A stretch of DNA of 64,000 nt, from the NCBI GenBank assembly GCA_038060895.1, contig JBBTCT010000029.1, forward strand, positions 37,160-101,159, in the 5' to 3' direction. The DNA is from Planctomycetota bacterium (GTDB lineage: Bacteria > Planctomycetota > MHYJ01 > WSZJ01). The position numbers and the translations under genes are program-made. Every line of letters begins with the position of its first letter. The first letter of the stretch is position 1. The notes beneath the pieces are model-generated. The model worked only from the letters and a program-made list of their open reading frames with translations, made no database searches and was not told the origin of the DNA. This document shows positions 1 through 64,000 of this stretch, piece by piece.

Positions 1-2318
1 CCGTCGATGAGTTCCCACGCATCGGACGTCGCGGCGAGCAGGCAGGGAAGCCCTGACTTGTCCACGACGACCGGGGAGACCTGTTCGAAAGACCCTGCCC
101 GGAACCATCGCCGGTTCTGTTGGGCCAGGGAAACCGCGCCGAGGAGGTGCGGGCCGGGCTCAAGCTCTCCCTCGTGAGTGGTTCCCGCAAATACGGCGAT
201 GGCGCCGCAGGCCCGAACGACCTGGATCGAGAGCTTCGGGTCTCCCAGCTCGACGGAAGGCCCGGCCTGGCCCGTGACGGCGTTCAGGATCCAGAGTTTC
301 CCGCCCCGCCCGCCCGCGATCACTTCCCGGACGCCGTCCCCGTCGAGGTCCTCGCAGGGATCGATTCTTGCGGCCCGCGCGCCCTGCCGCGTCGCGCCGG
401 GCTCCTTCCATACGACGGTCTTTCGCGTTTCCCAGCCGTCCGACAGGCCCAGAAAAATGACGCCCAGCCCCGATGCCGAGTCCGACCGGCAGGTGAGAGC
501 CTTCATTCCGCCCAGGTCCATGAGCTCAAGGTTCCACTGCGGCGTGTCGCTCACGGTCTCGCGGCGAAGCACCTTTCCCGAGGCCCCGGACAGGATCACG
601 ACAGCCGTCAGCTCTTCCATCGCGATGTCGTCCGCCCCGTCGCGATCGAGGTCCGGAAGCGAAACCACCCGGCACCCGGACTGGATCGCTTCATCACTCA
701 TTCGCCAGAGTTCGCCGTTGTCGAGCGCGAAGTCCGCGCGCGCCGTCTCACCGCGGAGGATTTCGACGGTGCGCCGCGCATCGAAGCTGCCGGGCGCGGA
801 TACTTCGAGCTCGTGCCGGCCCGTGTCGAGCGGAAGACGGTGGAGCCGGGCGCCGTAGTCCGTGCCGTCCACCTTGATCGCCGCGTCCGCCGGCGCCGCG
901 GTGGCGTCGAGCACGCCCTGGTCGTGCTTGAGGTCGACGCGAATATCCTGAGCGGCACGACGGCGGACCAGGACCGGAATCACCTGCGACTCGTGCCCCG
1001 GTGCGTCGATCCGCAGCTCCTTGACCCCGGCCGCCAGGTCGATGACCAGCGGCCCCTCTCCAGCCACCCAGGCTCTTCCGTCGATCCGGACCGTCGCTCC
1101 CGAAGGGGAGATCTTCATTCGAAGCGTTCCCGGCGACAGGGTCCAGGCGATGGCGAAAGCGCCGCCCGTGATGAGAAGAGCCACCGCGAGGGCTCCCAGG
1201 AACCAGGGAACCGGATGGCGCCGGATCTTCTTCTCGAGGACATACAGCGGCGTCCGGCGCCGCGCATGCCGGAGCGGTTCCCGCTTCAGGCACGCGTCCA
1301 GGTCCTCCAGAAGCGCCGGCACGTCCGGGTAGCGGCGAGCCGGGTCCTTCTCGAGGCACTTCAGGATGATCGCTTCGCAGTCCCGCGAAGCCCCGGGGTC
1401 CAGCTTGCGCGGCGCCAGGGGTTCGCGGTCCACCACCTGGAGAAGGATCTCGGCCGTGGTTTCGCCCACGAACGGCGGGCGGCCCGTGACGGTGTCGTAG
1501 AGCACGGCGCCGATGCCGTAAATGTCGCTTCGCGCGTCGCTTCGCCCCTGTGCCTGCTCCGGCGACATGAAGTTGGGCGTCCCCGCGACGATTCTTGATC
1601 CGCCCGGGATCGAATCGCCGACGTCCGTCGCTTTCGCCAGGCCGAAGTCGAGCACGTACGCGTGGCCCTGCGCATCGATCATGACGTTGGTCGGCTTCAG
1701 GTCGCGATGGATGATCCCGGCCGCGTGGGCCGCGCCGATGCCACGGGCCGCCTGCCTCACCCACTCCAGCACCCGCTCGCGACCCGCTCCCCGCGCCGCC
1801 GCTTCCAGCGTCCGGCCGTCGATGTACTGCATGGCGAGGAAGGGTCTCCCGTCGGCCTCGCCCACCTCGAAGACCTTGGCGATGTTCGGATGGTCCAGGC
1901 CCGCCGCCATCCCCGCCTCCCGCAGGAACCGCGCCCGCGCTTCGCCGCTCTCGAATTTCTTCGGAAGCTTCAGCGCGACCCATCGCCCCAGCCTCCCGTC
2001 CCACGCGCGGAACACTTCGCCCATGCCGCCTTCCCCCAGCTTCGCCAGGATCCAGTACGCCCCGCACCGATTCGCGGGGGCTTTCATCGCCGCGGCGACC
2101 TCGGCCGGAAGAGCGCGCGCCGACGGTGGGCGTAGATCGCGAAGCGCCTCCGGCGCGATCGGGAGGAATTCCGCGAGCCGTCGTCCCGTGCTCTTTTCCT
2201 GCTCGAGCATCGCGGCTTCGACCTGCTGCTCCGTCAGCAGCCCCGCTTCGACTGCGCGGCGAGCCAGGTCGAAGTCGGCGTCGAAGCCTGGTGGATCATC
2301 ACGGCTGGTGGTGGACAT
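1..2318 (-). CDS. Ser/Thr protein kinase with TM segment and C-terminal FG-GAP/VCBS-like repeats (3' end outside window)
   Basis: Frame is open from ATG 2318 to the window edge, so it is absent from the ORF track. Translation shows LGEGGMGEVF, IIHRDLKPTNV, LDFGLAK and GTPNFMSPEQ, then DLDRDGADDI / DLDGDGVREV repeats. Confidence 0.9.
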   Translation of the reverse strand, partial: MSTTSRDDPPGFDADFDLARRAVEAGLLTEQQVEAAMLEQEKSTGRRLAEFLPIAPEALRDLRPPSARALPAEVAAAMKAPANRCGAYWILAKLGEGGMGEVFRAWDGRLGRWVALKLPKKFESGEARARFLREAGMAAGLDHPNIAKVFEVGEADGRPFLAMQYIDGRTLEAAARGAGRERVLEWVRQAARGIGAAHAAGIIHRDLKPTNVMIDAQGHAYVLDFGLAKATDVGDSIPGGSRIVAGTPNFMSPEQAQGRSDARSDIYGIGAVLYDTVTGRPPFVGETTAEILLQVVDREPLAPRKLDPGASRDCEAIILKCLEKDPARRYPDVPALLEDLDACLKREPLRHARRRTPLYVLEKKIRRHPVPWFLGALAVALLITGGAFAIAWTLSPGTLRMKISPSGATVRIDGRAWVAGEGPLVIDLAAGVKELRIDAPGHESQVIPVLVRRRAAQDIRVDLKHDQGVLDATAAPADAAIKVDGTDYGARLHRLPLDTGRHELEVSAPGSFDARRTVEILRGETARADFALDNGELWRMSDEAIQSGCRVVSLPDLDRDGADDIAMEELTAVVILSGASGKVLRRETVSDTPQWNLELMDLGGMKALTCRSDSASGLGVIFLGLSDGWETRKTVVWKEPGATRQGARAARIDPCEDLDGDGVREVIAGGRGGKLWILNAVTGQAGPSVELGDPKLSIQVVRACGAIAVFAGTTHEGELEPGPHLLGAVSLAQQNRRWFRAGSFEQVSPVVVDKSGLPCLLAATSDAWELID

Positions 2319-2387
2319 CGCGGAACATGCTACGCGGATCTCCGCGGTTTCCTCGCGAATCGGACACCCTGCCGCTAGCATCCGGCT

Positions 2388-3137
2388 ATGTCGCGCCGGG
2401 TTCCCTCCTCCCACCTCGCCGGGCTTCCAAGCCCTTCCGGCGGCAAGTTCTGGCCGCAGACCGCGTGGGACCTCGTGCGCCGGGCCCGCGATGCATCGGG
2501 AGCGGAACGTGAGGAAGCGCGCAAACAACTGCTGACGTCCTACTACAAACCCGTTTACCGCTTCTTCGGCCGAGTGCTGCGCGTCGGCGCCGGCCGCGTC
2601 CAGGATCTCACTCAGGAGTTCTTCGCACGCTTCATCGAGAAGGACTTCCTGAAGAACGTGAAGCGCGAGAAGAGCTTTCAGAACTTCCTGAAGCTCGCCT
2701 GTCGTCGCCACTACATCAACTGGTGCGAGGCGGAGCGCCTGCGTCACGGGGGTTCGCGGCCGAATGTGCCGCTGGATGAGTTCGGCTCCTCCGTCGAGGC
2801 GCCGCTTGAGGAAGAACGATTCGGCCGTCTGTTGGACGATGAGCTTCGGGCGGCGCTGCTCGCGGGCGCCATGGAATCGGTCCGGGCGACGCTGATGGCG
2901 GACGGCAGGGAGAAAACGTGGCGTGTCTTCAGTGCCCGGACGAATCCGCCGCGCGGCGAATCGGCGGCCTACGCGGAACTCGCAAAGCAGTTCTCCATCA
3001 GCGTGTTTGACGTCGGGAACCGCGTGGCGGCCGCGCGAAAGCTGTTCCGGGAGGCCCTGCTCGACAGCGTCCGGCGGAACTGCGGGGATCCCGAGGAAGT
3101 TCTCTCCGACCTGGGATTGAAGAAGTTTCTCGATTAG
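2388..3137 (+). CDS. ECF-type RNA polymerase sigma factor (kinase-associated type)
   Basis: N-terminal FWPQTAWDLV motif, YYKPVY..VQDLTQEFF region 2, C-terminal HTH (YAELAKQF...NRVAAARKLF); divergent from a Ser/Thr kinase. Confidence 0.85.
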   Translation: MSRRVPSSHLAGLPSPSGGKFWPQTAWDLVRRARDASGAEREEARKQLLTSYYKPVYRFFGRVLRVGAGRVQDLTQEFFARFIEKDFLKNVKREKSFQNFLKLACRRHYINWCEAERLRHGGSRPNVPLDEFGSSVEAPLEEERFGRLLDDELRAALLAGAMESVRATLMADGREKTWRVFSARTNPPRGESAAYAELAKQFSISVFDVGNRVAAARKLFREALLDSVRRNCGDPEEVLSDLGLKKFLD

Positions 3138-3248
3138 TCACATTTTCCCGCCCGAATTCTTCACTTGCGCGGACGGCTCGCCGGATTAGTTCTCAGGAGT
3201 CCCCCGGGGGCTCCACGAAGCCCTCGCGTGGCAAAGGAGAAGACGGAC

Positions 3249-4652
3249 ATGAATGTCATCGGCCTGTCACTAACCAACCTCGCAACAGCGTTTCTCCTGC
3301 TGGCGGCCTCGTCGACGGGTTTCTCGCAGGCCACCGGCTGGTCTTCAGCAGACTCCATGGGGGTTCCCCGGTCCTTCCATGCGGCGGCCGCGCTTCCGGA
3401 CGGCCGGGTCCTGGTCGCGGGCGGCCACAGCGGCAGCGCGTACCTTGCCAGCGCGGAGGTCTTCGACCCCGCGACGGGCGCCTGGTCCGCTGCCGGCTCA
3501 ATGAGCGTGACCCGGTACACTTTCACCGCCACGGCGCTTCCCGACGGCCGGATCCTGGTGGCCGGCGGCGACGGCGCCAGCGGAGTCCAGGCCAGCGCGG
3601 AGCTGTTCGACCCCGCCACGAACGCCTGGTCGGCCGCCGCGTCCATGAGTTCGCCCCGATGGGTCCACTCGGCGACCGCGCTGCTGGACGGGCGCGTCCT
3701 GGTAGCCGGCGGGGCCGGCGTTAGCTACCTTTCCACAGCGGAGATCTACAACCCCGCGACAAATACGTGGACGGCGGTCGGTTCCATGTCCGTGGCCCGG
3801 TACCACCACACGGCGACCCTCCTTGCGGATGGCCGCGTCCTGGTCACGGGCGGCGATTCCGGGGCAGTCGTTTCGAGCGCGGAGATTTTCGATCCATCGA
3901 CCGATGGATGGACGCCAGCCAGCTCCATGAGTGTGCCTCGCTGGGGTCACAAGGCGACCATTCTTCCCGGAGGCCACGTCCTGGTAGCAGGCGGCTCCTC
4001 GATCAACTCGGGCGGCGGAGCGCTTTCCAGCGCGGAGACCTGGGATCCTGCGACGAACGCCTGGTCGTCCGCCGGCTCAATGAGCTCGGCGCGGTACCAC
4101 CCCACTGCGACCACGCTTCCGGACGGTTCCGTCCTCCTGGCGGGCGGCACTGAGCTCCCCGACTCTGTCGCCAGCGCAGATGTCTACAATCCGGCCACTG
4201 GCAGCTGGGCGCCCGTCGCCTCCATGAGCTCCGCCCGGTACTCCCACGTCGCAGCCCTCCTTGCGGACGGCCGCGTCCTGGTGGCCGGGGGACTCGGCGG
4301 AGGCGTGACTCTCTCCGGCGTGGAGGTGTATCAACCCTCGACTTCCCCGGATGCCCAGGCCGTGATCCAGCAGTCCCTCGACTTCGTCGCGGCAATGTCA
4401 GCCCCCCAGTTCAAGGCGCCGGGCCACCGGAATGCCCTGACCAACCTCCTCGAGCAGGCCCTTCTCGCTCTCCCCGGAGACCCCGCCCTGGCCCGCTCGA
4501 ACCTTAACGACGCCCTCAGGCGTACGGACGGATTTCCGCTACGGGGCGCCCTCGACGTCAACGGACCGGCGGGCAAGGATTGGGTCACTGATCCCTCGGC
4601 CCAGGCGATTCTCTACGAGGCGTTGGTCGAGGCGCTCGACGCCCTGCCGTAG
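3249..4652 (+). CDS. Secreted Kelch-repeat beta-propeller protein
   Basis: SD AAGGAGA before ATG 3249, signal peptide, about 7 repeats of R.xHtATxLxDGRVLVaGG...AExFDP. Confidence 0.9.
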   Translation: MNVIGLSLTNLATAFLLLAASSTGFSQATGWSSADSMGVPRSFHAAAALPDGRVLVAGGHSGSAYLASAEVFDPATGAWSAAGSMSVTRYTFTATALPDGRILVAGGDGASGVQASAELFDPATNAWSAAASMSSPRWVHSATALLDGRVLVAGGAGVSYLSTAEIYNPATNTWTAVGSMSVARYHHTATLLADGRVLVTGGDSGAVVSSAEIFDPSTDGWTPASSMSVPRWGHKATILPGGHVLVAGGSSINSGGGALSSAETWDPATNAWSSAGSMSSARYHPTATTLPDGSVLLAGGTELPDSVASADVYNPATGSWAPVASMSSARYSHVAALLADGRVLVAGGLGGGVTLSGVEVYQPSTSPDAQAVIQQSLDFVAAMSAPQFKAPGHRNALTNLLEQALLALPGDPALARSNLNDALRRTDGFPLRGALDVNGPAGKDWVTDPSAQAILYEALVEALDALP

Positions 4653-4873
4653 ACAACGAGCTCTCCAGGAGAATTGACACGCGACCAGAAGGGGATCCGA
4701 GTCCACCATGAAGCAGGGGCCCGCGAGCGCGCTGGCCTCCCGGCTCAACGGGGATCCGGATCTCCTGGGTCGCACCTGCTGCCCATAGGGTGCAAATGCT
4801 CGGCGGCGATCGCATTTCGCAGTAAGTTCTTTTCGGGTCAAGGGTTGAGGAGAGACAGCGTGGGTGGTTTCGG

Positions 4874-5020
4874 GTGCTGGCGGAGCCAGGGAAGCAGCTC
4901 GGCAAGCAGGTCCTGAAGGCGATCGGTTCCATCGTTTCGCCGGACACCATCCTCGGCTGGTATCGGAAGTTGATCGCGAAGAAGGTCGACGGCTCGAGGC
5001 GGAAGCGCGGTCCCGGCGGG
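4874..5020 (+). pseudogene. Fragment of rve-type integrase/transposase N-terminal region
   Basis: [40 protein letters not shown] resembles the N-terminal part of integrase-core-domain IS proteins; no DDE domain follows. Confidence 0.7.
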
Positions 5021-5148
5021 GTGGTTCTGCCCGGGGCGCAGCCATCAAGCGATGGTCTGCAGCGAATTTCCGGAATTATTCAATCGACTGCGTCGGGCCC
5101 CTGATCTGTGGTTCGTCGGCACGGGGCCGATACGGAGACGCAAGCGAA

Positions 5149-5757
5149 ATGAGCAGATTCCTCCTGGCGGCTTTCCTGGCAACCCTCACCGGCTGTTCTT
5201 CCTATCGCGGGACTGCCCAGACCTTCGAAGGAGACGACCTGGCCGCGCAGGGCTGGATTGCGGTGCGGGACGTGAGGTTAGTGGCGCAGGAAGAGTCGAA
5301 CGACTGCGGAAGTGCCGCCCTGGCGATGGTCCTCGGGTACTGGGGCCACGAAGCGGACGCCCGTTCGATTTCGGAGGCGTGCCACCTCGAGCCGGGAACC
5401 GGCATCAGCGCCGGGGCGCTTCGCGAAGTTGCGCGTGCCCACGGCCTGCGCGCCTACGTTCTGGCGTCGTTCCTGCCGGATCTGGTCCGGGAACTCAGCC
5501 GCGGAAGGCCTGTCGTGGTCGGGTTGGTCAAGCCGGTTGCCGCCGGGGCGCTGGCCCACTTTGAAGTTGTCGTCGGCATTCACCCGGAGAAGTTGCTGGT
5601 CGCGACGCTCGATCCGGGTCACGGCTATCGCAGCAATTCGTTCGATGGATTCCTCGCGGAGTGGCGGTCCGCGGGGTTCGTGACGCTCGTGGTCTTCCCG
5701 CCCGCCCAAAAACCCGCCGCGCCCGTCCCGGCGCTGGCCTTAGGAGAAAAGCAATGA
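5149..5757 (+). CDS. C39-family cysteine peptidase lipoprotein
   Basis: Lipobox LTGC, QEESNDCGSAALAMVL (catalytic Cys), HFEVVVG (His), LDPG (Asp). Confidence 0.85.
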   Translation: MSRFLLAAFLATLTGCSSYRGTAQTFEGDDLAAQGWIAVRDVRLVAQEESNDCGSAALAMVLGYWGHEADARSISEACHLEPGTGISAGALREVARAHGLRAYVLASFLPDLVRELSRGRPVVVGLVKPVAAGALAHFEVVVGIHPEKLLVATLDPGHGYRSNSFDGFLAEWRSAGFVTLVVFPPAQKPAAPVPALALGEKQ

Positions 5758-6191
5758 AGCGACTCGCGATGGTGATGGTTCTGTCGATATCGACTTTGAT
5801 TTACCCGGTGTCCAACGTCGCATTCGCAGGAGGCGCCGAGGGAACCGCGCAGGAAGAGAAGGACTATGAAGCCAGGGAAGCCGCGTCCGCGACGGTTTCT
5901 TCATTCTCCGGCGGATTCGTCGAGTTGTGGATCGGAGCGGCGCTCGTCGCGGCTGCCGTGATCCTCCTGCTACTCATTCTCAGCCCGGGCGGCGGCGGCG
6001 GCGGCGGTGGTGGTGGTGGCGGCGGCGGTGGCGGGTCGGACTCGACAACTCCTTCCGGCGGCAACGACAGGCCGCTGGACTATACGTGTGGCTCCTGCCA
6101 TGGGTCCGGATGGTCGATCAACGGTACCAACCAGGGCGATCACATCTGCCCGATGTGTCACGGGACGGGCGTCGGGAGCGTCGGAAGGTAG
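5754..6191 (+). CDS. Small exported/membrane protein with Gly-Gly motif, TM helix, poly-Gly linker and CxxCxGxG zinc finger
   Basis: ATGA overlap with the peptidase stop and SD AGGAG; signal peptide, DYEAREAAS..FSGG, hydrophobic helix, long Gly run, CGSCHGSG and CPMCHGTG. Confidence 0.8.
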   Translation: MKRLAMVMVLSISTLIYPVSNVAFAGGAEGTAQEEKDYEAREAASATVSSFSGGFVELWIGAALVAAAVILLLLILSPGGGGGGGGGGGGGGGGSDSTTPSGGNDRPLDYTCGSCHGSGWSINGTNQGDHICPMCHGTGVGSVGR

Positions 6192-6196
6192 CTCGA

Positions 6197-6229
6197 CTGC
6201 GGAGGGGCGGAATCCCCGCCCCTCCGCAG
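6197..6229 (+). terminator. GC-rich hairpin after C39 operon
   Basis: 14-bp perfect stem CTGCGGAGGGGCGG/CCGCCCCTCCGCAG; no strong U-tract. Confidence 0.6.
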
Positions 6230-6286
6230 GGCGTTTCAAGCGGAATGGATGCGCGTTCGCGGCCCCGCCGTTATCCTTGCCCGCCC

Positions 6287-6961
6287 ATGAACTGGTCCCG
6301 GCTCTTCATACAGAAGGAACAATTCGCCACCACGGCCTACAAGAAGGTCGAGTGGACGGGGGCTTTCGTGGAGATCGAGGGTGCAAAACTCGCTTCCGGG
6401 TTCGCCGAGGGCGGCAAGGCGAAGAAGCTTGGGAATGGCCGGTGCGAGCTGGAGACGCAGGGGGCGTTTGCGCCGGAGGCGCGCGGTGAATTGCGGGTGT
6501 CCATGAAAGAAGTGGATTTCTGGAGCGAATTTTCCAACGACAAGGTTGCGTTCGGCGCGGGCGAGGATTCGATGCGCGTCCGGCTGGACGAGCCCTCGAT
6601 CCTGCTCGAAGGCCAGCCGGTGGTCACGATCGAGAAGTCGCGCGGAAAAGCGGGCTACCTTCTGCTCGGGGCGACGAAGGGCGACCGGTTTCTCGGGTAC
6701 ATCCCGGCCTCGCTCAAGTCCGCGGGAGTCATGTCGTTCCTGTTCGGCACGAGCGCGCTGACGCCCTGGTTCATACCGGCGCGCGAGCCGTGGGGCGGGA
6801 AGAAGCTGATCGAGGCCGCGAAGGTCCCGCCGGAGATGGGCAAGGCGCTGGGCGACGCCGACGCCTGGAAAGCGCTGGAGGACAATGCGGGCAACCTTCT
6901 GCAGGCGCTTCTCGCCGCGCGGATTCTGTTCGCTGCGATGCAGTTCGTCCGGTACGGGTAG
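6287..6961 (+). CDS. Hypothetical protein
   Basis: Protein-like composition and GC3-rich codons from ATG 6287; no motif recognised. Confidence 0.7.
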   Translation: MNWSRLFIQKEQFATTAYKKVEWTGAFVEIEGAKLASGFAEGGKAKKLGNGRCELETQGAFAPEARGELRVSMKEVDFWSEFSNDKVAFGAGEDSMRVRLDEPSILLEGQPVVTIEKSRGKAGYLLLGATKGDRFLGYIPASLKSAGVMSFLFGTSALTPWFIPAREPWGGKKLIEAAKVPPEMGKALGDADAWKALEDNAGNLLQALLAARILFAAMQFVRYG

Positions 6962-7317
6962 ACCGAAGCGGGCCATCGCCGGAAAATCGGCCGTTTCCCC
7001 GGCCACTCGCGTAAAATTCCCGGCGATCGGGGAATGTTCATTTTCTGCTGAACTCCAGTCCGACTGGTCCGGCGAGGTTCTGCGAGGGATTCACGGTGGC
7101 CAAAGCGGTTCCATTCCTGGGAGCGGACAAGTTTCAGGCGCTGTTCGAGCGCGTGCCGGGGCTCCACCTGGTCCTGTCCTCCGATCTCTGGCATCAAAGG
7201 TCCGCGAGGTCCTGGGCAGACCCTGATCCGACGCGAACCGCCAAATTCGGTGGCGCGCCCGTGCCTCGTGGGGTAGCCTTGCCCCCCCTTCACCCGAGCC
7301 AACGACGGAGAAATCCC

Positions 7318-8526
7318 ATGCCGAAGGCCCTGCGCCAGTTCACTTCCGAAGCCGTCTCCCTCGGCCATCCCGACAAGGTCGCGGACCAGATTTCCGACGC
7401 CGTCCTCGACAACCTGCTCGAGCAGGATCCGCACTCGCGGGTGGCGTGCGAGACGATGCTGAAGAGCGGGCTGGCGATCGTGGCGGGGGAGATCCGGACG
7501 AAGGGGTACGTAGAAGTGCCGAAGCTTGTGAAGCAGGTGGTGAAGGAGATCGGGTACACGGACCCGACGAGCCCGTTCAACTGCTTCTCGGTCGGAGTGC
7601 TGACCTGCCTGGAGCCGCAGAGCGCCGACATTTCGGTCGGCGTGGACGAGAAGAAGGGGAAGGATCTCGGGGCAGGCGACCAGGGGATCATGTTCGGGTA
7701 CGCGTGCAACGAGACGCCCGAGCTGATGCCGATGCCGATCCTGCTGGCGCGCAAGCTGATGAACCGCGCGGCCGAAGTGCGCGAGTCGGGGATCATGAAG
7801 TACCTGCGCCCGGACGCGAAGAGCCAGGTGACGGTCGAGTACGACGGGGAAGTGCCGGTGCGGATCGACACGGTGGTGTTGTCGCTTCAGCACATGCCCG
7901 AAGTGGACGTGAAGAAAACGCTGACCCCGGACGCGATCGAGCAGATTGCGAAGCACGTGATCCCGGCGGAGCTGCTGGACAAGAAGACGAAGTACTACAT
8001 CAACCCGACGGGGCGGTTCGTGGACGGCGGGCCGCAGGCGGACTGCGGGCTGACGGGGCGCAAGATCATCTGCGACACCTACGGCGGGATGGGGCGGCAT
8101 GGCGGCGGCGCCTTCAGCGGGAAGGATCCGACCAAGGTGGACCGGACGGCGGCGTATGCGGCCCGGCATGCGGCGAAGAACGTCGTCGCGGCGGGGCTCG
8201 CGGACCGGATCGAGATCCAGCTGAGCTACGCGATCGGCGTCAGCGAGCCGCTCAGCGTGTACGTGAACACGTTCGGGACGGGGAAGATCAGCGAAGAGAA
8301 GCTTCGCGAGCTCCTGGAGAACAAGGACCTGTTCAGGTTCAGCCCCGGCGCGATGATCGAGCGCTTCCGCCTCCGCCGGCCGATCTACAAAGCCACCGCG
8401 CGGTACGGGCATTTCGGGATCAAGGACGAGTCGCGGTCGTGGGAGCAGACGGACATGGCGGAACGGCTGGCGGAGATCGCGGGAATCGGAAAAAAAAAGG
8501 CCGGTAAGTCGGCGGTAAAGGTCTAG
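7318..8526 (+). CDS. metK: S-adenosylmethionine synthetase
   Basis: [49 protein letters not shown]; SD GGAG before ATG 7318. Confidence 0.98.
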
Positions 8527-8543
8527 GAAAAGTACGGCGAAGT

Positions 8544-8607
8544 CAAATCCCAACCCCAACCCCAACTCCAAAACGACCAGGACAGTTGGGATTGGAGTTG
8601 GGATTTG
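8544..8607. repeat. Inverted-repeat cassette built of hexamer units (CCCAAC/GTTGGG)
   Basis: 23-nt arms 8544-8566 and 8585-8607 are reverse complements with 2 mismatches. Confidence 0.8.
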
Positions 8608-8652
8608 TCGTCCGGCGAGCCAGGAATCGTCCCGCTGGCAGGAAGGCACGTA

Positions 8653-10158
8653 ATGCCGCCGAACCGCGGCGACGCTGTCGGGGCGCGCGTCGCGGCCGAG
8701 GGCGGACTCGCCCCGGCGCTTCCATCGCCGCTGAAGCGGTGGGCGCCCGTGCTCCTTCCAGCCGTCGCGGCGCTGGCGATCGCGCGCGAACGGTTCGCGG
8801 ACCTGCCCTGGCATGACGAGGTGTACACGCTCCAGGTCTTCGCGGCGTCCGCCGGGAAGGCGCTGACCGACTACCACGCCCCGAACAATCACGTTCTCTT
8901 CAGCGCCGCGCTCGCCTTCTGGCGCGCCTGCACGCCGGGGGAGGAGTCGATCCTCTCTCTTCGCATTCTTCCCGCACTCTGCTTCGCGGCCTCGGCGGGC
9001 ATCCTCGCCGCCGCGGTGCGGAGGATGGCAGGAAGCGCGTTCGGCGCCGCGGCGGGATGCCTGTTCGCGTCGCTCCATGTGACACAGAACTTCGCTCTTC
9101 AACTTCGCGGGTACGGTCCGTCGTGGCTTCCGATCGCTGGGGCGTTGTGGGCGGCCGTTGCCTGGATTGAGAAACCGCGGACGGCGCTGGTTGTGCTCTT
9201 CGCGGCCTGCGTGGCGTTTGCCGTCGGAATCCTGCCGACGAACGTGTTCCCGGCGATGGCGCTGTCCGCGTGGGCGGCGTGGCCCGCGGTCCGTCTTGGG
9301 CGTCGCCGTGAGGCCGCGGTGTTCGCGCTGGCTCCCCTGGCCGGATTCCTCTTCTATGCGGCCGTCCTTCCGCAACTCCGCGCGCAGGCCGCGGGATTTG
9401 CGCCGCAGGTCAGCCGCGCCGGGTTTCTGGCCGACGCGTTCTTCTCAATCGCGAAGGACCTCGGCTGGCTCGCCCTTCCGGCCCTGATCGGACTGGCGGT
9501 CGTGATCCGTCGCGCTCGCTCGAGCGCCGCCCCCGCCTCCACGGAGCCGGTCGCGATCCTCGCGCTCGCGGCGGCGGCGGCCGCCACAATCCTCGCCCCG
9601 GCGATCCTGCTGCCCCACGCCCCTTACCCCCGTGTCCTCGTCCCTGCCCTTCCGCTCCTCTGCGCTGCGGCCGCAGTCCTGAGTCGGGAAGCGTTCGTCC
9701 GGCTCGGAACGCCGGGCGTGCATCGGGCGGGGGTCGCGCTGGCCGCGGCCTCCGTCGTTGTCGGGCTCTGGCGCGAAGCGACCGCGGATGCTCCCCCTGC
9801 CGGCGCCCGGCCGCATTCCCTCTACCACCAGTATTTCCATCGCGGGTTCCGGCCGGACCTGGCGGTCGAGGCCGCCGCCTTATCCGGCAAAGGCGGCACG
9901 GTTCTCGTCCTCACCGACGACGCCGACCTGCTTTCCCTGACACGCGCGGCTCACGGCGTGCGCGCTCTCGACGTAAGGTTCTCCGGAACATTCGCTCCGT
10001 CTGCGGCCGGGCTGGCGGAAGCGCGGAAAGTCGCCGTCGCGGTCATTGCGACGGACGAATCGTCCGCACGCGGAGCGGTCCGGTCGCTGGGGGAGGTGGA
10101 TCTTCAGGCGATTGCCGACACCGGGTTCTTCAAAGTCTGGCGCGTGACTTTCCGCTGA
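8653..10158 (+). CDS. Polytopic membrane protein, GT-C (ArnT/PMT-like) glycosyltransferase
   Basis: WHDEVYT motif after first TM, YHAPNNHVLF, QLRGY, many TM segments; start uncertain. Confidence 0.7.
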   Translation: MPPNRGDAVGARVAAEGGLAPALPSPLKRWAPVLLPAVAALAIARERFADLPWHDEVYTLQVFAASAGKALTDYHAPNNHVLFSAALAFWRACTPGEESILSLRILPALCFAASAGILAAAVRRMAGSAFGAAAGCLFASLHVTQNFALQLRGYGPSWLPIAGALWAAVAWIEKPRTALVVLFAACVAFAVGILPTNVFPAMALSAWAAWPAVRLGRRREAAVFALAPLAGFLFYAAVLPQLRAQAAGFAPQVSRAGFLADAFFSIAKDLGWLALPALIGLAVVIRRARSSAAPASTEPVAILALAAAAAATILAPAILLPHAPYPRVLVPALPLLCAAAAVLSREAFVRLGTPGVHRAGVALAAASVVVGLWREATADAPPAGARPHSLYHQYFHRGFRPDLAVEAAALSGKGGTVLVLTDDADLLSLTRAAHGVRALDVRFSGTFAPSAAGLAEARKVAVAVIATDESSARGAVRSLGEVDLQAIADTGFFKVWRVTFR

Positions 10159-10160
10159 GG

Positions 10161-11918
10161 TCACTCGGGATTTGCGGCCTTCAGCCCCTGCTCGGCCGCC
10201 TTGATGTCGTCCACGCTGTGGTCGCGTTCGAAATCCGAAAGCGCCGCCCCCGCTTTCAGGTCGGCCAGCGCTCCCGCGAAGTCCTTCATCGTCAGCTTGA
10301 TCCGGCCGCGATCACTCAGCCAGCTCCCGTACCGGGGAAACCTCAACAGCGCCTCGTCATAGGATTTCAAGGCATCGAGGTTTCTCCCGAGTGATTTCAG
10401 GACCTTCCCCCGCACTCCGTGCGCCCAGGCGTGTTGAGGATTCCGCTTCACAGCCTCGTCCGCATCCTCGAGCGCACGGGGAGCGTCGTCCCGCTTGAGC
10501 CTCGCCGATGCGCGCCCGACCCAGCCCTCCACGTTTTCGGGATCGAGTTCAATCACCTTCGAGTAGTCGTCCTCGGCCCGGCGGAACTGGATCAGCCACA
10601 TCGAGCACTCTCCGCGCAGAATCCAGCGGTGCGGGACATTGGGCGAAATCGAATTCGCGAGATCCAGGTCCCCTGCGGCCTCTTCGTACTTGTCGAGCGC
10701 CATGGCGCAGCGGGCGCGTTCCGTAAGCGCGTCCACGTGCTTCGGGTCGCTTGAGAGGATCCGGGACAGAATCGCCTCCGCGCGCCGCCACTCCTTCTTC
10801 GCCGTGAGGGCCATCGCATCCGCGAAAAGGTCCGACTGCGTGTCCGGCACTTGCAGGGAATTGGAGTCGCGGCGCGGCCACCCGAGTGCGCGCGCCGTCG
10901 CGACGATTGCCAGCGCGACGAGAAGAGTGCTGACGGTCGCGACGAATGCCGGGTTGCGCCGGGTCCAGCGGGAGGCCCGATCCGCGACGGAAGCCGGACG
11001 CGCTGCGATGGGCTCACCCGCGGAGAAGCGCTCCAGGTCGTCCGCGAGCGCGGCGGCGGATTCGTACCGGCGGCGAGGATCGTGGTCCATTGCCTTCGCC
11101 ACGATGGCTTCGAGGGCGATCGGGATGGCCGGGGCGACAGTGCGAAGCGCCGGCGCGCCGTCGCGACGCATCGCGGCGATGAAGGCATCCATGCCGGTGG
11201 TCTCGTAGGGCGGGCGTTTTGCCAGAAGGGCGTACAACGTCGCGCCGAGAGCGTAAACGTCCGTTCGCGGAGTGAGGGATCCACCCGTGACCTGCTCCGG
11301 CGACATGAAGTGCGGCGTTCCCAGCGCTGCGCCGCTCGCGGTTGTCCTGGAGGCGCCGTCGAGGGCCTTGGCGAGCCCCAGGTCAAGGACATGGATCCCC
11401 GCGGCGCTCTTCAGGATGTTGCGCGGTTTCAGATCGCGGTGGATCACGCCTTGCTCGTGAGCGGCTTGCACGGCCCGCGCAGCCGAGGCCACCGCCATAA
11501 CGGCTCCGCCCACGTCCAGTCCAGCGAGGTCCAATGTCGGACCGATGATCCGGGGCATGCTGAGCCACAGCGTTTCACCTTCCTCGCCGGCCTCGAAGAC
11601 CGGCAGGATGGCGGCGTGGGACAGGCGGGCGCCCAGGCGCGCTTCCTCCATGAAGCGCCTTCGTGACTCCGGATTCAGGCCCGTGACGATCTTCAGCGCC
11701 ACCTCGCGTTGCAGGTCGATCTGCCAGGCGCGACGAACGATGCTCTGGCCGCCGCGGCCCAGTTCTTCCAGCAGCACGAACTTGCCGAACGCCGGCCCCT
11801 CGCGCTTCCACGCCTCAAACGCGTCGGGCGGCATCGCAAGCGACCCGGCGTCGCTGTCTTCGCTCGCCGCAAGGCGAAGCAGGCGTGTGAAGACGTGGTC
11901 AGGCAGGCTTGAGGGCAT
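10161..11918 (-). CDS. Ser/Thr protein kinase with TM and C-terminal TPR repeats
   Basis: LGRGGQS, VALK, IHRDLKPRN, DLGLAK, GTPHFMSPEQ; TPR helices in C-terminal third. Confidence 0.92.
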   Translation of the reverse strand: MPSSLPDHVFTRLLRLAASEDSDAGSLAMPPDAFEAWKREGPAFGKFVLLEELGRGGQSIVRRAWQIDLQREVALKIVTGLNPESRRRFMEEARLGARLSHAAILPVFEAGEEGETLWLSMPRIIGPTLDLAGLDVGGAVMAVASAARAVQAAHEQGVIHRDLKPRNILKSAAGIHVLDLGLAKALDGASRTTASGAALGTPHFMSPEQVTGGSLTPRTDVYALGATLYALLAKRPPYETTGMDAFIAAMRRDGAPALRTVAPAIPIALEAIVAKAMDHDPRRRYESAAALADDLERFSAGEPIAARPASVADRASRWTRRNPAFVATVSTLLVALAIVATARALGWPRRDSNSLQVPDTQSDLFADAMALTAKKEWRRAEAILSRILSSDPKHVDALTERARCAMALDKYEEAAGDLDLANSISPNVPHRWILRGECSMWLIQFRRAEDDYSKVIELDPENVEGWVGRASARLKRDDAPRALEDADEAVKRNPQHAWAHGVRGKVLKSLGRNLDALKSYDEALLRFPRYGSWLSDRGRIKLTMKDFAGALADLKAGAALSDFERDHSVDDIKAAEQGLKAANPE

Positions 11919-11929
11919 GGGTTCGCATT

Positions 11930-12781
11930 CTACGAGACGGATGTGAGCTCCCGCTCGAGGGCCTCGGTACGGGAACCAGCCCACAGGTAGATCATGCTCG
12001 TGCTCCTGGTGACGCGCTTGCACTCGTGCCGGTGGTCCGGAAACAACCGGAGGAATTCCAGGACGCGGGTCTGCGATGCCTTCATTTCGCCAATGATGTA
12101 GGGGACCTGCTGAATTCTCCGGGAACGGGAAAATGCCGGAGTCTCAATGCCCTCGACGTCGAATTTCACCAGGTCAACGGCGCCACCTGCCGTTTCGAGG
12201 ATCTCGTCAAGCGTGAACACCCGGCAGGCGACCTTTCGCTTCCTGGCTTCCGGCTTGTCGGTGACCAGGGAATTGGAGGCGGGCGAATCCTCGTAGACAT
12301 GCAGCATCGACACTCCCGCCTTTTCGCCCACGGCGGCCTGATGAAGAAAAATTCCGGGGTGAAACCGGGTGTTGAGCGACAGAAGGTGAAAACTCTCAGC
12401 ACACGGCTCGTAGGCGTGAATCTCGGCGGCGGGCAACCTGCGTTTCAACCATAGCGTCGCCAGGCCGATGTGTGCACCCAGATCCACGATTCGACGGGGC
12501 GGATCCGCGCACAGTTGCGGCATCCAGTAGGGATCTCCGCGGTGAATCTCGTTCAGGATGAAGATGTCAGGCGGACGCAGGTGAAGCAACTGAGGCTTGC
12601 GTCCGAGGCGAATGTTCACGACGAATTTACGGGAGTTCAGATTCCAACGCTTCAATCCCCACTTGAAGCGCGGGAGCATCCAGGCGAGCGAGCAGCGTGA
12701 CCGGAGATTTGAACCGAGGTGAAATCCCGTCTGCGCGAATTCAAGCAGTGTCCGGAACTTCCTCAAGAGCGTGTTCAGCAA
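11930..12781 (-). CDS. FkbM-family SAM-dependent methyltransferase
   Basis: IVDLGAHIG, AYEP, HQAAVG, TLD, LVKFDVEGIE; start uncertain. Confidence 0.85.
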   Translation of the reverse strand: MLNTLLRKFRTLLEFAQTGFHLGSNLRSRCSLAWMLPRFKWGLKRWNLNSRKFVVNIRLGRKPQLLHLRPPDIFILNEIHRGDPYWMPQLCADPPRRIVDLGAHIGLATLWLKRRLPAAEIHAYEPCAESFHLLSLNTRFHPGIFLHQAAVGEKAGVSMLHVYEDSPASNSLVTDKPEARKRKVACRVFTLDEILETAGGAVDLVKFDVEGIETPAFSRSRRIQQVPYIIGEMKASQTRVLEFLRLFPDHRHECKRVTRSTSMIYLWAGSRTEALERELTSVS

Positions 12782-12931
12782 TCTGGAGCCTCGCTTCCAT
12801 CGAAAGGCGATGGGTGGGGCTCCTGGATCGGTCAGGATCGAGGCATTTCCTGGGCCCTCCCTGAGGGCAATAACCGATCGTGAAAGATCCGATTAGCACG
12901 AATGTGCGGGATTAACTTCTCGCGGCGCCGA

Positions 12932-13645
12932 TCAGCCTGGAAACAAGGCCCGCGCTTCCGCCTCGAGGTCTGCGGCGCTTTCACAGGTTTCCCGCATCTC
13001 GTCGAGCACGATCTTCCGCCAGCGGGTCCTCGCGTTGTGGAGCCAGTTGCGAACGTCCGATGTCGAGATTTTGAACTCCTTTGCCAGTTCGTCGTAGGTC
13101 GTGCCGCCCTGCGTCGGCCGTTCGATTTCGTAGCGACGGAACACTTCGTAGTAGGCGTCCTTTCCTTCCTTTGCGAACTCGTCTCGCAGCCGCGGCAGGC
13201 ACCGCTCGAACATGGACTCCAGCCATTCGCGGTCGAACAGCGAATCCGGGTCGCCTTCCCGCGAAGCAAGCTCCTCGGCCTCCCCGACGTCGTCGAGGCT
13301 CAGCGCCGGCTTCCCGCCGCCGCGTTTTTCGGCCTTGGCATCCCGGTGCTGCTTTCGCAGGAAGTTCTCCAGCGACGCCTTCAGAAACCGCCGGAACGAG
13401 CCTCTTGCAGGGTCGGCCTTCGCGAGGAAGTCGCTTCTCAGCGCCTCGGCAAAGAACGACTGCGTCAGGTCTTTGGCGTCCTCGTTGGACCTTCGCCACT
13501 TTCTCCGGACGTACAGGTAAGCGGGCTTCCAGTAGTGGGTGGCCAGGAAGTCGGCGCTCTCGGCGTCGGGCCGGTCGATGAGGCGGCTCCACGCGGTCGG
13601 GGGGAAGTCCGCCGGGCCGGGGATGCTGGTGTCGTGTTCGGCCAC
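12932..13645 (-). CDS. ECF-type sigma factor (paralogue of 2388-3137)
   Basis: DFPPTAWS, YWKPAY, DAKDLTQSFF, GSFRRFL, EKRGGG, YDELAKEF..VRNWLHNAR; GTG start inferred. Confidence 0.88.
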   Translation of the reverse strand: MAEHDTSIPGPADFPPTAWSRLIDRPDAESADFLATHYWKPAYLYVRRKWRRSNEDAKDLTQSFFAEALRSDFLAKADPARGSFRRFLKASLENFLRKQHRDAKAEKRGGGKPALSLDDVGEAEELASREGDPDSLFDREWLESMFERCLPRLRDEFAKEGKDAYYEVFRRYEIERPTQGGTTYDELAKEFKISTSDVRNWLHNARTRWRKIVLDEMRETCESAADLEAEARALFPG

Positions 13646-13775
13646 AGCGGGACGATAGCGGGACTGGGGAGGCGCGGCAAGCGCGGGCGGAATCGCGAAT
13701 CGCCGCAATGGATTTCTGGTTTCCGGTTACAGGGCGTGTCGGGCATTCCGCCAGATGCCCCTTTGGAGAACACAC

Positions 13776-15173
13776 ATGGTCCGACTGACAGCGGTCTCGT
13801 TCGTCCTCGTTCTGCTGGTCGCCTTCCCGGGATGCCGCAGGAGGAAAAGTGGAGACACGTTTGTCTCTGCCGGGGGCGTTTTCACGACGGATAACTTCCC
13901 CGGGTCCGCCGTGCAGGACGGCAACGTGGCCGACGACAAGCGCGCGTTCAGTCCTTCCGGGAAGGGGGCGCGGGAGCTTCGATGCACGTTCAACGGCGAC
14001 CACGGCACGGCGCTGGCGACCTACGAGTCCGTGGACTCGGCCGGAGATCCCGCAGGAATCTATGCGCATTACTTCGACGGCGAAACGTGGACGCCGCCGG
14101 ATTCGGCCTTTTCGGAGAGGCTGAGCGCACCGATGGTCCTGAGCCCGGACCTTGACGGCAATGACGCCGGATTCTTCCTCTTCCAGCGCGGCCTCGGGTA
14201 CCGGTGCGGGTGCCAGTCCGATCCGGACGTCGTGAACCTGTTCTTCGAAGTCAGCGATTCGACGCAGGACGCCGTCCATCACGCGCGCCTCACAGCCGAC
14301 CTTGACCTGCCAGGCGTCGTGCCCGCGGCGGTCGTGACGCCCTTCGAGACCTTCCTGCAGGACGACCTCCTGGCCCTCTTCGGCCCGAACCTCGGCAACA
14401 ATGACTTCGTAGCCGCTGACGCCGGTGACGGCGGCGAGTGCGTTGCGTTCTACAGAAAGCACTTCGACGCGGCAGGAGTGAACGACCACCGCCTCTTCGC
14501 ACGCAGGACCGGCGGCGGCCTGGCCGTTGAAATCGGAAGCGGTGTGCCGAACAGGTCGGTCAACACGTACGGGGAGCTGTCGCTCGCGATCACGCCGCCC
14601 GGGGAGGAAGTCGGGTTTTTCGATCCGGCCTCGACGGAAGACGATCCGCAGCGTGCCCACCCGGCGTCGCGTGTCCACGTGTTCTTCTACGAAGACGCGA
14701 TTTCGGAGATGGACGGCCTGGGAGACGAGATGCGCACGCGTGCTTACGTTGCAGGCCTGTCCGGCGGAGCGGACGGCGACGCCTTCGTGCCGAACGCGGG
14801 CGCTGCGTTCCAGCCGCCCTTCGAGATGGGTATCGGCGGCACGCCCCCTGAAATCGACCAGTACTACGACCTGGGCGGCATCGCCGTGGCCGGAGATGCC
14901 GTGGGAGTCTGGTTCGCGGACTCGGGACACATCTACTACCAGGAGTACTCTCCGGACCCTGAGCCCGGCCTCGGCTGGCGGAACGACGGCGGTTTCCCGA
15001 ATCCGATCCTCGTGGACGACGACAGCGAGTTCGAGGCGAACAAGATCAAGGTCTTTACGCGCTCGTGCACCTGCGAGTCACTTTCACAGTCGACCGTCTT
15101 CTGGAACAAGGTCTTCGCGCCGGATGAAGGCCCGGAGGGAAGGCTGCAGGTGAGGGTGAGAGAGGGCGAATAG
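13776..15173 (+). CDS. Putative lipoprotein, acidic beta-rich
   Basis: SD GGAG, hydrophobic signal ending AFPGC; divergent from ECF sigma. Confidence 0.7.
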   Translation: MVRLTAVSFVLVLLVAFPGCRRRKSGDTFVSAGGVFTTDNFPGSAVQDGNVADDKRAFSPSGKGARELRCTFNGDHGTALATYESVDSAGDPAGIYAHYFDGETWTPPDSAFSERLSAPMVLSPDLDGNDAGFFLFQRGLGYRCGCQSDPDVVNLFFEVSDSTQDAVHHARLTADLDLPGVVPAAVVTPFETFLQDDLLALFGPNLGNNDFVAADAGDGGECVAFYRKHFDAAGVNDHRLFARRTGGGLAVEIGSGVPNRSVNTYGELSLAITPPGEEVGFFDPASTEDDPQRAHPASRVHVFFYEDAISEMDGLGDEMRTRAYVAGLSGGADGDAFVPNAGAAFQPPFEMGIGGTPPEIDQYYDLGGIAVAGDAVGVWFADSGHIYYQEYSPDPEPGLGWRNDGGFPNPILVDDDSEFEANKIKVFTRSCTCESLSQSTVFWNKVFAPDEGPEGRLQVRVREGE

Positions 15174-15184
15174 GGACCGGTGAA

Positions 15185-15210
15185 GCGCGGGGCCGCCCGC
15201 GGCCCCGCGC
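15185..15210. terminator. Hairpin between convergent genes
   Basis: GCGCGGGGCCGC / GCGGCCCCGCGC perfect inverted repeat. Confidence 0.6.
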
Positions 15211-15220
15211 CGTCACGGGT

Positions 15221-15760
15221 TCAGGGGGCGAAGCGCCACATTCCGTTCTCTTTCACGAAGCGCAGCGTTCCCGATTTCCACTCCGGGTCGAAATAATCGA
15301 CCGTTGCCTTCCCGCTCTCCAGCTTGATCGCCTTGGTTTCCTTGATCACCCGCGGCAGCCGTGTGCTCCCCTTCATGATTTCCATTCCCACCCACTCCGC
15401 CGCGAGCTTCGCCGGGGCCCCCTGCGAAAACTGCTCAGGCTTCATCCCGCGCCCCCGAATTTTCGTTTCCGCCGATTTCCGGGTCGCGTCATCTCCGCCG
15501 GCAAGATCGCGTTTCAACGCCTCGACTTCTGCGGTTGCCTGCTTCTGAAACTCGGCCGACAGCAGGCCGTAGAGCTTCTGCCAGTCCTGGGAAGCGATTG
15601 CCGCCTTGTAGGCATCAATCGTCGCCGTGGGAGACGTGGCGTCCCCGGCCGTCTTGTTCGATCCGCTCCCGCCGGGAAGCGGGTTCGGGATTTCCTTCAC
15701 CTTGTCGCAGGCCGCCAGCGCGGCGGCGCAGAAAACCCCTGCCAGGATCCGTCGCTTCAT
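15221..15760 (-). CDS. Lipoprotein (NTF2-like/DUF4878-like)
   Basis: Lipobox LAAC; SPTATIDAY..DWQKLYGLLS; LRFVKENGMWRF. Confidence 0.75.
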   Translation of the reverse strand: MKRRILAGVFCAAALAACDKVKEIPNPLPGGSGSNKTAGDATSPTATIDAYKAAIASQDWQKLYGLLSAEFQKQATAEVEALKRDLAGGDDATRKSAETKIRGRGMKPEQFSQGAPAKLAAEWVGMEIMKGSTRLPRVIKETKAIKLESGKATVDYFDPEWKSGTLRFVKENGMWRFAP

Positions 15761-15843
15761 CCATGCCTCTCCGCAGTTGTGTCCCGGAAAAGTCTAACAT
15801 CCGCCTCTCGCCAACCGCGCCCCGCCGTGTTACGACGATCCAC

Positions 15844-18201
15844 GTGCAGGATTCACGCGAGGGCCCGAAGCGCTTCGGAAAATTTTCGCTCCTCCGCGAG
15901 CTGGGCCGCGGCGGCATGGGGGTCGTCTGGCTCGCGCGCGACAACGACCTGGGCCGCGAGGTCGCGCTGAAGATGCTGCTCTCCACCGAGATTTCGCCCG
16001 TGGATATGGAGCGCTTCCGCCGCGAATCCCGCGCCGCGGCGAAACTGAACCACCCGAACATCGTGCCGGTGTACGAGATGGGGATGGAGGGCGGGCGGGC
16101 GTACTTCACGATGGAGTTCGTGAAGGGGCATTCGCTGGAGCGGCGGATGCCGGAGATGCCTCTTCGGCGGCGGATCGAAATCGTGAGGGACGTTGCGAAG
16201 GCGTTGCACTACGCGCACGGCCTGGGCGTGGTGCACCGCGACATCAAGCCGTCGAACGTGGCGTTGTCGGCGGACGGGCATCCCATGATCATGGACTTCG
16301 GGCTCGCCAAGCACCTGGGCGACACGCGCAACCTGACGCAGAGCGGGACGATCATGGGAACGCCGAACTTCATGAGTCCGGAGCAGGCGCAGGGGGATCC
16401 GGAAGCGATTGACGGCCGCAGCGACGTGTTCTCTCTCGGCGCGGTGCTCTATTACCTGCTGACCGATCGGCCGCCCTTCGAGAGGGCAGACACGATGAAG
16501 ACGGTGCTCGCGGTGCTGGGCGAGTCTCCGGTTTCGCCCCGGAAGATCAACGCTTCGGTCCCCATGGACGTGGAGACGATCTGCCTCAAGGCGCTCGCGA
16601 AGGCGCCAGAGCGGCGCTACAAATCGGCCGAGGAGTTTGCCTCCGACCTGGACCGGTACCTGGCGGGATCCCAGATTGTCGCCCGCCCCCCGGGCGCCGC
16701 CGAGCGCGCCGGGGCCTGGATCCGCCGTCACACGGCTATCAGCGCCGCCGGAATCGTCGCCGTTCTGGGCCTCGCCGCCGTCGCCGTCGTGTGGGGCGCC
16801 GGCGCGGGGGACCGAACCGACCGGGAACGGCAGGCGGCCGTCGAAGCGGAGAAGCGCAAGAAGGAAGAGGCCGCTTCGGCCCGCCGTGCCGCCGCCGCCG
16901 AATGGGTCCGCCCCGGGCGCGAGCAACTGGACATTGCCGAGCGCTGCATGATGACGGGCCGCGCCGAGGATCTGCGAGCGGCGCTGGACCGCGCCATTGA
17001 GGCGTTCGGGAAGGCGCTGGCCGCCGATGAAGGTTGCCCCGAAGCCCTCGCAGGGAGGGGAAGGGCCCGGCGGCTCCGCGGAGAACACGACGGCGCCATT
17101 TCCGACTTGTCGCGCGCCGGAAATCTTCCGGAAGCAGTCTACGAACTCGCACTTGCCCGCCTGGATCTCTTCGTGGAGGCCAGGACCAAAGCCCAGGCCG
17201 AGCCTGTGTCCCGCGGGCCGGGTGCAGCGGTCTCCATCGCCCGGCAACGCCAACTTGCCGCCGCCGAAGACCTCGCGCGCGCCGCCTCCATCCCCCCGCC
17301 TCCCGGCCGCGACTGGATGCCGCTTCACTCCCGTGCCGCGCTCGCATTTCTGGCTGCGAAGCTTCCCGAGGCTCTCATCGACCTCGACAGGGTGATTGAG
17401 TTGAATCCATTTCGCGACGACGCCCTGGCTCTTCGAGCGTACATCCGGCTCCTGCAAGCGCCCGCCGGCGTCGCTGGCGCCGTTTCCGACCTCGACCGCG
17501 CGGTGCAGGCAAACGCGCTTTCGGCTTCGCACCGGAATCTTCGCGGGGTCGCAAAGGGCCTCTCTGGAGACACGAAAGGCGCGCTGGCGGACTTCGACGC
17601 GGCCGTTGCGCTCGACGCAGGGTTAGTGCCCGCCCGCCTGAATCGATCGTCGTCGCGACTCGCCGCGGGCGACTCCGCCGGCGCGGAGGCCGACGCCGAA
17701 GCTGTCCTCGCGAAGGCGCCGGACGACTTGCTCGCGCTGCAGGCGAGAGCCGAGGCCCGCATTGCGCTGCGCAACGGAGCCGGGGCGGACGACGACCTCT
17801 CGCGTGCCTTGCTCCTTGTCCCCGGCACCCCCTCGCTTCGGTTGCGCCGCGCCGTGGCGCGCCGACTTTGCGGAAGGCTGAAGGAAGCGGCGGAAGATGC
17901 CCGGCTGGCCTGCGAGTCGCCGGACTCCGATCTCAGGCTGCGCGCCATGCTGGAACTGGCCGACGACCTGGGTGCCGTGCCCGGAACACAAGAGTGGGAA
18001 CTCTACGCTACCCACGTCCAGCACGTCTCCGTGACGTCAAAGGCCGATTCCGGAGAGGAGATGTTCCGGCTGGGGATCGCGTTCCAGGAACGTGGCGAGA
18101 AGGAGCGCGCCCGGGACATTCTCGAACAGTTCCTTCGGCTCTGTCGCGGTCATGCCAGGTCGGAAGATGCTCGCAAGGCGCTGGACGAACTGAGCCGCTA
18201 G
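15844..18201 (+). CDS. Ser/Thr protein kinase with TM and TPR repeats
   Basis: LGRGGMGVVW, VALK, VVHRDIKPSN, MDFGLAK, GTPNFMSPEQ; GTG start inferred. Confidence 0.92.
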   Translation: MQDSREGPKRFGKFSLLRELGRGGMGVVWLARDNDLGREVALKMLLSTEISPVDMERFRRESRAAAKLNHPNIVPVYEMGMEGGRAYFTMEFVKGHSLERRMPEMPLRRRIEIVRDVAKALHYAHGLGVVHRDIKPSNVALSADGHPMIMDFGLAKHLGDTRNLTQSGTIMGTPNFMSPEQAQGDPEAIDGRSDVFSLGAVLYYLLTDRPPFERADTMKTVLAVLGESPVSPRKINASVPMDVETICLKALAKAPERRYKSAEEFASDLDRYLAGSQIVARPPGAAERAGAWIRRHTAISAAGIVAVLGLAAVAVVWGAGAGDRTDRERQAAVEAEKRKKEEAASARRAAAAEWVRPGREQLDIAERCMMTGRAEDLRAALDRAIEAFGKALAADEGCPEALAGRGRARRLRGEHDGAISDLSRAGNLPEAVYELALARLDLFVEARTKAQAEPVSRGPGAAVSIARQRQLAAAEDLARAASIPPPPGRDWMPLHSRAALAFLAAKLPEALIDLDRVIELNPFRDDALALRAYIRLLQAPAGVAGAVSDLDRAVQANALSASHRNLRGVAKGLSGDTKGALADFDAAVALDAGLVPARLNRSSSRLAAGDSAGAEADAEAVLAKAPDDLLALQARAEARIALRNGAGADDDLSRALLLVPGTPSLRLRRAVARRLCGRLKEAAEDARLACESPDSDLRLRAMLELADDLGAVPGTQEWELYATHVQHVSVTSKADSGEEMFRLGIAFQERGEKERARDILEQFLRLCRGHARSEDARKALDELSR

Positions 18202-18330
18202 GCGGGTCGAGATTTGTCGTGAGTGGCGGAACCCCGGCGCCGTAGCTGCCAGGCCTCGAACCATTCGATGGCTCGCAGCGCCGCGAAGGGCATTACGAGG
18301 ATTGAGATGCACGTCACGACGATCTGGATC

Positions 18331-18579
18331 TCAGGGTTCACGGTGGAGTCTCATTCCGATGAGGAGACAACTCAGGGCAGATCCGGACATCAGCAGATAG
18401 TACCAGAGCGGAAGCGAGTGATGCGGCGCAGGATCATCCGGACGTGCAAGCTTCAGTGCGGGTTCGAACACCAGAAACACGAGGACGAGGCTGCTGGTTT
18501 CCATAAACCAGTCCGCCATCGCCTTCCGGCGAGAGGATCGGGAGGGAGTGACGGGTGGGTGGGGAGTCGATTCGTTCAT
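18331..18579 (-). CDS. Small two-TM membrane protein
   Basis: Two hydrophobic segments; consensus promoter directly upstream. Confidence 0.6.
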   Translation of the reverse strand: MNESTPHPPVTPSRSSRRKAMADWFMETSSLVLVFLVFEPALKLARPDDPAPHHSLPLWYYLLMSGSALSCLLIGMRLHREP

Positions 18580-18588
18580 GACCTGAAC

Positions 18589-18617
18589 ATCATAACGTTG
18601 TATTATACTAGTGTCAA
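18589..18617 (-). promoter_or_regulatory. Sigma70-type promoter
   Basis: Minus strand TTGACA (18617-18612), 17-nt spacer, TATGAT (18594-18589), in an AT-rich patch. Confidence 0.7.
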
Positions 18618-18782
18618 GTGCTGTCGTTGAAAATATTGTAGAAATTGTGCTTCAATCGTTCTCCCGCGTCCCCTTCGTACACTCCCGCACGCCTTCGCCT
18701 CCAACATTGATTCGCAACCCCTTCTATGGTAATCACTTGCGTATCGGGCGCTCCGGCCCGGGGATTGCGAAAGGACGCGCCG

Positions 18783-20339
18783 ATGATCGAAACGCTCCGC
18801 GAAGACCTGAAAGTCTACATCCGCGCCCGCTACCCCGTGCTTTACCTGGTCTCGGGGGAAGAAGAGCGCGTCGGGCGGATGATCGCGCGCATCGCCGCGG
18901 ATCTGCAGAAGAAGGTCTACTCGTGGACCTGCTCCGGCGGTTTCGACGCGGCGCACGTCGAGCACGACCTCCTCGACGGGCCCAAACCCATGCTGGCCAG
19001 TCCCGTTGACTTCGGCGAAACGAACACGAAGTCGGCCGCCACGAAGACCCCCGCCGGCGCCCTCGACTTCGTCCTTAACTCCGCCGAGCGCGCGCTTTTC
19101 GTCCTTCACGATTTCCACCCCTACCTCGATGAACCCGCCGTCGTGCGCCGCCTGCGCGACGTCATCATGAACCTGAAGAAGTCGTTCAAGACGCTCATCC
19201 TCGTTTCGCCCGTGCTCAAGATCCCCGAGGAAATCGAGCGCGACGTCACCGTCGTCGACATCCCGCTCCCCGACGAAAAGGAACTCGCCGAACTCCTCAG
19301 GGCATTCCTCAATTCCGTCAAGTCCGACGGACGCATCGCCGTCGCCGAGGACAAGGACCTCTTCGAACGCGTCGCCCGCGCCGCCCAGGGCCTCACCGAG
19401 TCCCAGGCCTCCAACGTCTTCGCTCGCGCCGCCGTGAACGACCGCAAGTTCAACGCGCAGGATCTGCCCCTCATCCTCGCGGAAAAAAAACAGGTGCTGC
19501 GCAAAGCCGGTATCCTCGAGTTCTTCGAACATCAGGAATCCATGGCCAGCGTCGGCGGGCTCGAAAACCTCAAAAAGTGGCTCGGGTCCCGCAAGGACGC
19601 CTTCAGCGAACGGGCCCGTACCTACGGCCTCCCCCAACCCAAGGGTTGCCTCCTTCTCGGCGTCCAGGGATGCGGCAAAAGCCTTTCCGCAAAGGCCATC
19701 GCCGCGACCTGGAAGCTGCCGCTGCTCCGCCTCGACATCGGCTCGCTCTTCTCCAGCTACATCGGCGCCTCCGAGGCCAACATGCGCAAGGCCATCCTCA
19801 CGGCGGAAGGCCTCGCGCCGGTGGTGCTCTGGCTCGACGAAATCGAGAAGGGATTTGCCGGCATGAAGAGCGGCGGGAATTCCGATGCCGGGGCGTCGCT
19901 CCGCGTTTTCTCCACGTTCCTGACGTGGATGCAGGAGAAGACAAAGGCGGTCTTCGTCGTGGCGACGGCCAACCGGATTGCGGACCTGCCCCCCGAGTTG
20001 CTGCGAAAAGGGCGCTTCGACGAGATTTTCTTCCTGGACCTCCCGTCGGCCGCCGAGCGCGAGGAAATTTTCCGCATTCATGTCGCGAAGCGGAAACGCG
20101 AGCCGGGACGCTTCGACCTGAAGGCGCTCGCAGCGGCGGCGAAAGGATTCAACGGCGCGGAGGTGGAAGAAGCGATCGTGGCGGCGATGTACAAGGGATT
20201 TTCCGAGGACCGTGAGTTCGGCGGGGCGGACGTGCTGGCGGCGGTGGGGGAGACGGTGCCGCTTTCGGCGACGATGGCGGAAGAGATCGGCCAGTTGCGC
20301 GACTGGTGCAAGGGGCGCGCGCGCCTGGCGGGGGGATAG
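18783..20339 (+). CDS. Ycf46-like AAA+ ATPase
   Basis: YIRARYP..EEER, VGGLENLKKWL, Walker A GVQGCGKS, Walker B LWLDEIEK, ATAN, LRKGRFDEIFFLDLP. Confidence 0.93.
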   Translation: MIETLREDLKVYIRARYPVLYLVSGEEERVGRMIARIAADLQKKVYSWTCSGGFDAAHVEHDLLDGPKPMLASPVDFGETNTKSAATKTPAGALDFVLNSAERALFVLHDFHPYLDEPAVVRRLRDVIMNLKKSFKTLILVSPVLKIPEEIERDVTVVDIPLPDEKELAELLRAFLNSVKSDGRIAVAEDKDLFERVARAAQGLTESQASNVFARAAVNDRKFNAQDLPLILAEKKQVLRKAGILEFFEHQESMASVGGLENLKKWLGSRKDAFSERARTYGLPQPKGCLLLGVQGCGKSLSAKAIAATWKLPLLRLDIGSLFSSYIGASEANMRKAILTAEGLAPVVLWLDEIEKGFAGMKSGGNSDAGASLRVFSTFLTWMQEKTKAVFVVATANRIADLPPELLRKGRFDEIFFLDLPSAAEREEIFRIHVAKRKREPGRFDLKALAAAAKGFNGAEVEEAIVAAMYKGFSEDREFGGADVLAAVGETVPLSATMAEEIGQLRDWCKGRARLAGG

Positions 20340-20388
20340 CGAACATGGGAGTGAAGAAATCGTCATGCGTCGCGCGAGATTGTGAACT

Positions 20389-20424
20389 CCCTTCGACTCA
20401 CCCTGCGGGCTCGCTCAGGGTAAG
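20389..20424. repeat. REP-like element (CCCTTCGAC...GCTCAGGG type)
   Basis: Intergenic CCCTTCGACTCACCCTGCGGGCTCGCTCAGGGTAAG resembles a widespread palindromic extragenic repeat type; single copy here. Confidence 0.45.
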
Positions 20425-20475
20425 CCGGGCCGAGCGGGGTGTCCCTGACCGAACTCATTCACATGGCCCGGCCTG

Positions 20476-22107
20476 ATGGTCATCCCGATCGGCGATGAGA
20501 ATCCGCGCACCCGGCAGCCCTGGGTGTCGTGGACCTTTGCCGGGCTGACCGCTGCGGCCTATCTCTTGCATCTCACCGGCCGCACGCCCCGCGGCGGCGC
20601 ATTCGAGTTTTTTATTTCCCCCGTGCTCGCGCCCGACCCGGTGACGGCAGCCTGGTGCATCCTCGCGCTCCTCATCTTCGCGGACAACGTCGAGGAACGG
20701 CTCGGGCCGCTCTACCACGCCTGCCTCCTCATCGGCGCCGGCTGGGCGGGCGCCGCCGCCCGCGTGGCCGATACCCCCTCGCTCCGCGCCTGGCTCGGCG
20801 TCGGCGTCATCAAATTCCCGTACGCCGGGGCCGCCGCGGTCGCAACCGCCGCTGCGGTCGCCTACGCCGTCTTCTACCCGCTTCACCAGATCAAGTTCTT
20901 CCATATCTTCACCCCGCGGCGCCGGTACGGGTACGGGGTGACCTCGCTGCTCCTGGGAAGCGCGTTCGAGTCGTCGCAGTCGAGAAGCGACACCTTTTAC
21001 GTGGCTGCGCCGACGGGAGTCTTCCTCTGGGGACTCGGCATCCTCGCCGGCGCGCTTCTCGGCTGGCGCACGGGAGGCGAGCTCTCGGCTCTCGTCGTCG
21101 GCGCGATCGCCGGCGCCGGGACCGGTTTCCTTATCCGGATGCAATCGGGACAGCCGATGTATCCGCAGGAGCTCGAGCCTGGGCCGGCGCCGCGAGCCCA
21201 GCCTGCGTGGGCCGCGCCACCGACGCACGGACTGGCCGCCGCTCCGCTCGCGTCGCTGACCTCCGCGGAAGCCCCTTCGCCCGCTTCCTACTCGTACGTC
21301 GCACCGAGGCCTCTTCAGCCTCCCCCGGCTTTCGCCACCGGAGGCTGGGCGGTGCTGCGCGAAACGGACGAACTCTACGACGTGGGACTGCTCGGTCGCG
21401 TCGCCGCGAAGTACATGGGCGTCCCCGTCGCGGACGCGACCCGGCGGATCCGCCAGACGCGCGGCGTGCTGGCGCGCGGGCTGGACCGGGAACGGGCGCT
21501 CGAGATGGCGAAGGCGGTGACGGAAGCGAAAGTGCCGGCGTTTGCCGTGCTCGAAGAGAAAACGGGCGGGCTGCCTCCGGCGCAGATGGCGGGGTCGTGC
21601 GGATGCAATTCGGGCGGACTCGAGTTCGAGCTTGGCGGCGGGAAGAAGGCACACGTCTCCTGGGGAGAGGTGGCCGTCATCGCGGCCGCCCGCGTCGATG
21701 AAAAGGACCAGTCGATCGCCCTCATGGAACCCGACCCTTCGGGCCCGCAGGCGCCCTCCGTCGTCGCACGCGAACGGACCACCCAGACCACGCTCATCGA
21801 CCTGATTACGCTTCACCCCCCGATGCGTTTCCGGGTGGCGCGGCAGGAAGCGGTGCTCGGTTCGTCCGGAGACGTGTCGAGCGCGGGGTTCCGGCAATTT
21901 GCGGCTTCGTGCCTGAAGCACCGCGGGGCCTCGCCCGTGAACAAGGGCCTCTCGGTCATCGCTTCGCGTGGCTCCTGGGGATACCTGGCGTTCAGCAATC
22001 CGGCGGCCTACGAGGAATACCTCTGGTGGCTTCTCCAGGTCATCCTCCGTCGTACGGCCCCCGTCTCCGCCCCGCGCGCCGGCGCCGCGACGTCCTATCT
22101 CGAATAG
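20476..22107 (+). CDS. Rhomboid-like membrane protein (catalytic residues apparently absent) with soluble C-terminal domain
   Basis: IPIGDENP..PWV, IFADNVEERLG; GASG and TM6 His not found; Pro-rich linker then soluble domain. Confidence 0.75.
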   Translation: MVIPIGDENPRTRQPWVSWTFAGLTAAAYLLHLTGRTPRGGAFEFFISPVLAPDPVTAAWCILALLIFADNVEERLGPLYHACLLIGAGWAGAAARVADTPSLRAWLGVGVIKFPYAGAAAVATAAAVAYAVFYPLHQIKFFHIFTPRRRYGYGVTSLLLGSAFESSQSRSDTFYVAAPTGVFLWGLGILAGALLGWRTGGELSALVVGAIAGAGTGFLIRMQSGQPMYPQELEPGPAPRAQPAWAAPPTHGLAAAPLASLTSAEAPSPASYSYVAPRPLQPPPAFATGGWAVLRETDELYDVGLLGRVAAKYMGVPVADATRRIRQTRGVLARGLDRERALEMAKAVTEAKVPAFAVLEEKTGGLPPAQMAGSCGCNSGGLEFELGGGKKAHVSWGEVAVIAAARVDEKDQSIALMEPDPSGPQAPSVVARERTTQTTLIDLITLHPPMRFRVARQEAVLGSSGDVSSAGFRQFAASCLKHRGASPVNKGLSVIASRGSWGYLAFSNPAAYEEYLWWLLQVILRRTAPVSAPRAGAATSYLE

Positions 22108-22379
22108 AGGCACCGCCGCAATTGGCCCGAAAGTCCGGCCCGCCGTTCCGGTACAATGCCTCCCTGTTCTTCTTGAGAAGGGAGGTCGCGGTACCAGCCC
22201 GAAACGCGCTTCGGAAAAACCGCCCGTGACGCCGCCGGCAGCGAACCACGCTTTCCATTATTCATGATTCCCCCGGCCGCGCGCGCTGCAATTTCCCCTG
22301 CGCCGCCACGCTTGAAGCCTCCGGAGCCGTCGCGTCGACGGCGATCGGGGCTTCTTGCCCTGCACAACAGGGGGACTCC

Positions 22380-22958
22380 ATGAAACGAAGGGGATTTACG
22401 CTCATCGAACTGCTGGTGGTCATAGCGATCATCGGCATTCTCGCTGCGCTGCTGCTGCCTGCCCTGGCTTCGGCGAGGAAGGCGAGCCGGAAGACGGACT
22501 GCAAGAATTCGCTGAAGCAGGTCGGTGTGTACTTCGCGATGTACGACTCGCGGTACCGCGGTTATCCGGTGCCGGGAGCGGCCACGTGGTTCCAGTTGCT
22601 CTGGGAGCCTTCGCTGGCTTCCGACGGAAACCTGTTCCGATGCGCCGTTGTCGGCAAGGGCGGCACGGGAACACACTACAAGGGAATTACGGGAGCCGGC
22701 ACGTACACGCCGACGGGATTCGGGCCGTACACATGGACGTCGTCAGGGTTGACCGACAGCGCCCCGGCCGACCTGCCGGTTGCGTGCGACGACGACCAGG
22801 TCGGCGTTCCTAACCACGGGAACGGGGACGACAGGAACATCCTTTTCTTCCAGGGAAGGGTCGACGTGTTCGCGATGGGGTCGCCCGTCGAAATGGCAGC
22901 CAGCGCGCTTCTGGGAACGACGACGACAGGCTGGGCAGCACCGGCGGGGATCAAGTAA
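22380..22958 (+). CDS. Prepilin-type N-terminal cleavage/methylation domain protein
   Basis: [36 protein letters not shown]; C-terminal H[10 protein letters not shown]. Confidence 0.92.
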
Positions 22959-23002
22959 GAAATGCAGGGTCGGGAGGGCGGCGAAATCGCGACATTTTTC
23001 GG

Positions 23003-23031
23003 TTGACTCGCCCTACCCCGTCCCTTAAGAT
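23003..23031 (+). promoter_or_regulatory. Sigma70-type promoter
   Basis: TTGACT, 17-nt spacer, TAAGAT. Confidence 0.6.
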
Positions 23032-23360
23032 CTTAAAGGTAAGCATTTTCAGAAAGGGGGCATGCAGGACCGCGAGAGAAAGATCTGAGCGAGAGAGCGA
23101 ACGCGACGTCGCCGGGCCACCCACCGATCTCATCACATCAATTTATCCCGAGCATTCGGATCCCAGGCCAACGACGTCAGGAGCGCTCCTCCCCGAAAGG
23201 GGACGACTCCCGACAGCCCTGATCCCGGACCGCCCCGCAGACGGGCGCCGAGGGAAACGGACTTCGAGATCTTTCCGAGACGGCCACGACACACCGAACC
23301 CGGCCGCAACGAAGCACGTGACAAAACAAAACTCGGAACAACAACTAGGGGATCCAACCC

Positions 23361-23939
23361 ATGCGTAAAAAGGGCTTCACCCTGATCGAACTGCTCGTCG
23401 TTATCGCCATCATCGGCATCCTGGCCGCCCTTCTGCTCCCCGCTCTGGCCGCTGCCAGAAAGTCCAGCCGCAAGACGGACTGCAAGAACAGCTTGAAGCA
23501 GATCGGCATCTACTACGCTCTGTACGAAGGCAAGTTCAAGGCCTATCCGACCCCGGGCGCAGCCAGCTGGTTCGCGCTGCTCTGGAGGCCTGACATGGCG
23601 ACGGACGGCAACCTGTTCCGCTGCGCGGTCGTCGGCAAGAGCGGCACGGGCACTCACTACAAGGGCATCACCGGCGCCGGCTCGTACACCCCCATCGGCG
23701 GCGCGACCTACACCTGGACGGCCACGGGCATCACGGACGGCGCTCCGCCGGACCTGCCCATGGGCTGCGATGACCTCCAGGCCGGCACCCCGAACCACGG
23801 GACCGGCGACGACATCAACGTGCTCTTCTTCCAGGGCCGCGTCGATGTGTTCGCGATCGGATCCCCGACGCAGGGCGTCGTGGATGCACTGCTCGGCTCG
23901 ACGACCTCCGGCTGGGCAGCGCCGGCTGGCACGAAGTAG
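23361..23939 (+). CDS. Prepilin-type protein, tandem paralogue of 22380-22958
   Basis: [19 protein letters not shown]; same length (192 aa) and colinear with the upstream copy. Confidence 0.92.
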
Positions 23940-23956
23940 TTCGACCTGGACTCAAG

Positions 23957-23992
23957 ACGGCCCCCGGGTTTCCCGGGGGCCGTTTCTTTTTT
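23957..23992 (+). terminator. Rho-independent terminator
   Basis: 12-bp stem ACGGCCCCCGGG/CCCGGGGGCCGT followed by TTCTTTTTT. Confidence 0.85.
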
Positions 23993-24035
23993 GGTGCGGC
24001 CTCCGGCATTTCCGGCGGTCGTCCTTTGATGTAGC

Positions 24036-25940
24036 GTGCGACTCGTGACGACGCCCGAAATTCCAGATGTGCCCTCCGGCGCTGTGCGACCCTGGCTGGC
24101 TCCCTGCGCAGTCTTCGCCGGCGCCCTCGCGGTGCGGCTTGCGGTTGCCATCGAAGCGTGGACCCGGATCCCTTTCCTGAAGGCTCCCGTCGTGGACGGC
24201 GCCGAGTATTTCATTCGCGCCAGGCAAGTCGCGGCGGGGGAGTGGTGGTCGCAGAAAATGGAGATTCATCCTCCTCTCTACGGTTGGTTTGCGGGGACGG
24301 TGTTCTCGATGTTCGGCGACGGCTCGTTCGCGCTGTATGCGATCCAGGCGCTGATCGGCTCTGCGACAGCCGTGCTGATCTGGCGATTCACGAAACTGCT
24401 GGCAGGCCCGCGGGCTGCGGTAGTAGCCGGTGCGCTCGCCGCCGTCGCGTGGCCCGCCGTCCTCCAGGAGGTCCACGCTTCCGCGGCCGGGCTTTCCCTC
24501 TGCTTCGCCGCCGCCGCGCTGAACCTCTCGGAATGGGCCACGCGCGGAAGACCGCTGCGCGCCCTCGCCCCGGGCCTCGCCGTCGGGCTCGCGGGAATCG
24601 CCCACGGCATGATGCTCGCCTTCGCGCTCGTCCTGCTCCTTCCCCTCCTCTCACGAACGCGCCGGGGAGCCCTCGTGGCCGCCGCCGGCCTCGCCGCCGC
24701 CCTCGTCCCCCCTCTCGCCGTCTGCGCCCATAACGCCGGGCTCGACGACGGCTCCTACACCCTTCAGGCGAACGTCGGCCTCAACGTCTGGATCGGCAAC
24801 AATCCCAACGCCGACGGTTACCCGAACCTCATGCAGGGCCCTCCGTACGACGACGTCGTCGACCGCGCGTGGCGCGCCGGACACCTGACCGCCGCCGAAC
24901 AGGACAGCTACTTCCGCGGCGAGGCCCTGCGCTGGGCCGCTTCACACCCGTTCCGGTGGATGGCATTGTGCGGAAAGCGCCTCCTGGGGACCTGGAGCTC
25001 GGCCGAAGTCGATTCATCGATGGATGCGAGAGTGTTCGAAGAAGGGCTCGCGCTGGACCTGCTCGCCTTCGGGCGGTGGGGGCTCCTGGCCGCGCTCGCG
25101 CTCCCAGGGGCCATCCTGCTCTGGAGGAGGTCGGGTGAAAACCGCCGCCTCTGGCTGGCCGGCGCAGCCGCCGCGGGAATTCCCCTTCTCCTTCTCGTCA
25201 CCTCGAATCGGTACCGCGTGCCGCTTCTCGTCGCGCTCCTTCCCGCCGCGGGCGTGGCGCTGGAAGCGGCGTGGACGGAGCGAAAGGCGCTCGCAACCCG
25301 CGCCTGTGCTGGACTGGCGGCGCTGGCCGTCGGCGGCGGCGTGCTTTCCTTCCTGAATCCGCTGGGCGTCCCGACCGGAGCGTATGCCGACCGCGACATG
25401 GCTCTCGGCGCCTCGCACGCGGAACTCGGCGATCTGCCTTCCGCCGAGAAGCACTTCCAGGCCGCTCTCGTCCGCCGTCCCGGCGACCCGTACGTGCTCC
25501 TGATGCTCGGCCGGGTCTACCATAAGGCGGGGGCAGTGGCTCCTGCCGTCGAGGCCACGCAGCGGGCGCTCGCGGCTCGTCCGTCCTACGTCGATGCGCT
25601 CGTGCAGGCCGCGCTCTTCCTCCAGGCAGCCGGGCGCCCGTCCGAGGCCGATGGGCTCTTCCGCAAGGGCATGCTCGCCGAACCGCTCGATCCGCGCATC
25701 CCGGGCCGGTACGGGGAGTGGCTGCTGTCGCAGAATCGGGCGGCGGAGGGGATCCCTGCGCTGCGGCGGGCGGTGGAACTGCAGCCCCGGTCGAGGGGTT
25801 ACCGGAACAATCTCGGGATGGCGTTGCTGGCGATTGGCCGACTTGCGGAAGCGGAGAAGCAGTTCCGTTCGGTCCTGGAGGATGACCCCGGGAACGCCGA
25901 TGCGCTCACGGGCCTGGAGCTTGCCACGCAGGTGAAGTAA
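24036..25940 (+). CDS. GT-C (family 39-like) membrane glycosyltransferase with C-terminal TPR repeats
   Basis: VVDGAEY, HPPLY, GLNVWIGNNPNADG, RYRVP, TPRs; start approximate. Confidence 0.85.
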   Translation: MRLVTTPEIPDVPSGAVRPWLAPCAVFAGALAVRLAVAIEAWTRIPFLKAPVVDGAEYFIRARQVAAGEWWSQKMEIHPPLYGWFAGTVFSMFGDGSFALYAIQALIGSATAVLIWRFTKLLAGPRAAVVAGALAAVAWPAVLQEVHASAAGLSLCFAAAALNLSEWATRGRPLRALAPGLAVGLAGIAHGMMLAFALVLLLPLLSRTRRGALVAAAGLAAALVPPLAVCAHNAGLDDGSYTLQANVGLNVWIGNNPNADGYPNLMQGPPYDDVVDRAWRAGHLTAAEQDSYFRGEALRWAASHPFRWMALCGKRLLGTWSSAEVDSSMDARVFEEGLALDLLAFGRWGLLAALALPGAILLWRRSGENRRLWLAGAAAAGIPLLLLVTSNRYRVPLLVALLPAAGVALEAAWTERKALATRACAGLAALAVGGGVLSFLNPLGVPTGAYADRDMALGASHAELGDLPSAEKHFQAALVRRPGDPYVLLMLGRVYHKAGAVAPAVEATQRALAARPSYVDALVQAALFLQAAGRPSEADGLFRKGMLAEPLDPRIPGRYGEWLLSQNRAAEGIPALRRAVELQPRSRGYRNNLGMALLAIGRLAEAEKQFRSVLEDDPGNADALTGLELATQVK

Positions 25941-26035
25941 GCGGGTCTTGCATCCTTGACTAGGCCTTGGCAGGCGCGCTAGACTGCCTCTCTAAGTCGT
26001 GGGGGTCAACCCGCCTAAATTTAGGAGAGGTCCGC

Positions 26036-27589
26036 ATGCGTTTCGGATCCCGATTCCTCCTTTCCATGGCCGTCCTTGCGGTGTTCGCGGGGGTTGCCAG
26101 GGCTGACGTCAAGAAGCGGTGGGAGCTGACGTTCGACCATGAACGTCCGGAGCACTACACGTTCCGCTCGCCGATGGGTAAGGAGAAGAACTACTGGTAT
26201 TTCGTCTACCGCGTGACGAACAACACGCCCCAGACGTGTCCGCTGATCGTGGACGTGAGCCTTCACGTCGACGGCCGCAACTGGCAACAGGCCGGGTTTT
26301 ATCCGGTCGAAGAGAACGCGATCATTGCCGAAGCGGACCGGATGGGCGGGTACTCGGTGGGGATCCAGAAGGAACTGATCGAGGACTTCAAGAAGCGCCG
26401 CAAGTACCTGAACAAGGGCGACCAGAGGAAGGTCGGCGTGCTTCTGCCCGGCGAGTCGGTTCACTGCCTGGCGATCTTCGAGGACAAGGCGTACCGCTAC
26501 AACGACGTCGAGGTGATGGTGAGCGGCCTCGTGGACCCGGTGACGTACAAGTGGATGGACCGCAAAGAAGGGTCGCAGACGTCGGGCAGCAACATCCATC
26601 TCCAGTACGAAAACAGCGTCTTCCGCCTCACGTACGCTCGCACGGGCGACCAGTTCTTTTCCTTCCAGCGCGGCCTGACCCTGACGAAGCACGACTGGGT
26701 TGTGGTCGGGATCAACCCGGCGGTGACGAAGTCGGACATCGCAGGCCTTGTGAGCGCGATGACCAACGACGATCCGCTGATCCGTCGCGTGGCGCAGGAC
26801 CTGCTCATCCGTTACACGGCCGCGGCGCGCAAGGACATGGATCTCGTGAAGCTCCTCAGCGAGAATCCGAAGGACAAGGTTGAAGCGCTGAAGCAGGCAA
26901 AGGATGTGCTTTCTGCGCTGGCAAAGATGGATGGCTTGAAGCAGAAACAGGTCCCGTTGATGGTCGTCCTGAAGGAACAGCTGCTCACGCGCATCCCGGA
27001 GATTCCTGCCGAGATCGCGGAGCTGAAGCGGGGCAGCGAGCTGAACAGCGACCAGATCAAGAGCCTGACGGACCAGCTCAAGATCGTGGTGACGAAGGCG
27101 AAGGAAAACAAGTGCCCGATCCCGACGTATGTCGAATCGGTGATGACCCGCGAGAACCCGACCAGCGAAGTGGTGTACGACTGGATCTGCGGGTACGAGG
27201 ACAAGAGCATCAAGAACGACAAGGGCGAGTCGACGCCGATCCTTTACCCCGGCGTCCAGCAGTGGAAGGAATTCATCACGGACATCACGGATACGAACAA
27301 CTCGCAACAGAGTCACTTCGAGTTCATCCGGTCGCTCTTCGAGGCGCTCGACGACGACACGATCACGGACCCGTGGGTGCGCGACGTGGCGATCTCGGTC
27401 CTGAAGGACGTGGCGACGGACGAGCGCATGACGGTCGATGTGACCGCCTATGACCCGAAGATCGCGTTCGCCGAACAGAAGCCCGAAGTGAAGGACGCAA
27501 TTCTCCGGTGGCGCGAGTGGTGGAGCCGGAACCGCGACGAGAGCTACTGGAACGCCAGCACGAAGTCGTTCGAGCCGAAGAAGAAGTAG
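26036..27589 (+). CDS. Secreted hypothetical protein with HEAT-like helical C-terminus
   Basis: SD AGGAG, signal peptide ARA-D, YWYFVYRVTN beta domain, DDPLIRRVA / DPWVRDVA HEAT-like motifs; strong codon bias. Confidence 0.85.
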   Translation: MRFGSRFLLSMAVLAVFAGVARADVKKRWELTFDHERPEHYTFRSPMGKEKNYWYFVYRVTNNTPQTCPLIVDVSLHVDGRNWQQAGFYPVEENAIIAEADRMGGYSVGIQKELIEDFKKRRKYLNKGDQRKVGVLLPGESVHCLAIFEDKAYRYNDVEVMVSGLVDPVTYKWMDRKEGSQTSGSNIHLQYENSVFRLTYARTGDQFFSFQRGLTLTKHDWVVVGINPAVTKSDIAGLVSAMTNDDPLIRRVAQDLLIRYTAAARKDMDLVKLLSENPKDKVEALKQAKDVLSALAKMDGLKQKQVPLMVVLKEQLLTRIPEIPAEIAELKRGSELNSDQIKSLTDQLKIVVTKAKENKCPIPTYVESVMTRENPTSEVVYDWICGYEDKSIKNDKGESTPILYPGVQQWKEFITDITDTNNSQQSHFEFIRSLFEALDDDTITDPWVRDVAISVLKDVATDERMTVDVTAYDPKIAFAEQKPEVKDAILRWREWWSRNRDESYWNASTKSFEPKKK

Positions 27590-27607
27590 AGGGAACGCAA
27601 AACAAGG

Positions 27608-27635
27608 AAACCCGCTCGCAAGAGCGGGTTTTTTT
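27608..27635 (+). terminator. Rho-independent terminator
   Basis: AAACCCGCTC-GCAA-GAGCGGGTTT plus T-tract. Confidence 0.9.
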
Positions 27636-27733
27636 GTTGCCCTGATTCCCGGTTGTCAAAGTTGACGATTTCCGATGGAATAGGGCGCTGCAAATCGGCG
27701 TTTCCAATGCACACCCATTTCCCGGAGGCAGGC

Positions 27734-28294
27734 ATGAAGCTGTTCCCGATCGCAGCGGCATTCGCGCTTTTCGCGACGGCCGCCCTGGCGGATGAAGTTT
27801 CCGCCACGAGCGTCCATCTCAAGTTCGGCGGGGTTTCCTGAAAGGTCTCCTGAGGGAAGAAACTGGCGAAAGCCCTCGAGGGCCTGGAAGGCACCTCCAA
27901 TGTGAAGTCGACGTCCGACAGCGAATTCGACGTGACGTTCAAGGCCGATGCGAAGATTTCCCCGTCCGTGATCAAGGCCGCCCTGCCCGACAAGTACTCC
28001 GTTGACCTCATGCAGGTCACCACTTCGGGCGAGCTCGCCACTTCGGAAAAGCCCGAAGAGAAGGGCCTCTGGCTCGTGCTCAAGTCCGGCCAGAAAGTCC
28101 TGCTCGCGAATCGCGCCGCAAAAGACGACAAGGACAAGCCGGAAGACGTCGTCGCGAAGCTCGGCGAAGCTCTGAAGGCCGGCACGAAGGCCGCGCGCGT
28201 CGAGGGCGTGATGGTCGAGGACAAGGACGGCAACCTGACGATCCAGCTGGCGAAGGGCGAAGCCGTGGCGGAGAAGAAGGAAGAAAAGAAGTAG
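27734..28294 (+). CDS. Secreted HMA-like protein with two in-frame UGA codons (candidate selenoprotein, UxxxU)
   Basis: SD GGAGG, signal peptide ALA-D, then HLKFGGVS-TGA(27839)-KVS-TGA(27851)-GKKLAKALEGLEGTSNV, continuing in frame to TAG 28294 (186 aa). Confidence 0.75.
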
Positions 28295-28324
28295 GGAGTC
28301 GGGAGTTCGGAGTCAAGGACCACT

Positions 28325-28353
28325 AGGGCCGCGGACAACTGTTCCGCGGCCCT
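28325..28353. terminator. Hairpin between convergent genes
   Basis: AGGGCCGCGGA...TCCGCGGCCCT followed by TTCT. Confidence 0.7.
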
Positions 28354-28381
28354 TTCTATTGGAATTGACGGAATCCGAAGG

Positions 28382-29800
28382 TCAGCTTCGCGGGGGCCAA
28401 TTGTGTCTGCGCGCGACAGTCACCTTCATGATCTCCGCCGCGGCCACTCGCAGATTTCCAAGCCCCTTCCACCCCGCCGCATACCGCTTCAGCATGCGCC
28501 ACCGGTCCGCGCGCGTGAGTTCCGGCAGCGCGGCGTTGAGCTGCGCCAGCGCCTTGACGGAGTCGGCCCGGCGCACGCGGCGGAACTCGAGGTCCTCGAG
28601 GTCGAGGAAGGCGAAGCGGGTCGGTCCGTCCGCGAGGAGGTTATTCGCCTTGAGGTCGCGATGGTGCGCGTCGGCGCGGTGCAGGCGCGCAACGAGGGCA
28701 GCGAGCCCTTCGAGGAACGGGCGGCGGTCCTTGAGGCGGGGGACCTCCTCGCGGCAGTAGCGGTCGAGAGGTTTTCCCGGGGATTCCTTCGCCACGAACG
28801 CCGACCGGCCGCGCTGCTCGACGAGCCCGATCGCCTCCGGCGCGGGAAGGCCGCGGACGCGCAGCCCCTGCGCGCCGATCCAGGCGGCGCGGGCAGGCGT
28901 GCCACGGACCCAGTTCCGAAGGGCGCGGAAGGGCCCGCCTGTTTTCCATTCCTTCACGAAGAGCCCGTCGAAGGTCGTGACGCGGCGCCCCTCGAGGGTC
29001 TTGGTGGAGAGGCCGGCGGAGCAAAGTTTGTCGTGGTGGGCGAGGGCGGCGAGCGCTTCCTCCGGCCTCGACGGCTTGCGCGTGATGACCAGGCCTTCCC
29101 TCCCGCGCGAAACCGCGAACCCGGTGGATTCCTTGAGGCACCGGCGAGTACGGCTCGCGACGTGCCGGCGGCGGAACGCATCGGAGTGGACGTTCACGCG
29201 CCGGACGCGCGCCTCCTCGTCCGCGCTCCGGCCGAGCGCCATCTTCACGAACCTCATGACGTCGGAGTGAGAAGCGATCCGGGAGAGCGAGTAGGCGAAC
29301 TGGCCGATGGCGCGTTCCTCGTCCTTCGCGGACACGCTGCCGATGCGCCCACGGTGGAGGTCGATGACGAAAAGGTTCCCCGCGGCCACGAGGATGTTGC
29401 CGGTGTGAAGGTCGAGGTGGTGGAAGCCGTTGGAGTGCATGAGGCGCAGAAGAGCGGCGACGGCGGGGATCCGGTCGCGGTGCCAGGCTTCCTTGAGGGG
29501 GGTCGCTCCGGGAATCTCCTGCATCGCGAGGACGGCGCCGCCGCCCGGCGCGGGCGACCACGCGACGGGGCGCGGCACCGGGACGCCGTGGCGCGAGAGG
29601 TGCGTCAGCGCCTTCCACTCGCTTTCCGCCTGGTCGCAGCGCTTCTTGAAGTACTTGCAGTAGAGCCCGTCGTGGCGGAAAAGCGCTCGGACGCCGTTTT
29701 CCTTCTCGGGGTGCGACGGCGGAAACCAGGCGCTTTCGCTGCTGGCGAGGGTCCGCGCGAGCGATTCGGCGCCGGGGGCGACAGTCCATGACCAGCTCAT
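28382..29800 (-). CDS. Two-domain LPS kinase (Kdo/WaaP/InaA family)
   Basis: Two kinase modules: HLDLHTGNIL..IDL and HRDLKANNLL..LDLE; LAQLNAA. Confidence 0.85.
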   Translation of the reverse strand: MSWSWTVAPGAESLARTLASSESAWFPPSHPEKENGVRALFRHDGLYCKYFKKRCDQAESEWKALTHLSRHGVPVPRPVAWSPAPGGGAVLAMQEIPGATPLKEAWHRDRIPAVAALLRLMHSNGFHHLDLHTGNILVAAGNLFVIDLHRGRIGSVSAKDEERAIGQFAYSLSRIASHSDVMRFVKMALGRSADEEARVRRVNVHSDAFRRRHVASRTRRCLKESTGFAVSRGREGLVITRKPSRPEEALAALAHHDKLCSAGLSTKTLEGRRVTTFDGLFVKEWKTGGPFRALRNWVRGTPARAAWIGAQGLRVRGLPAPEAIGLVEQRGRSAFVAKESPGKPLDRYCREEVPRLKDRRPFLEGLAALVARLHRADAHHRDLKANNLLADGPTRFAFLDLEDLEFRRVRRADSVKALAQLNAALPELTRADRWRMLKRYAAGWKGLGNLRVAAAEIMKVTVARRHNWPPRS

Positions 29801-30891
29801 GGGCGCCCTTTCTCGCGGGCGATTTCCCGGTAGAGTTCCAGCACGGTTTCGATGTTGGCCCCGATCGAGTGCTGCTCCGCCTTCGCCCGGGCCGCCTTTC
29901 CCATCGCTTCGCGTTTCGGGCGGTCCGCCAGAAGCGGCTCGATCGCCGCGGCGAGCGCGGCGGGGTCCCGCGGGTTCTCGACGATCACGCCGTCCGAGCC
30001 GTGCGTCACGACTTCGCTCGCGCCGGCCTGCCGCGAAATCACGACCGGAATTCCCGTGGCCATCGCTTCGAGCGCGACGGTCCCGAACGCGTCGTAGAGG
30101 GTGGGGAAGAGCAGCAGGTCGGCGCGGCCGTATTCGGCAGGCATCGCCGATTGGGGGCCGGCGAATTCGACCCGGCCGAGGCGCGCCGAGATGGCGGCAT
30201 AGGCGCCCGGGTCTCCGCGGCCGACGACGCGCAGCCGCCACTCGGCGTTGACGCGCTCCAGCGCGTCGAGCGCCTGCTCGAGCCCCTTGCGCTCGAAGCC
30301 GCTTCCCACGAACAGCAGCCGCGGCGGGCCGTCGGCGGCGACGCGGTTGCGCGGGTGGAACTTCTCGATGTCCGTTCCGTTGTGGATGACCCGGCAGTCC
30401 TCGAGAGGCACGCCGTGGATGCGGTGGACTTCTTCGGCGACCCGTTTCGAAATGCAGACCAGCCGCCGCCAGCACCTCCCGGCGAAAACTTCCTTCTCCA
30501 GCCGGATCAGCGCGCGGTCTTTCGGGTGAAACAGGAACCACAGCGCGCCGGGCTCGCGCCCTTTCGTCTGCCGCAGGTATTCCTCATGGCAGCCGCCGCC
30601 GACGCGCAGGAGGTCCTGGGCAAAGGTCCGGCCGAAGCCGTGGACGCAGTCATAGTCCTCGAGCCGCACGAGCTTCGCGGCGTCGCGGGCGAAGGCGTTG
30701 TACTTCAGGTGCCCCATGGAAATGCCGGGGACTTCGTGAAACACCACCCCGGGCGTCTCCCCCTCGCGCCTCCGGCTCCACACATGCACTTCGTGTCCGC
30801 GCGACACCAACCCCCGCGCCAGGTCGAAGACATACCGCTCCACCCCGCCGCGCGTCTCGCTCCACGTGTAGACCACGAGTGCGATCTTCAA
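29797..30891 (-). CDS. GT4 glycosyltransferase (WaaG-like)
   Basis: KIALV..GGVERY, FVGSGFERKGL, PTLYDAFGTVALEAMATG; TTG start overlapping the upstream stop. Confidence 0.9.
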   Translation of the reverse strand: MKIALVVYTWSETRGGVERYVFDLARGLVSRGHEVHVWSRRREGETPGVVFHEVPGISMGHLKYNAFARDAAKLVRLEDYDCVHGFGRTFAQDLLRVGGGCHEEYLRQTKGREPGALWFLFHPKDRALIRLEKEVFAGRCWRRLVCISKRVAEEVHRIHGVPLEDCRVIHNGTDIEKFHPRNRVAADGPPRLLFVGSGFERKGLEQALDALERVNAEWRLRVVGRGDPGAYAAISARLGRVEFAGPQSAMPAEYGRADLLLFPTLYDAFGTVALEAMATGIPVVISRQAGASEVVTHGSDGVIVENPRDPAALAAAIEPLLADRPKREAMGKAARAKAEQHSIGANIETVLELYREIAREKGRP

Positions 30892-31655
30892 GCGGGGCCG
30901 CCCCCGGCCGCATCGTGGCCCTTCGTCCGCTCCCAGAGCTTCACCTGCCGCGTGAATACGTTGAACGCACTCGCGCTCGCGATGACGAATCCGGCGAGGC
31001 CGTCCAGGAAACCGGCCTTCAGGACGTAGACCTCGAAGAACTTCCAGTGGGGCTTGAAGAGCAGCGCGAGGAGCGAGAAGCGCCTGCCCTTGTCGTAGAG
31101 CTCCTTCGACGCCGCTTCGGAGAATGCGTTGATCGTGCGGACCTGGTGCGCGAAGTTCTTGTACGTGAAGTGCTGGATTTCGCCCTTGAGTCGGGACGGC
31201 TTGCCCTCGAGGGCGAAGTGGTCGTGCGGGTCGGTGCCGGCGAATTTCCCCTTCGACTTCCGGAAGAGGCGCATCTTGAAGTCCGGGTACCAGCCGCAGT
31301 GGTTGATCCAGCGGCCGAGGTACCAGGTGTGGCGGGGGATTTCGTAGCCGTCCGCGGCAGGATTCTCGAGGACTTTCGGGATTTCCGTGCGCAGTTCCGG
31401 GGACACGCGCTCGTCGGCGTCGAGGCAGAACACCCAGTCGTGCGTGCAGTGCTCGAGCCCCGCCTGCCGCTGCTCGTTGATCCCGTTCCACGCGCGCTGC
31501 ACGACGGTCGCGCCCATCTCGCGGGCGATGTCGCACGTCTTGTCCGTCGAGAACGAGTCAACGACGAGGACCTGGTCCGCCCATGCGAGCGACTTCAGGC
31601 ACTCCCGGATGTTCGCTTCCTCGTTCAGCGTGATGACGAATGCGGTGACCTTCAT
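30888..31655 (-). CDS. GT2 glycosyltransferase (WaaE/KdtX-like)
   Basis: ITLNEEANI, VVDSFSTDKT, LDADE, WYPD..RLF, GFLDG. Confidence 0.92.
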   Translation of the reverse strand: MKVTAFVITLNEEANIRECLKSLAWADQVLVVDSFSTDKTCDIAREMGATVVQRAWNGINEQRQAGLEHCTHDWVFCLDADERVSPELRTEIPKVLENPAADGYEIPRHTWYLGRWINHCGWYPDFKMRLFRKSKGKFAGTDPHDHFALEGKPSRLKGEIQHFTYKNFAHQVRTINAFSEAASKELYDKGRRFSLLALLFKPHWKFFEVYVLKAGFLDGLAGFVIASASAFNVFTRQVKLWERTKGHDAAGGGPA

Positions 31656-32635
31656 CCGCGCACCCACCCTTCGCACGCCGCCCAGACCTGCTCGACGGGA
31701 AGGTCCCGCATGCACGGGTGGTCGATCGGGCATTCACGCAGCAGGCACGGCGAACATTCGACCTGATGCTGCACGATCGTGTGCCGCTTTCCGAACGGAC
31801 GCGTCGTGCGCGGGTCGGTCGGGCCGAAGATCGCTACGACGGGAGCGCCGACCGCCGCGGCGACGTGCATCGGGCCGGTGTCGTTGGTGACGAAGACCGC
31901 GCACCGGGCGATGAGTGCGGCGAGGCGGGGAAGCGTAGTTTTCCCGGAGAAATTCGTCGCGGAAGTGCCGATGGACTCTGCGACTTTCGAACCGAGCGCC
32001 GCTTCCGCCGGTCCGCCGACGACGGCGACACGGAAGCCGCGCGAGGCGAGGCGTTTGCCGATTTCGACGAAGCGTTCCGGGTACCACTGCTTGGCTTTGC
32101 CGTAGGTGGCGCCTGGGTTGAGGCCGGCCCATGTGTCGCCGGGAAGGTGCCCGGCGGCCCAGGCCTTCGCTTCGGCCGGGGGAACGATTTCCGGCGCGGT
32201 TGCGGCCGGGACTTCGCCGAACGGCCGGAGCAGTTCGAGGTAATAGGCGACGCGGTGGTTCGTCATGAGGCGTTCGCTGCGATCCACGGAGTCGGTCAGG
32301 ACGGGCCCGCGCGCATCGCCGGTGAAGCCGATGCGGCGAGGGATGCGGGAGACGAAGGGCGCGAGCGAAGCGCGGAAAGAGCGCGGGAACATGAAAGCAA
32401 CGTCGAACTTTTCGCGGCGCAGGCGCGCCACGAGGCGAAGAAAAGGAAGGAATCCGCCGCCGTAGGGGAGCACCTCGTCCACGGCAGGCTCGCACGCGTA
32501 CAGGTCTGCGAGGTTTCCCTTCGTCAGCACGGAGAGTTTTGAACCCGGAAACCGCGCCTTGATCTCCCTCAATGCCGGAAGCGTCATCACGGCGTCACCA
32601 AGCCAGTTCACGCCCTTCACGAGGATCCGCTTCAA
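31652..32635 (-). CDS. waaF: ADP-heptose:LPS heptosyltransferase II (GT9)
   Basis: NWLGDAVM, LNPGATYGKAKQW, TNDTGPMHVAAA, CSPCLLRECP. Confidence 0.9.
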   Translation of the reverse strand: MKRILVKGVNWLGDAVMTLPALREIKARFPGSKLSVLTKGNLADLYACEPAVDEVLPYGGGFLPFLRLVARLRREKFDVAFMFPRSFRASLAPFVSRIPRRIGFTGDARGPVLTDSVDRSERLMTNHRVAYYLELLRPFGEVPAATAPEIVPPAEAKAWAAGHLPGDTWAGLNPGATYGKAKQWYPERFVEIGKRLASRGFRVAVVGGPAEAALGSKVAESIGTSATNFSGKTTLPRLAALIARCAVFVTNDTGPMHVAAAVGAPVVAIFGPTDPRTTRPFGKRHTIVQHQVECSPCLLRECPIDHPCMRDLPVEQVWAACEGWVRG

Positions 32636-33405
32636 CGCGCCCTCCCCGTCACCGCCCACCAGAACCGGTGCCGGCGCATTTTTGCCTCCGCGGCGGCGAT
32701 GGCGCGCTTCACGGCCGCGCGGTCGCGGACGAAGTAGAGCATGAGGAAGCGAAGGAGCGCGAAGGCAGGGAGGTGCAGGTGTTGTTTTTCGAGCGAGCGA
32801 TAGAGGCGGGCGAGGTTGTCGAGGCGGGCGCGTTCGGGGAGTGGGCGTTTCACCTTGGAGCCGGCGAGGTCGATGATGCGGACGCTGCCGTCGCGGGTGA
32901 CGAGGATGTTCTGGAGGTTGAGGTCGGCGTGCCAGAGGCCGGAGTCGTGCATGCGGCGGACGGCGGCGGCGACGGCGCTGGCGGGCGGCCGGGGAATGCC
33001 GCGCTTCGCTTCGCCGGCGATGACGTCCCGCAGCGTCGCCGCGTCATCGATGGTGCGGGTGACGACGTCGAGTCGCCAGGCGAGCCCGCGCTTCTCGGCG
33101 CGGACGGCGAGGACTTCTGCGACGGCGACGCCCTCGCGCAGGAGTTTTTCGCTGATCTGCATTTCGTCCCACGCGGCCTTGGGAGACCAGTGGCGGTCGC
33201 CGAGGAGGCCGCCGAGTGCGCCGCCGCGTCTGCAGTGGCGGATGAGGAATCCGCCGGGGAGAAGGCGGACGCCGCCGCGGCCGCCGGGGAACGGGCGTGA
33301 AGCGGCCTCGATCGCGGGCCACGGTTGCGCGAGGAGGGCGCGGAGGTCGTCGTGGCCGGGCGCGGTGGTCACAAGGAGGCCGCGGGGAATTTCGGCGATG
33401 GTCAT
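32632..33405 (-). CDS. Kdo kinase (KdkA-like)
   Basis: GGRGG, RHCRRGG, HADLNLQNIL, IIDL, NLARLYRSLEK. Confidence 0.82.
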   Translation of the reverse strand: MTIAEIPRGLLVTTAPGHDDLRALLAQPWPAIEAASRPFPGGRGGVRLLPGGFLIRHCRRGGALGGLLGDRHWSPKAAWDEMQISEKLLREGVAVAEVLAVRAEKRGLAWRLDVVTRTIDDAATLRDVIAGEAKRGIPRPPASAVAAAVRRMHDSGLWHADLNLQNILVTRDGSVRIIDLAGSKVKRPLPERARLDNLARLYRSLEKQHLHLPAFALLRFLMLYFVRDRAAVKRAIAAAEAKMRRHRFWWAVTGRAR

Positions 33406-33426
33406 CGTTTGCGGTAAGCCCTTGGC

Positions 33427-33493
33427 ATTATAGTGCTTGTGGCGAAGGAATCAATCGTCCCCCTTGACTCCCCCCCCGGTTGACTCTTACCCT
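33427..33493. promoter_or_regulatory. Candidate divergent promoters of the LPS cluster
   Basis: Minus: TTGATT (33454-33449), 16 nt, TATAAT (33432-33427). Plus: TTGACT (33464-33469), 18 nt, TACCCT. Confidence 0.45.
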
Positions 33494-33503
33494 GACTCAC
33501 TCA

Positions 33504-35579
33504 TTGAGCGACGCCCCGAAGCCGGAGAACTCCGAACCTTCCGCGAAACCACCGGGTCCTCCTCGGAAACCCGGCCCGCCCCCTCCGCAGAAAAAGCCGG
33601 AGACTTCAGCGTTCGATTTCGATGCGCTCGACGAACCGGAAATCCGTGAAGGGCCCCGGACCCCGACTCCGCCTGCGATGCGGAAACCTGCGGCCCCCGT
33701 CAGGCCTGCACCGGGAAGCGACAAGGCTGCTTCGCCGACGCCGCCTGCGCAGCGGCGCATGCCTACCACCAATTCGCCGACGCCGAAATTCGACTGGGCG
33801 GGAATCGGAGTGGGGGAGAAGCCGCCTGCGGGCCCGCCGTCGGCGCCGAAACGGGGAGTGTCACGGGATGACGACATTCCCGTCGTGGACGTGGATGACG
33901 CTTCACCGTCCCCGACGGTCATGATGCAGCGTCCGCCCAGCGTCGCGCCTGCGCCGGGCGCTGCGCGCGCCCCGGGCGGGCCTCCGACGCCGCCCCCCAG
34001 GCCTCCCTCGGTGGCTCCATTGCCGAGTCCGGGACGGAACCCGGGCGGCTCCCCGACGCCGGGCGCCCAGCGCGCGCCAGGGGGTTCACCAACGCCGGGC
34101 GCCACCCGAACCGCACCCGGCGCTCCCGTGCGCGGCACGCCGACTCCTCCTGCCCAGCGCGTCCCGTCGTCTCCCATGACCGTCACTCCCTCGGAGTTGC
34201 CCAGGCCCCAGGAAATCAACCTCGAGATCGAGGACGACCAGACGACGGCGCGCCGGATCGGCGCCACCCCGCCGAAAGGAACTCCCACAGCGAAGACGGC
34301 TCCCGTCCCAGGCGACGAGGATGTGCCCCCTTCGGCTCCTCTTCAGATCGCCGGAGAATCGAAGATCGTTCATCGCGCAGACCTGAAGGCCGCCGCAGCA
34401 GCGGCGCCGCCGCCGCGAGTCGGCCACCCTGCGATCAATTTCGACCGGATCCTCATCATCCGCCTCTCAGCGCTCGGTGACTGCGTCCACGTCCTCCCCG
34501 CGTTCGCCAACCTGCGCCGCGCTTTCCCCAAGGCGAAAATCGCCTGGGCCGTGGAGGACCGCTTCGCGTCGCTTCTCGAAGGCCTCCCCGGCCTCGACCA
34601 GGTCCTCGTTTTCCCCCGAAGCGAGTTCCGCGGCCTGTGGTGGAAGCCGTGGCTCTGGCCTTCCGGAATGATGCGCGCCATGGGGATCGCGCGCGCCCTC
34701 CGAAAATTCGCACCGACCGTGGCATTCGACTTCCAGGGAAACCTCAAGTCCGCCATGCACGCGAAGCACTGCAAGGCTCCCGCGAAGGTCGGGTTGGACG
34801 ACGCCAAGGAAGGCGCCGAGAAGCACTACAACTACCGCGTGAAGATCGACGGCAACGTTCATCGCGTCGAGCGCGGGTTCGAACTGCTGCGCGCGGCCGA
34901 AGTGCCGGTGACCGTGCAGCGTCTGTCTCCCGCGATCCCGGAGCGCGACCGCGCCGCGATCGACGGCTGGCTCCGCCACCAGAACGCGCGCCACACCGTC
35001 GTCTGCCACATCGGGACTTCGAAGTTCGGCGCCTTCAAGCGCTGGCCGCTCGAGAAGTGGTCTCGCGTAGGCAATCTTCTCTCGCGCGACGGCGCGCGCA
35101 CGGTGCTGTTCGCGTGGGGTCCCGGGGAGCGCGAGATGGCGGAGGAAGCGGCGCGGGGCGCGGGGTCCGAAAAGGTGGTCGTCGGCCCCGACACGCCGCG
35201 CATCGGCACGCTCGCGGCGCTGATCGCGCGCGCCGCCGTCGTCGTTGGCTGCGACTCGGGACCGCTTCACCTCGCCGCCATGATGAACGCCCCCGTCGTC
35301 GGGATCTACGGGCCGAAGGACCCGGCGATCTACGGCCCGTGGTGCGACCGGCACGTGGTGGTCTGGAAGGGGATGCCGTGCTCGCCGTGCACGAAGCGGG
35401 ACTGCGAGATCACGGACTGCATGAGCCTCGTCGAGCCGGAGGACGTCGCGAGCGCGGCGGAAGGGCTGCTGACGAAGATCAAGCATCCTGCGGCGATGGC
35501 GGTCGGCGGGGCGGATGCGGCGAAGACGCTGTGGGCTACGGGGGAGGGGTGGGAAGTCGGGAAGGAAGAAGTGCAGTGA
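33504..35579 (+). CDS. GT9 heptosyltransferase (WaaC-like) with long Pro-rich N-terminal extension
   Basis: RILIIRLSALGDCVH, DFQGNLKS, KRWP, GCDSGPLHLAA, CSPC; about 300 aa of Pro/Thr-rich N-terminus; start uncertain. Confidence 0.85.
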   Translation: MSDAPKPENSEPSAKPPGPPRKPGPPPPQKKPETSAFDFDALDEPEIREGPRTPTPPAMRKPAAPVRPAPGSDKAASPTPPAQRRMPTTNSPTPKFDWAGIGVGEKPPAGPPSAPKRGVSRDDDIPVVDVDDASPSPTVMMQRPPSVAPAPGAARAPGGPPTPPPRPPSVAPLPSPGRNPGGSPTPGAQRAPGGSPTPGATRTAPGAPVRGTPTPPAQRVPSSPMTVTPSELPRPQEINLEIEDDQTTARRIGATPPKGTPTAKTAPVPGDEDVPPSAPLQIAGESKIVHRADLKAAAAAAPPPRVGHPAINFDRILIIRLSALGDCVHVLPAFANLRRAFPKAKIAWAVEDRFASLLEGLPGLDQVLVFPRSEFRGLWWKPWLWPSGMMRAMGIARALRKFAPTVAFDFQGNLKSAMHAKHCKAPAKVGLDDAKEGAEKHYNYRVKIDGNVHRVERGFELLRAAEVPVTVQRLSPAIPERDRAAIDGWLRHQNARHTVVCHIGTSKFGAFKRWPLEKWSRVGNLLSRDGARTVLFAWGPGEREMAEEAARGAGSEKVVVGPDTPRIGTLAALIARAAVVVGCDSGPLHLAAMMNAPVVGIYGPKDPAIYGPWCDRHVVVWKGMPCSPCTKRDCEITDCMSLVEPEDVASAAEGLLTKIKHPAAMAVGGADAAKTLWATGEGWEVGKEEVQ

Positions 35580-35606
35580 GGCGCGTGAAGGAGAGTTTTG
35601 AGTCTG

Positions 35607-35658
35607 GGGTTCCGGAAGTTGAGTTCCGGGTTCTGTGTTCCGGGTTCCGGGTGGGGTT
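35607..35658. repeat. Solo arm of heptamer-based (GGGTTCC) repeat family
   Basis: Nearly identical to arms at 43683 and 46785. Confidence 0.85.
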
Positions 35659-35706
35659 CGGGGTTCGGAGTTTGGAGTACTGGCGGGGCGGTGCTGTTTG
35701 GCCGCG

Positions 35707-36450
35707 TTGAAAGCTGCCGCCGTGATTCCCGCCCGGTTTGCCGCGCAGCGGCTGCCCGGGAAGCCGCTTCTCAATGAGACCGGCAAGACGCTGATCCAGC
35801 ACGTTTGGGAGCAGGTGCGGCTGGCGCGGAACGTGTCGCGGATCCTGATCGCGACGGACGACCAGCGGATCTTCGACGCGGTGAAGGCGTTCCGCGGGAC
35901 GCCGGTGATGACGAGGGCCGATCACCCGAGCGGGACGGACCGGATCGCGGAAGTTGCGGCCGGGCTCGACGAGGAAATCGTCGTCAATGTGCAGGGCGAC
36001 GAGCCCGAGGTCGCGCCGGAGTCGATCGACCAGCTCGTCGAGCTCGCGCGAACCTCGGGCGCGCCCGTGGCAACGCTCGCGTGCGATTTTGCGAAGGCCA
36101 ATCCCGCTGACCCCGCGAAGGTCAAGGTCGTGCGCGACCTCGCGGGAAACGCCCTCTACTTCTCGCGGGCCCTGATCCCGTTCCCGCGCGGCGAGGGCGC
36201 GGTGCCGCTGCTTCACGTCGGGATGTACGCGTACAAGCGCGAGTTCCTGCTCAAGTTCCCTTCGCTCGAGCCGACGCGCCTGGAAAAGACGGAGAAGCTC
36301 GAGCAGCTCCGCGTGCTGGAACACGGATTCAAGATCGCGGTCGGCTTGACTTCACCCGGCCCGGGCGGCATTGACACGCCCGAGGACTATAAGGCGTTCG
36401 TGAAGCGGTATGCGGACCGCTGTTACGGCGGATCTTGCGCGAGCGGGTAG
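35707..36450 (+). CDS. kdsB: 3-deoxy-manno-octulosonate cytidylyltransferase
   Basis: VIPARF..RLPGKPL, IATDD, HPSGTDRIAE, NVQGDEP, LYFSR, EKLEQLR, IDTPED. Confidence 0.96.
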   Translation: MKAAAVIPARFAAQRLPGKPLLNETGKTLIQHVWEQVRLARNVSRILIATDDQRIFDAVKAFRGTPVMTRADHPSGTDRIAEVAAGLDEEIVVNVQGDEPEVAPESIDQLVELARTSGAPVATLACDFAKANPADPAKVKVVRDLAGNALYFSRALIPFPRGEGAVPLLHVGMYAYKREFLLKFPSLEPTRLEKTEKLEQLRVLEHGFKIAVGLTSPGPGGIDTPEDYKAFVKRYADRCYGGSCASG

Positions 36451-36496
36451 CTTCCGCCGCTGCGTTCTTTCGTGCGAGAGACTTCTCAAGCCAGCA

Positions 36497-36660
36497 ATCT
36501 GCGCGTATCTGCGTTGATCACGTTTTATCCGCGCGACGGATTTCCTTGAGATCGCCAGCCTGGCTTGAGCCGAATCGCTCTCCCTGAGCCCATGCACGCG
36601 CTTCAACCCGAAAACGTCGGTGGCGCAGATAAAACGCGATCCTCGCAGATACGCGCAGAT
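36497..36660. repeat. Inverted-repeat cassette (ATCTGCG/CGCAGAT units)
   Basis: 17-bp perfect TIR ATCTGCGCGTATCTGCG plus inner GATCACGTTTTATC/GATAAAACGCGATC. Confidence 0.85.
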
Positions 36661-36801
36661 GCGGTCGGAAGAACGGTCATGGCAGAAGCCGCCAGCATGC
36701 ACCGCCCTTGCGGACGACTATCTCTGGCACTTTCACCAAAACGCGCGAGAATCAATCCCCCAGAATGAAAAGTTTCTAACTCCCCCATTCTGGGAACGCG
36801 A

Positions 36802-38412
36802 GTGCCTAAACACATCTTCGTCACGGGCGGCGTGGTCAGCTCGCTTGGTAAAGGACTGACGTCCGGCGCTGTCGGCACTCTCCTCGAATCGCGCGGTCTG
36901 CGCGTCTCCATCCAGAAGATGGACCCGTACATCAACGTCGATCCCGGGACCATGTCGCCCTTCCAGCACGGGGAGGTCTACGTCACGACCGACGGCGCCG
37001 AAACCGACCTCGACTTGGGCCACTACGAGCGCTTCACGAATGCCCGCATCTCCCGCGAGTCGAACTACACCACCGGCCGCATCTACCTCAACGTGATCCA
37101 GAAGGAGCGGCGGGGCGAGTACCTCGGGAAGACGGTGCAGGTCGTGCCGCACATCACCAACGAGATCAAGGACGCGATCCGAAGAGCCGCTTCGTCCGAC
37201 GTCGACGTCGCCATCACCGAGATCGGCGGGACCGTCGGCGACATCGAGTCCCTGCCGTTCCTCGAAGCGATCCGGCAGATGGGGTGGGAGCTGGGCCGCG
37301 ACAACGTCTGCTTCCTCCATCTCACGCTCATCCCGTACCTGCGCGCTTCCGGCGAAATGAAAACGAAACCGACGCAGCATTCCGTCGGGAAATTGCGGGA
37401 GATCGGCATTCAGCCGGACTTCCTGCTGTGCCGGACTGAGCAGCACATCGGGGAAGAAGAGCGTTCGAAGATCGGGCTGTTCTGCAACGTGCCGCCTTCG
37501 CACGTGATCGAGGAAAAGGACGTCGATACTTCGATCTACGAGCTGCCGATCGTTCTGGCCAACCAGGGGCTGGACGAACTGGTGGTGCAGCACCTGAAGC
37601 TGCAGTCGGGGAAGCGGGATATCAGCAGCTGGGAAAAGATCGTGGGGATCCTGAAGGACCCTCCGCGGACGGTGGAGATTGCGGTGGTGGGGAAGTACCT
37701 GGAGGTTCACGACTCCTACAAATCGATGTGGGAGAGCCTGACGCACGGCGGGATCGCCAACGGCGCCAAGGTGCGGCTGCGGAAGGTGAATGCGCAGGAG
37801 GTCGAGAAGAGCGGGCCGGAGAAGCTGCTGGCGGGAGCGCATGGCGTGCTCGTACCGGGCGGGTTCGGCGAGCGCGGCGTCGAGGGGAAGATCGCGGCGA
37901 TCCGGTACGCGCGGGAAAAGCAGATTCCGTTCTTCGGCCTCTGCCTCGGGATGCAGTGCGCGACGATCGAATATGCGCGCACCATGTGCGGCATCAAGCA
38001 GGCGAACTCGGCCGAATTCGCGCCCGGCGGGCCGGACTCCGTCATCTGCCTGATGGACAGCCAGAAGCACGTCGTTGACAAGGGCGGCACGATGCGACTC
38101 GGTTCGTACCCGTGCCACATCTCAAAGGGCTCCCGCGCCTGGCAGGCCTACGGCGCCGAAGTTGTCCACGAGCGTCACCGGCATCGCTTCGAATTCAACA
38201 ACTCCTACAAGGACGTGCTCGAGAAGGCTGGCTTCAGGATCAGCGGCACTTCTCCCGACGCAAAGCTCGTCGAGATCATCGAGCTGGAAGATCACCCCTG
38301 GTTCGTGGCCACGCAGTTCCATCCCGAATACCAGTCGAAGCCGACGGCCGCGCACCCGCTCTTCCGTGCGTTCGTCAAGGCGGCGCTCGACCACGCGGAG
38401 AAGTCGAAATGA
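36802..38412 (+). CDS. pyrG: CTP synthase
   Basis: [50 protein letters not shown]. Confidence 0.98.
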
Positions 38413-38897
38413 CCGAAGAAAACGACCGGCCGGAGAAGAAGGTGGACGAGGACTGGAAGAAGCGGGCGGCCGACGAGAAGTCGAAGGTCCCGCCGGCGGC
38501 GAAGGCGGCGCCGGCGAAGGGTGGAGCGCCGGAAGCGCCGGCAGCGAAGCCGGGCGATCCTGCGGCAGCGGAGGCGCCGCCGGAGGAAGCGCCGCCTCCG
38601 GGAGGGCGCCGGAGGGGCGGGCCGTTCGAGATGCTGGTGACGATGCTCGTGCAGCAGGCGACGATGATGCTCGGTCTGGTCGCGGACCCGATGACGGGCG
38701 AGCGCTACCAGGACATCGGGCAGGCACGGATGATCATCGACATGCTGACGACGCTGAAATTGAAGACGAAAGGAAACCTGTCGGCGGACGAGGACCGGTT
38801 CCTGTCGAGCGCGCTCGGGGAATTGCAGATGGAGTTTGTGGCGCTGGCGGAGGAAATGCAAAAGCGGGCGCGGCCGGGTGCGAAAGGCGCGCGGTGA
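38409..38897 (+). CDS. DUF1844-like protein
   Basis: [34 protein letters not shown]; ATGA overlap with pyrG. Confidence 0.85.
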
Positions 38898-38903
38898 AGA
38901 AAA

Positions 38904-39013
38904 GGCTTAATATCAAATATCTAATATCGAATATATAATATACAATGCGGGGCTGGCCCGGCTGCCTTTCATTTGATATTATATATTTCATATTATATAT
39001 TTGATATTAAGCC
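38904..39013. repeat. AT-rich heptamer inverted-repeat cassette
   Basis: 17-bp perfect TIR GGCTTAATATCAAATAT; arms are tandem AATAT(C/A)N heptamers around a GC-rich core. Confidence 0.9.
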
Positions 39014-39043
39014 GTTGCCCTTCCGCCCATTCCAGGAGCCCAA

Positions 39044-39850
39044 ATGCGTCCCCTCCTCGCCATCGTTTTGTTCGCCGCCTGCGCCTCCGGCTGCTCTTCC
39101 ACGGAGAAGCCTCCTCCCGCCAACCTCGGGCACATCATCGCCTGCACCATGAAGGTCCAGGGCGAGTGGGGCTTCTGGCTGATCTACATTCAGGACGGCC
39201 TGCAGAAGCGGATCGCCACGTGCACGGACGCGGGGCCGGACTGGTCGCCCGACGGGAACGAGGTTGCGTGGTCGGATGGGGCGAAGGTCCGGATCATGCG
39301 CCTGGACGGGCGCGAGCCGCGCGAGATGTCGGGTGGACCGGGCTGGGCCCCGGCGTGGTCTCCGGATGGAAAGTTGATCGCGTTCGGCACGCTGAACTCG
39401 ATCCAGTCGCGGGAGATTGACGGCGCCAATTCCCGCGTCTGGACGGTGGCCGACGTCGCGTGCGAGCACCCGACATGGTCCCCGGACGGCCTGCGGCTGG
39501 CCGTCACGGACTCGAAGGGCGACCTCGTCATTACGGACGGAAAGAGCGAGAAGCGCGTTCCGCTGAACGGAGCGAGACATCCGGACTGGTCGCCGGACGG
39601 GAAGCGGATCCTGCTGGACGCTCCGGACGGCGCCATCCGGGCCTACATGGTGGAGTCGGGGGAAATCGTTCCGGTCGGAAACGCGCGCGGCTCGGACCCG
39701 AGCTGGCTGCGCGACGGGAAGGGATTTCTGACGGTCTGGCTGGGCTCCGGAGACGATTCGCCGTCGGTTTACGAGTGGGATTCGGAAGGGCGCATCGGGA
39801 CGAGGCTGACGAGCCGGGACGAAGTCAGGGATGCGTCGGGGAACTGGTAG
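39044..39850 (+). CDS. TolB-like (PD40 repeat) beta-propeller lipoprotein
   Basis: SD AGGAG, lipobox, repeated PxWSPDG. Confidence 0.88.
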   Translation: MRPLLAIVLFAACASGCSSTEKPPPANLGHIIACTMKVQGEWGFWLIYIQDGLQKRIATCTDAGPDWSPDGNEVAWSDGAKVRIMRLDGREPREMSGGPGWAPAWSPDGKLIAFGTLNSIQSREIDGANSRVWTVADVACEHPTWSPDGLRLAVTDSKGDLVITDGKSEKRVPLNGARHPDWSPDGKRILLDAPDGAIRAYMVESGEIVPVGNARGSDPSWLRDGKGFLTVWLGSGDDSPSVYEWDSEGRIGTRLTSRDEVRDASGNW

Positions 39851-42386
39851 GTCCCTTCGGGTCCGACCCCTGGACCAGGTCCTGGACGCGCACCTTCAGG
39901 TCGTCGAGGTCGAACGGCTTCGTCACGCACGGCGTCCGGAATTCCTCCAGGAATCCGCGGCCTTCGTCCCCGTGGGTGTCTCCGGTGATGACCATGAACT
40001 TCCGGGCGAGCGCGGGGCGATGGGCTCGCAGCCAGAGGAAGACTTCGCGGCCGGAGAGATCGCGCAGGCGGAGGTCGCACAGGATGGCGTCGAACTCGCG
40101 CTCCGCGAGGACCTCCAGGGCGCGGCGTCCGCTTTCGCAGACCTCGACGTCGTTGTCTTCGCGGAGTGCGTGGTTCACCAGGACGCGGATGGATTCCTCG
40201 TCATCGACGACCAGGACACGGGGCCGCGCGGCAGCGGGCGGAGGAAGGTGCACGGGCGGCGGCGGCGTGCCGCGGGAGGGGGCGGCCACCGGCTCGGTTA
40301 CGGGGAGCGAAATCGTGAAGCGCGCGCCGCCGCCGGGACGGTTTTCGGCGGCAATGAAACCACCGTGGGCGCGGACGCAGGACGTCGCGACAGACAGGCC
40401 CAGGCCCGTGCCGGATCCGGGAGGCTTGGTGGTGAAAAACGGGTCGAAGATGCGCCGCAGATTCTCAGGCGGGATTCCCGGCCCTTCGTCCTCGAGGACG
40501 AACTCCGTCCTCGGTCCCGGCTCGCCGCGCGGGCGAGGCGGATCGCTGCCGCCCCCGGGTCGCGGCGCGCCCTCCGGAACGAGCCGCGACCGGATCGTCA
40601 GGCGCTTCGGCCGGCCGGCATCGCGCCCCGGCGCCGAGGCCATCGCCTGGATGGCGTTGTCGGCGACGTTGAAGAACGCGCGCTGCATGAGCGAAGCGTT
40701 TGCCGGGAGGAGCGGCAGGCCCTGGGCCAGGTCCCAGGCCACTTCGATCCCGCCTGCGGCACGGGCGGCATCGAGCTGTAGAACGGCTTCCCGCGCCACG
40801 GCATTGAGGTCGGTGGGCTGGCGCGCGCCCGCGAGTTCGTGCGTGGAGTCGAGGAGGGAGCCGACGACTTCGCGTGCGGCGCGTGCGGCCCGTTCGACGC
40901 GCTCGACCTGGGCGCGCTGTTCGGGAGTGAGAGGCCCGCGGCCGAGCACCTGTGCGAATCCGAGGATCGGGGCAAGGAGATTGTTGAGTTCGTGGCAGAT
41001 CCCGCTCGCCATTCCGCCGAGCGCGGCGAGCTTTTGCGTTTCCGCCATTGAGCGCTGCGATTCTTCGCGGTCCCGGACCATCTGCCGGAGCGTGTCGGTC
41101 AGCGCGCCGATTTCGCCGGGACCGCCGGGACCGATCACGGTTTCAGGGTGGCCCGCGCCGATGGCGCGCGCGGCGGCGGAGAGGCTGAGAAGCGGGCGCG
41201 TCACCACGCGGGTGAGGAAGAGCCCGAAGAGGACGCAGGAGAGGAGGAGGAAGCCGACGAAGCTCAACAAGGTGAGCAGGTAACGGCGGTGAAGGGCCTG
41301 CTGAGTGGCGCGCATCGCCTGGGCGGGCGCAAGGAAGGAAGCCGGGTCGGCGACGGCGCCCAGGACCCAGCCGGTCGAATCCAGTCTGCGGTGCGCGAGC
41401 ACCCGGCTGTGGCCGCCGATGAGGAGTTGTGTCAGTCCCTCGGACCGGCCGGACATTCCCAGGCAGGCGCGCCGAAGTTCCGGGTCGGCGATGCCCTCGA
41501 CTTTCCAGTCCATCGCCATTTCGAGCGTATTCGCGGGCGCGCTTACGCCGAAGTCACGATATCCCTCGGGAGTGAGGAGGAGCACGCCGCCGCGCCCATC
41601 GAGGAGGAAGGCATAGTTCCAGGCGCCGCCGGCAGAAGTGATTTCAGAGCGGAAGTCGCGCGTGTTGATGTCGATCCCGATGATTCCCTGGAATTCCGCT
41701 CCCCGGCCGATCGGCGCGAGGCACGAGATCATCACGCCCTGTCCCACCGGGTCGTTGTACACCTCGGTCCAGACGACTCCCCCCCGGGGGTTGTTCTCCG
41801 GCGTCGCCGGTTCGTAGAAGATCCCGCTTCGCGGGTCCCACGTGTCCTCCATCGCCGTGACCGGCGAAGGAGGCACCAGGACGGCCAACCCGGTCTTGTG
41901 AATCACATACCACTGGGTCATCCCTTCGCCCCGCGGTTCGGCCAGCAGCACGGACTCGACGTGAGACAGTACGGCGATGTCGCCACGCGCCTGGCCGGGG
42001 TCGAGGGAGCGGGGGATCCAGACGCCTGACCGGTCGCCGGGCGCGGTCACCCATCCGCTGACGCTCTCTTTGACACGCTCCGATCCCCACCGGCTCGAGT
42101 GTTCGAAAGTGTCGCGGGAACGGAAGAGCGACTCCGTCTGGGAAGCCATTGCCTGCGCGCGTCGCTCGATGGCGCCCAGCGTGCGGCCCTGGAGGCGCGA
42201 GAGTTCCCTGAGCGAAGCGAGCATTTCGGCTTCCGAGCGCGCCGTGAGGGTCTTCTCGAATTCCGCGAGCGACCGGTCCGCGAGCTGCCGGGACCCTGCC
42301 ACGCTGACTCCGGAGAGGACCGCGATCGGCGCGAGGACGAGCGCGACGAAGAAGGCGATGAACCGCGCGCGGAGGCTCTGGAGCAT
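39825..42386 (-). CDS. Hybrid sensor histidine kinase (Cache-HAMP-HisKA-HATPase-REC)
   Basis: WTEVYNDP (Cache), HAMP, CHELNN, NAIQA, DEGPGI, FDPFFTTK..GTGLGL, LVVDDE, KPF. Confidence 0.93.
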   Translation of the reverse strand: MLQSLRARFIAFFVALVLAPIAVLSGVSVAGSRQLADRSLAEFEKTLTARSEAEMLASLRELSRLQGRTLGAIERRAQAMASQTESLFRSRDTFEHSSRWGSERVKESVSGWVTAPGDRSGVWIPRSLDPGQARGDIAVLSHVESVLLAEPRGEGMTQWYVIHKTGLAVLVPPSPVTAMEDTWDPRSGIFYEPATPENNPRGGVVWTEVYNDPVGQGVMISCLAPIGRGAEFQGIIGIDINTRDFRSEITSAGGAWNYAFLLDGRGGVLLLTPEGYRDFGVSAPANTLEMAMDWKVEGIADPELRRACLGMSGRSEGLTQLLIGGHSRVLAHRRLDSTGWVLGAVADPASFLAPAQAMRATQQALHRRYLLTLLSFVGFLLLSCVLFGLFLTRVVTRPLLSLSAAARAIGAGHPETVIGPGGPGEIGALTDTLRQMVRDREESQRSMAETQKLAALGGMASGICHELNNLLAPILGFAQVLGRGPLTPEQRAQVERVERAARAAREVVGSLLDSTHELAGARQPTDLNAVAREAVLQLDAARAAGGIEVAWDLAQGLPLLPANASLMQRAFFNVADNAIQAMASAPGRDAGRPKRLTIRSRLVPEGAPRPGGGSDPPRPRGEPGPRTEFVLEDEGPGIPPENLRRIFDPFFTTKPPGSGTGLGLSVATSCVRAHGGFIAAENRPGGGARFTISLPVTEPVAAPSRGTPPPPVHLPPPAAARPRVLVVDDEESIRVLVNHALREDNDVEVCESGRRALEVLAEREFDAILCDLRLRDLSGREVFLWLRAHRPALARKFMVITGDTHGDEGRGFLEEFRTPCVTKPFDLDDLKVRVQDLVQGSDPKGPTSSPTHP

Positions 42387-42424
42387 GGGGGGCGCGGTTG
42401 AGTATAGCGGAGCCGGATGCGAAG

Positions 42425-42526
42425 GCTGGCGGAGGCTGGCGGAGGCTATGCGACTTGCGATGTTTTAGGTCTGAATCTAGGGCGGTCTTCGAGGGAGGTC
42501 GTTAGCCTTCGCCAGCCTCCGCCAGC
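42425..42526. repeat. Inverted-repeat cassette of decamer units (GCTGGCGGAG)
   Basis: 24-nt arms 42425-42448 and 42503-42526, 1 mismatch. Confidence 0.8.
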
Positions 42527-42538
42527 GGCCGTTCCCGG

Positions 42539-43660
42539 CTACGTCCCCTTCTTGAACCCGCCCGGGCTGCGCGCGTGGCTGGTGGCCACGTCCCACGTGA
42601 TGATGCCGCGGCTGTAGAGCTCCTGGAGGGAAGAGTCCATCGGCTTCATGCCTTCGCGCCCCGAAGTCTGCATGACGGAGCCGAGCATGTGGGGGTTGCC
42701 TTCCCGGATGAGGTTGCGGACTGCGTTGTTGGCGATGAGGACTTCGTTGGCGAGGACGCGGCCCTTGCGGTCGGCGCGCGGGAGAAGGAGCTGGCCGACG
42801 ATTCCCTGAAGCGAGCCTGCGAGCTGGGCGAGGATCAGGTTTTGTTTTTCGGCGGGAAAAACGGAGACGACGCGTTCAACAGTGTGGTCTGCCCACGGCG
42901 TGTGGAGCGTCGCGATGACGAGGTGGCCGGTTTCGGCGGCCTGAAGCGCGGTCTCGATGGTCTCGAGGTCGCGCATTTCACCGATGACGATGACGTTCGG
43001 ATCCTGTCGCAGCACGTGGCGGAGCGCGCGCGGGTAGGACACGACGTCGGTGTGGACTTCCTGCTGGACGACGACCGCCTTCTGCGGCGAGTGCACGTAC
43101 TCGACGGGGTCTTCGATCGTCACGACCTTCACGCGCTGCTCGCGGTTGATCAACCCGACCATGTAGTTCAGCGTCGTGGTCTTTCCGGCGCCGGTCGGGC
43201 CCGTGATCAGCACGAGCCCCGAAGCGCGCCGGGTCATTTCGTCCACCACCGGCGGAAGCCCGAGCTGCGCCGACGTCGGGATTTCCAGGTGAGCCAGCCG
43301 GATCGCCGCTTCCGCGCACCCCGCATGCCGGTACACCGAAACGCGCATGCGTCCGATCCCGTCCCTGTGGGCCGAAACGCACAGCTCCCACTCGCTGTCG
43401 TAGGCCGCCCACTGCCGCTCGTTCACGATCTCCCTGACCAGCCGCTCGGCGTCGGCCGCCGTGAGCGCATCCGCGTTCATCGGCAGGATCTCGCCGTTGA
43501 CCCGGAAAGTCGGCGGCAGGCCTGCGATGAGGTGCACGTCAGAAGCGCCAGCTTTGCGCGCGGCCTGGAGGATGCGGTCGATGGTCATGGAGGCGGCATC
43601 TTGCCCTATGCGGGAAGAGGCATCCACGGCGAACTGGTTGGAAGTGGGGGAGAGCTTCAT
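42539..43660 (-). CDS. pilT: PilT/PilU-family type IV pilus ATPase
   Basis: ASDVHL, GPTGAGKTTT, TIEDPVEY, LRQDPNVIVIGEMRD, AAETGHLVIATLHT; alternative start 43588. Confidence 0.9.
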   Translation of the reverse strand: MKLSPTSNQFAVDASSRIGQDAASMTIDRILQAARKAGASDVHLIAGLPPTFRVNGEILPMNADALTAADAERLVREIVNERQWAAYDSEWELCVSAHRDGIGRMRVSVYRHAGCAEAAIRLAHLEIPTSAQLGLPPVVDEMTRRASGLVLITGPTGAGKTTTLNYMVGLINREQRVKVVTIEDPVEYVHSPQKAVVVQQEVHTDVVSYPRALRHVLRQDPNVIVIGEMRDLETIETALQAAETGHLVIATLHTPWADHTVERVVSVFPAEKQNLILAQLAGSLQGIVGQLLLPRADRKGRVLANEVLIANNAVRNLIREGNPHMLGSVMQTSGREGMKPMDSSLQELYSRGIITWDVATSHARSPGGFKKGT

Positions 43661-43682
43661 GGAAAGTCCTTGTCTTGGGTTG

Positions 43683-43874
43683 TGAGTTCCGGAAGTGGAG
43701 TTCCGGGATCCGGGTTCCGAGTTCCGTGTGGGGTTTCGAGTTCTTCGTCGGCCGTTGAGCCCGACTCCGAACTCGACCCAAAACCCCTCACTCACTCAAC
43801 AACCCGAAACTCCAGACCCGCAACCCCACTCGGAACCCGGAACCCGGATCTCGGAACTCCACTTCCGGAACTCA
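43683..43874. repeat. Heptamer-family inverted-repeat element
   Basis: 53-nt arms 43683-43735 and 43822-43874, 3 mismatches. Confidence 0.9.
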
Positions 43875-43912
43875 GAACAAACAACACCCCGACAACCCGT
43901 CGTTCTTTGCTG

Positions 43913-44692
43913 CTACGTTGCACGGAACACTTTCTTCAACGCTCCTAGAATCCGTGCAGCCCATCCCGGCTCCTGCACATTCCCGGGATTCGCGCCTTCC
44001 CGCGAAGGGTCGATGTCCTTCGCATTCCGGTACGCCTGCCTCGCCCGCTCGCTCATCCCGAGTTTTTCCAGCCCGCGCCCCAGTTCGACCCAGGCGAACG
44101 CGCTCTGCTTGTTCCGGTCCACCGCGGTCTCCAGGTGCCTCACCGCCGGCGCCCACTTTCCGTAATGAAGGTACACGCGACCGACCGCCAGCGGCTCCCA
44201 CGCGTCCTGGGCCCCGGCGGCCGAAAGCGCCTTGGAAAAACAGAACTCCTCGTTCCGGTCGCCGCGCGCGAGCAGCACGTCTCCCCGCGCACGCCACCGG
44301 TACGGCGTTTCGCCCTTCTGTTCCAGCGCAGCGTCCGAAAGCGCCGACGCCTTGTCGAGGTCGCCGAGCCGCCCGCACGCGACGCCCTTCGCGGCGAGCA
44401 GCTCGCCGTGATCCCGGAACTGCTCCAGTCCCTTGTCCGACCACACCCGCGCCTCGTTCGCCTCGTCCAGCTCGATCAGCGCCTGCACCTGCCCCAGCCA
44501 GGCCTCCGCCAGCCGCGCTTCGAATTCCAGAGAGCGCGAGTAGTACTTGAGCGCGTTCTCGAACTTGCCGTCGCGAAACGCGTCCTTTGCCATCGCGATG
44601 TAGTACTTCTCGTCGCGCACCGCTTCCTGCGGCCGCGGCTCCTCGCGGCGCTCTTCGTTTCCTTCGAACTCGAGATTGGAGAAGCGGCCCAT
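43913..44692 (-). CDS. TPR-repeat protein
   Basis: MGRFSNLEF start; multiple TPR helices (ALKYYSRSL, AWLGQV, AWVELG). Confidence 0.88.
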   Translation of the reverse strand: MGRFSNLEFEGNEERREEPRPQEAVRDEKYYIAMAKDAFRDGKFENALKYYSRSLEFEARLAEAWLGQVQALIELDEANEARVWSDKGLEQFRDHGELLAAKGVACGRLGDLDKASALSDAALEQKGETPYRWRARGDVLLARGDRNEEFCFSKALSAAGAQDAWEPLAVGRVYLHYGKWAPAVRHLETAVDRNKQSAFAWVELGRGLEKLGMSERARQAYRNAKDIDPSREGANPGNVQEPGWAARILGALKKVFRAT

Positions 44693-44699
44693 GGGGTGA

Positions 44700-45653
44700 T
44701 TATGGCTGTTCGAAGGGCCCGCGGCGGCCGAAAGGCGCGGAGATGCGCCAGGCGGTGCCGACGAGGCGGTCGAGGGGGTGGAGGCCGAGCGCGGCGCCGG
44801 GGGTCGCGGCGCCGTAGACGCGCAGGTTGACAGAGGGCCAGACGAAGACGTGGCCGGGTGGGACGACGGTGGAAATGAGGTCGGGAAGCGGTCCCGCCGC
44901 GAGCGGGCGCGCTTCCGGTTCGAGCACGGTGCCGTTCCGCCGCCATTCGCCTTTTGAGTAATCGATGCGATCTCCCGGAAGCCCGATGACACGGTCGAGC
45001 ACGATTCCGTCGGAGTTGGCGCCCATTCGAAGTGCCACGACGGAGCCGACGGCGGGGAGAGTGCCGGCGTCGGCGACGCGGACGAGCACGCGATCGCCGG
45101 TGCGCAGCACGGGAGGCGCTTCGGCATTGAGGACATCGACGGGAAGGTAGAAGCGTTGAAAGAAGCGCTGGGCGGGGAAATAGACCCCTGCGGCGAGGAA
45201 GGCGTAGGCCGCGAGCGAGACGAACGCGGCTTCGCGGCGGCCGAGTTTTGCGATGGCGGGGCGCCACGGCAGGATGGCGGAGAAGTAGTGGATGCCGATG
45301 GAAGCTCCGATGGCGAGGGTGCCGAGGGGGTGGCCGAAGAGCCAGATGCCGGTGGCGGCCAGGACCGCCCAGGAGGCGGCGAGAGCGAGGGCCAGGGAGT
45401 GGCGCGCCTGCGCGGTCTGCGGGAGGCCGGGAAGGAGTGCGAGCAGCAGGAACGCCGTGTTGGGCCGCACGCTGTCCAGCGCCACGCCGGTTCCGAGGAT
45501 CGCCATGCGCGCCTGCCGCATCCGCTTCTGCATCGCCGTTGCGCGCGGCGGCGCCGTGGCGACGGCGACGCCGCCGCCGGAGAGCGAGACGCCGCAGGCG
45601 ACGCAGGAGGCGGAGCCGGGGACATTGAAGAAGCCGCAGCCGGGGCATGACAT
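44700..45653 (-). CDS. Zinc-ribbon + TM + degenerate S26 (signal peptidase I-like) domain protein
   Basis: CPGC..CVAC, about 4 TM segments, LRTGDRVLV, DRVIGLPGD, VPPGHVFV. Confidence 0.78.
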   Translation of the reverse strand: MSCPGCGFFNVPGSASCVACGVSLSGGGVAVATAPPRATAMQKRMRQARMAILGTGVALDSVRPNTAFLLLALLPGLPQTAQARHSLALALAASWAVLAATGIWLFGHPLGTLAIGASIGIHYFSAILPWRPAIAKLGRREAAFVSLAAYAFLAAGVYFPAQRFFQRFYLPVDVLNAEAPPVLRTGDRVLVRVADAGTLPAVGSVVALRMGANSDGIVLDRVIGLPGDRIDYSKGEWRRNGTVLEPEARPLAAGPLPDLISTVVPPGHVFVWPSVNLRVYGAATPGAALGLHPLDRLVGTAWRISAPFGRRGPFEQP

Positions 45654-45660
45654 GAGGGGA

Positions 45661-45867
45661 TCAGCTCCGCGCGCGGCCGGTTGCGTCGATGCGCACGGCG
45701 ATGTCGGGCTCGTAGTGCTCGGAGGTCAGGGTGACGTCCGCGGTCCGCCCGACGGCGGCCGCGAGCCAGTTTGTGAAGTCGACGCAGTGCCGCCCTTTGA
45801 CGCCTTTCATGTGCACGACGACTTTTCCGTCCTTCTCGACGGTGATTTCGAGTTCCTCGGGAGTCAT
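45661..45867 (-). CDS. DUF2997-like small protein
   Basis: ELEITVEKDGKV..KGVKGRHC..T...TSEHY; ATGA overlap with upstream gene. Confidence 0.85.
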   Translation of the reverse strand: MTPEELEITVEKDGKVVVHMKGVKGRHCVDFTNWLAAAVGRTADVTLTSEHYEPDIAVRIDATGRARS

Positions 45868-46313
45868 GCGTACCTCCGCACCTGGACATGGATCGTCCGG
45901 TCGGTCCCGACATCCTGCGACACCACGGCGAAGTTCCGCTTCGCGAGTTCCTGCATGACCTGGTTGTAGGCGTACTGCTGCACGACGCGCCCGGCGAAAT
46001 CGCGGCCGATCGCCTCGAGTTCCGCGCGCGTCCGGCCGGCGCCGCTCACGTCCACCGCGCACGCGCCGCGGGCGTCGCGCGAAAACGTCAGGCTGACGCC
46101 GTCCTTCGTGAACGACAGCCGTTCGTCGCGGCCGAGCGCTCCGGAAACGCAGGCGCTTCCCTCGACCTCGATCCCGACTTTTTCCGCGTGGGCCGCTTCT
46201 TCCTTCTTCGCCGCCGCCGCGAATCCGAGGGCCGCCGCCGCGCCCAGGATGCTCGCGCTCACCACCGGCCACGCCGTCGCGATCACCGGCGCCAGCACCA
46301 CCACCGCGCCCAT
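45864..46313 (-). CDS. DUF1257 (Ycf35)-like protein
   Basis: C-terminal QQYAYNQV..F.VV.Q....TIHVQVRR; hydrophobic N-terminus. Confidence 0.78.
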   Translation of the reverse strand: MGAVVVLAPVIATAWPVVSASILGAAAALGFAAAAKKEEAAHAEKVGIEVEGSACVSGALGRDERLSFTKDGVSLTFSRDARGACAVDVSGAGRTRAELEAIGRDFAGRVVQQYAYNQVMQELAKRNFAVVSQDVGTDRTIHVQVRRYA

Positions 46314-46316
46314 GGG

Positions 46317-46718
46317 CTATCTCCCGAAAAGTTTGCGCTTCATGCTGCGAAGCCACAGCGCGGCGAAGACGAGGAACACAACGCCGAGAATCGCCGCGGC
46401 CGCGGTGTAGTAATCGTCCCAGTTGGCCGGGATGGAGTGCCCGACCAGGCCCATAAGGGAGAACACGGCGCACACGACGGGGCAGACGCTCACGGCGAGG
46501 AAGAAGATGGTGTGGCCGACGATACGGGTGCGGAGCGCGCGGTCGCGCCAGGAGTAGCGGAGGGCGATCCACCAGGCCTTGAGGGAAGCGATGCGGGCGC
46601 GCTTGTCCTCGCCGTGGCGCCGCATGGCGGCGCGGGAGAACGGGTCGGGCTTCTCCTCGTAGGAGAGGACCTTGGTCAGGCCCGACTTGTGGTCCTTGAC
46701 GACTTCGTAGACACGCAT
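46317..46718 (-). CDS. Hypothetical two-TM membrane protein
   Basis: SD GGAGG before ATG 46718; two hydrophobic segments; 3-nt gap to the next gene. Confidence 0.7.
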   Translation of the reverse strand: MRVYEVVKDHKSGLTKVLSYEEKPDPFSRAAMRRHGEDKRARIASLKAWWIALRYSWRDRALRTRIVGHTIFFLAVSVCPVVCAVFSLMGLVGHSIPANWDDYYTAAAAILGVVFLVFAALWLRSMKRKLFGR

Positions 46719-46784
46719 TGCGTTTCCGCCTCCGGGAGTGAGATGCCACTGGAACCGCACGCCTCACGAGGAAGTTGGGAGTTC

Positions 46785-47005
46785 TGGGTTCCGGAAGTTG
46801 AGTTCCGGGTTCCGGGTTCCGCGTTCCGGGTGGGGTTTGGAGTCTCTGGTTCCGCGTTGTTAAGTGAGTTGCACCGGTTGGACAACGGGAAACCAACCCC
46901 GAACCAACCCTGAACCAGCAACTGACTCAACAACTCGCAACGCGGAACCCCGAACCCCACCCGGAACTCGGAACGCGGAACCCGGAACTCAACTTCCGGA
47001 ACCCA
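46785..47005. repeat. Heptamer-family inverted-repeat element inside operon
   Basis: 53-nt arms 46785-46837 and 46953-47005, 2 mismatches. Confidence 0.9.
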
Positions 47006-47016
47006 AAACCCCGAAC

Positions 47017-48573
47017 TCAAAACTCCAACCGCCGTTTTCCTCCATCCCCTTCTTCGCGCCGGACTCCCGCCGGCCTCGCCCGCCCGTCCGCCCACGCCCG
47101 CAGCTTCGCGAGCCCCTCTTCCATCATCCTGGACAGAGGTACCGTCGCCGCCAGTTCCTTCACGACGTCTCCCGTCTCGAGCTCGCGGCCCGCGCTGAAC
47201 GCGTCGAACATGCCGGCGACGATCGCCTGCTCGATCTCGGCGCCGCTGAAGCCCTTGGAGGACGCGCACAGGGACGCGATGTCGAAGCGCCTCTCCGCGC
47301 GCCCGCGGCGGGTGATGTGGATTTTGAAGATCTCCTTCCGCTCTTCGTCCGTCGGCAGGTCCACGAAAAAGATCTCGTCGAAGCGTCCCTTGCGCAGAAG
47401 CTCGGGCGGGAGCTGCGAGATGTCGTTGGCGGTCGCGATCACGAACACCGGCGCCGTTTTTTCGCTCAGCCAGGTCAGCAGCGTCCCGAACACGCGCGCC
47501 GTCGTCCCGCCGTCGGTGGACGCCGAGCCGCCGCTTCCCGCCAGCGCCTTGTCGATTTCGTCCACCCAGAGGACGGCGGGGGCGACGGATTCGGCGATGC
47601 GGATGGCGCGGCGCATGTTTTCCTCGCTCGACCCGACGAAGCTGCCGAACATTTTGCCGACGTCGAGGCGCAGGAGCGGCAGCTTCCAGAGGGCGGATAC
47701 GGCCTTGGCGCACAGGCTCTTGCCGCATCCCTGGACGCCGAGGAGCAGCACGCCGCGCGGCGGAGGGAGGCCGAAGTCGCGCGCCTTGTCGGAGAGCGCG
47801 GCCTGCCGTTTCTTGAGCCACTCCTTGAGATTCTCCATCCCGCCGACGTGGCCGAATTCCTCCTGCGATTCGTAGTACTCGAGCAGCCCCGACTTGCGCA
47901 GCACCTGTCGTTTTTCGGCGAACACCTGGGTCACGTCGCCCGCGTCGAGGCGCCCGTCCTGCACGATGATCTTCGCGAACACGTTCTCCGCCTCGGTCAG
48001 GGTCAGGCCGAGGGCGGCTTTGAGAAGAGCCTCGCGGTCGGGCGGCGGGAGGTTGATCGCGACTTTCTGGGCTTCGTTGACCTCGGTGACGATGCGGTCG
48101 AGGAGGGCGGACAGGTCCGTCATCGCGGGGAGCGGGACGTCCACGACGGTGATTTCCTTCTCGAGTTCGGGCGGAATTTCGAGGACGGGCGAAACGATGA
48201 TGACGGTCTTGAAAGAATTGCGCAGGTGGATCGCGATTTCCTTGAGGCGGCGGATCACGGCGAAGTTGTTCTTCTGGAGGAAGGGATGGAAGTCATGGAG
48301 CACGTACAGCGAGGGTTCCATCTGCTCGATGATGTGGTCGAGGGCGACGAGTGGGTCGCGCGTGGCAGGCGAACGGCCCTTTTCGGACTGGACCGGGGTG
48401 CCGGCGGGGGAGATGCCCGCGGTTACCGACCACTCGAAGAGCTTCTTGTTTCGCTTCTTCGCGATTTCCATCATGAGGTCGCGGACCCGGGTTTCCTCCC
48501 ACGAGACGAGGTAGAGAATCGGGTAGCGCGCGCGGATGAGGAGTTCGATCTGGTCGCGGGTGGATTGCGGCAA
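47017..48573 (-). CDS. Ycf46-like AAA+ ATPase
   Basis: LIRARYP..WEETR, VGGMENLKEWL, GVQGCGKS, LWVDEIDK, LRKGRFDEIFFVDLP. Confidence 0.94.
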   Translation of the reverse strand: MPQSTRDQIELLIRARYPILYLVSWEETRVRDLMMEIAKKRNKKLFEWSVTAGISPAGTPVQSEKGRSPATRDPLVALDHIIEQMEPSLYVLHDFHPFLQKNNFAVIRRLKEIAIHLRNSFKTVIIVSPVLEIPPELEKEITVVDVPLPAMTDLSALLDRIVTEVNEAQKVAINLPPPDREALLKAALGLTLTEAENVFAKIIVQDGRLDAGDVTQVFAEKRQVLRKSGLLEYYESQEEFGHVGGMENLKEWLKKRQAALSDKARDFGLPPPRGVLLLGVQGCGKSLCAKAVSALWKLPLLRLDVGKMFGSFVGSSEENMRRAIRIAESVAPAVLWVDEIDKALAGSGGSASTDGGTTARVFGTLLTWLSEKTAPVFVIATANDISQLPPELLRKGRFDEIFFVDLPTDEERKEIFKIHITRRGRAERRFDIASLCASSKGFSGAEIEQAIVAGMFDAFSAGRELETGDVVKELAATVPLSRMMEEGLAKLRAWADGRARPAGVRREEGDGGKRRLEF

Positions 48574-48576
48574 GGG

Positions 48577-48870
48577 TCAGGCCTCCTGGGTGTGTGGGCG
48601 GAGGGTAGCTTGGGCGGAAGGCAAAGGCTTAGCCACAGAGGACACAGAGGGCACAGAGAACGACCTTGGCGCATTATTTTTGTGTGCCGTTCTCTGTGTC
48701 CTCTGTGCCCTCTGTGGCTTCAGTCGTTTTTGTCCGACTTCAATCCTCACCGTCTCAGACGACGGTGTCCCCCATCCGAGTGAGCCAAGTGCCTCCATCA
48801 CGTCCACAGAGGCATTCTCGATGAAGACCCTTCCTCTCGCATCGACGTGAATCCGGATCTCCCCGCTCAT
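48577..48870 (-). CDS. Small hypothetical protein; 3' part reads through an inverted repeat
   Basis: ATGA overlap with the radical SAM stop; MSGEIRIHVDARGRVFIENAS..; stop 3 nt before the AAA start. Confidence 0.65.
   Translation of the reverse strand: MSGEIRIHVDARGRVFIENASVDVMEALGSLGWGTPSSETVRIEVGQKRLKPQRAQRTQRTAHKNNAPRSFSVPSVSSVAKPLPSAQATLRPHTQEA
48631..48719. repeat. Inverted-repeat cassette of nonamer units (CACAGAGGA/G)
   Basis: AGCCACAGAGGACACAGAGGGCACAGAGAA vs TTCTCTGTGTCCTCTGTGCCCTCTGTGGCT. Confidence 0.85.
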
Positions 48871-49673
48871 ATCGCTTCCTTCACGATCCGCGCCGCCGCC
48901 GCCGATTCGGCCTCCGTCGTCGTTCGCCCCAGCCCCACGCGATCCGCTCGCCACGCAGGTACGAAATGGTCTCTCAGCGACAGCTCGAGGCCCGGTTGGC
49001 GACTGACCCACCGCGCGACAGGACGGGCGCAGCACGCCAGGTGCCCGGGCATCACGAGATGGCGCACGACCGTCCGCCGCCGCCCCGCGCAAAGAAGCAG
49101 ATTCCGCTTCAGCACGCTCACATACGGCGTCGCGCCTCCCAGCTGGCGAGCGCACCTGTCCGACCCGAACTTGAAGTCCGCCACGATCACGTCGAAGGCC
49201 GCGAGACACCTTTGAAGCGCTTCCGGCGTCTGCCACAGGTTGGTCTTCAGGGCGAGGGGGCAGGGAAGCGGCCTGACGGCGCGCGAGAAGTCCTCGAGCC
49301 AGGGCAGGAAGATCGTGGGCTCGCCGCCCAGGATCATGACCGATCGCGCACCGTCCGCGACGGCCCGCCGCGCCTGCTCCGCCAGCGCCGCGACCGAGGA
49401 CGGCTCGCCGCGCAGCGCGTCCTGGCTGTCCCGGCCGGTGATGCAGAACGCGCATCGGAAGTTGCATCCGCTGAGGCTCACCGCAAAGGCAGGGTTCAGA
49501 AAGTCTTCTTCAGCATACTCCGTCAGCGCCGCGAACGTTCGCGGGATTGCGCCGGCGTGGCAGCGGCCGGCGGGAGTGGACGACCGGTCGGCGCCGCATC
49601 GGTGCTCGCATATTTCGCAGCTCGCGTAGTCATTGTTCACGATCCTGCGATGCTGGCCGCGGCGCTGAATCAC
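48867..49673 (-). CDS. PflX-like radical SAM protein
   Basis: N-terminal CEICEHRC, CNFRCAFC (CxxxCxxC), GGEPT, ADFKFG, VRHLVMPGH; alternative start 49640. Confidence 0.9.
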   Translation of the reverse strand: MIQRRGQHRRIVNNDYASCEICEHRCGADRSSTPAGRCHAGAIPRTFAALTEYAEEDFLNPAFAVSLSGCNFRCAFCITGRDSQDALRGEPSSVAALAEQARRAVADGARSVMILGGEPTIFLPWLEDFSRAVRPLPCPLALKTNLWQTPEALQRCLAAFDVIVADFKFGSDRCARQLGGATPYVSVLKRNLLLCAGRRRTVVRHLVMPGHLACCARPVARWVSRQPGLELSLRDHFVPAWRADRVGLGRTTTEAESAAAARIVKEAI

Positions 49674-49688
49674 GCGGGAAGCAGCAGG

Positions 49689-50009
49689 CTACTTCCCGAA
49701 GAGACGCCGCAGCTTGTCCCAGAATCCAGGATCGTCGGGCGAGGGACTGGCAGGTCCGCCCGTCTGCGCCTCGACGGGTTTCCACGCTTCCGGCTTCGGC
49801 GGCACGTTGGACAGCGTGCGCACGCCCTCTACCACGGTGCGCAGTTCGTTCATCTCGGTGGCGCACGGCGGGCACGTCCGGACGTGCGCTTCGACGGCGC
49901 TCTGCACGGCTGCGTCGGCGACGCCGTCCAGCACTTCGCCCATCGCGAGACGCACGTCCTCGCAGCGCACTTCCTCGCCCGACCTCAATTTGAATTCGCC
50001 CGCGCTCAT
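49689..50009 (-). CDS. Soluble zinc-binding anti-sigma factor (zf-HC2)
   Basis: C..LDG....HVRTCPPC; no TM; ATGA overlap with sigma stop. Confidence 0.88.
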   Translation of the reverse strand: MSAGEFKLRSGEEVRCEDVRLAMGEVLDGVADAAVQSAVEAHVRTCPPCATEMNELRTVVEGVRTLSNVPPKPEAWKPVEAQTGGPASPSPDDPGFWDKLRRLFGK

Positions 50010-50554
50010 GCTCCGCCGCCTCTCATGCGGTCCGCGAGGGATTTGCGCGCGCGGTAGAGACGGCCGCGCACCTGGTCGGCGCTGAGGTTCATCGCATGGC
50101 CGATCTCGTCGTAGCCGATTCCCTGCGCGGCCAGCAGCAGCATCTCGCGTTCCTCGGGCTCGACGCGGGCGAGTTCCTTTCGAAGCGACTCGAGCCGCGG
50201 GTCCTCCTCCGGCCCTTCCGGCGCCGCTACGGCTTCCGCCGAATCGCCGAGCATTTCCGCGGGTCGGCGCGACTCGCCGCGCAGCCGCATGCGGGCCTCG
50301 TTGAGGGCAATGGAAGCGATCCACGTGCCGGGTTTCGAGTCGCCGCGGAACGTGCCCGAGTTTTTCCAGATCTTCACGAAGGTCTCCTGCATCACGTCCT
50401 CCGCCCAGTCGCGACGACGGATCATGCGAAGCGCCAGACCCTGCACGCGCCCTGCGTGGCGGTCCCAGAGGCGCCGCAGGGCCTGCTGATCGCCGCGCGA
50501 GCAGGCCGCGAGGTCGCTTCGGTCGAGATCGTCGTCGGAAGCCGAAATTGAGAT
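50006..50554 (-). CDS. ECF sigma factor (probable non-canonical ATC start)
   Basis: DLAACSRGDQQALRRLWDRH, AEDVMQETF, FRGDS..TWI, YDEI..VRGRLYRAR; SD AGGAG 7 nt before ATC 50554. Confidence 0.88.
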   Translation of the reverse strand: MSISASDDDLDRSDLAACSRGDQQALRRLWDRHAGRVQGLALRMIRRRDWAEDVMQETFVKIWKNSGTFRGDSKPGTWIASIALNEARMRLRGESRRPAEMLGDSAEAVAAPEGPEEDPRLESLRKELARVEPEEREMLLLAAQGIGYDEIGHAMNLSADQVRGRLYRARKSLADRMRGGGA

Positions 50555-50865
50555 GCCGGAACTCCTGAGGGCGTCACGCGGAACGTGAGAGAATGAAGCG
50601 CTGCAACCCCTTGGCTCAGAACGGATTGTAGCGTCCGGCGCCTCTTCGCTGCCACCTCTGGATGCCGTGCATCGAAAACCGCGTCATGGGGCCCGCGTGC
50701 CGAAAAAGCAGGTGCATTCAAAGCGCGAGCCAGAATCCAGCGTGTCAAGCTACGGCGGCCCGCCTGCGCCGCAGGGCGATTGTTGCTCACGTTCGCAGTC
50801 CAGGCGAATGCACTCGAACAGTCGAGCCGGTATCATGTCGTCCACTCCCGCTTCCGGGCCCGTGG

Positions 50866-53862
50866 ATGCATCACGCCTCCGACCTGCTTGTCGGCCTCCT
50901 CGCACTTCAAATGCGCCTTCTAACAAAGGCGCAGTTCATTGAGTGCGCCTCGGAGTGGACGAAAAACATGGCGCGTCCGTTTCCCGACTTGCTCATGGCG
51001 CGCGACCTGCTGAGCGAACGGCAGGTGAAGGCTCTGAAGGAAGCCGCTGCCGTCGCGGCGGAGGCGAACGACGGAGACATCAGCCAGACGATCGCGATGG
51101 CGCCGATCGAGCGCGACGTTCAGGAAACGCTCTTGACGCTCTTCGCTTCGACCGGCCTTTCGCGGCCGATCCGCGGCATGAACGCCGTCGAGCCCGGGAC
51201 GATCGTCGTCGCGCGCGCGAGCCTCGATCGCTACAGCGTCGGCGCAGAGCTGGCGCACGGGGGGCTGGGGCGGATCGTGGAAGCGTGGGACGCGACGCTC
51301 GAGCGGGAGGTCGCGATCAAGATCATCAACCGTGAGGCGATGGCGGGGCAGGAAGCGCGCTTTGTGCGCGAGGCAAAGCTCGCGGGAAGGCTCGAGCACC
51401 CGAACATCGTCCCGGTGTACGACTTCGGCGCGCTTCCCGGCGACGAGAACCAGCTGTTCCTCTCGATGAAGCGGATTCGCGGGCGGGACCTGAAGCATGC
51501 GTTGCGTGCGGTGGCGGGGGGGGACGGGAGGGCGCGGGATGAATTCACGCGGACCCGGCTTCTGCAGATATTCCAGTCGATCTGCCAGGGGATCGCGTTT
51601 GCGCACGACCGCGGGGTCATACATCGGGACCTGAAGCCTGCCAACGTGATGCTGGGAGATTACGGCGAAGTCCACATCGTCGATTGGGGGCTGGCGCGGA
51701 CGTATCGCGAGGGCCCGGGCCCCGCCTCTCCAGGCGCTCCGCGGGCGGAAGAAGGGGTGACGAACGACGGCGAGGTGCTCGGCACGCCGGGGTACATGTC
51801 CCCCGAGCAGGCTGGTGGGCGCATCGCGGAGCTGGACCCGCGCAGCGACGTCTGGTCGCTCGGCGCGATTCTCTACGAGATGCTCACGTGGCGGCCGCTT
51901 TTCGAGGGCAGGAATGTGAAGGACCTCGTGCGGCAGGTCCTCGACACCGACGCGGGGCCGCCGTCCTCGCGCGTCACGGCCGGTGCGCCTCCCGTTCCGC
52001 CGGAGCTGGACGCGATCTGCCTGAGGGCGCTCTCGCGTCGCAAGGAAGACCGCACCGCCTCCGCGATGGAGCTGCACCGCGAGGTGCAGCTGTTCCTCGA
52101 GGGCGTCGCCGAACGCGAGCGCGAACAGCGCGCGGCCGACGAGGCAGTCTCCCGCGCTCTCTCCGCAATCGCCCGCCGCGACGACTTCATCGATCTCGGA
52201 CGCCAGGCCGCGGAAGCCGCCGCGCTGCTCGCGGGGGCCGCCCAACCCTGGAATCCCGACAAGGCGCGGCTCTGGGAAGCGCAGGACCGCGCGGGAGCGC
52301 TGGAGACGGCGGTCGTCGAGGCGTACTCGGACGCGGTCGGCGAGCTCGGAAGCGCGCTTTCCGCGCGCCGCGACCACCCGGAGGCGCGCCGGCTCATGGC
52401 GAAGCTCGCGTGGGAGAAATTTGTGGAGGCCGAAGCCCGCGAGAACGATAAGGACATGCTCCTCCACCGTCGCGCCGTGGAGCGCTTCAACGACGGCGCC
52501 TTCGACGCGCTCCTTCGGGGCGACGGCACGCTTGCTGTGCGTGCGCAGACCTGGCCCTGCCACTGCCTCTCGCAGGGGAGGGATTTTCCTCCCGGGGAGA
52601 TCGCACGCTCTCTCTACCATCCGTTTTCCGGCCGGTGGCTCGCCCCTGAATCCCGCACGCAAGGCGTCCACGCGCTCGAACCTGTCACCCCCGCCCGTCT
52701 CCGCGCTCACGCCTCTTCCTGCCGCCCCGAACCGCTGGCGGGCGCACATGTCTGGCTCTTTCGCTATGCAGAGGCCGGACGCCGCCTTGTTCCCGTGGAT
52801 CCCAGGCCGGGCGACGTCCAGCTCGCTCCCGCCGTCAGGACCGCCCCCGCGCCTCCGCTCGACGACGTCTTCGACAAGTCGTCTCCCTATCGCCCGAAAG
52901 GCGGCGGGTTCTACCTCGGCCGCGCGCCGATCAAGCGCGTCACACTTCGCACCGGTTCCTGGCTCCTGATCATCGTCCATGCCGGATTCGAGCCCGTCCG
53001 CTGCCCGGTCTTCGTCCCTCGCGGCGGCCACGCCGAGCAGTTCGTCACGCTCTACCGTCCATCCGAGATACCTCCCGGCACCCGTCTCGTCCCCGAAGGC
53101 CGCTTCAGCTACCAGGGGGACCCGAACAGCCCTTTCAGTGAATCCGCCGAGGTTCACTTTCTCCCCGACTTCTTCCTCGCGCGCCACCCCGTCACCTGTC
53201 GTGAGTACCGCGACTTCCTGAACGACCTGGCGAAACGCGACCCGGCCGAAGCGCGAAGGCGTTCGCCGCGCGAGTCGCACGACAGCGGCTGGTGGTGGAG
53301 CGGCCCGCCGTTCGAGGTGCCGACCGCGGCGTGGCTTGCGAAGACGCAGGAATCGAATCGCGGGGATGCGCGGCGCCTGCCGAATGCCGTGGCGGACTGG
53401 GACGAAGACTGGCCCGTCCTGGGAGTGTCGTGGGAGGACGCGATGGCCTACTGCGCGTGGAAGCGAACGCGCGAGGGGTTCGCGGTCACGCTTCCCCTCG
53501 AGCACGAATGGGAAAAGGCCGCTCGCGGACCGGATCGGAGGGTGTTCCCCTGGGGGAGGCACTTCGACGAGTGCTGGGCGAACAGCAACCGCTCGCATTC
53601 CGACGGCCCGCGCCCCGTGAAAGTTTCGGAGTTCCCTTCGGACGAATCCCCCTACGGGATCCGCGGCCTCGGCGGAAACTCCCGCGACCTGTGCCTGAAC
53701 ATCCCGAACGCGAACTTTCCTGACTGGCGCATCTCGCGCGGCGGCTTCTGGTCGGACACGGGTGTCCGCTGCCGCGCGACCGACCGGACGGGCGGCGCGG
53801 CGACGCGGGTGAACTGGTACTTCGGATTTCGCATGGCCACGTTGCCGCAACTCGGAATCTGA
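50866..53862 (+). CDS. Ser/Thr kinase fused to FGE-sulfatase (SUMF1) domain
   Basis: IHRDLKPAN, VDWGLA, GTPGYMSPEQ; PVTCREY, PVLGVSWEDA, EWEKAARG, FPWG, GFR. Confidence 0.92.
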   Translation: MHHASDLLVGLLALQMRLLTKAQFIECASEWTKNMARPFPDLLMARDLLSERQVKALKEAAAVAAEANDGDISQTIAMAPIERDVQETLLTLFASTGLSRPIRGMNAVEPGTIVVARASLDRYSVGAELAHGGLGRIVEAWDATLEREVAIKIINREAMAGQEARFVREAKLAGRLEHPNIVPVYDFGALPGDENQLFLSMKRIRGRDLKHALRAVAGGDGRARDEFTRTRLLQIFQSICQGIAFAHDRGVIHRDLKPANVMLGDYGEVHIVDWGLARTYREGPGPASPGAPRAEEGVTNDGEVLGTPGYMSPEQAGGRIAELDPRSDVWSLGAILYEMLTWRPLFEGRNVKDLVRQVLDTDAGPPSSRVTAGAPPVPPELDAICLRALSRRKEDRTASAMELHREVQLFLEGVAEREREQRAADEAVSRALSAIARRDDFIDLGRQAAEAAALLAGAAQPWNPDKARLWEAQDRAGALETAVVEAYSDAVGELGSALSARRDHPEARRLMAKLAWEKFVEAEARENDKDMLLHRRAVERFNDGAFDALLRGDGTLAVRAQTWPCHCLSQGRDFPPGEIARSLYHPFSGRWLAPESRTQGVHALEPVTPARLRAHASSCRPEPLAGAHVWLFRYAEAGRRLVPVDPRPGDVQLAPAVRTAPAPPLDDVFDKSSPYRPKGGGFYLGRAPIKRVTLRTGSWLLIIVHAGFEPVRCPVFVPRGGHAEQFVTLYRPSEIPPGTRLVPEGRFSYQGDPNSPFSESAEVHFLPDFFLARHPVTCREYRDFLNDLAKRDPAEARRRSPRESHDSGWWWSGPPFEVPTAAWLAKTQESNRGDARRLPNAVADWDEDWPVLGVSWEDAMAYCAWKRTREGFAVTLPLEHEWEKAARGPDRRVFPWGRHFDECWANSNRSHSDGPRPVKVSEFPSDESPYGIRGLGGNSRDLCLNIPNANFPDWRISRGGFWSDTGVRCRATDRTGGAATRVNWYFGFRMATLPQLGI

Positions 53863-53890
53863 GCGCCGGGGAAATCCCCGCCCTTTCCCG

Positions 53891-55531
53891 TCACTTCGCT
53901 TTCAGAAATTCGATCAGATCGCGCTTCGCGTCCCCCGGCAGCGCCGTCCCGTAATCGTGGCCGGCGTTCGAATTCCCCGGCGTCGTCGTGTCGAGGACGT
54001 GCGGGCCCGCGTCGGCGTACCCGAGCCCCGAGGCGTCGTACTCGCGCGAGCCGCGCCGCCACGTTTTCGGCCTCGATGCCGGCGGCGAGAGCAGGTCCGC
54101 CATCGTTCGCACGGAGCCGTTGTGCAGGTACGGCGCCCGGGCCCACACGCCCTCGAGGGCCGAGGCCCAGTATTTTCCCGTGCCGCGGATGGCGGGCTCC
54201 TTTGAAGCGTCGAAGTTCTCGACCTGCACGGTGCGCAGGAACCCGTTGAACCCGTCCGCCTGCTTCTGCGTGAACGCCCTCGCCCGCGCCGGATCGGTCC
54301 CGACCTCGGCGACCGCGTGCAGCCGCGCGTCGCTCTCCGGGCCGTCGTGGCACGAAGCGCAATTCGCGCGGTAGTGCGCCTCCCCGCGCTTCGCTGCGGC
54401 TTCGTCAATCTGCCACGGGTATTTCGGCGGCCGGATCGTCTCGGACAACTGCGTCTGCCTCTTCAGCACCGCAACGTCGAGCACGGCCTTCTTCCCGAGA
54501 AGCGGCGCGCCGAGCCCGACGGCGGCGAGAAGGTTGCGCGCCATCGGGGACGGGGTGTTGCCGTCCCAGTGCACCCAGCGGCGCCGGTCGACGTTCCAGA
54601 CGACGCCGAATTTGACGGGCGCGTACTCCTGCGGCGTGCCGAGGAGCACGAGCGAGAGCAGGCCGAACGCGTCGTTGCGTCCCGGGCCGGAAGCGGGCGG
54701 GGCGCCGGCGGGGAGGGCGTCGGGGATATGAAGCGCCGCGCGCATGTTGTGGAGCAGGCGGAGGAGGTTGCGCGCGAGGTCGGGGAGCGGGACGAGCTTG
54801 GTCGTGCCGGGGACAAAGAGGTCGAGGTCATGCTCGCCAAGCACGTGCATCGCGCCCGCTGCGGCGCCGCGGTTCGCGAGCGGGTCCTCCTTCACCGCCG
54901 CCGCGATCGCCGCCATGTCCTTTGCGATCAGCTCCTCCATTTCCCGCACCGCCTGCGCGTCCGCCCGCCGCAGCCGCGCGCGCGCGTACGCCGGGAGGAA
55001 CTTCTTCATTGCCTCGGGGTCCGCCGTTTTCACCATCGCGACCACGACGGCGCCGAAGAACGCCTCCGCGTCGAACGGCGCCGGCTGGCCAAGCAGCGTG
55101 ATGGGCGCACCGCCGCCAGGGGGGACAACCTGCCCCGCGTGGCACGACGCGCAGTTGATCCCGAGCGAGGGCAGTCCTCCGAGGTGCTCGACCCGGCGCA
55201 GGCTGAAGCCGAGCGGCAGCCCGTCCGCCCGCTCCGCAACCGCGCCGAACGCCACGAGCGTCGCCGAGGGAATCAGCCCCGGCTCGGTCTCCGCCCACGC
55301 GCGCAGCAGCACTTCCGGCAGAAACTCCGTCCCCATCGAGCCGTGCAGGAAAAAGTCGCGATCGGCTTCGGACCAGCTGGGGGTCTGTTCGGGGAGGAGC
55401 GCGTAGGGAACCGGATCGGCCACCGGCCCGGCGCCGTCCTTGTCGCCGTCGCCGCCGCAGGAGATCAGTCCCAGCGCTCCGCCAAGCGCCGCCGCCGCGA
55501 ACGCCTTTGTCGCCCAAGGATGCCGCTTCAT
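53891..55531 (-). CDS. Di-heme cytochrome c lipoprotein (RoxA/cytochrome c peroxidase-like)
   Basis: Lipobox LISC, two CASCH motifs, GPGRNDAF, APYLHNGSV, GNSNAGHDYG. Confidence 0.85.
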   Translation of the reverse strand: MKRHPWATKAFAAAALGGALGLISCGGDGDKDGAGPVADPVPYALLPEQTPSWSEADRDFFLHGSMGTEFLPEVLLRAWAETEPGLIPSATLVAFGAVAERADGLPLGFSLRRVEHLGGLPSLGINCASCHAGQVVPPGGGAPITLLGQPAPFDAEAFFGAVVVAMVKTADPEAMKKFLPAYARARLRRADAQAVREMEELIAKDMAAIAAAVKEDPLANRGAAAGAMHVLGEHDLDLFVPGTTKLVPLPDLARNLLRLLHNMRAALHIPDALPAGAPPASGPGRNDAFGLLSLVLLGTPQEYAPVKFGVVWNVDRRRWVHWDGNTPSPMARNLLAAVGLGAPLLGKKAVLDVAVLKRQTQLSETIRPPKYPWQIDEAAAKRGEAHYRANCASCHDGPESDARLHAVAEVGTDPARARAFTQKQADGFNGFLRTVQVENFDASKEPAIRGTGKYWASALEGVWARAPYLHNGSVRTMADLLSPPASRPKTWRRGSREYDASGLGYADAGPHVLDTTTPGNSNAGHDYGTALPGDAKRDLIEFLKAK

Positions 55532-55590
55532 GAAGCGCCCCCGTCCCGAGTTGAGTGGCGGCGAGTGTACCTCCGACGCTGGACTGACCG

Positions 55591-57111
55591 TCACGCCGGA
55601 ACCTCGTCCAGCGGCCGAAATCCCGCCTTGGTGCATGCTTCCCGGATCCGATCCGTCAGGCGGCGAAGTGTCAGGCTGTCGCGGAGCTCGCCGAGGATCG
55701 CAGCTCCTTTCCTCCACGACTCTCGAGCCTCGTTCTCGCTTCCTCTTTCGACCAGGAGAATCGCGAGATTGCACGCGTGCGCGCCTTCATGGCGCCGGTT
55801 TCCAACCTGCACGTGGATCTCGATCGCCCGCCGGCACGCGGCCTCCGCTTCGTCCAGCCGCGACTGGCGCCGGTAGACCTCCGACAGATTGCCCAGATCG
55901 ATCCCCTCGAACCGCGGGTTTCGTATCTCGCGGTGAATCGCCAGCCCTTCCTGAAAGAGACGCTCCGCCTCCGGCAGTCGCCCCGCCTCCAGCTCAATCC
56001 CCGCCAGCACCCCGAGCGCGACTCCTTCTGCGCGCCGATCGCCGACGTCGCGGTGAAGCGCGAGCGCCCGCCCGATCGCCTGCGAGGCGAGGTCCCAGCG
56101 GCCGGTTTCCGAATACAGGACGCTCAGATTTCGGAGCAGCACCGCCTGGGACTGCCGATTCCCGATCCCCTCCTGCAGCAACATCGCCTCCCGAAACGTT
56201 TCTTCAGCCAGCTCCGTGCGTCCCGATCCCAGGAAAAGGCCCGCCAGATTTCCGAGCGCGATTCCCTCGAAGCGCCTCGCGCCGGTCTCCCGGTTGATCG
56301 CCAGTGCCTCGGCGTACGCTGCTTCTGCCGCGTCGGTCCGCCCGGTTTCGAGGTAGACGTTGGCAAGCCCGCCCAAGGTTATGCCTTCTGAGCGCCGGTC
56401 TCCCGCGGCCCTGTTGATGGCCAGCGCGCGTTCCAGATCCCGCTCCGCGTCCGCGAGCCGGCCCGTCTCGCGGTACACGTTGGCCAGATTAGCCAGGGAA
56501 ATTCCCTCCGACCGCACGTCCCCCGTCTCGCGATGGATCGCCATCGCACGCACAAACGCGACTTCCGATTCCGCCAGTTTTCCCGCGGAGAGCAGCGTCC
56601 CAGCGAGGTTTCCCGTCGCCACACCCTCGGCCTTCCGGTCGCCCGCTCTCTTCAGTTCTTCGATCGCCCGCTCAAACAAAGGTTCAGCATCCCGGAGCCG
56701 GCCGCCCTGCATCGCCGCGACGCCCGCCCGCCGGACCGCTTGCCCCCGCGCCGCCCCCTCCGACAGCCCGGCAAGTTCTTCCCAGCACGACCGCGCCGCC
56801 TCCGTCCGATGGCGCCGCGCCAGTTCCTCCGCCGCGCGCCGCAAGTACAGCCGCCGCTCCGCTTCGAATCCCCCTCCAGCCCGCCCCGCATGCCCGGCCA
56901 TCTCTTCCGCGAACACGTCGCTTGGGTGCGGAGCGATCGCTTCGTCCAAATTCCCCAGCGCCGGCGGCTCCGGCGGCGCCCCGCCACACAGTCCCTCGAG
57001 CGCCGCCAGCGCCAGCGCATGCAGCCGCGCGCGCTCGCCGGGGAGCTGGAGTTGGTAGGCGGCATCGCGGAGAAGGGCGTGACGAAAGAAGTAGGAGCGT
57101 TCACGGTGCAC
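55591..57111 (-). CDS. TPR-repeat protein with STAND-type winged-helix remnant at N-terminus
   Basis: YFFRHALLRDAAY, then about 40-aa repeats GDRR.EG..LGNLA. Confidence 0.88.
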   Translation of the reverse strand: MHRERSYFFRHALLRDAAYQLQLPGERARLHALALAALEGLCGGAPPEPPALGNLDEAIAPHPSDVFAEEMAGHAGRAGGGFEAERRLYLRRAAEELARRHRTEAARSCWEELAGLSEGAARGQAVRRAGVAAMQGGRLRDAEPLFERAIEELKRAGDRKAEGVATGNLAGTLLSAGKLAESEVAFVRAMAIHRETGDVRSEGISLANLANVYRETGRLADAERDLERALAINRAAGDRRSEGITLGGLANVYLETGRTDAAEAAYAEALAINRETGARRFEGIALGNLAGLFLGSGRTELAEETFREAMLLQEGIGNRQSQAVLLRNLSVLYSETGRWDLASQAIGRALALHRDVGDRRAEGVALGVLAGIELEAGRLPEAERLFQEGLAIHREIRNPRFEGIDLGNLSEVYRRQSRLDEAEAACRRAIEIHVQVGNRRHEGAHACNLAILLVERGSENEARESWRKGAAILGELRDSLTLRRLTDRIREACTKAGFRPLDEVPA

Positions 57112-57232
57112 ACGAGCAGTCTAGCCGGGATGGCATTCAGGTCGTGAGGCATGCCAGGGCTCGGAGGTGGCACAAGAATGGTACAAGCGCGCAAATGTGA
57201 AATCAGGGCGACCGTAAGCCGTTGCCTGCCAA

Positions 57233-57274
57233 TGTCCCCGGCAAGATTCGAACTTGCGACCTGCGGTTTAGGAA
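57233..57274 (-). pseudogene. 3' fragment of tRNA-Arg(CCT), probable att site
   Basis: Minus strand TTCCTAA-ACCGC-AGGTC-GCAAG-TTCGAAT-CTTGC-CGGGGAC-A: anticodon loop, T-arm and acceptor 3' strand; no D-arm or 5' strand. Confidence 0.85.
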
Positions 57275-57865
57275 TCCTGACCAGGGGGAAAGGGCAGAGT
57301 AAGGCAGGAGTAGTCAGGATGCGACTTTTCCCTCGGGAAACCCGATTTTGTTTTCGGTCGGGAGTGGTCGGGATGGGGCAGGAAAGGGCGGTGGAGTTGG
57401 CACAAGTACGGCACAAGAAATGGGGACTGGGTCTCAAGCCGAACTCACCCGGTCGGCTGGCCGCCGACCGTTTGCGTGGAAGGGTTCGGAAAGGAAGCTG
57501 AGAGCCGGATCCACGAACGCCTCGATGACTGGTGGACCTGCGGAACTACTTCACGCACGACGAGGAGACCCAACAGTAGACTCTGGATCTAGACCAGTTC
57601 CAGCGAGGTCTTGTCGTCAGCCGCAGCTTGTTCGAAGTCATTGTGCTGACGAAGCTCGGTCTTCCCGAGGCGGCGACGAAAGCACCGCTGACGTGGGCCA
57701 GAGACCGACTTCTTGCGCGTCGCGGAAAGTAGCATTTTTCCCTGTCGGGTGCGTTGCGGCTCACAGGAGGTGGGCGCTGGAGACTGCACGCAATTGCTCA
57801 AGAAATGCCGCTTGACACCCGAATCTACCGCGGTAGACTGTGGTAGTCGAAAGGAGACACTAACC

Positions 57866-58183
57866 ATGGCTTACCTGCAGTTGGGATCCGTTGAAGACCC
57901 GCGGTCGATCAAGGTGCCGGGCTGGGCTTACGAGAATGCGCGGATTGCCGGGAGAGAGCTGGCGCGTCGGGGAACAAGGGCTGCAGCAGGCAAAGTCTCC
58001 GCTCCTACAAGGTGCGGAGTCTGCGGCGGCAGCTTCACGATCATCCGGCATGGCGAAATGGAGCTGCAACGTTGCACAAAGTGTGGCTTCGCTCGTCCTA
58101 AGATCGAGTCGACCGGGTCAATCACGTCTGGCGTCGTCATCGGTTTCGCTCTTGCGCTCCTCATTGACGCGCTTTCTCAATAA
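57866..58183 (+). CDS. Small zinc-ribbon protein with C-terminal TM helix
   Basis: SD AAGGAG; CGVC..CTKC; GVVIGFALALLI. Confidence 0.75.
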   Translation: MAYLQLGSVEDPRSIKVPGWAYENARIAGRELARRGTRAAAGKVSAPTRCGVCGGSFTIIRHGEMELQRCTKCGFARPKIESTGSITSGVVIGFALALLIDALSQ

Positions 58184-58197
58184 CCAAGGAGGGAGTC

Positions 58198-59109
58198 ATG
58201 ACGGTAAGGACCTTGTCGCTTAGGTGGATCGAGAGGACCGGAGGCGGAGCGTTCGCTGACGTGTGGCGAGGCGCGAGCTTGAATGATGGGAAAGAGTACG
58301 CGGTGAAGTTCCTGCGCGAACCATGCACCCCGGTAACGCTTCGTCGATTCAGACGTGAGGGGGACGTCATGGTGAGGCTGACTCACCCGAACCTCGTTCG
58401 GTGTTTCGGAATATTCGAGTTTGTCGGACAGAACGGAGGTCGAGTTCCTGGACTGGTGATGGAGTATCAGCCCGGCAAGTCGCTTAGCGACAAACTGAAG
58501 ATCGGACGGCCCTCCACATCTCAAACAATCCGGTGGGCGAGGGAAGTGCTGCGGGGACTACAGGCGGCCCACGAGGCTGGGTTCATCCATCGAGATATCA
58601 ACCCCAACAACATCGTCTTGGACCGGCAGGGAACCGCGAAGATCGTTGATTTTGGCTTGGCGAAAATCCTGTCACTCGGGGGAGATGGCCTGACTATCGG
58701 TCCAGTCGGAACTCCCGGATACATCGCACCTGAACTGCTGGACGAGTCAAGGACCGCCGACGCACGATCGGACATCTACTCGGTCGGAGTCATGCTCTAT
58801 TTCATGCTGACCGGCAGACTGCTGCAGTTCGAAGGTGGACGCATCGTTCCTCCTTCGAGGTTTAATCACGCCATCAACAAGGATCTCGACAGGATCGTGC
58901 TCCAGATGATCGCGACTGAGCCAGGCGCAAGGACCCAATCGGCTGCGGCGGCGGACGCCGTGCTCCATCCACTCTTCACTCTGTACGACAAATGGGAACG
59001 CCAGCAGGCCCGGTTGGCGATGGAGTCCTTCAGGGAAGGGCTGGCCATGGTAGCGACCGTCGCGCTCTGCGTCGGACTCGTCGTTCTGTTTTCGAAAGAG
59101 GCTGCCTAG
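58198..59109 (+). CDS. Ser/Thr protein kinase with C-terminal TM anchor
   Basis: SD AGGAGG; GGGAFADVW, AVK, IHRDINPNN, DFGLAK, GTPGYIAPE. Confidence 0.9.
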   Translation: MTVRTLSLRWIERTGGGAFADVWRGASLNDGKEYAVKFLREPCTPVTLRRFRREGDVMVRLTHPNLVRCFGIFEFVGQNGGRVPGLVMEYQPGKSLSDKLKIGRPSTSQTIRWAREVLRGLQAAHEAGFIHRDINPNNIVLDRQGTAKIVDFGLAKILSLGGDGLTIGPVGTPGYIAPELLDESRTADARSDIYSVGVMLYFMLTGRLLQFEGGRIVPPSRFNHAINKDLDRIVLQMIATEPGARTQSAAAADAVLHPLFTLYDKWERQQARLAMESFREGLAMVATVALCVGLVVLFSKEAA

Positions 59110-59203
59110 GGTAGGTTAGCGAACTCGCTGTTACCCCAAGCCCAACGAGAATCGGCGCAGATTCAGGGGCGATCGGGGGAATCCCAGACTGGGCGGTCGC
59201 GCG

Positions 59204-60859
59204 TTACCGAGCCGGCACGTGCATGTTCTTGAAGACCATCTTTCGTTTGTAGCTCAGACTTTCGACGCCATCGAAGTATTTGTCTACCCAGGATCTGCCG
59301 TCCGGCCGCGGGCCTTCCTCGAGGAAGGGCTTGAACTTCGTGGGAGCCGTGTTCAACCACTCTCGGAAGTCGAAGTGGTCGAACAGCCGGATGAATTCGG
59401 TCAGGTAGATGTCCGCCTCGCGCAGGTATGCGGGCCCCTTGAGGACGAGCATGTTCTCGTCATTCTGGTTGGTCGAGGGCTTCGACAGATTCGCCGAGCC
59501 CACCACAATCTTGGGCGAGCGGCCCAAGGGGTCCACGATCAGAAGCTTGTTGTGGATGAAGTCGACTCCACCGTAGAACAGGGTGCCTGCCGACTTCTCC
59601 TTGAGCCACTGATCGATCGGGTTCTTGAGGTAGGCGCCGGCCGTCACGTCCAGATCCGAATCGTTGGGCGCGAAGTGGTTCGAGGATTTGTCCACGATCA
59701 CGTAGCGCGGGAAGTCTTTGGGGGTGTTGAACGCGTCCCGGAAGCGCTGATCGACGTTGAAGGGGAACATCCCGCATGCCATCTCCCGGGCGTCGTGAAC
59801 CAGATCTGCGTACGTGTCCAGCATGGTGAGAGAACTGCGGGGGCTGAAGAACGGGGTGATCGAGCCGTCGGCGAGATTGTCGGCCGACACGTCGGCCTGC
59901 AGCCGCATGACCTCGGTCGTTAGCGAGGCGCGTTCCGGGTCGGTCTTCAGTTTCTTCCAAAAGTCCAAGTAGCGACCGGCGGTCTCGCGATCCTTGAGAG
60001 CGTGCCCCGTGTTGCACTGACCAAAGATCCCCTTTTCCGAGATGTTCGTGGAGCCCGTCCACAACTCGACCGGAGTGCCGGACTTTGAGCACCGAATCAG
60101 AAACTTGTTGTGCGGGATCTTGGCCTTCGTCCTCCACATCTTTACGAGTTGAGCGATGCCGGCCTTGCGCACTGCAGCCTTGTTACTGTCACCGTACTGC
60201 TTGCCGTCCACGACCAACTCCACTGTGACGCTACGGTCGCGCGCGGCTTTGAGCAGGGCGAGCGTTCGCGGCTCGTGGAACTCGTAAAAGGCGCCGTAGA
60301 GGAACTCATCCTTCTTCGTGCGCTCGATGAACCCCTTGAGCCCCTCGAACAGGCCGCGGGAAAGCCACTCAAATGCGCGCTCACGGGTGGCCGCGTCCAT
60401 CTTGCTGATCTTGCCTTCGGGGAAGTGGTTGGAGTACGACTGACTGCCCGAGACACCACGGTTGAAGTAGACGCCCTGCTGGCCATTCCACTCCTGCTCG
60501 GCGGTCACCGAGATCTCGACGGGAGTGCCGTACTTCAGCTGACTGGGCCGGCCCTTGACTGGCGTGATCTTGAACGTGTACGACCTGCCGGGGACCAGCG
60601 TGAAGTCCTTCCACATGAAACTCTGGATGGGATGAAGCTGGGTGGGGTACCGCTGTCCCCTTACAGGTTTCGGGACGATCGAGCGGAAGCACTTCTGGCC
60701 TTCGAGCCAGATAATCCGACCGGTCGTTAGATCGCGACGTTCGATGGCCAAGCCGAGGAGGTTCTGCGGCTTGGCGTTGAAATCGAACGACAGAACTGCG
60801 GTGTGGGTCCCCGCGACGGCGAATACCTGAAGATCCTGGGCGGTGTTTCGGGCTCGCAT
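59204..60859 (-). CDS. Phospholipase D superfamily protein (two HxK motifs)
   Basis: PHNKFLI..WTGSTN and IHNKLLIVD..VVGSANLS..NDEN. Confidence 0.88.
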   Translation of the reverse strand: MRARNTAQDLQVFAVAGTHTAVLSFDFNAKPQNLLGLAIERRDLTTGRIIWLEGQKCFRSIVPKPVRGQRYPTQLHPIQSFMWKDFTLVPGRSYTFKITPVKGRPSQLKYGTPVEISVTAEQEWNGQQGVYFNRGVSGSQSYSNHFPEGKISKMDAATRERAFEWLSRGLFEGLKGFIERTKKDEFLYGAFYEFHEPRTLALLKAARDRSVTVELVVDGKQYGDSNKAAVRKAGIAQLVKMWRTKAKIPHNKFLIRCSKSGTPVELWTGSTNISEKGIFGQCNTGHALKDRETAGRYLDFWKKLKTDPERASLTTEVMRLQADVSADNLADGSITPFFSPRSSLTMLDTYADLVHDAREMACGMFPFNVDQRFRDAFNTPKDFPRYVIVDKSSNHFAPNDSDLDVTAGAYLKNPIDQWLKEKSAGTLFYGGVDFIHNKLLIVDPLGRSPKIVVGSANLSKPSTNQNDENMLVLKGPAYLREADIYLTEFIRLFDHFDFREWLNTAPTKFKPFLEEGPRPDGRSWVDKYFDGVESLSYKRKMVFKNMHVPAR

Positions 60860-61144
60860 TTGGCCTCTTTCACTGGTGGACCGCTGCGATTCGGCAGCGG
60901 CGGCCCCGTAAAGGGTACCTACCCGGTGGAGGCGGGACGATATCTCGAAAGGAGCCGGAGATCACGGACAGGTTGAGCGCTTTATCATCTCGTCGTTCGA
61001 TCAGTATCGCTTCCGCGCGATGAAGGTCCGGCACAACCCAGGCTGTTCCTCTAGGCAACGTCAGGTCAACCAGCGGCGAGAACGCTACTGACCTGGTCTG
61101 CGGCGCTCCGCGTGCTGTCCCGGGCCCCCGTCGCTTTCGGATGG

Positions 61145-61192
61145 GGAATCCTGACCAGGGGGAAGGGGCAGGGGGGGCGGGAGTGGTCAGGA
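61145..61192. repeat. Direct repeat of the island junction at 57271-57319
   Basis: First 20 nt GGAATCCTGACCAGGGGGAA identical; similarity extends over about 48 nt. Confidence 0.85.
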
Positions 61193-61410
61193 CACAGCAG
61201 CCGTGATTTGACCTCATCGGCGGGCTTTCGCGGCGCCTGTCTCTAAGTTCGACCTCTCCTTGCAGATCGCGACTGCGCCAGATTCTCTGGTCATCCCTCG
61301 GACCACAAAGTCTAGAGCGGGCCTAAGCTTGACTTGCCTCTCGATCCAGTCGTAGCATCCCCGCCCTTACCTTTCGGGAAAGTTCTCAACACTCTAATCG
61401 GGAGAGAATA

Positions 61411-61854
61411 ATGAGAATCACGCGTGGTGGAAGTTGGTTGTCTCTCGCGGCAGTTCTGGTGCTGTTCCTCGCCTCCAACCAGATCGCGCACGCAAAAGAT
61501 GCCGACGTTGACTTCAGCAAAGACCAGCCTAAAGAGGTCGAGAAGGGTGACACTGACTTCAAGCTCTCGGGCGACATCAAGATCCCTGGAGACTGCGGTG
61601 CGTGTTTCTTCAGCCTGCAGATCCTCCTCGTCCGCGATGGCAAGCTGATCGACTCCACCTCGGGACAGGCTTCCCAAGTCACAGACGGAGATCTGTGGGC
61701 GTTCGAACTGGGAAAGAATCCAATCTTCCAGAAGGCCCAGGTTGGAGACATCTTCGTCGTCACTATTACCCTCACGTGCATCAAAGACGGCGAGATCGTG
61801 TGCTCAGATACCGACAAGAAGAAGATCAAGGTTGTCGAACCTAAGAAGAAATAG
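61411..61854 (+). CDS. Secreted hypothetical protein
   Basis: SD GGAG, signal peptide AHA-K, CGAC plus two further Cys. Confidence 0.75.
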   Translation: MRITRGGSWLSLAAVLVLFLASNQIAHAKDADVDFSKDQPKEVEKGDTDFKLSGDIKIPGDCGACFFSLQILLVRDGKLIDSTSGQASQVTDGDLWAFELGKNPIFQKAQVGDIFVVTITLTCIKDGEIVCSDTDKKKIKVVEPKKK

Positions 61855-61902
61855 CTCTAGCGAACTCGGACGGGTTCCTGAGAGTAAACTCCCCACCTAA
61901 TC

Positions 61903-62697
61903 ATGCCCAATCCTTCCCGAAAAAACCTCGCAGGCTATAGCGCGATCGCATGCGCGGGTGCCCTGGCGGCTGCGTTCCTTTTCAGGACACGGCTGCCAGG
62001 GACTAGCGATCCGGAGCGCCTGGCCACAAGCGGAGCGGCAATTCGACGAGATTCGGGTAAAAGCGCAGGCCAGTCGAGTAGATCTCCCGACGCAGGCGAA
62101 ATACATGAACCTGACGACCTCAACCCAAACGATGCAGTGAGTCCGAGTTCGGCGGGCGTGGGAACCTCGGTTCCCGACGGACTCGAATCGTTTGACTCAG
62201 CACGCGTGACAATTCTCCCGCGAGTGAAAGACGCCGCGGAAAAAGAACGGGTTATTGCGCAGCTTGGCGACACGTCTAATACGAAGCGCGTCGAAGCGTT
62301 GAGGCGACTCGGTGCATACGTCGACGAGCATCCCACCGACATCGACGCTCTCCGATTCATTCAGTCTCTAGCGTCGCGCGATCCGGCTGACCAGATTCGT
62401 GCCGCAGCCTTGGACATCTTGATCGACCGCTCCGACTCGCGGAGTTTCGAGCTGGTCGTCGAATGTTGTTTCAACGATCATGCAGAGTCCGTCAGATTCA
62501 CCGCGGTTACGTGCCTCGGGTCAGTCGGGGACCCACACTACTGGATGCGCCTTGGGGGTTCCAGCAAACAGGATGTGCTCCCTCTGGTCCGCGAACGAGC
62601 CGACGCCGCGCGCGAAGCCCTCGAACGGGCAAAGCTCAATGCGGACGCAAGGCTGTCGGCTGAAATTGACGCGGCACTCGAGGCCCTCGGCGAGTAG
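61903..62697 (+). CDS. HEAT-repeat protein with N-terminal anchor
   Basis: RVEALRRL, DPADQIRAAALDIL, DHAESVRFTAVTCL. Confidence 0.75.
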   Translation: MPNPSRKNLAGYSAIACAGALAAAFLFRTRLPGTSDPERLATSGAAIRRDSGKSAGQSSRSPDAGEIHEPDDLNPNDAVSPSSAGVGTSVPDGLESFDSARVTILPRVKDAAEKERVIAQLGDTSNTKRVEALRRLGAYVDEHPTDIDALRFIQSLASRDPADQIRAAALDILIDRSDSRSFELVVECCFNDHAESVRFTAVTCLGSVGDPHYWMRLGGSSKQDVLPLVRERADAAREALERAKLNADARLSAEIDAALEALGE

Positions 62698-63354
62698 CCG
62701 CCAATTTGGTCATGCAGGATGAGGGAATCTCATCGAAGGTCGAGCCGAAGTGTTCCGCAACTAACACCCAGTGTGAGGCGTAAGCTACAAGCCTCAGCCG
62801 GAGATTGACGTTGGACGGAAGTCTGCCTCGCGCGATGGAAGTGTGACCACGCTCCCGGAGCCAGCGGGCCGTGCAAGCTGTGGTGTGTCAGGATTTCGCC
62901 GGCGCCGCACACGACGCGATGGACACGCTCGACCACCAGAGGACGACTTCGTCGCCTGGTGGGACTGAGAACAGCCCCGGGGCGGGCGAAATAACTCGCG
63001 GCCTCGCTGCTTTACGCTTGAATGGCGCTCACGGTTTCGGCATCCTCGCGCCAGACTTGGGGGTGGAGGGTGTAGGCTCGGACGCAGGTGTTTGGTGCGG
63101 CAGCGGGACGGGAGGGATCTCCGTGTTCAAAATCGTGGGCTCGGGGCGAAGCGTAGCCGACCAGGCAACTCCTTCATCGTACATGCAAGTGAACGACTTT
63201 ACGGCTCAGAGTTCCATGTCGCTCGCCTGCAGGTGCAGGCAGAATCGAGCAGCCGGATTGTGGCTTTTCCTGCGGTCAGGTGATTATCTCCGTTGACTCG
63301 AGTCCCCCTGAGGGGTATCGAACAACGATTCTTCATTTTACTAGGGAGGGTAGC

Positions 63355-63993
63355 GTGAAATCGGTCAAGCTGGCCGTCGGGTGCATCATCGCACTCGCGA
63401 GCTTCTCGGCGCAAGAGAGCGCATCAGCAGGTCAGATCGACTCGGCCGTCTGGGTTGCTGGGTCCTGCGACCAGGTTGCCCTGCAGAAGAATGGCGATCC
63501 GGTGGAGATTACCAGCATTCTGAGCGGCGGGAAGGTGGTCACGCGCTCGACCTTCTCGCCTCAGGACCTGCAACGGCCCGGCGATGTGTTCGTTGCGTAC
63601 GCCCTGAACTACATGGAGGACGAGTGGTACCAGCTCGGCCAGACGAGGTACTTCGAGCTGGAGGCGAATCATGTTTCCTTCGCACACCCGCAGGCTAGGT
63701 TTGCGCAACAGCAGCAGCTGCCCCTGACGATGGTGGCAACGCTGGACTTCGTCCAAGGGCTCTTCTTCCATCCCGATCTGAAGCCCGCTCAGTCGCTTCA
63801 CATTTGGATTGGGGTTCGCGGTCAGATGCAAGTCAACCCGCTGACCGGCGTGACCGGCGAGGACGATCATGGCGTGTATCAGGTTCTCGGACGCCAGCCG
63901 GACCGCATCATGCGACCCGACGAAGACAGTCTCCTTGGCGGCATTTGTTCATCTGGCGGCGCCATTAGCGGTCTGGCCGGGATAATCCCTTGA
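63355..63993 (+). CDS. Secreted hypothetical protein
   Basis: SD AGGGAGG before GTG 63355; signal-like N-terminus. Confidence 0.65.
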   Translation: MKSVKLAVGCIIALASFSAQESASAGQIDSAVWVAGSCDQVALQKNGDPVEITSILSGGKVVTRSTFSPQDLQRPGDVFVAYALNYMEDEWYQLGQTRYFELEANHVSFAHPQARFAQQQQLPLTMVATLDFVQGLFFHPDLKPAQSLHIWIGVRGQMQVNPLTGVTGEDDHGVYQVLGRQPDRIMRPDEDSLLGGICSSGGAISGLAGIIP

Positions 63994-64000
63994 CACTCTG

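Follow-up and report, generated by a model that had tools for sequence, protein, structure and literature searches.

Organization of the locus

The window analyzed here, a stretch of 64,000 nucleotides from a Planctomycetota contig, contains on its forward strand a gene that conventional reading frame calling divides in two. Translation with table 11 yields separate open reading frames at 27653-27841 and 27902-28294, and standard annotation calls the downstream fragment only. When the frame is read through TGA, a single complete coding sequence of 186 codons is obtained (27734-28294), which is terminated by TAG (28292-28294) and is preceded by a GGAGG Shine-Dalgarno site (27724-27728) located 5 nt ahead of the ATG at 27734. 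Two in-frame TGA codons lie within this frame, at 27839-27841 (codon 36, UGA1) and at 27851-27853 (codon 40, UGA2), in the context ...LKFGGVS-U-KVS-U-GKKLAKALEGLEG, where GKK are the residues following the second U, and no Cys is found anywhere in the 186-residue translation. The split of the frame, the single frame with its start signals, the two TGA codons and the lack of Cys had all been described in an earlier note made from the sequence alone, and each of them was found as described.

By inspection, the N-terminus (MK, then a hydrophobic run, then ALA ahead of DE) looks like a typical Sec-type signal peptide, as had been suggested, with predicted cleavage after ALA at the end of residues 1-19 (27734-27790). 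Comparison of the family profile with PDB places a divergent HMA-like domain at residues ~24-94 (27803-28015). This domain is followed by a C-terminal domain of no known family (residues ~95-178, 28016-28267), which is conserved across the family, and by a Lys/Glu-rich tail extending to 28291.

Upstream of the gene, the motif GGAAT-N17-CGTT (27677-27702) is present in 6/6 of the closest orthologues and may represent an ECF-sigma-type promoter, which we take it to resemble; a genome scan found no regulon sharing this motif. An intrinsic-terminator-like hairpin is located 3' of the gene (28325-28353) and a further terminator-like site closes the upstream gene (27608-27636), so that the gene, flanked by such hairpins on both sides, looks monocistronic. 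The upstream neighbour, which adjoins the gene in seven of the nine genus-level loci compared, encodes a 540-aa exported protein without a Pfam or NCBIfam match, and LPS-core genes (Kdo/WaaP-type kinase, GT4, GT9) are found downstream on the opposite strand. No metal-resistance or metal-enzyme genes adjoin the window gene, the surroundings are not those of a mer or cop operon, and no redox genes are found as neighbours at this locus. The context of the window gene is not informative as to its function.

Conservation of the two TGA columns in related genomes

The read-through protein was searched against the genome of the window itself and those of 60 relatives, 61 in all. Matches were obtained in 22 of these genomes, at 30 listed places, 20 of which carry two TGA codons, one a single TGA and nine none. 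Within the genus, an orthologue is present in 8/8 genomes (51-83% identity), each with exactly two in-frame TGAs, and all eight retain, besides these two codons, the start ATG with its Shine-Dalgarno site and the signal peptide.

We then used an alignment (A1) of 23 copies that are complete or almost so, taken from 20 genomes, from which two copies truncated at contig ends (L044, L053), a duplicate locus (L049) and the partial copies L046, L050, L051, L054 and L055 were left out. Among these 23 sequences no columns are invariant other than G33, U/C36 and U/C40, and the motif reads UxxxU in 18 members, UxxxC in one and CxxxC in four. An ATG is present in all members, a GGAG(G)-type ribosome-binding site in nearly all, and a hydrophobic N-terminus in 23/23. 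The argument of the earlier note that two TGAs would hardly fall on both ligand positions by chance is borne out by their recurrence in the same two columns at 20 of the 30 places in the 61 related genomes. In homologues, both columns are indeed occupied by TGA or Cys codons, and the sequence is conserved to either side of them.

The substitution pattern is that of a coding sequence on either side of the TGA codons. Among the six closest orthologues, differences at codon positions 1/2/3 amount to 123/53/193 before UGA1 and to 378/261/751 after UGA2, and this third-position peak on both sides indicates that the frame is translated on both sides. These data bear directly on the reading of the locus as a pseudogene, or as two unrelated small open reading frames (27653-27841 and 27902-28294) whose common frame is a coincidence, in favour of which the annotation of the downstream fragment alone can be cited. 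Such a reading is at odds with the position of both stops at the exact ligand columns in 20 places across genera, with the absence of any other disruption in the frame, with the coding substitution pattern on both sides, with the contiguity of the Cys homologues and with an HMA homology that spans the stops. We give it almost no credence, and the conserved TGA columns together with the codon-position pattern refute the pseudogene interpretation for practical purposes. The locus is a genuine gene and not a wreck.

The four Cys forms group as one clade in the maximum-likelihood tree (support 100/99). Upon midpoint rooting, this clade adjoins a Sec form from the same genus, so that a single change accounts for the Cys forms. 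A restriction of Cys forms to genomes without the Sec machinery was rejected, since selA is present in the Cys-form genomes G054 and G038; it was not found in the Cys-form genomes G034 (88% complete) and G052 (65% complete).

Selenocysteine machinery, genetic code and independent assemblies

A search of the 5.4 Mb assembly for the Sec machinery identified a tRNA-Sec with anticodon tca (71.7 bits, above the cut-off), selA (541 bits), selB (310 bits, plus its C-terminal part) and selD (364 bits), the latter with one in-frame TGA of its own. The set of selA, selB, selC and selD for which the earlier note had proposed to check is present in the genome, and selA was also found in 5/5 other Sec-form genomes tested. 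TGA terminates 824 of the 1822 long high-GC3 open reading frames and is the commonest stop codon, and among the tRNAs none but tRNA-SeC carries a tca anticodon; together, these two observations point to a standard genetic code in which TGA is recoded locally.

The sequence itself was recovered independently. DNA contigs from two independent studies (X4, X11) show 0 differences from the window across the TGAs, and the same holds for the contigs X3 (27630-28400) and X7 (27840-28267) from an RNA library, where the presence of a contig is no proof of transcription. With regard to an assembly error, which the earlier note had considered, the independent DNA assemblies and an RNA-library contig carry TGA and not TGC/TGT. 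We consider it very likely that the UGA codons are decoded as Sec.

A conserved hairpin downstream of the second UGA

Bacterial SECIS (bSECIS) elements are defined by a loop of 3-9 nt with a G among its first two nucleotides, a stem of 4-16 bp, a distance of 16-37 nt from the UGA and an MFE <= -7.5 kcal/mol (PMC13188914, Fig. 2 legend). The hairpin GAGGGCC-UGGAA-GGC(A)CCUC at 27878-27897 (-11.3 kcal/mol) falls within these constraints with respect to UGA2, as it comprises 7 bp plus a bulge and lies 31 nt from this codon, and its UGGAA loop agrees with the bSECIS pattern N1-G-G-N-N2. From UGA1, the loop is 43 nt away, which is outside the 16-37 nt bSECIS range.

The single-sequence fold alone is not significant: the hairpin has a z of -1.88, with 13/200 shuffles of the 28 nt folding equally well, and the fold of the 80 nt at 27836-27915 is no better than that of shuffles (z 0.06). 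We compared folding in Sec and Cys forms in the 28 nt starting 20 nt past the second codon. In this segment, TGA-bearing genes (n=19) reach a mean of -12.05 kcal/mol, with a z of -2.0 and a within-gene rank of 0.069, whereas the Cys genes (n=4) reach a mean of -5.5 kcal/mol, with a z of +0.74 and a within-gene rank of 0.56. The hairpin is present in 17/19 Sec forms, being weak in L039 and L041b, and is weak or absent in 4/4 Cys forms.

Pairs were counted on a codon-anchored alignment (A2), and the resulting pairing and covariation figures, all of which are inflated by the kinship of the sequences, favour the hairpin in either register: the continuous register pairs 75.2% of cells, compared to <=58.6% when slid, with double changes at 5/7 pairs and a covariation score (0.243 versus 0.128±0.027 when shuffled) that was reached by 0/500 shuffles, and the bulged register pairs 79.7% of cells, with a covariation score reached by 12/500 shuffles. 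The covariation for which the earlier note had proposed a check downstream of the UGAs is located at 27878-27897. On fixed columns, RNAalifold sees only a core of 3-4 bp, because the outer stem shifts register. The core GCC-UGGAA-GGC itself follows partly from the peptide G-L-E-G encoded in GC-rich codons. A similar element is found downstream of the selD UGA, at A-L-E-G, and both other double-TGA HMA genes of the genome carry CC-UGGAN-GG hairpins. In one of these genes the loop follows UGA2 by 31 nt; in the second it follows UGA2 by 22 nt and UGA1 by 31 nt.

Other candidates in this region did not hold. The short hairpins at 27865-27874 and 27872-27883, to which the earlier note had pointed, do exist as sequence; they consist of 3-4 bp, are not conserved among relatives, and were rejected as SECIS in favour of the conserved element at 27878-27897. 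A hairpin directly after UGA2 was likewise rejected, as it is strong in distant members only, shows no contrast between Sec and Cys forms and mostly lacks the loop G; in the window's genus it shrinks to the 3-bp GGC-GAAA-GCC. No other hairpin is conserved in the genus, the GGC-GAAA-GCC nearer to UGA1 being neither longer than 3 bp nor conserved, and Rfam contains no fitting family, its only matches being a miRNA and sroH (16 bits, the cut-off being 80).

Supported by covariation and by the contrast between Sec and Cys forms, the hairpin at 27878-27897 is most likely the SECIS element of this gene and the best candidate in the region, and this one hairpin probably serves both UGA codons, which are 12 nt apart. 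Two UGAs in such proximity and one conserved hairpin form a compact system in which the reach and the reuse of a bacterial SECIS can be addressed.

The specificity of the hairpin for TGA forms also bears on whether near-cognate or suppressor decoding places one of the standard amino acids (Trp, Cys or Gly) at the UGAs. In line with this alternative, the database relatives P0073 and P0075 are recorded with W at the first position, and UGA1 lies beyond the usual SECIS spacing; the W in these two records is probably due to a gene caller that translated TGA as Trp. Beyond the hairpin, decoding as a standard residue is opposed by the use of TGA as the commonest stop of long open reading frames, by the lack of any non-Sec tca tRNA among those found, by the alternation of the two columns with Cys only among homologues, and by the presence of the full Sec machinery. 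We therefore consider a standard residue at these positions to be very improbable.

Homology of the N-terminal domain to HMA domains

The window protein on its own matched no Pfam family, HMA included, and its NCBIfam matches were faint (NF041115 UxxU_metal_bind, with 16.4 bits against a cut-off of 95, CopZ and MerP). When the A1 profile was compared with PDB, profile positions 23-96 matched the N-terminal domains of B. subtilis CopA (1p6t) at 2e-9, CopZ (1k0v) at 2e-7 and MerP (1afi) at 3e-5. In the HMMER alignments both Sec columns fall on the two HMA ligand Cys, with one residue inserted between them, so that UGA1 aligns with the first and UGA2 with the second Cys of CxxC. Pfam HMA is detected at E<=1 in 16 of the 23 family members, and the Cys relatives P0003, P0034 and P0043 score above the Pfam HMA gathering score. 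As judged by profile comparison, the N-terminal domain is homologous to HMA at the family level, and the earlier description of an HMA-like protein with both Sec at the metal-ligand positions is upheld by the alignment of the Sec columns with the ligand Cys.

The earlier description of the spacing stands in part. The two Sec are four residues apart as described, but the conserved family pattern is UxxxU/CxxxC, which results from the one-residue insertion relative to the canonical CxxC. The GMxCxxC motif was not found in the family, whose motif reads G-x-x-[U/C]-x3-[U/C], and the UxxxU/CxxxC ligand spacing differs from that of every characterised HMA.

For the C-terminal domain (residues 95-178), no Pfam or NCBIfam model was found, and a profile search of this domain alone against PDB gave an unrelated enzyme as the best match (E 0.024). 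The ESM Atlas yielded sub-threshold leads for this domain, namely DUF6370 (0.85) and DUF5818 (0.84). A relationship to the C-terminal extension of the genome's UxxU lipoprotein was rejected (hhalign probability 3.8%).

Taken together, the conservation of the TGA/Cys columns, the presence of the Sec machinery and the coincidence of the columns with the HMA ligand Cys support the proposal that both ligands are selenocysteine, and we regard the selenoprotein prediction as solid.

Distribution of the family and its public annotation

When 1.84 billion cluster representatives were searched with the profile, 2348 proteins were retrieved at E<=1e-3, of which 186 reached E<=1e-10. The best 150 representatives comprise 70 long multi-HMA proteins, 40 short fragments without the motif columns, 22 proteins with CxxC, 12 with CxxxC, two with W-x3-C and four with incomplete or no ligands. 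Since 22 of the 40 short fragments begin 2-8 positions past the second Sec column, these are likely truncated Sec forms. The occurrence of some family members without Cys or Sec at the motif suggests that the scaffold can work without ligands.

In a collection of 5.8 billion proteins, all of the 11 close relatives are 103-142 aa in length, cover 57-76% of the query and are, where named, hypothetical proteins, which fits the earlier expectation that a protein of this type would be invisible to standard annotation. The truncation of all close public relatives and the absence of the N-terminal part from 40 of the 150 best representatives amount to a systematic annotation error.

An even sample of the phylum contained matches at E<=1e-8 in 4/201 genomes, which belong to the three families f1, f5 and f16, the one match in f16 being marginal, and a single-protein query matched two Planctomycetota MAG loci. 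The sequencing runs that hold the gene are labelled as groundwater or aquifer metagenomes.

At the loci of family f5, the gene is located among NADH dehydrogenase subunit genes (by inspection), ETF-QO and a ~190-aa gene, together with a gene read as radical SAM by inspection, and it is sometimes present in two copies. We read this arrangement as synteny and not as an operon. The conserved ~190-aa neighbour gave no Pfam or NCBIfam match and no usable ESM Atlas match.

Proposed function of the protein

We propose a model in which the locus would encode one exported 186-residue protein, composed of a signal peptide, a divergent HMA domain of the ferredoxin-like metallochaperone type and a C-terminal domain of ~90 residues, and in which both metal-ligand positions of the HMA loop would be selenocysteine, forming a U-x3-U motif. 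The organism's SelA/SelB/tRNA-Sec system would insert Sec at both UGAs (27839 and 27851), with the hairpin at 27878-27897 (apical UGGAA) as the most likely recoding signal, probably for both UGAs. The mature protein would most likely be located in the periplasm, where it may hold a soft metal ion between two selenolates, with Cu(I) or Hg(II)/Cd(II)-type ions as candidates, and could act as a scavenger or chaperone. Soft-metal chelation is favoured because of the homology to metallochaperones, the position of Sec at the ligand positions and the similar interpretation of catalogued relatives (PMC13188914). We hold this model in its entirety, that is, an exported double-Sec HMA-domain protein with hairpin-directed decoding and soft-metal chelation, with moderate confidence, and metal binding as its function with a shade less.

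The same double selenoprotein could alternatively use U-x3-U as a redox diselenide/diselenol couple and thus be a periplasmic oxidoreductase or a peroxide- or disulfide-handling module. In two of the four Cys-form loci examined the gene has redox neighbours, as it is found directly after thioredoxin (L036) or after AhpC/TSA plus a TlpA-like gene (L040), in each case on the same strand. Such neighbours suit a periplasmic protein that needs reduced ligand thiols, and they fit a redox role equally well. In addition, most prokaryotic selenoproteins are redox enzymes (PMC9312934), thioredoxin-like UxxC modules are found among the other Sec-rich periplasmic genes of the genome, and the non-canonical spacing speaks against a classical HMA metal geometry. 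Against this interpretation stand the homology to metallochaperone HMA domains, with both Sec on the metal ligands, and the absence of redox neighbours from the window locus. Moreover, periplasmic thioredoxin-like proteins also keep the metal-site thiols of copper chaperones reduced, and we know of no HMA domain that acts as an oxidoreductase. Overall, a redox function appears rather unlikely to us, and soft-metal chelation is the reading that we retain.

Novelty and comparison with known systems

The description of two Sec in such a protein as very unusual was overstated. Double selenoproteins of the HMA type with UxxU have already been listed (NF041115; PMC13188914 table), and the principle of double-Sec HMA proteins is thus already known, as are many other new Sec families. 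No model in Pfam or NCBIfam (release 20) covers the UxxxU two-domain family. The term 'UxxxU' has 0 occurrences in the text of PMC13188914 and PMC9312934, although supplementary tables may list the family under another name, and the main text of PMC4807772 contains no HMA or heavy-metal selenoprotein. Among the literature matches listed, none joins CxxxC with an HMA domain, and "Planctomyc-" is absent from the text of the 2026 review (PMC13188914).

We tentatively put forward, as a possibility of somewhat less than balanced weight, that the gene represents an uncatalogued family of exported HMA U-x3-U diselenol proteins with a new C-terminal domain, which would be common in groundwater Planctomycetota and in which a single SECIS (31/43 nt) would recode both UGAs. 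If this is true, one SelB-SECIS element would be used twice within four elongation cycles, the distance of 43 nt being beyond the accepted spacing. The gene adds a well-supported double-Sec family to the prokaryotic selenoproteome, in a phylum little catalogued, and U-x3-U/C-x3-C on an HMA scaffold provides a natural experiment in metal-site geometry and in selenium versus sulfur ligands.

By analogy only, the family shares a C-x3-C spacing and an extracytoplasmic location with the Sco/SenC copper chaperones, which carry a CxxxC motif, are extracytoplasmic and depend on thioredoxin-like reductases. Sco proteins differ in adopting a thioredoxin fold and in using His as a third ligand, and no search of this analysis found a sequence relation to Sco/SenC. 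Two Sec codons few codons apart are also a feature of TsoB (UxxxxU, NF045694), MbdU (NF045648) and the FmdB-family UxxU proteins (PMC13188914), presumably with shared recoding signals as well; the domains of these proteins are unrelated, and none of them is among the NCBIfam matches of the window protein at E<=10.

With the CopZ, MerP and CopA N-terminal domains (PF00403), by comparison, the family shares a homologous domain (2e-9 to 3e-5) with coinciding ligand columns, whereas it differs from them by the extra inter-ligand residue, Sec in place of Cys and the fused C-terminal domain. MerP is exported with a signal peptide; on the MerP model (TIGR02052), the window protein reaches 13.6 bits against a cut-off of 92.55, and its neighbours are not a mer operon. 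The best NCBIfam match of the window protein is NF041115 UxxU_metal_bind, with a score below the cut-off, other members of the family lying in the range of 12-20 bits and the genome's separate UxxU genes outscoring the window protein on this model (34.8 and 21 bits). NF041115 is a 74-position model with a UxxU motif, in contrast to the UxxxU motif, the 186 residues, the export and the additional C-terminal domain of the window protein; what the two have in common is an HMA-type domain in which both ligand Cys are replaced by Sec.

Motif variants among family members and paralogues

Among the database proteins related to the window gene, two family members (P0073 and P0075) display W-x3-C at the motif as recorded; these are probably U-x3-C genes in which the TGA was translated as Trp by the gene caller, and their database records hold neither names nor context. 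In paralogues from two related genomes (L054, L051 and L055, from G050 and G040), the C-terminal domain is kept while the N-terminal part carries no Cys/Sec motif, and two further database proteins, P0031 and P0072, are similar to these motif-less paralogues. Use of the scaffold is thus not confined to proteins that carry the dithiol/diselenol site. C-x3-C HMA domains exist outside the family too, since the P-type ATPase P0011 (1405 aa) contains five C-x3-C HMA repeats (GM[R/S]C-x3-C) in addition to one CxxC.

Selenocysteine-related and TGA-rich genes of the same genome

In the window's own genome (G000), the selD gene (locus L018, contig C2) carries an in-frame TGA, and two hairpins lie 17 nt (GGGUCC-GGC-GGACCU) and 37 nt (AGCCC-UGGAA-GGGCU) downstream of it, the second of which has the UGGAA loop in common with the hairpin of the window gene. 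ARAGORN detected 85 tRNAs in this genome, including two tRNA-SeC (tca) and four tRNA-Trp; a single tRNA-Sec passed the Rfam cut-off.

Seven in-frame TGAs are distributed across three consecutive exported genes on the minus strand at locus L023 (G000:C1:24629-27838), two with starts at L023:2573 and 1776 and the third at 281-1039. Two of the three encode PDZ proteins in which the C-terminal domain has a pair of adjacent TGAs (motif GAETUU), and the UU pair is followed 22-25 nt downstream by a canonical-looking SECIS with a 7-bp stem and a GUU loop; in the NCBIfam scan of one of these genes, only the PDZ part was matched. The remaining gene encodes a lipoprotein-like protein in which an HMA domain (UxxU) is joined to a thioredoxin-like module (GPGUVTC).

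At L025:1414-1878 (contig C8, plus strand), a double-TGA lipoprotein gene combines a canonical HMA GMEUSPU motif with a C-terminal extension. Its product gave CopZ-type matches of up to 45 bits and scored 33.7 bits, under the cut-off, against NF041115, the NCBIfam model for HMA-type UxxU double selenoproteins. This extension and the C-terminal domain of the window family are unrelated.

Neighbouring genes and upstream region

Immediately upstream of the selenoprotein gene, a 540-aa exported protein (window 25967-27589, plus strand) keeps its position in seven of the nine genus-level loci compared, at 59-80% identity; Pfam and NCBIfam scans assigned it no family. In four loci of family f5, a protein of ~190 aa adjoins the selenoprotein gene in varying orientation (L052:911-1420, L041:2369-3013 and L035:2-466, all minus; L038:2-745, plus), with no Pfam or NCBIfam family and no match in an Atlas search.

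The sequence GGAAT-N17-CGTT upstream of the window gene (27677-27702) is kept in all six closest orthologues, and a scan of G000 found the extended motif shared with no other gene. It looks like a possible ECF-sigma promoter.
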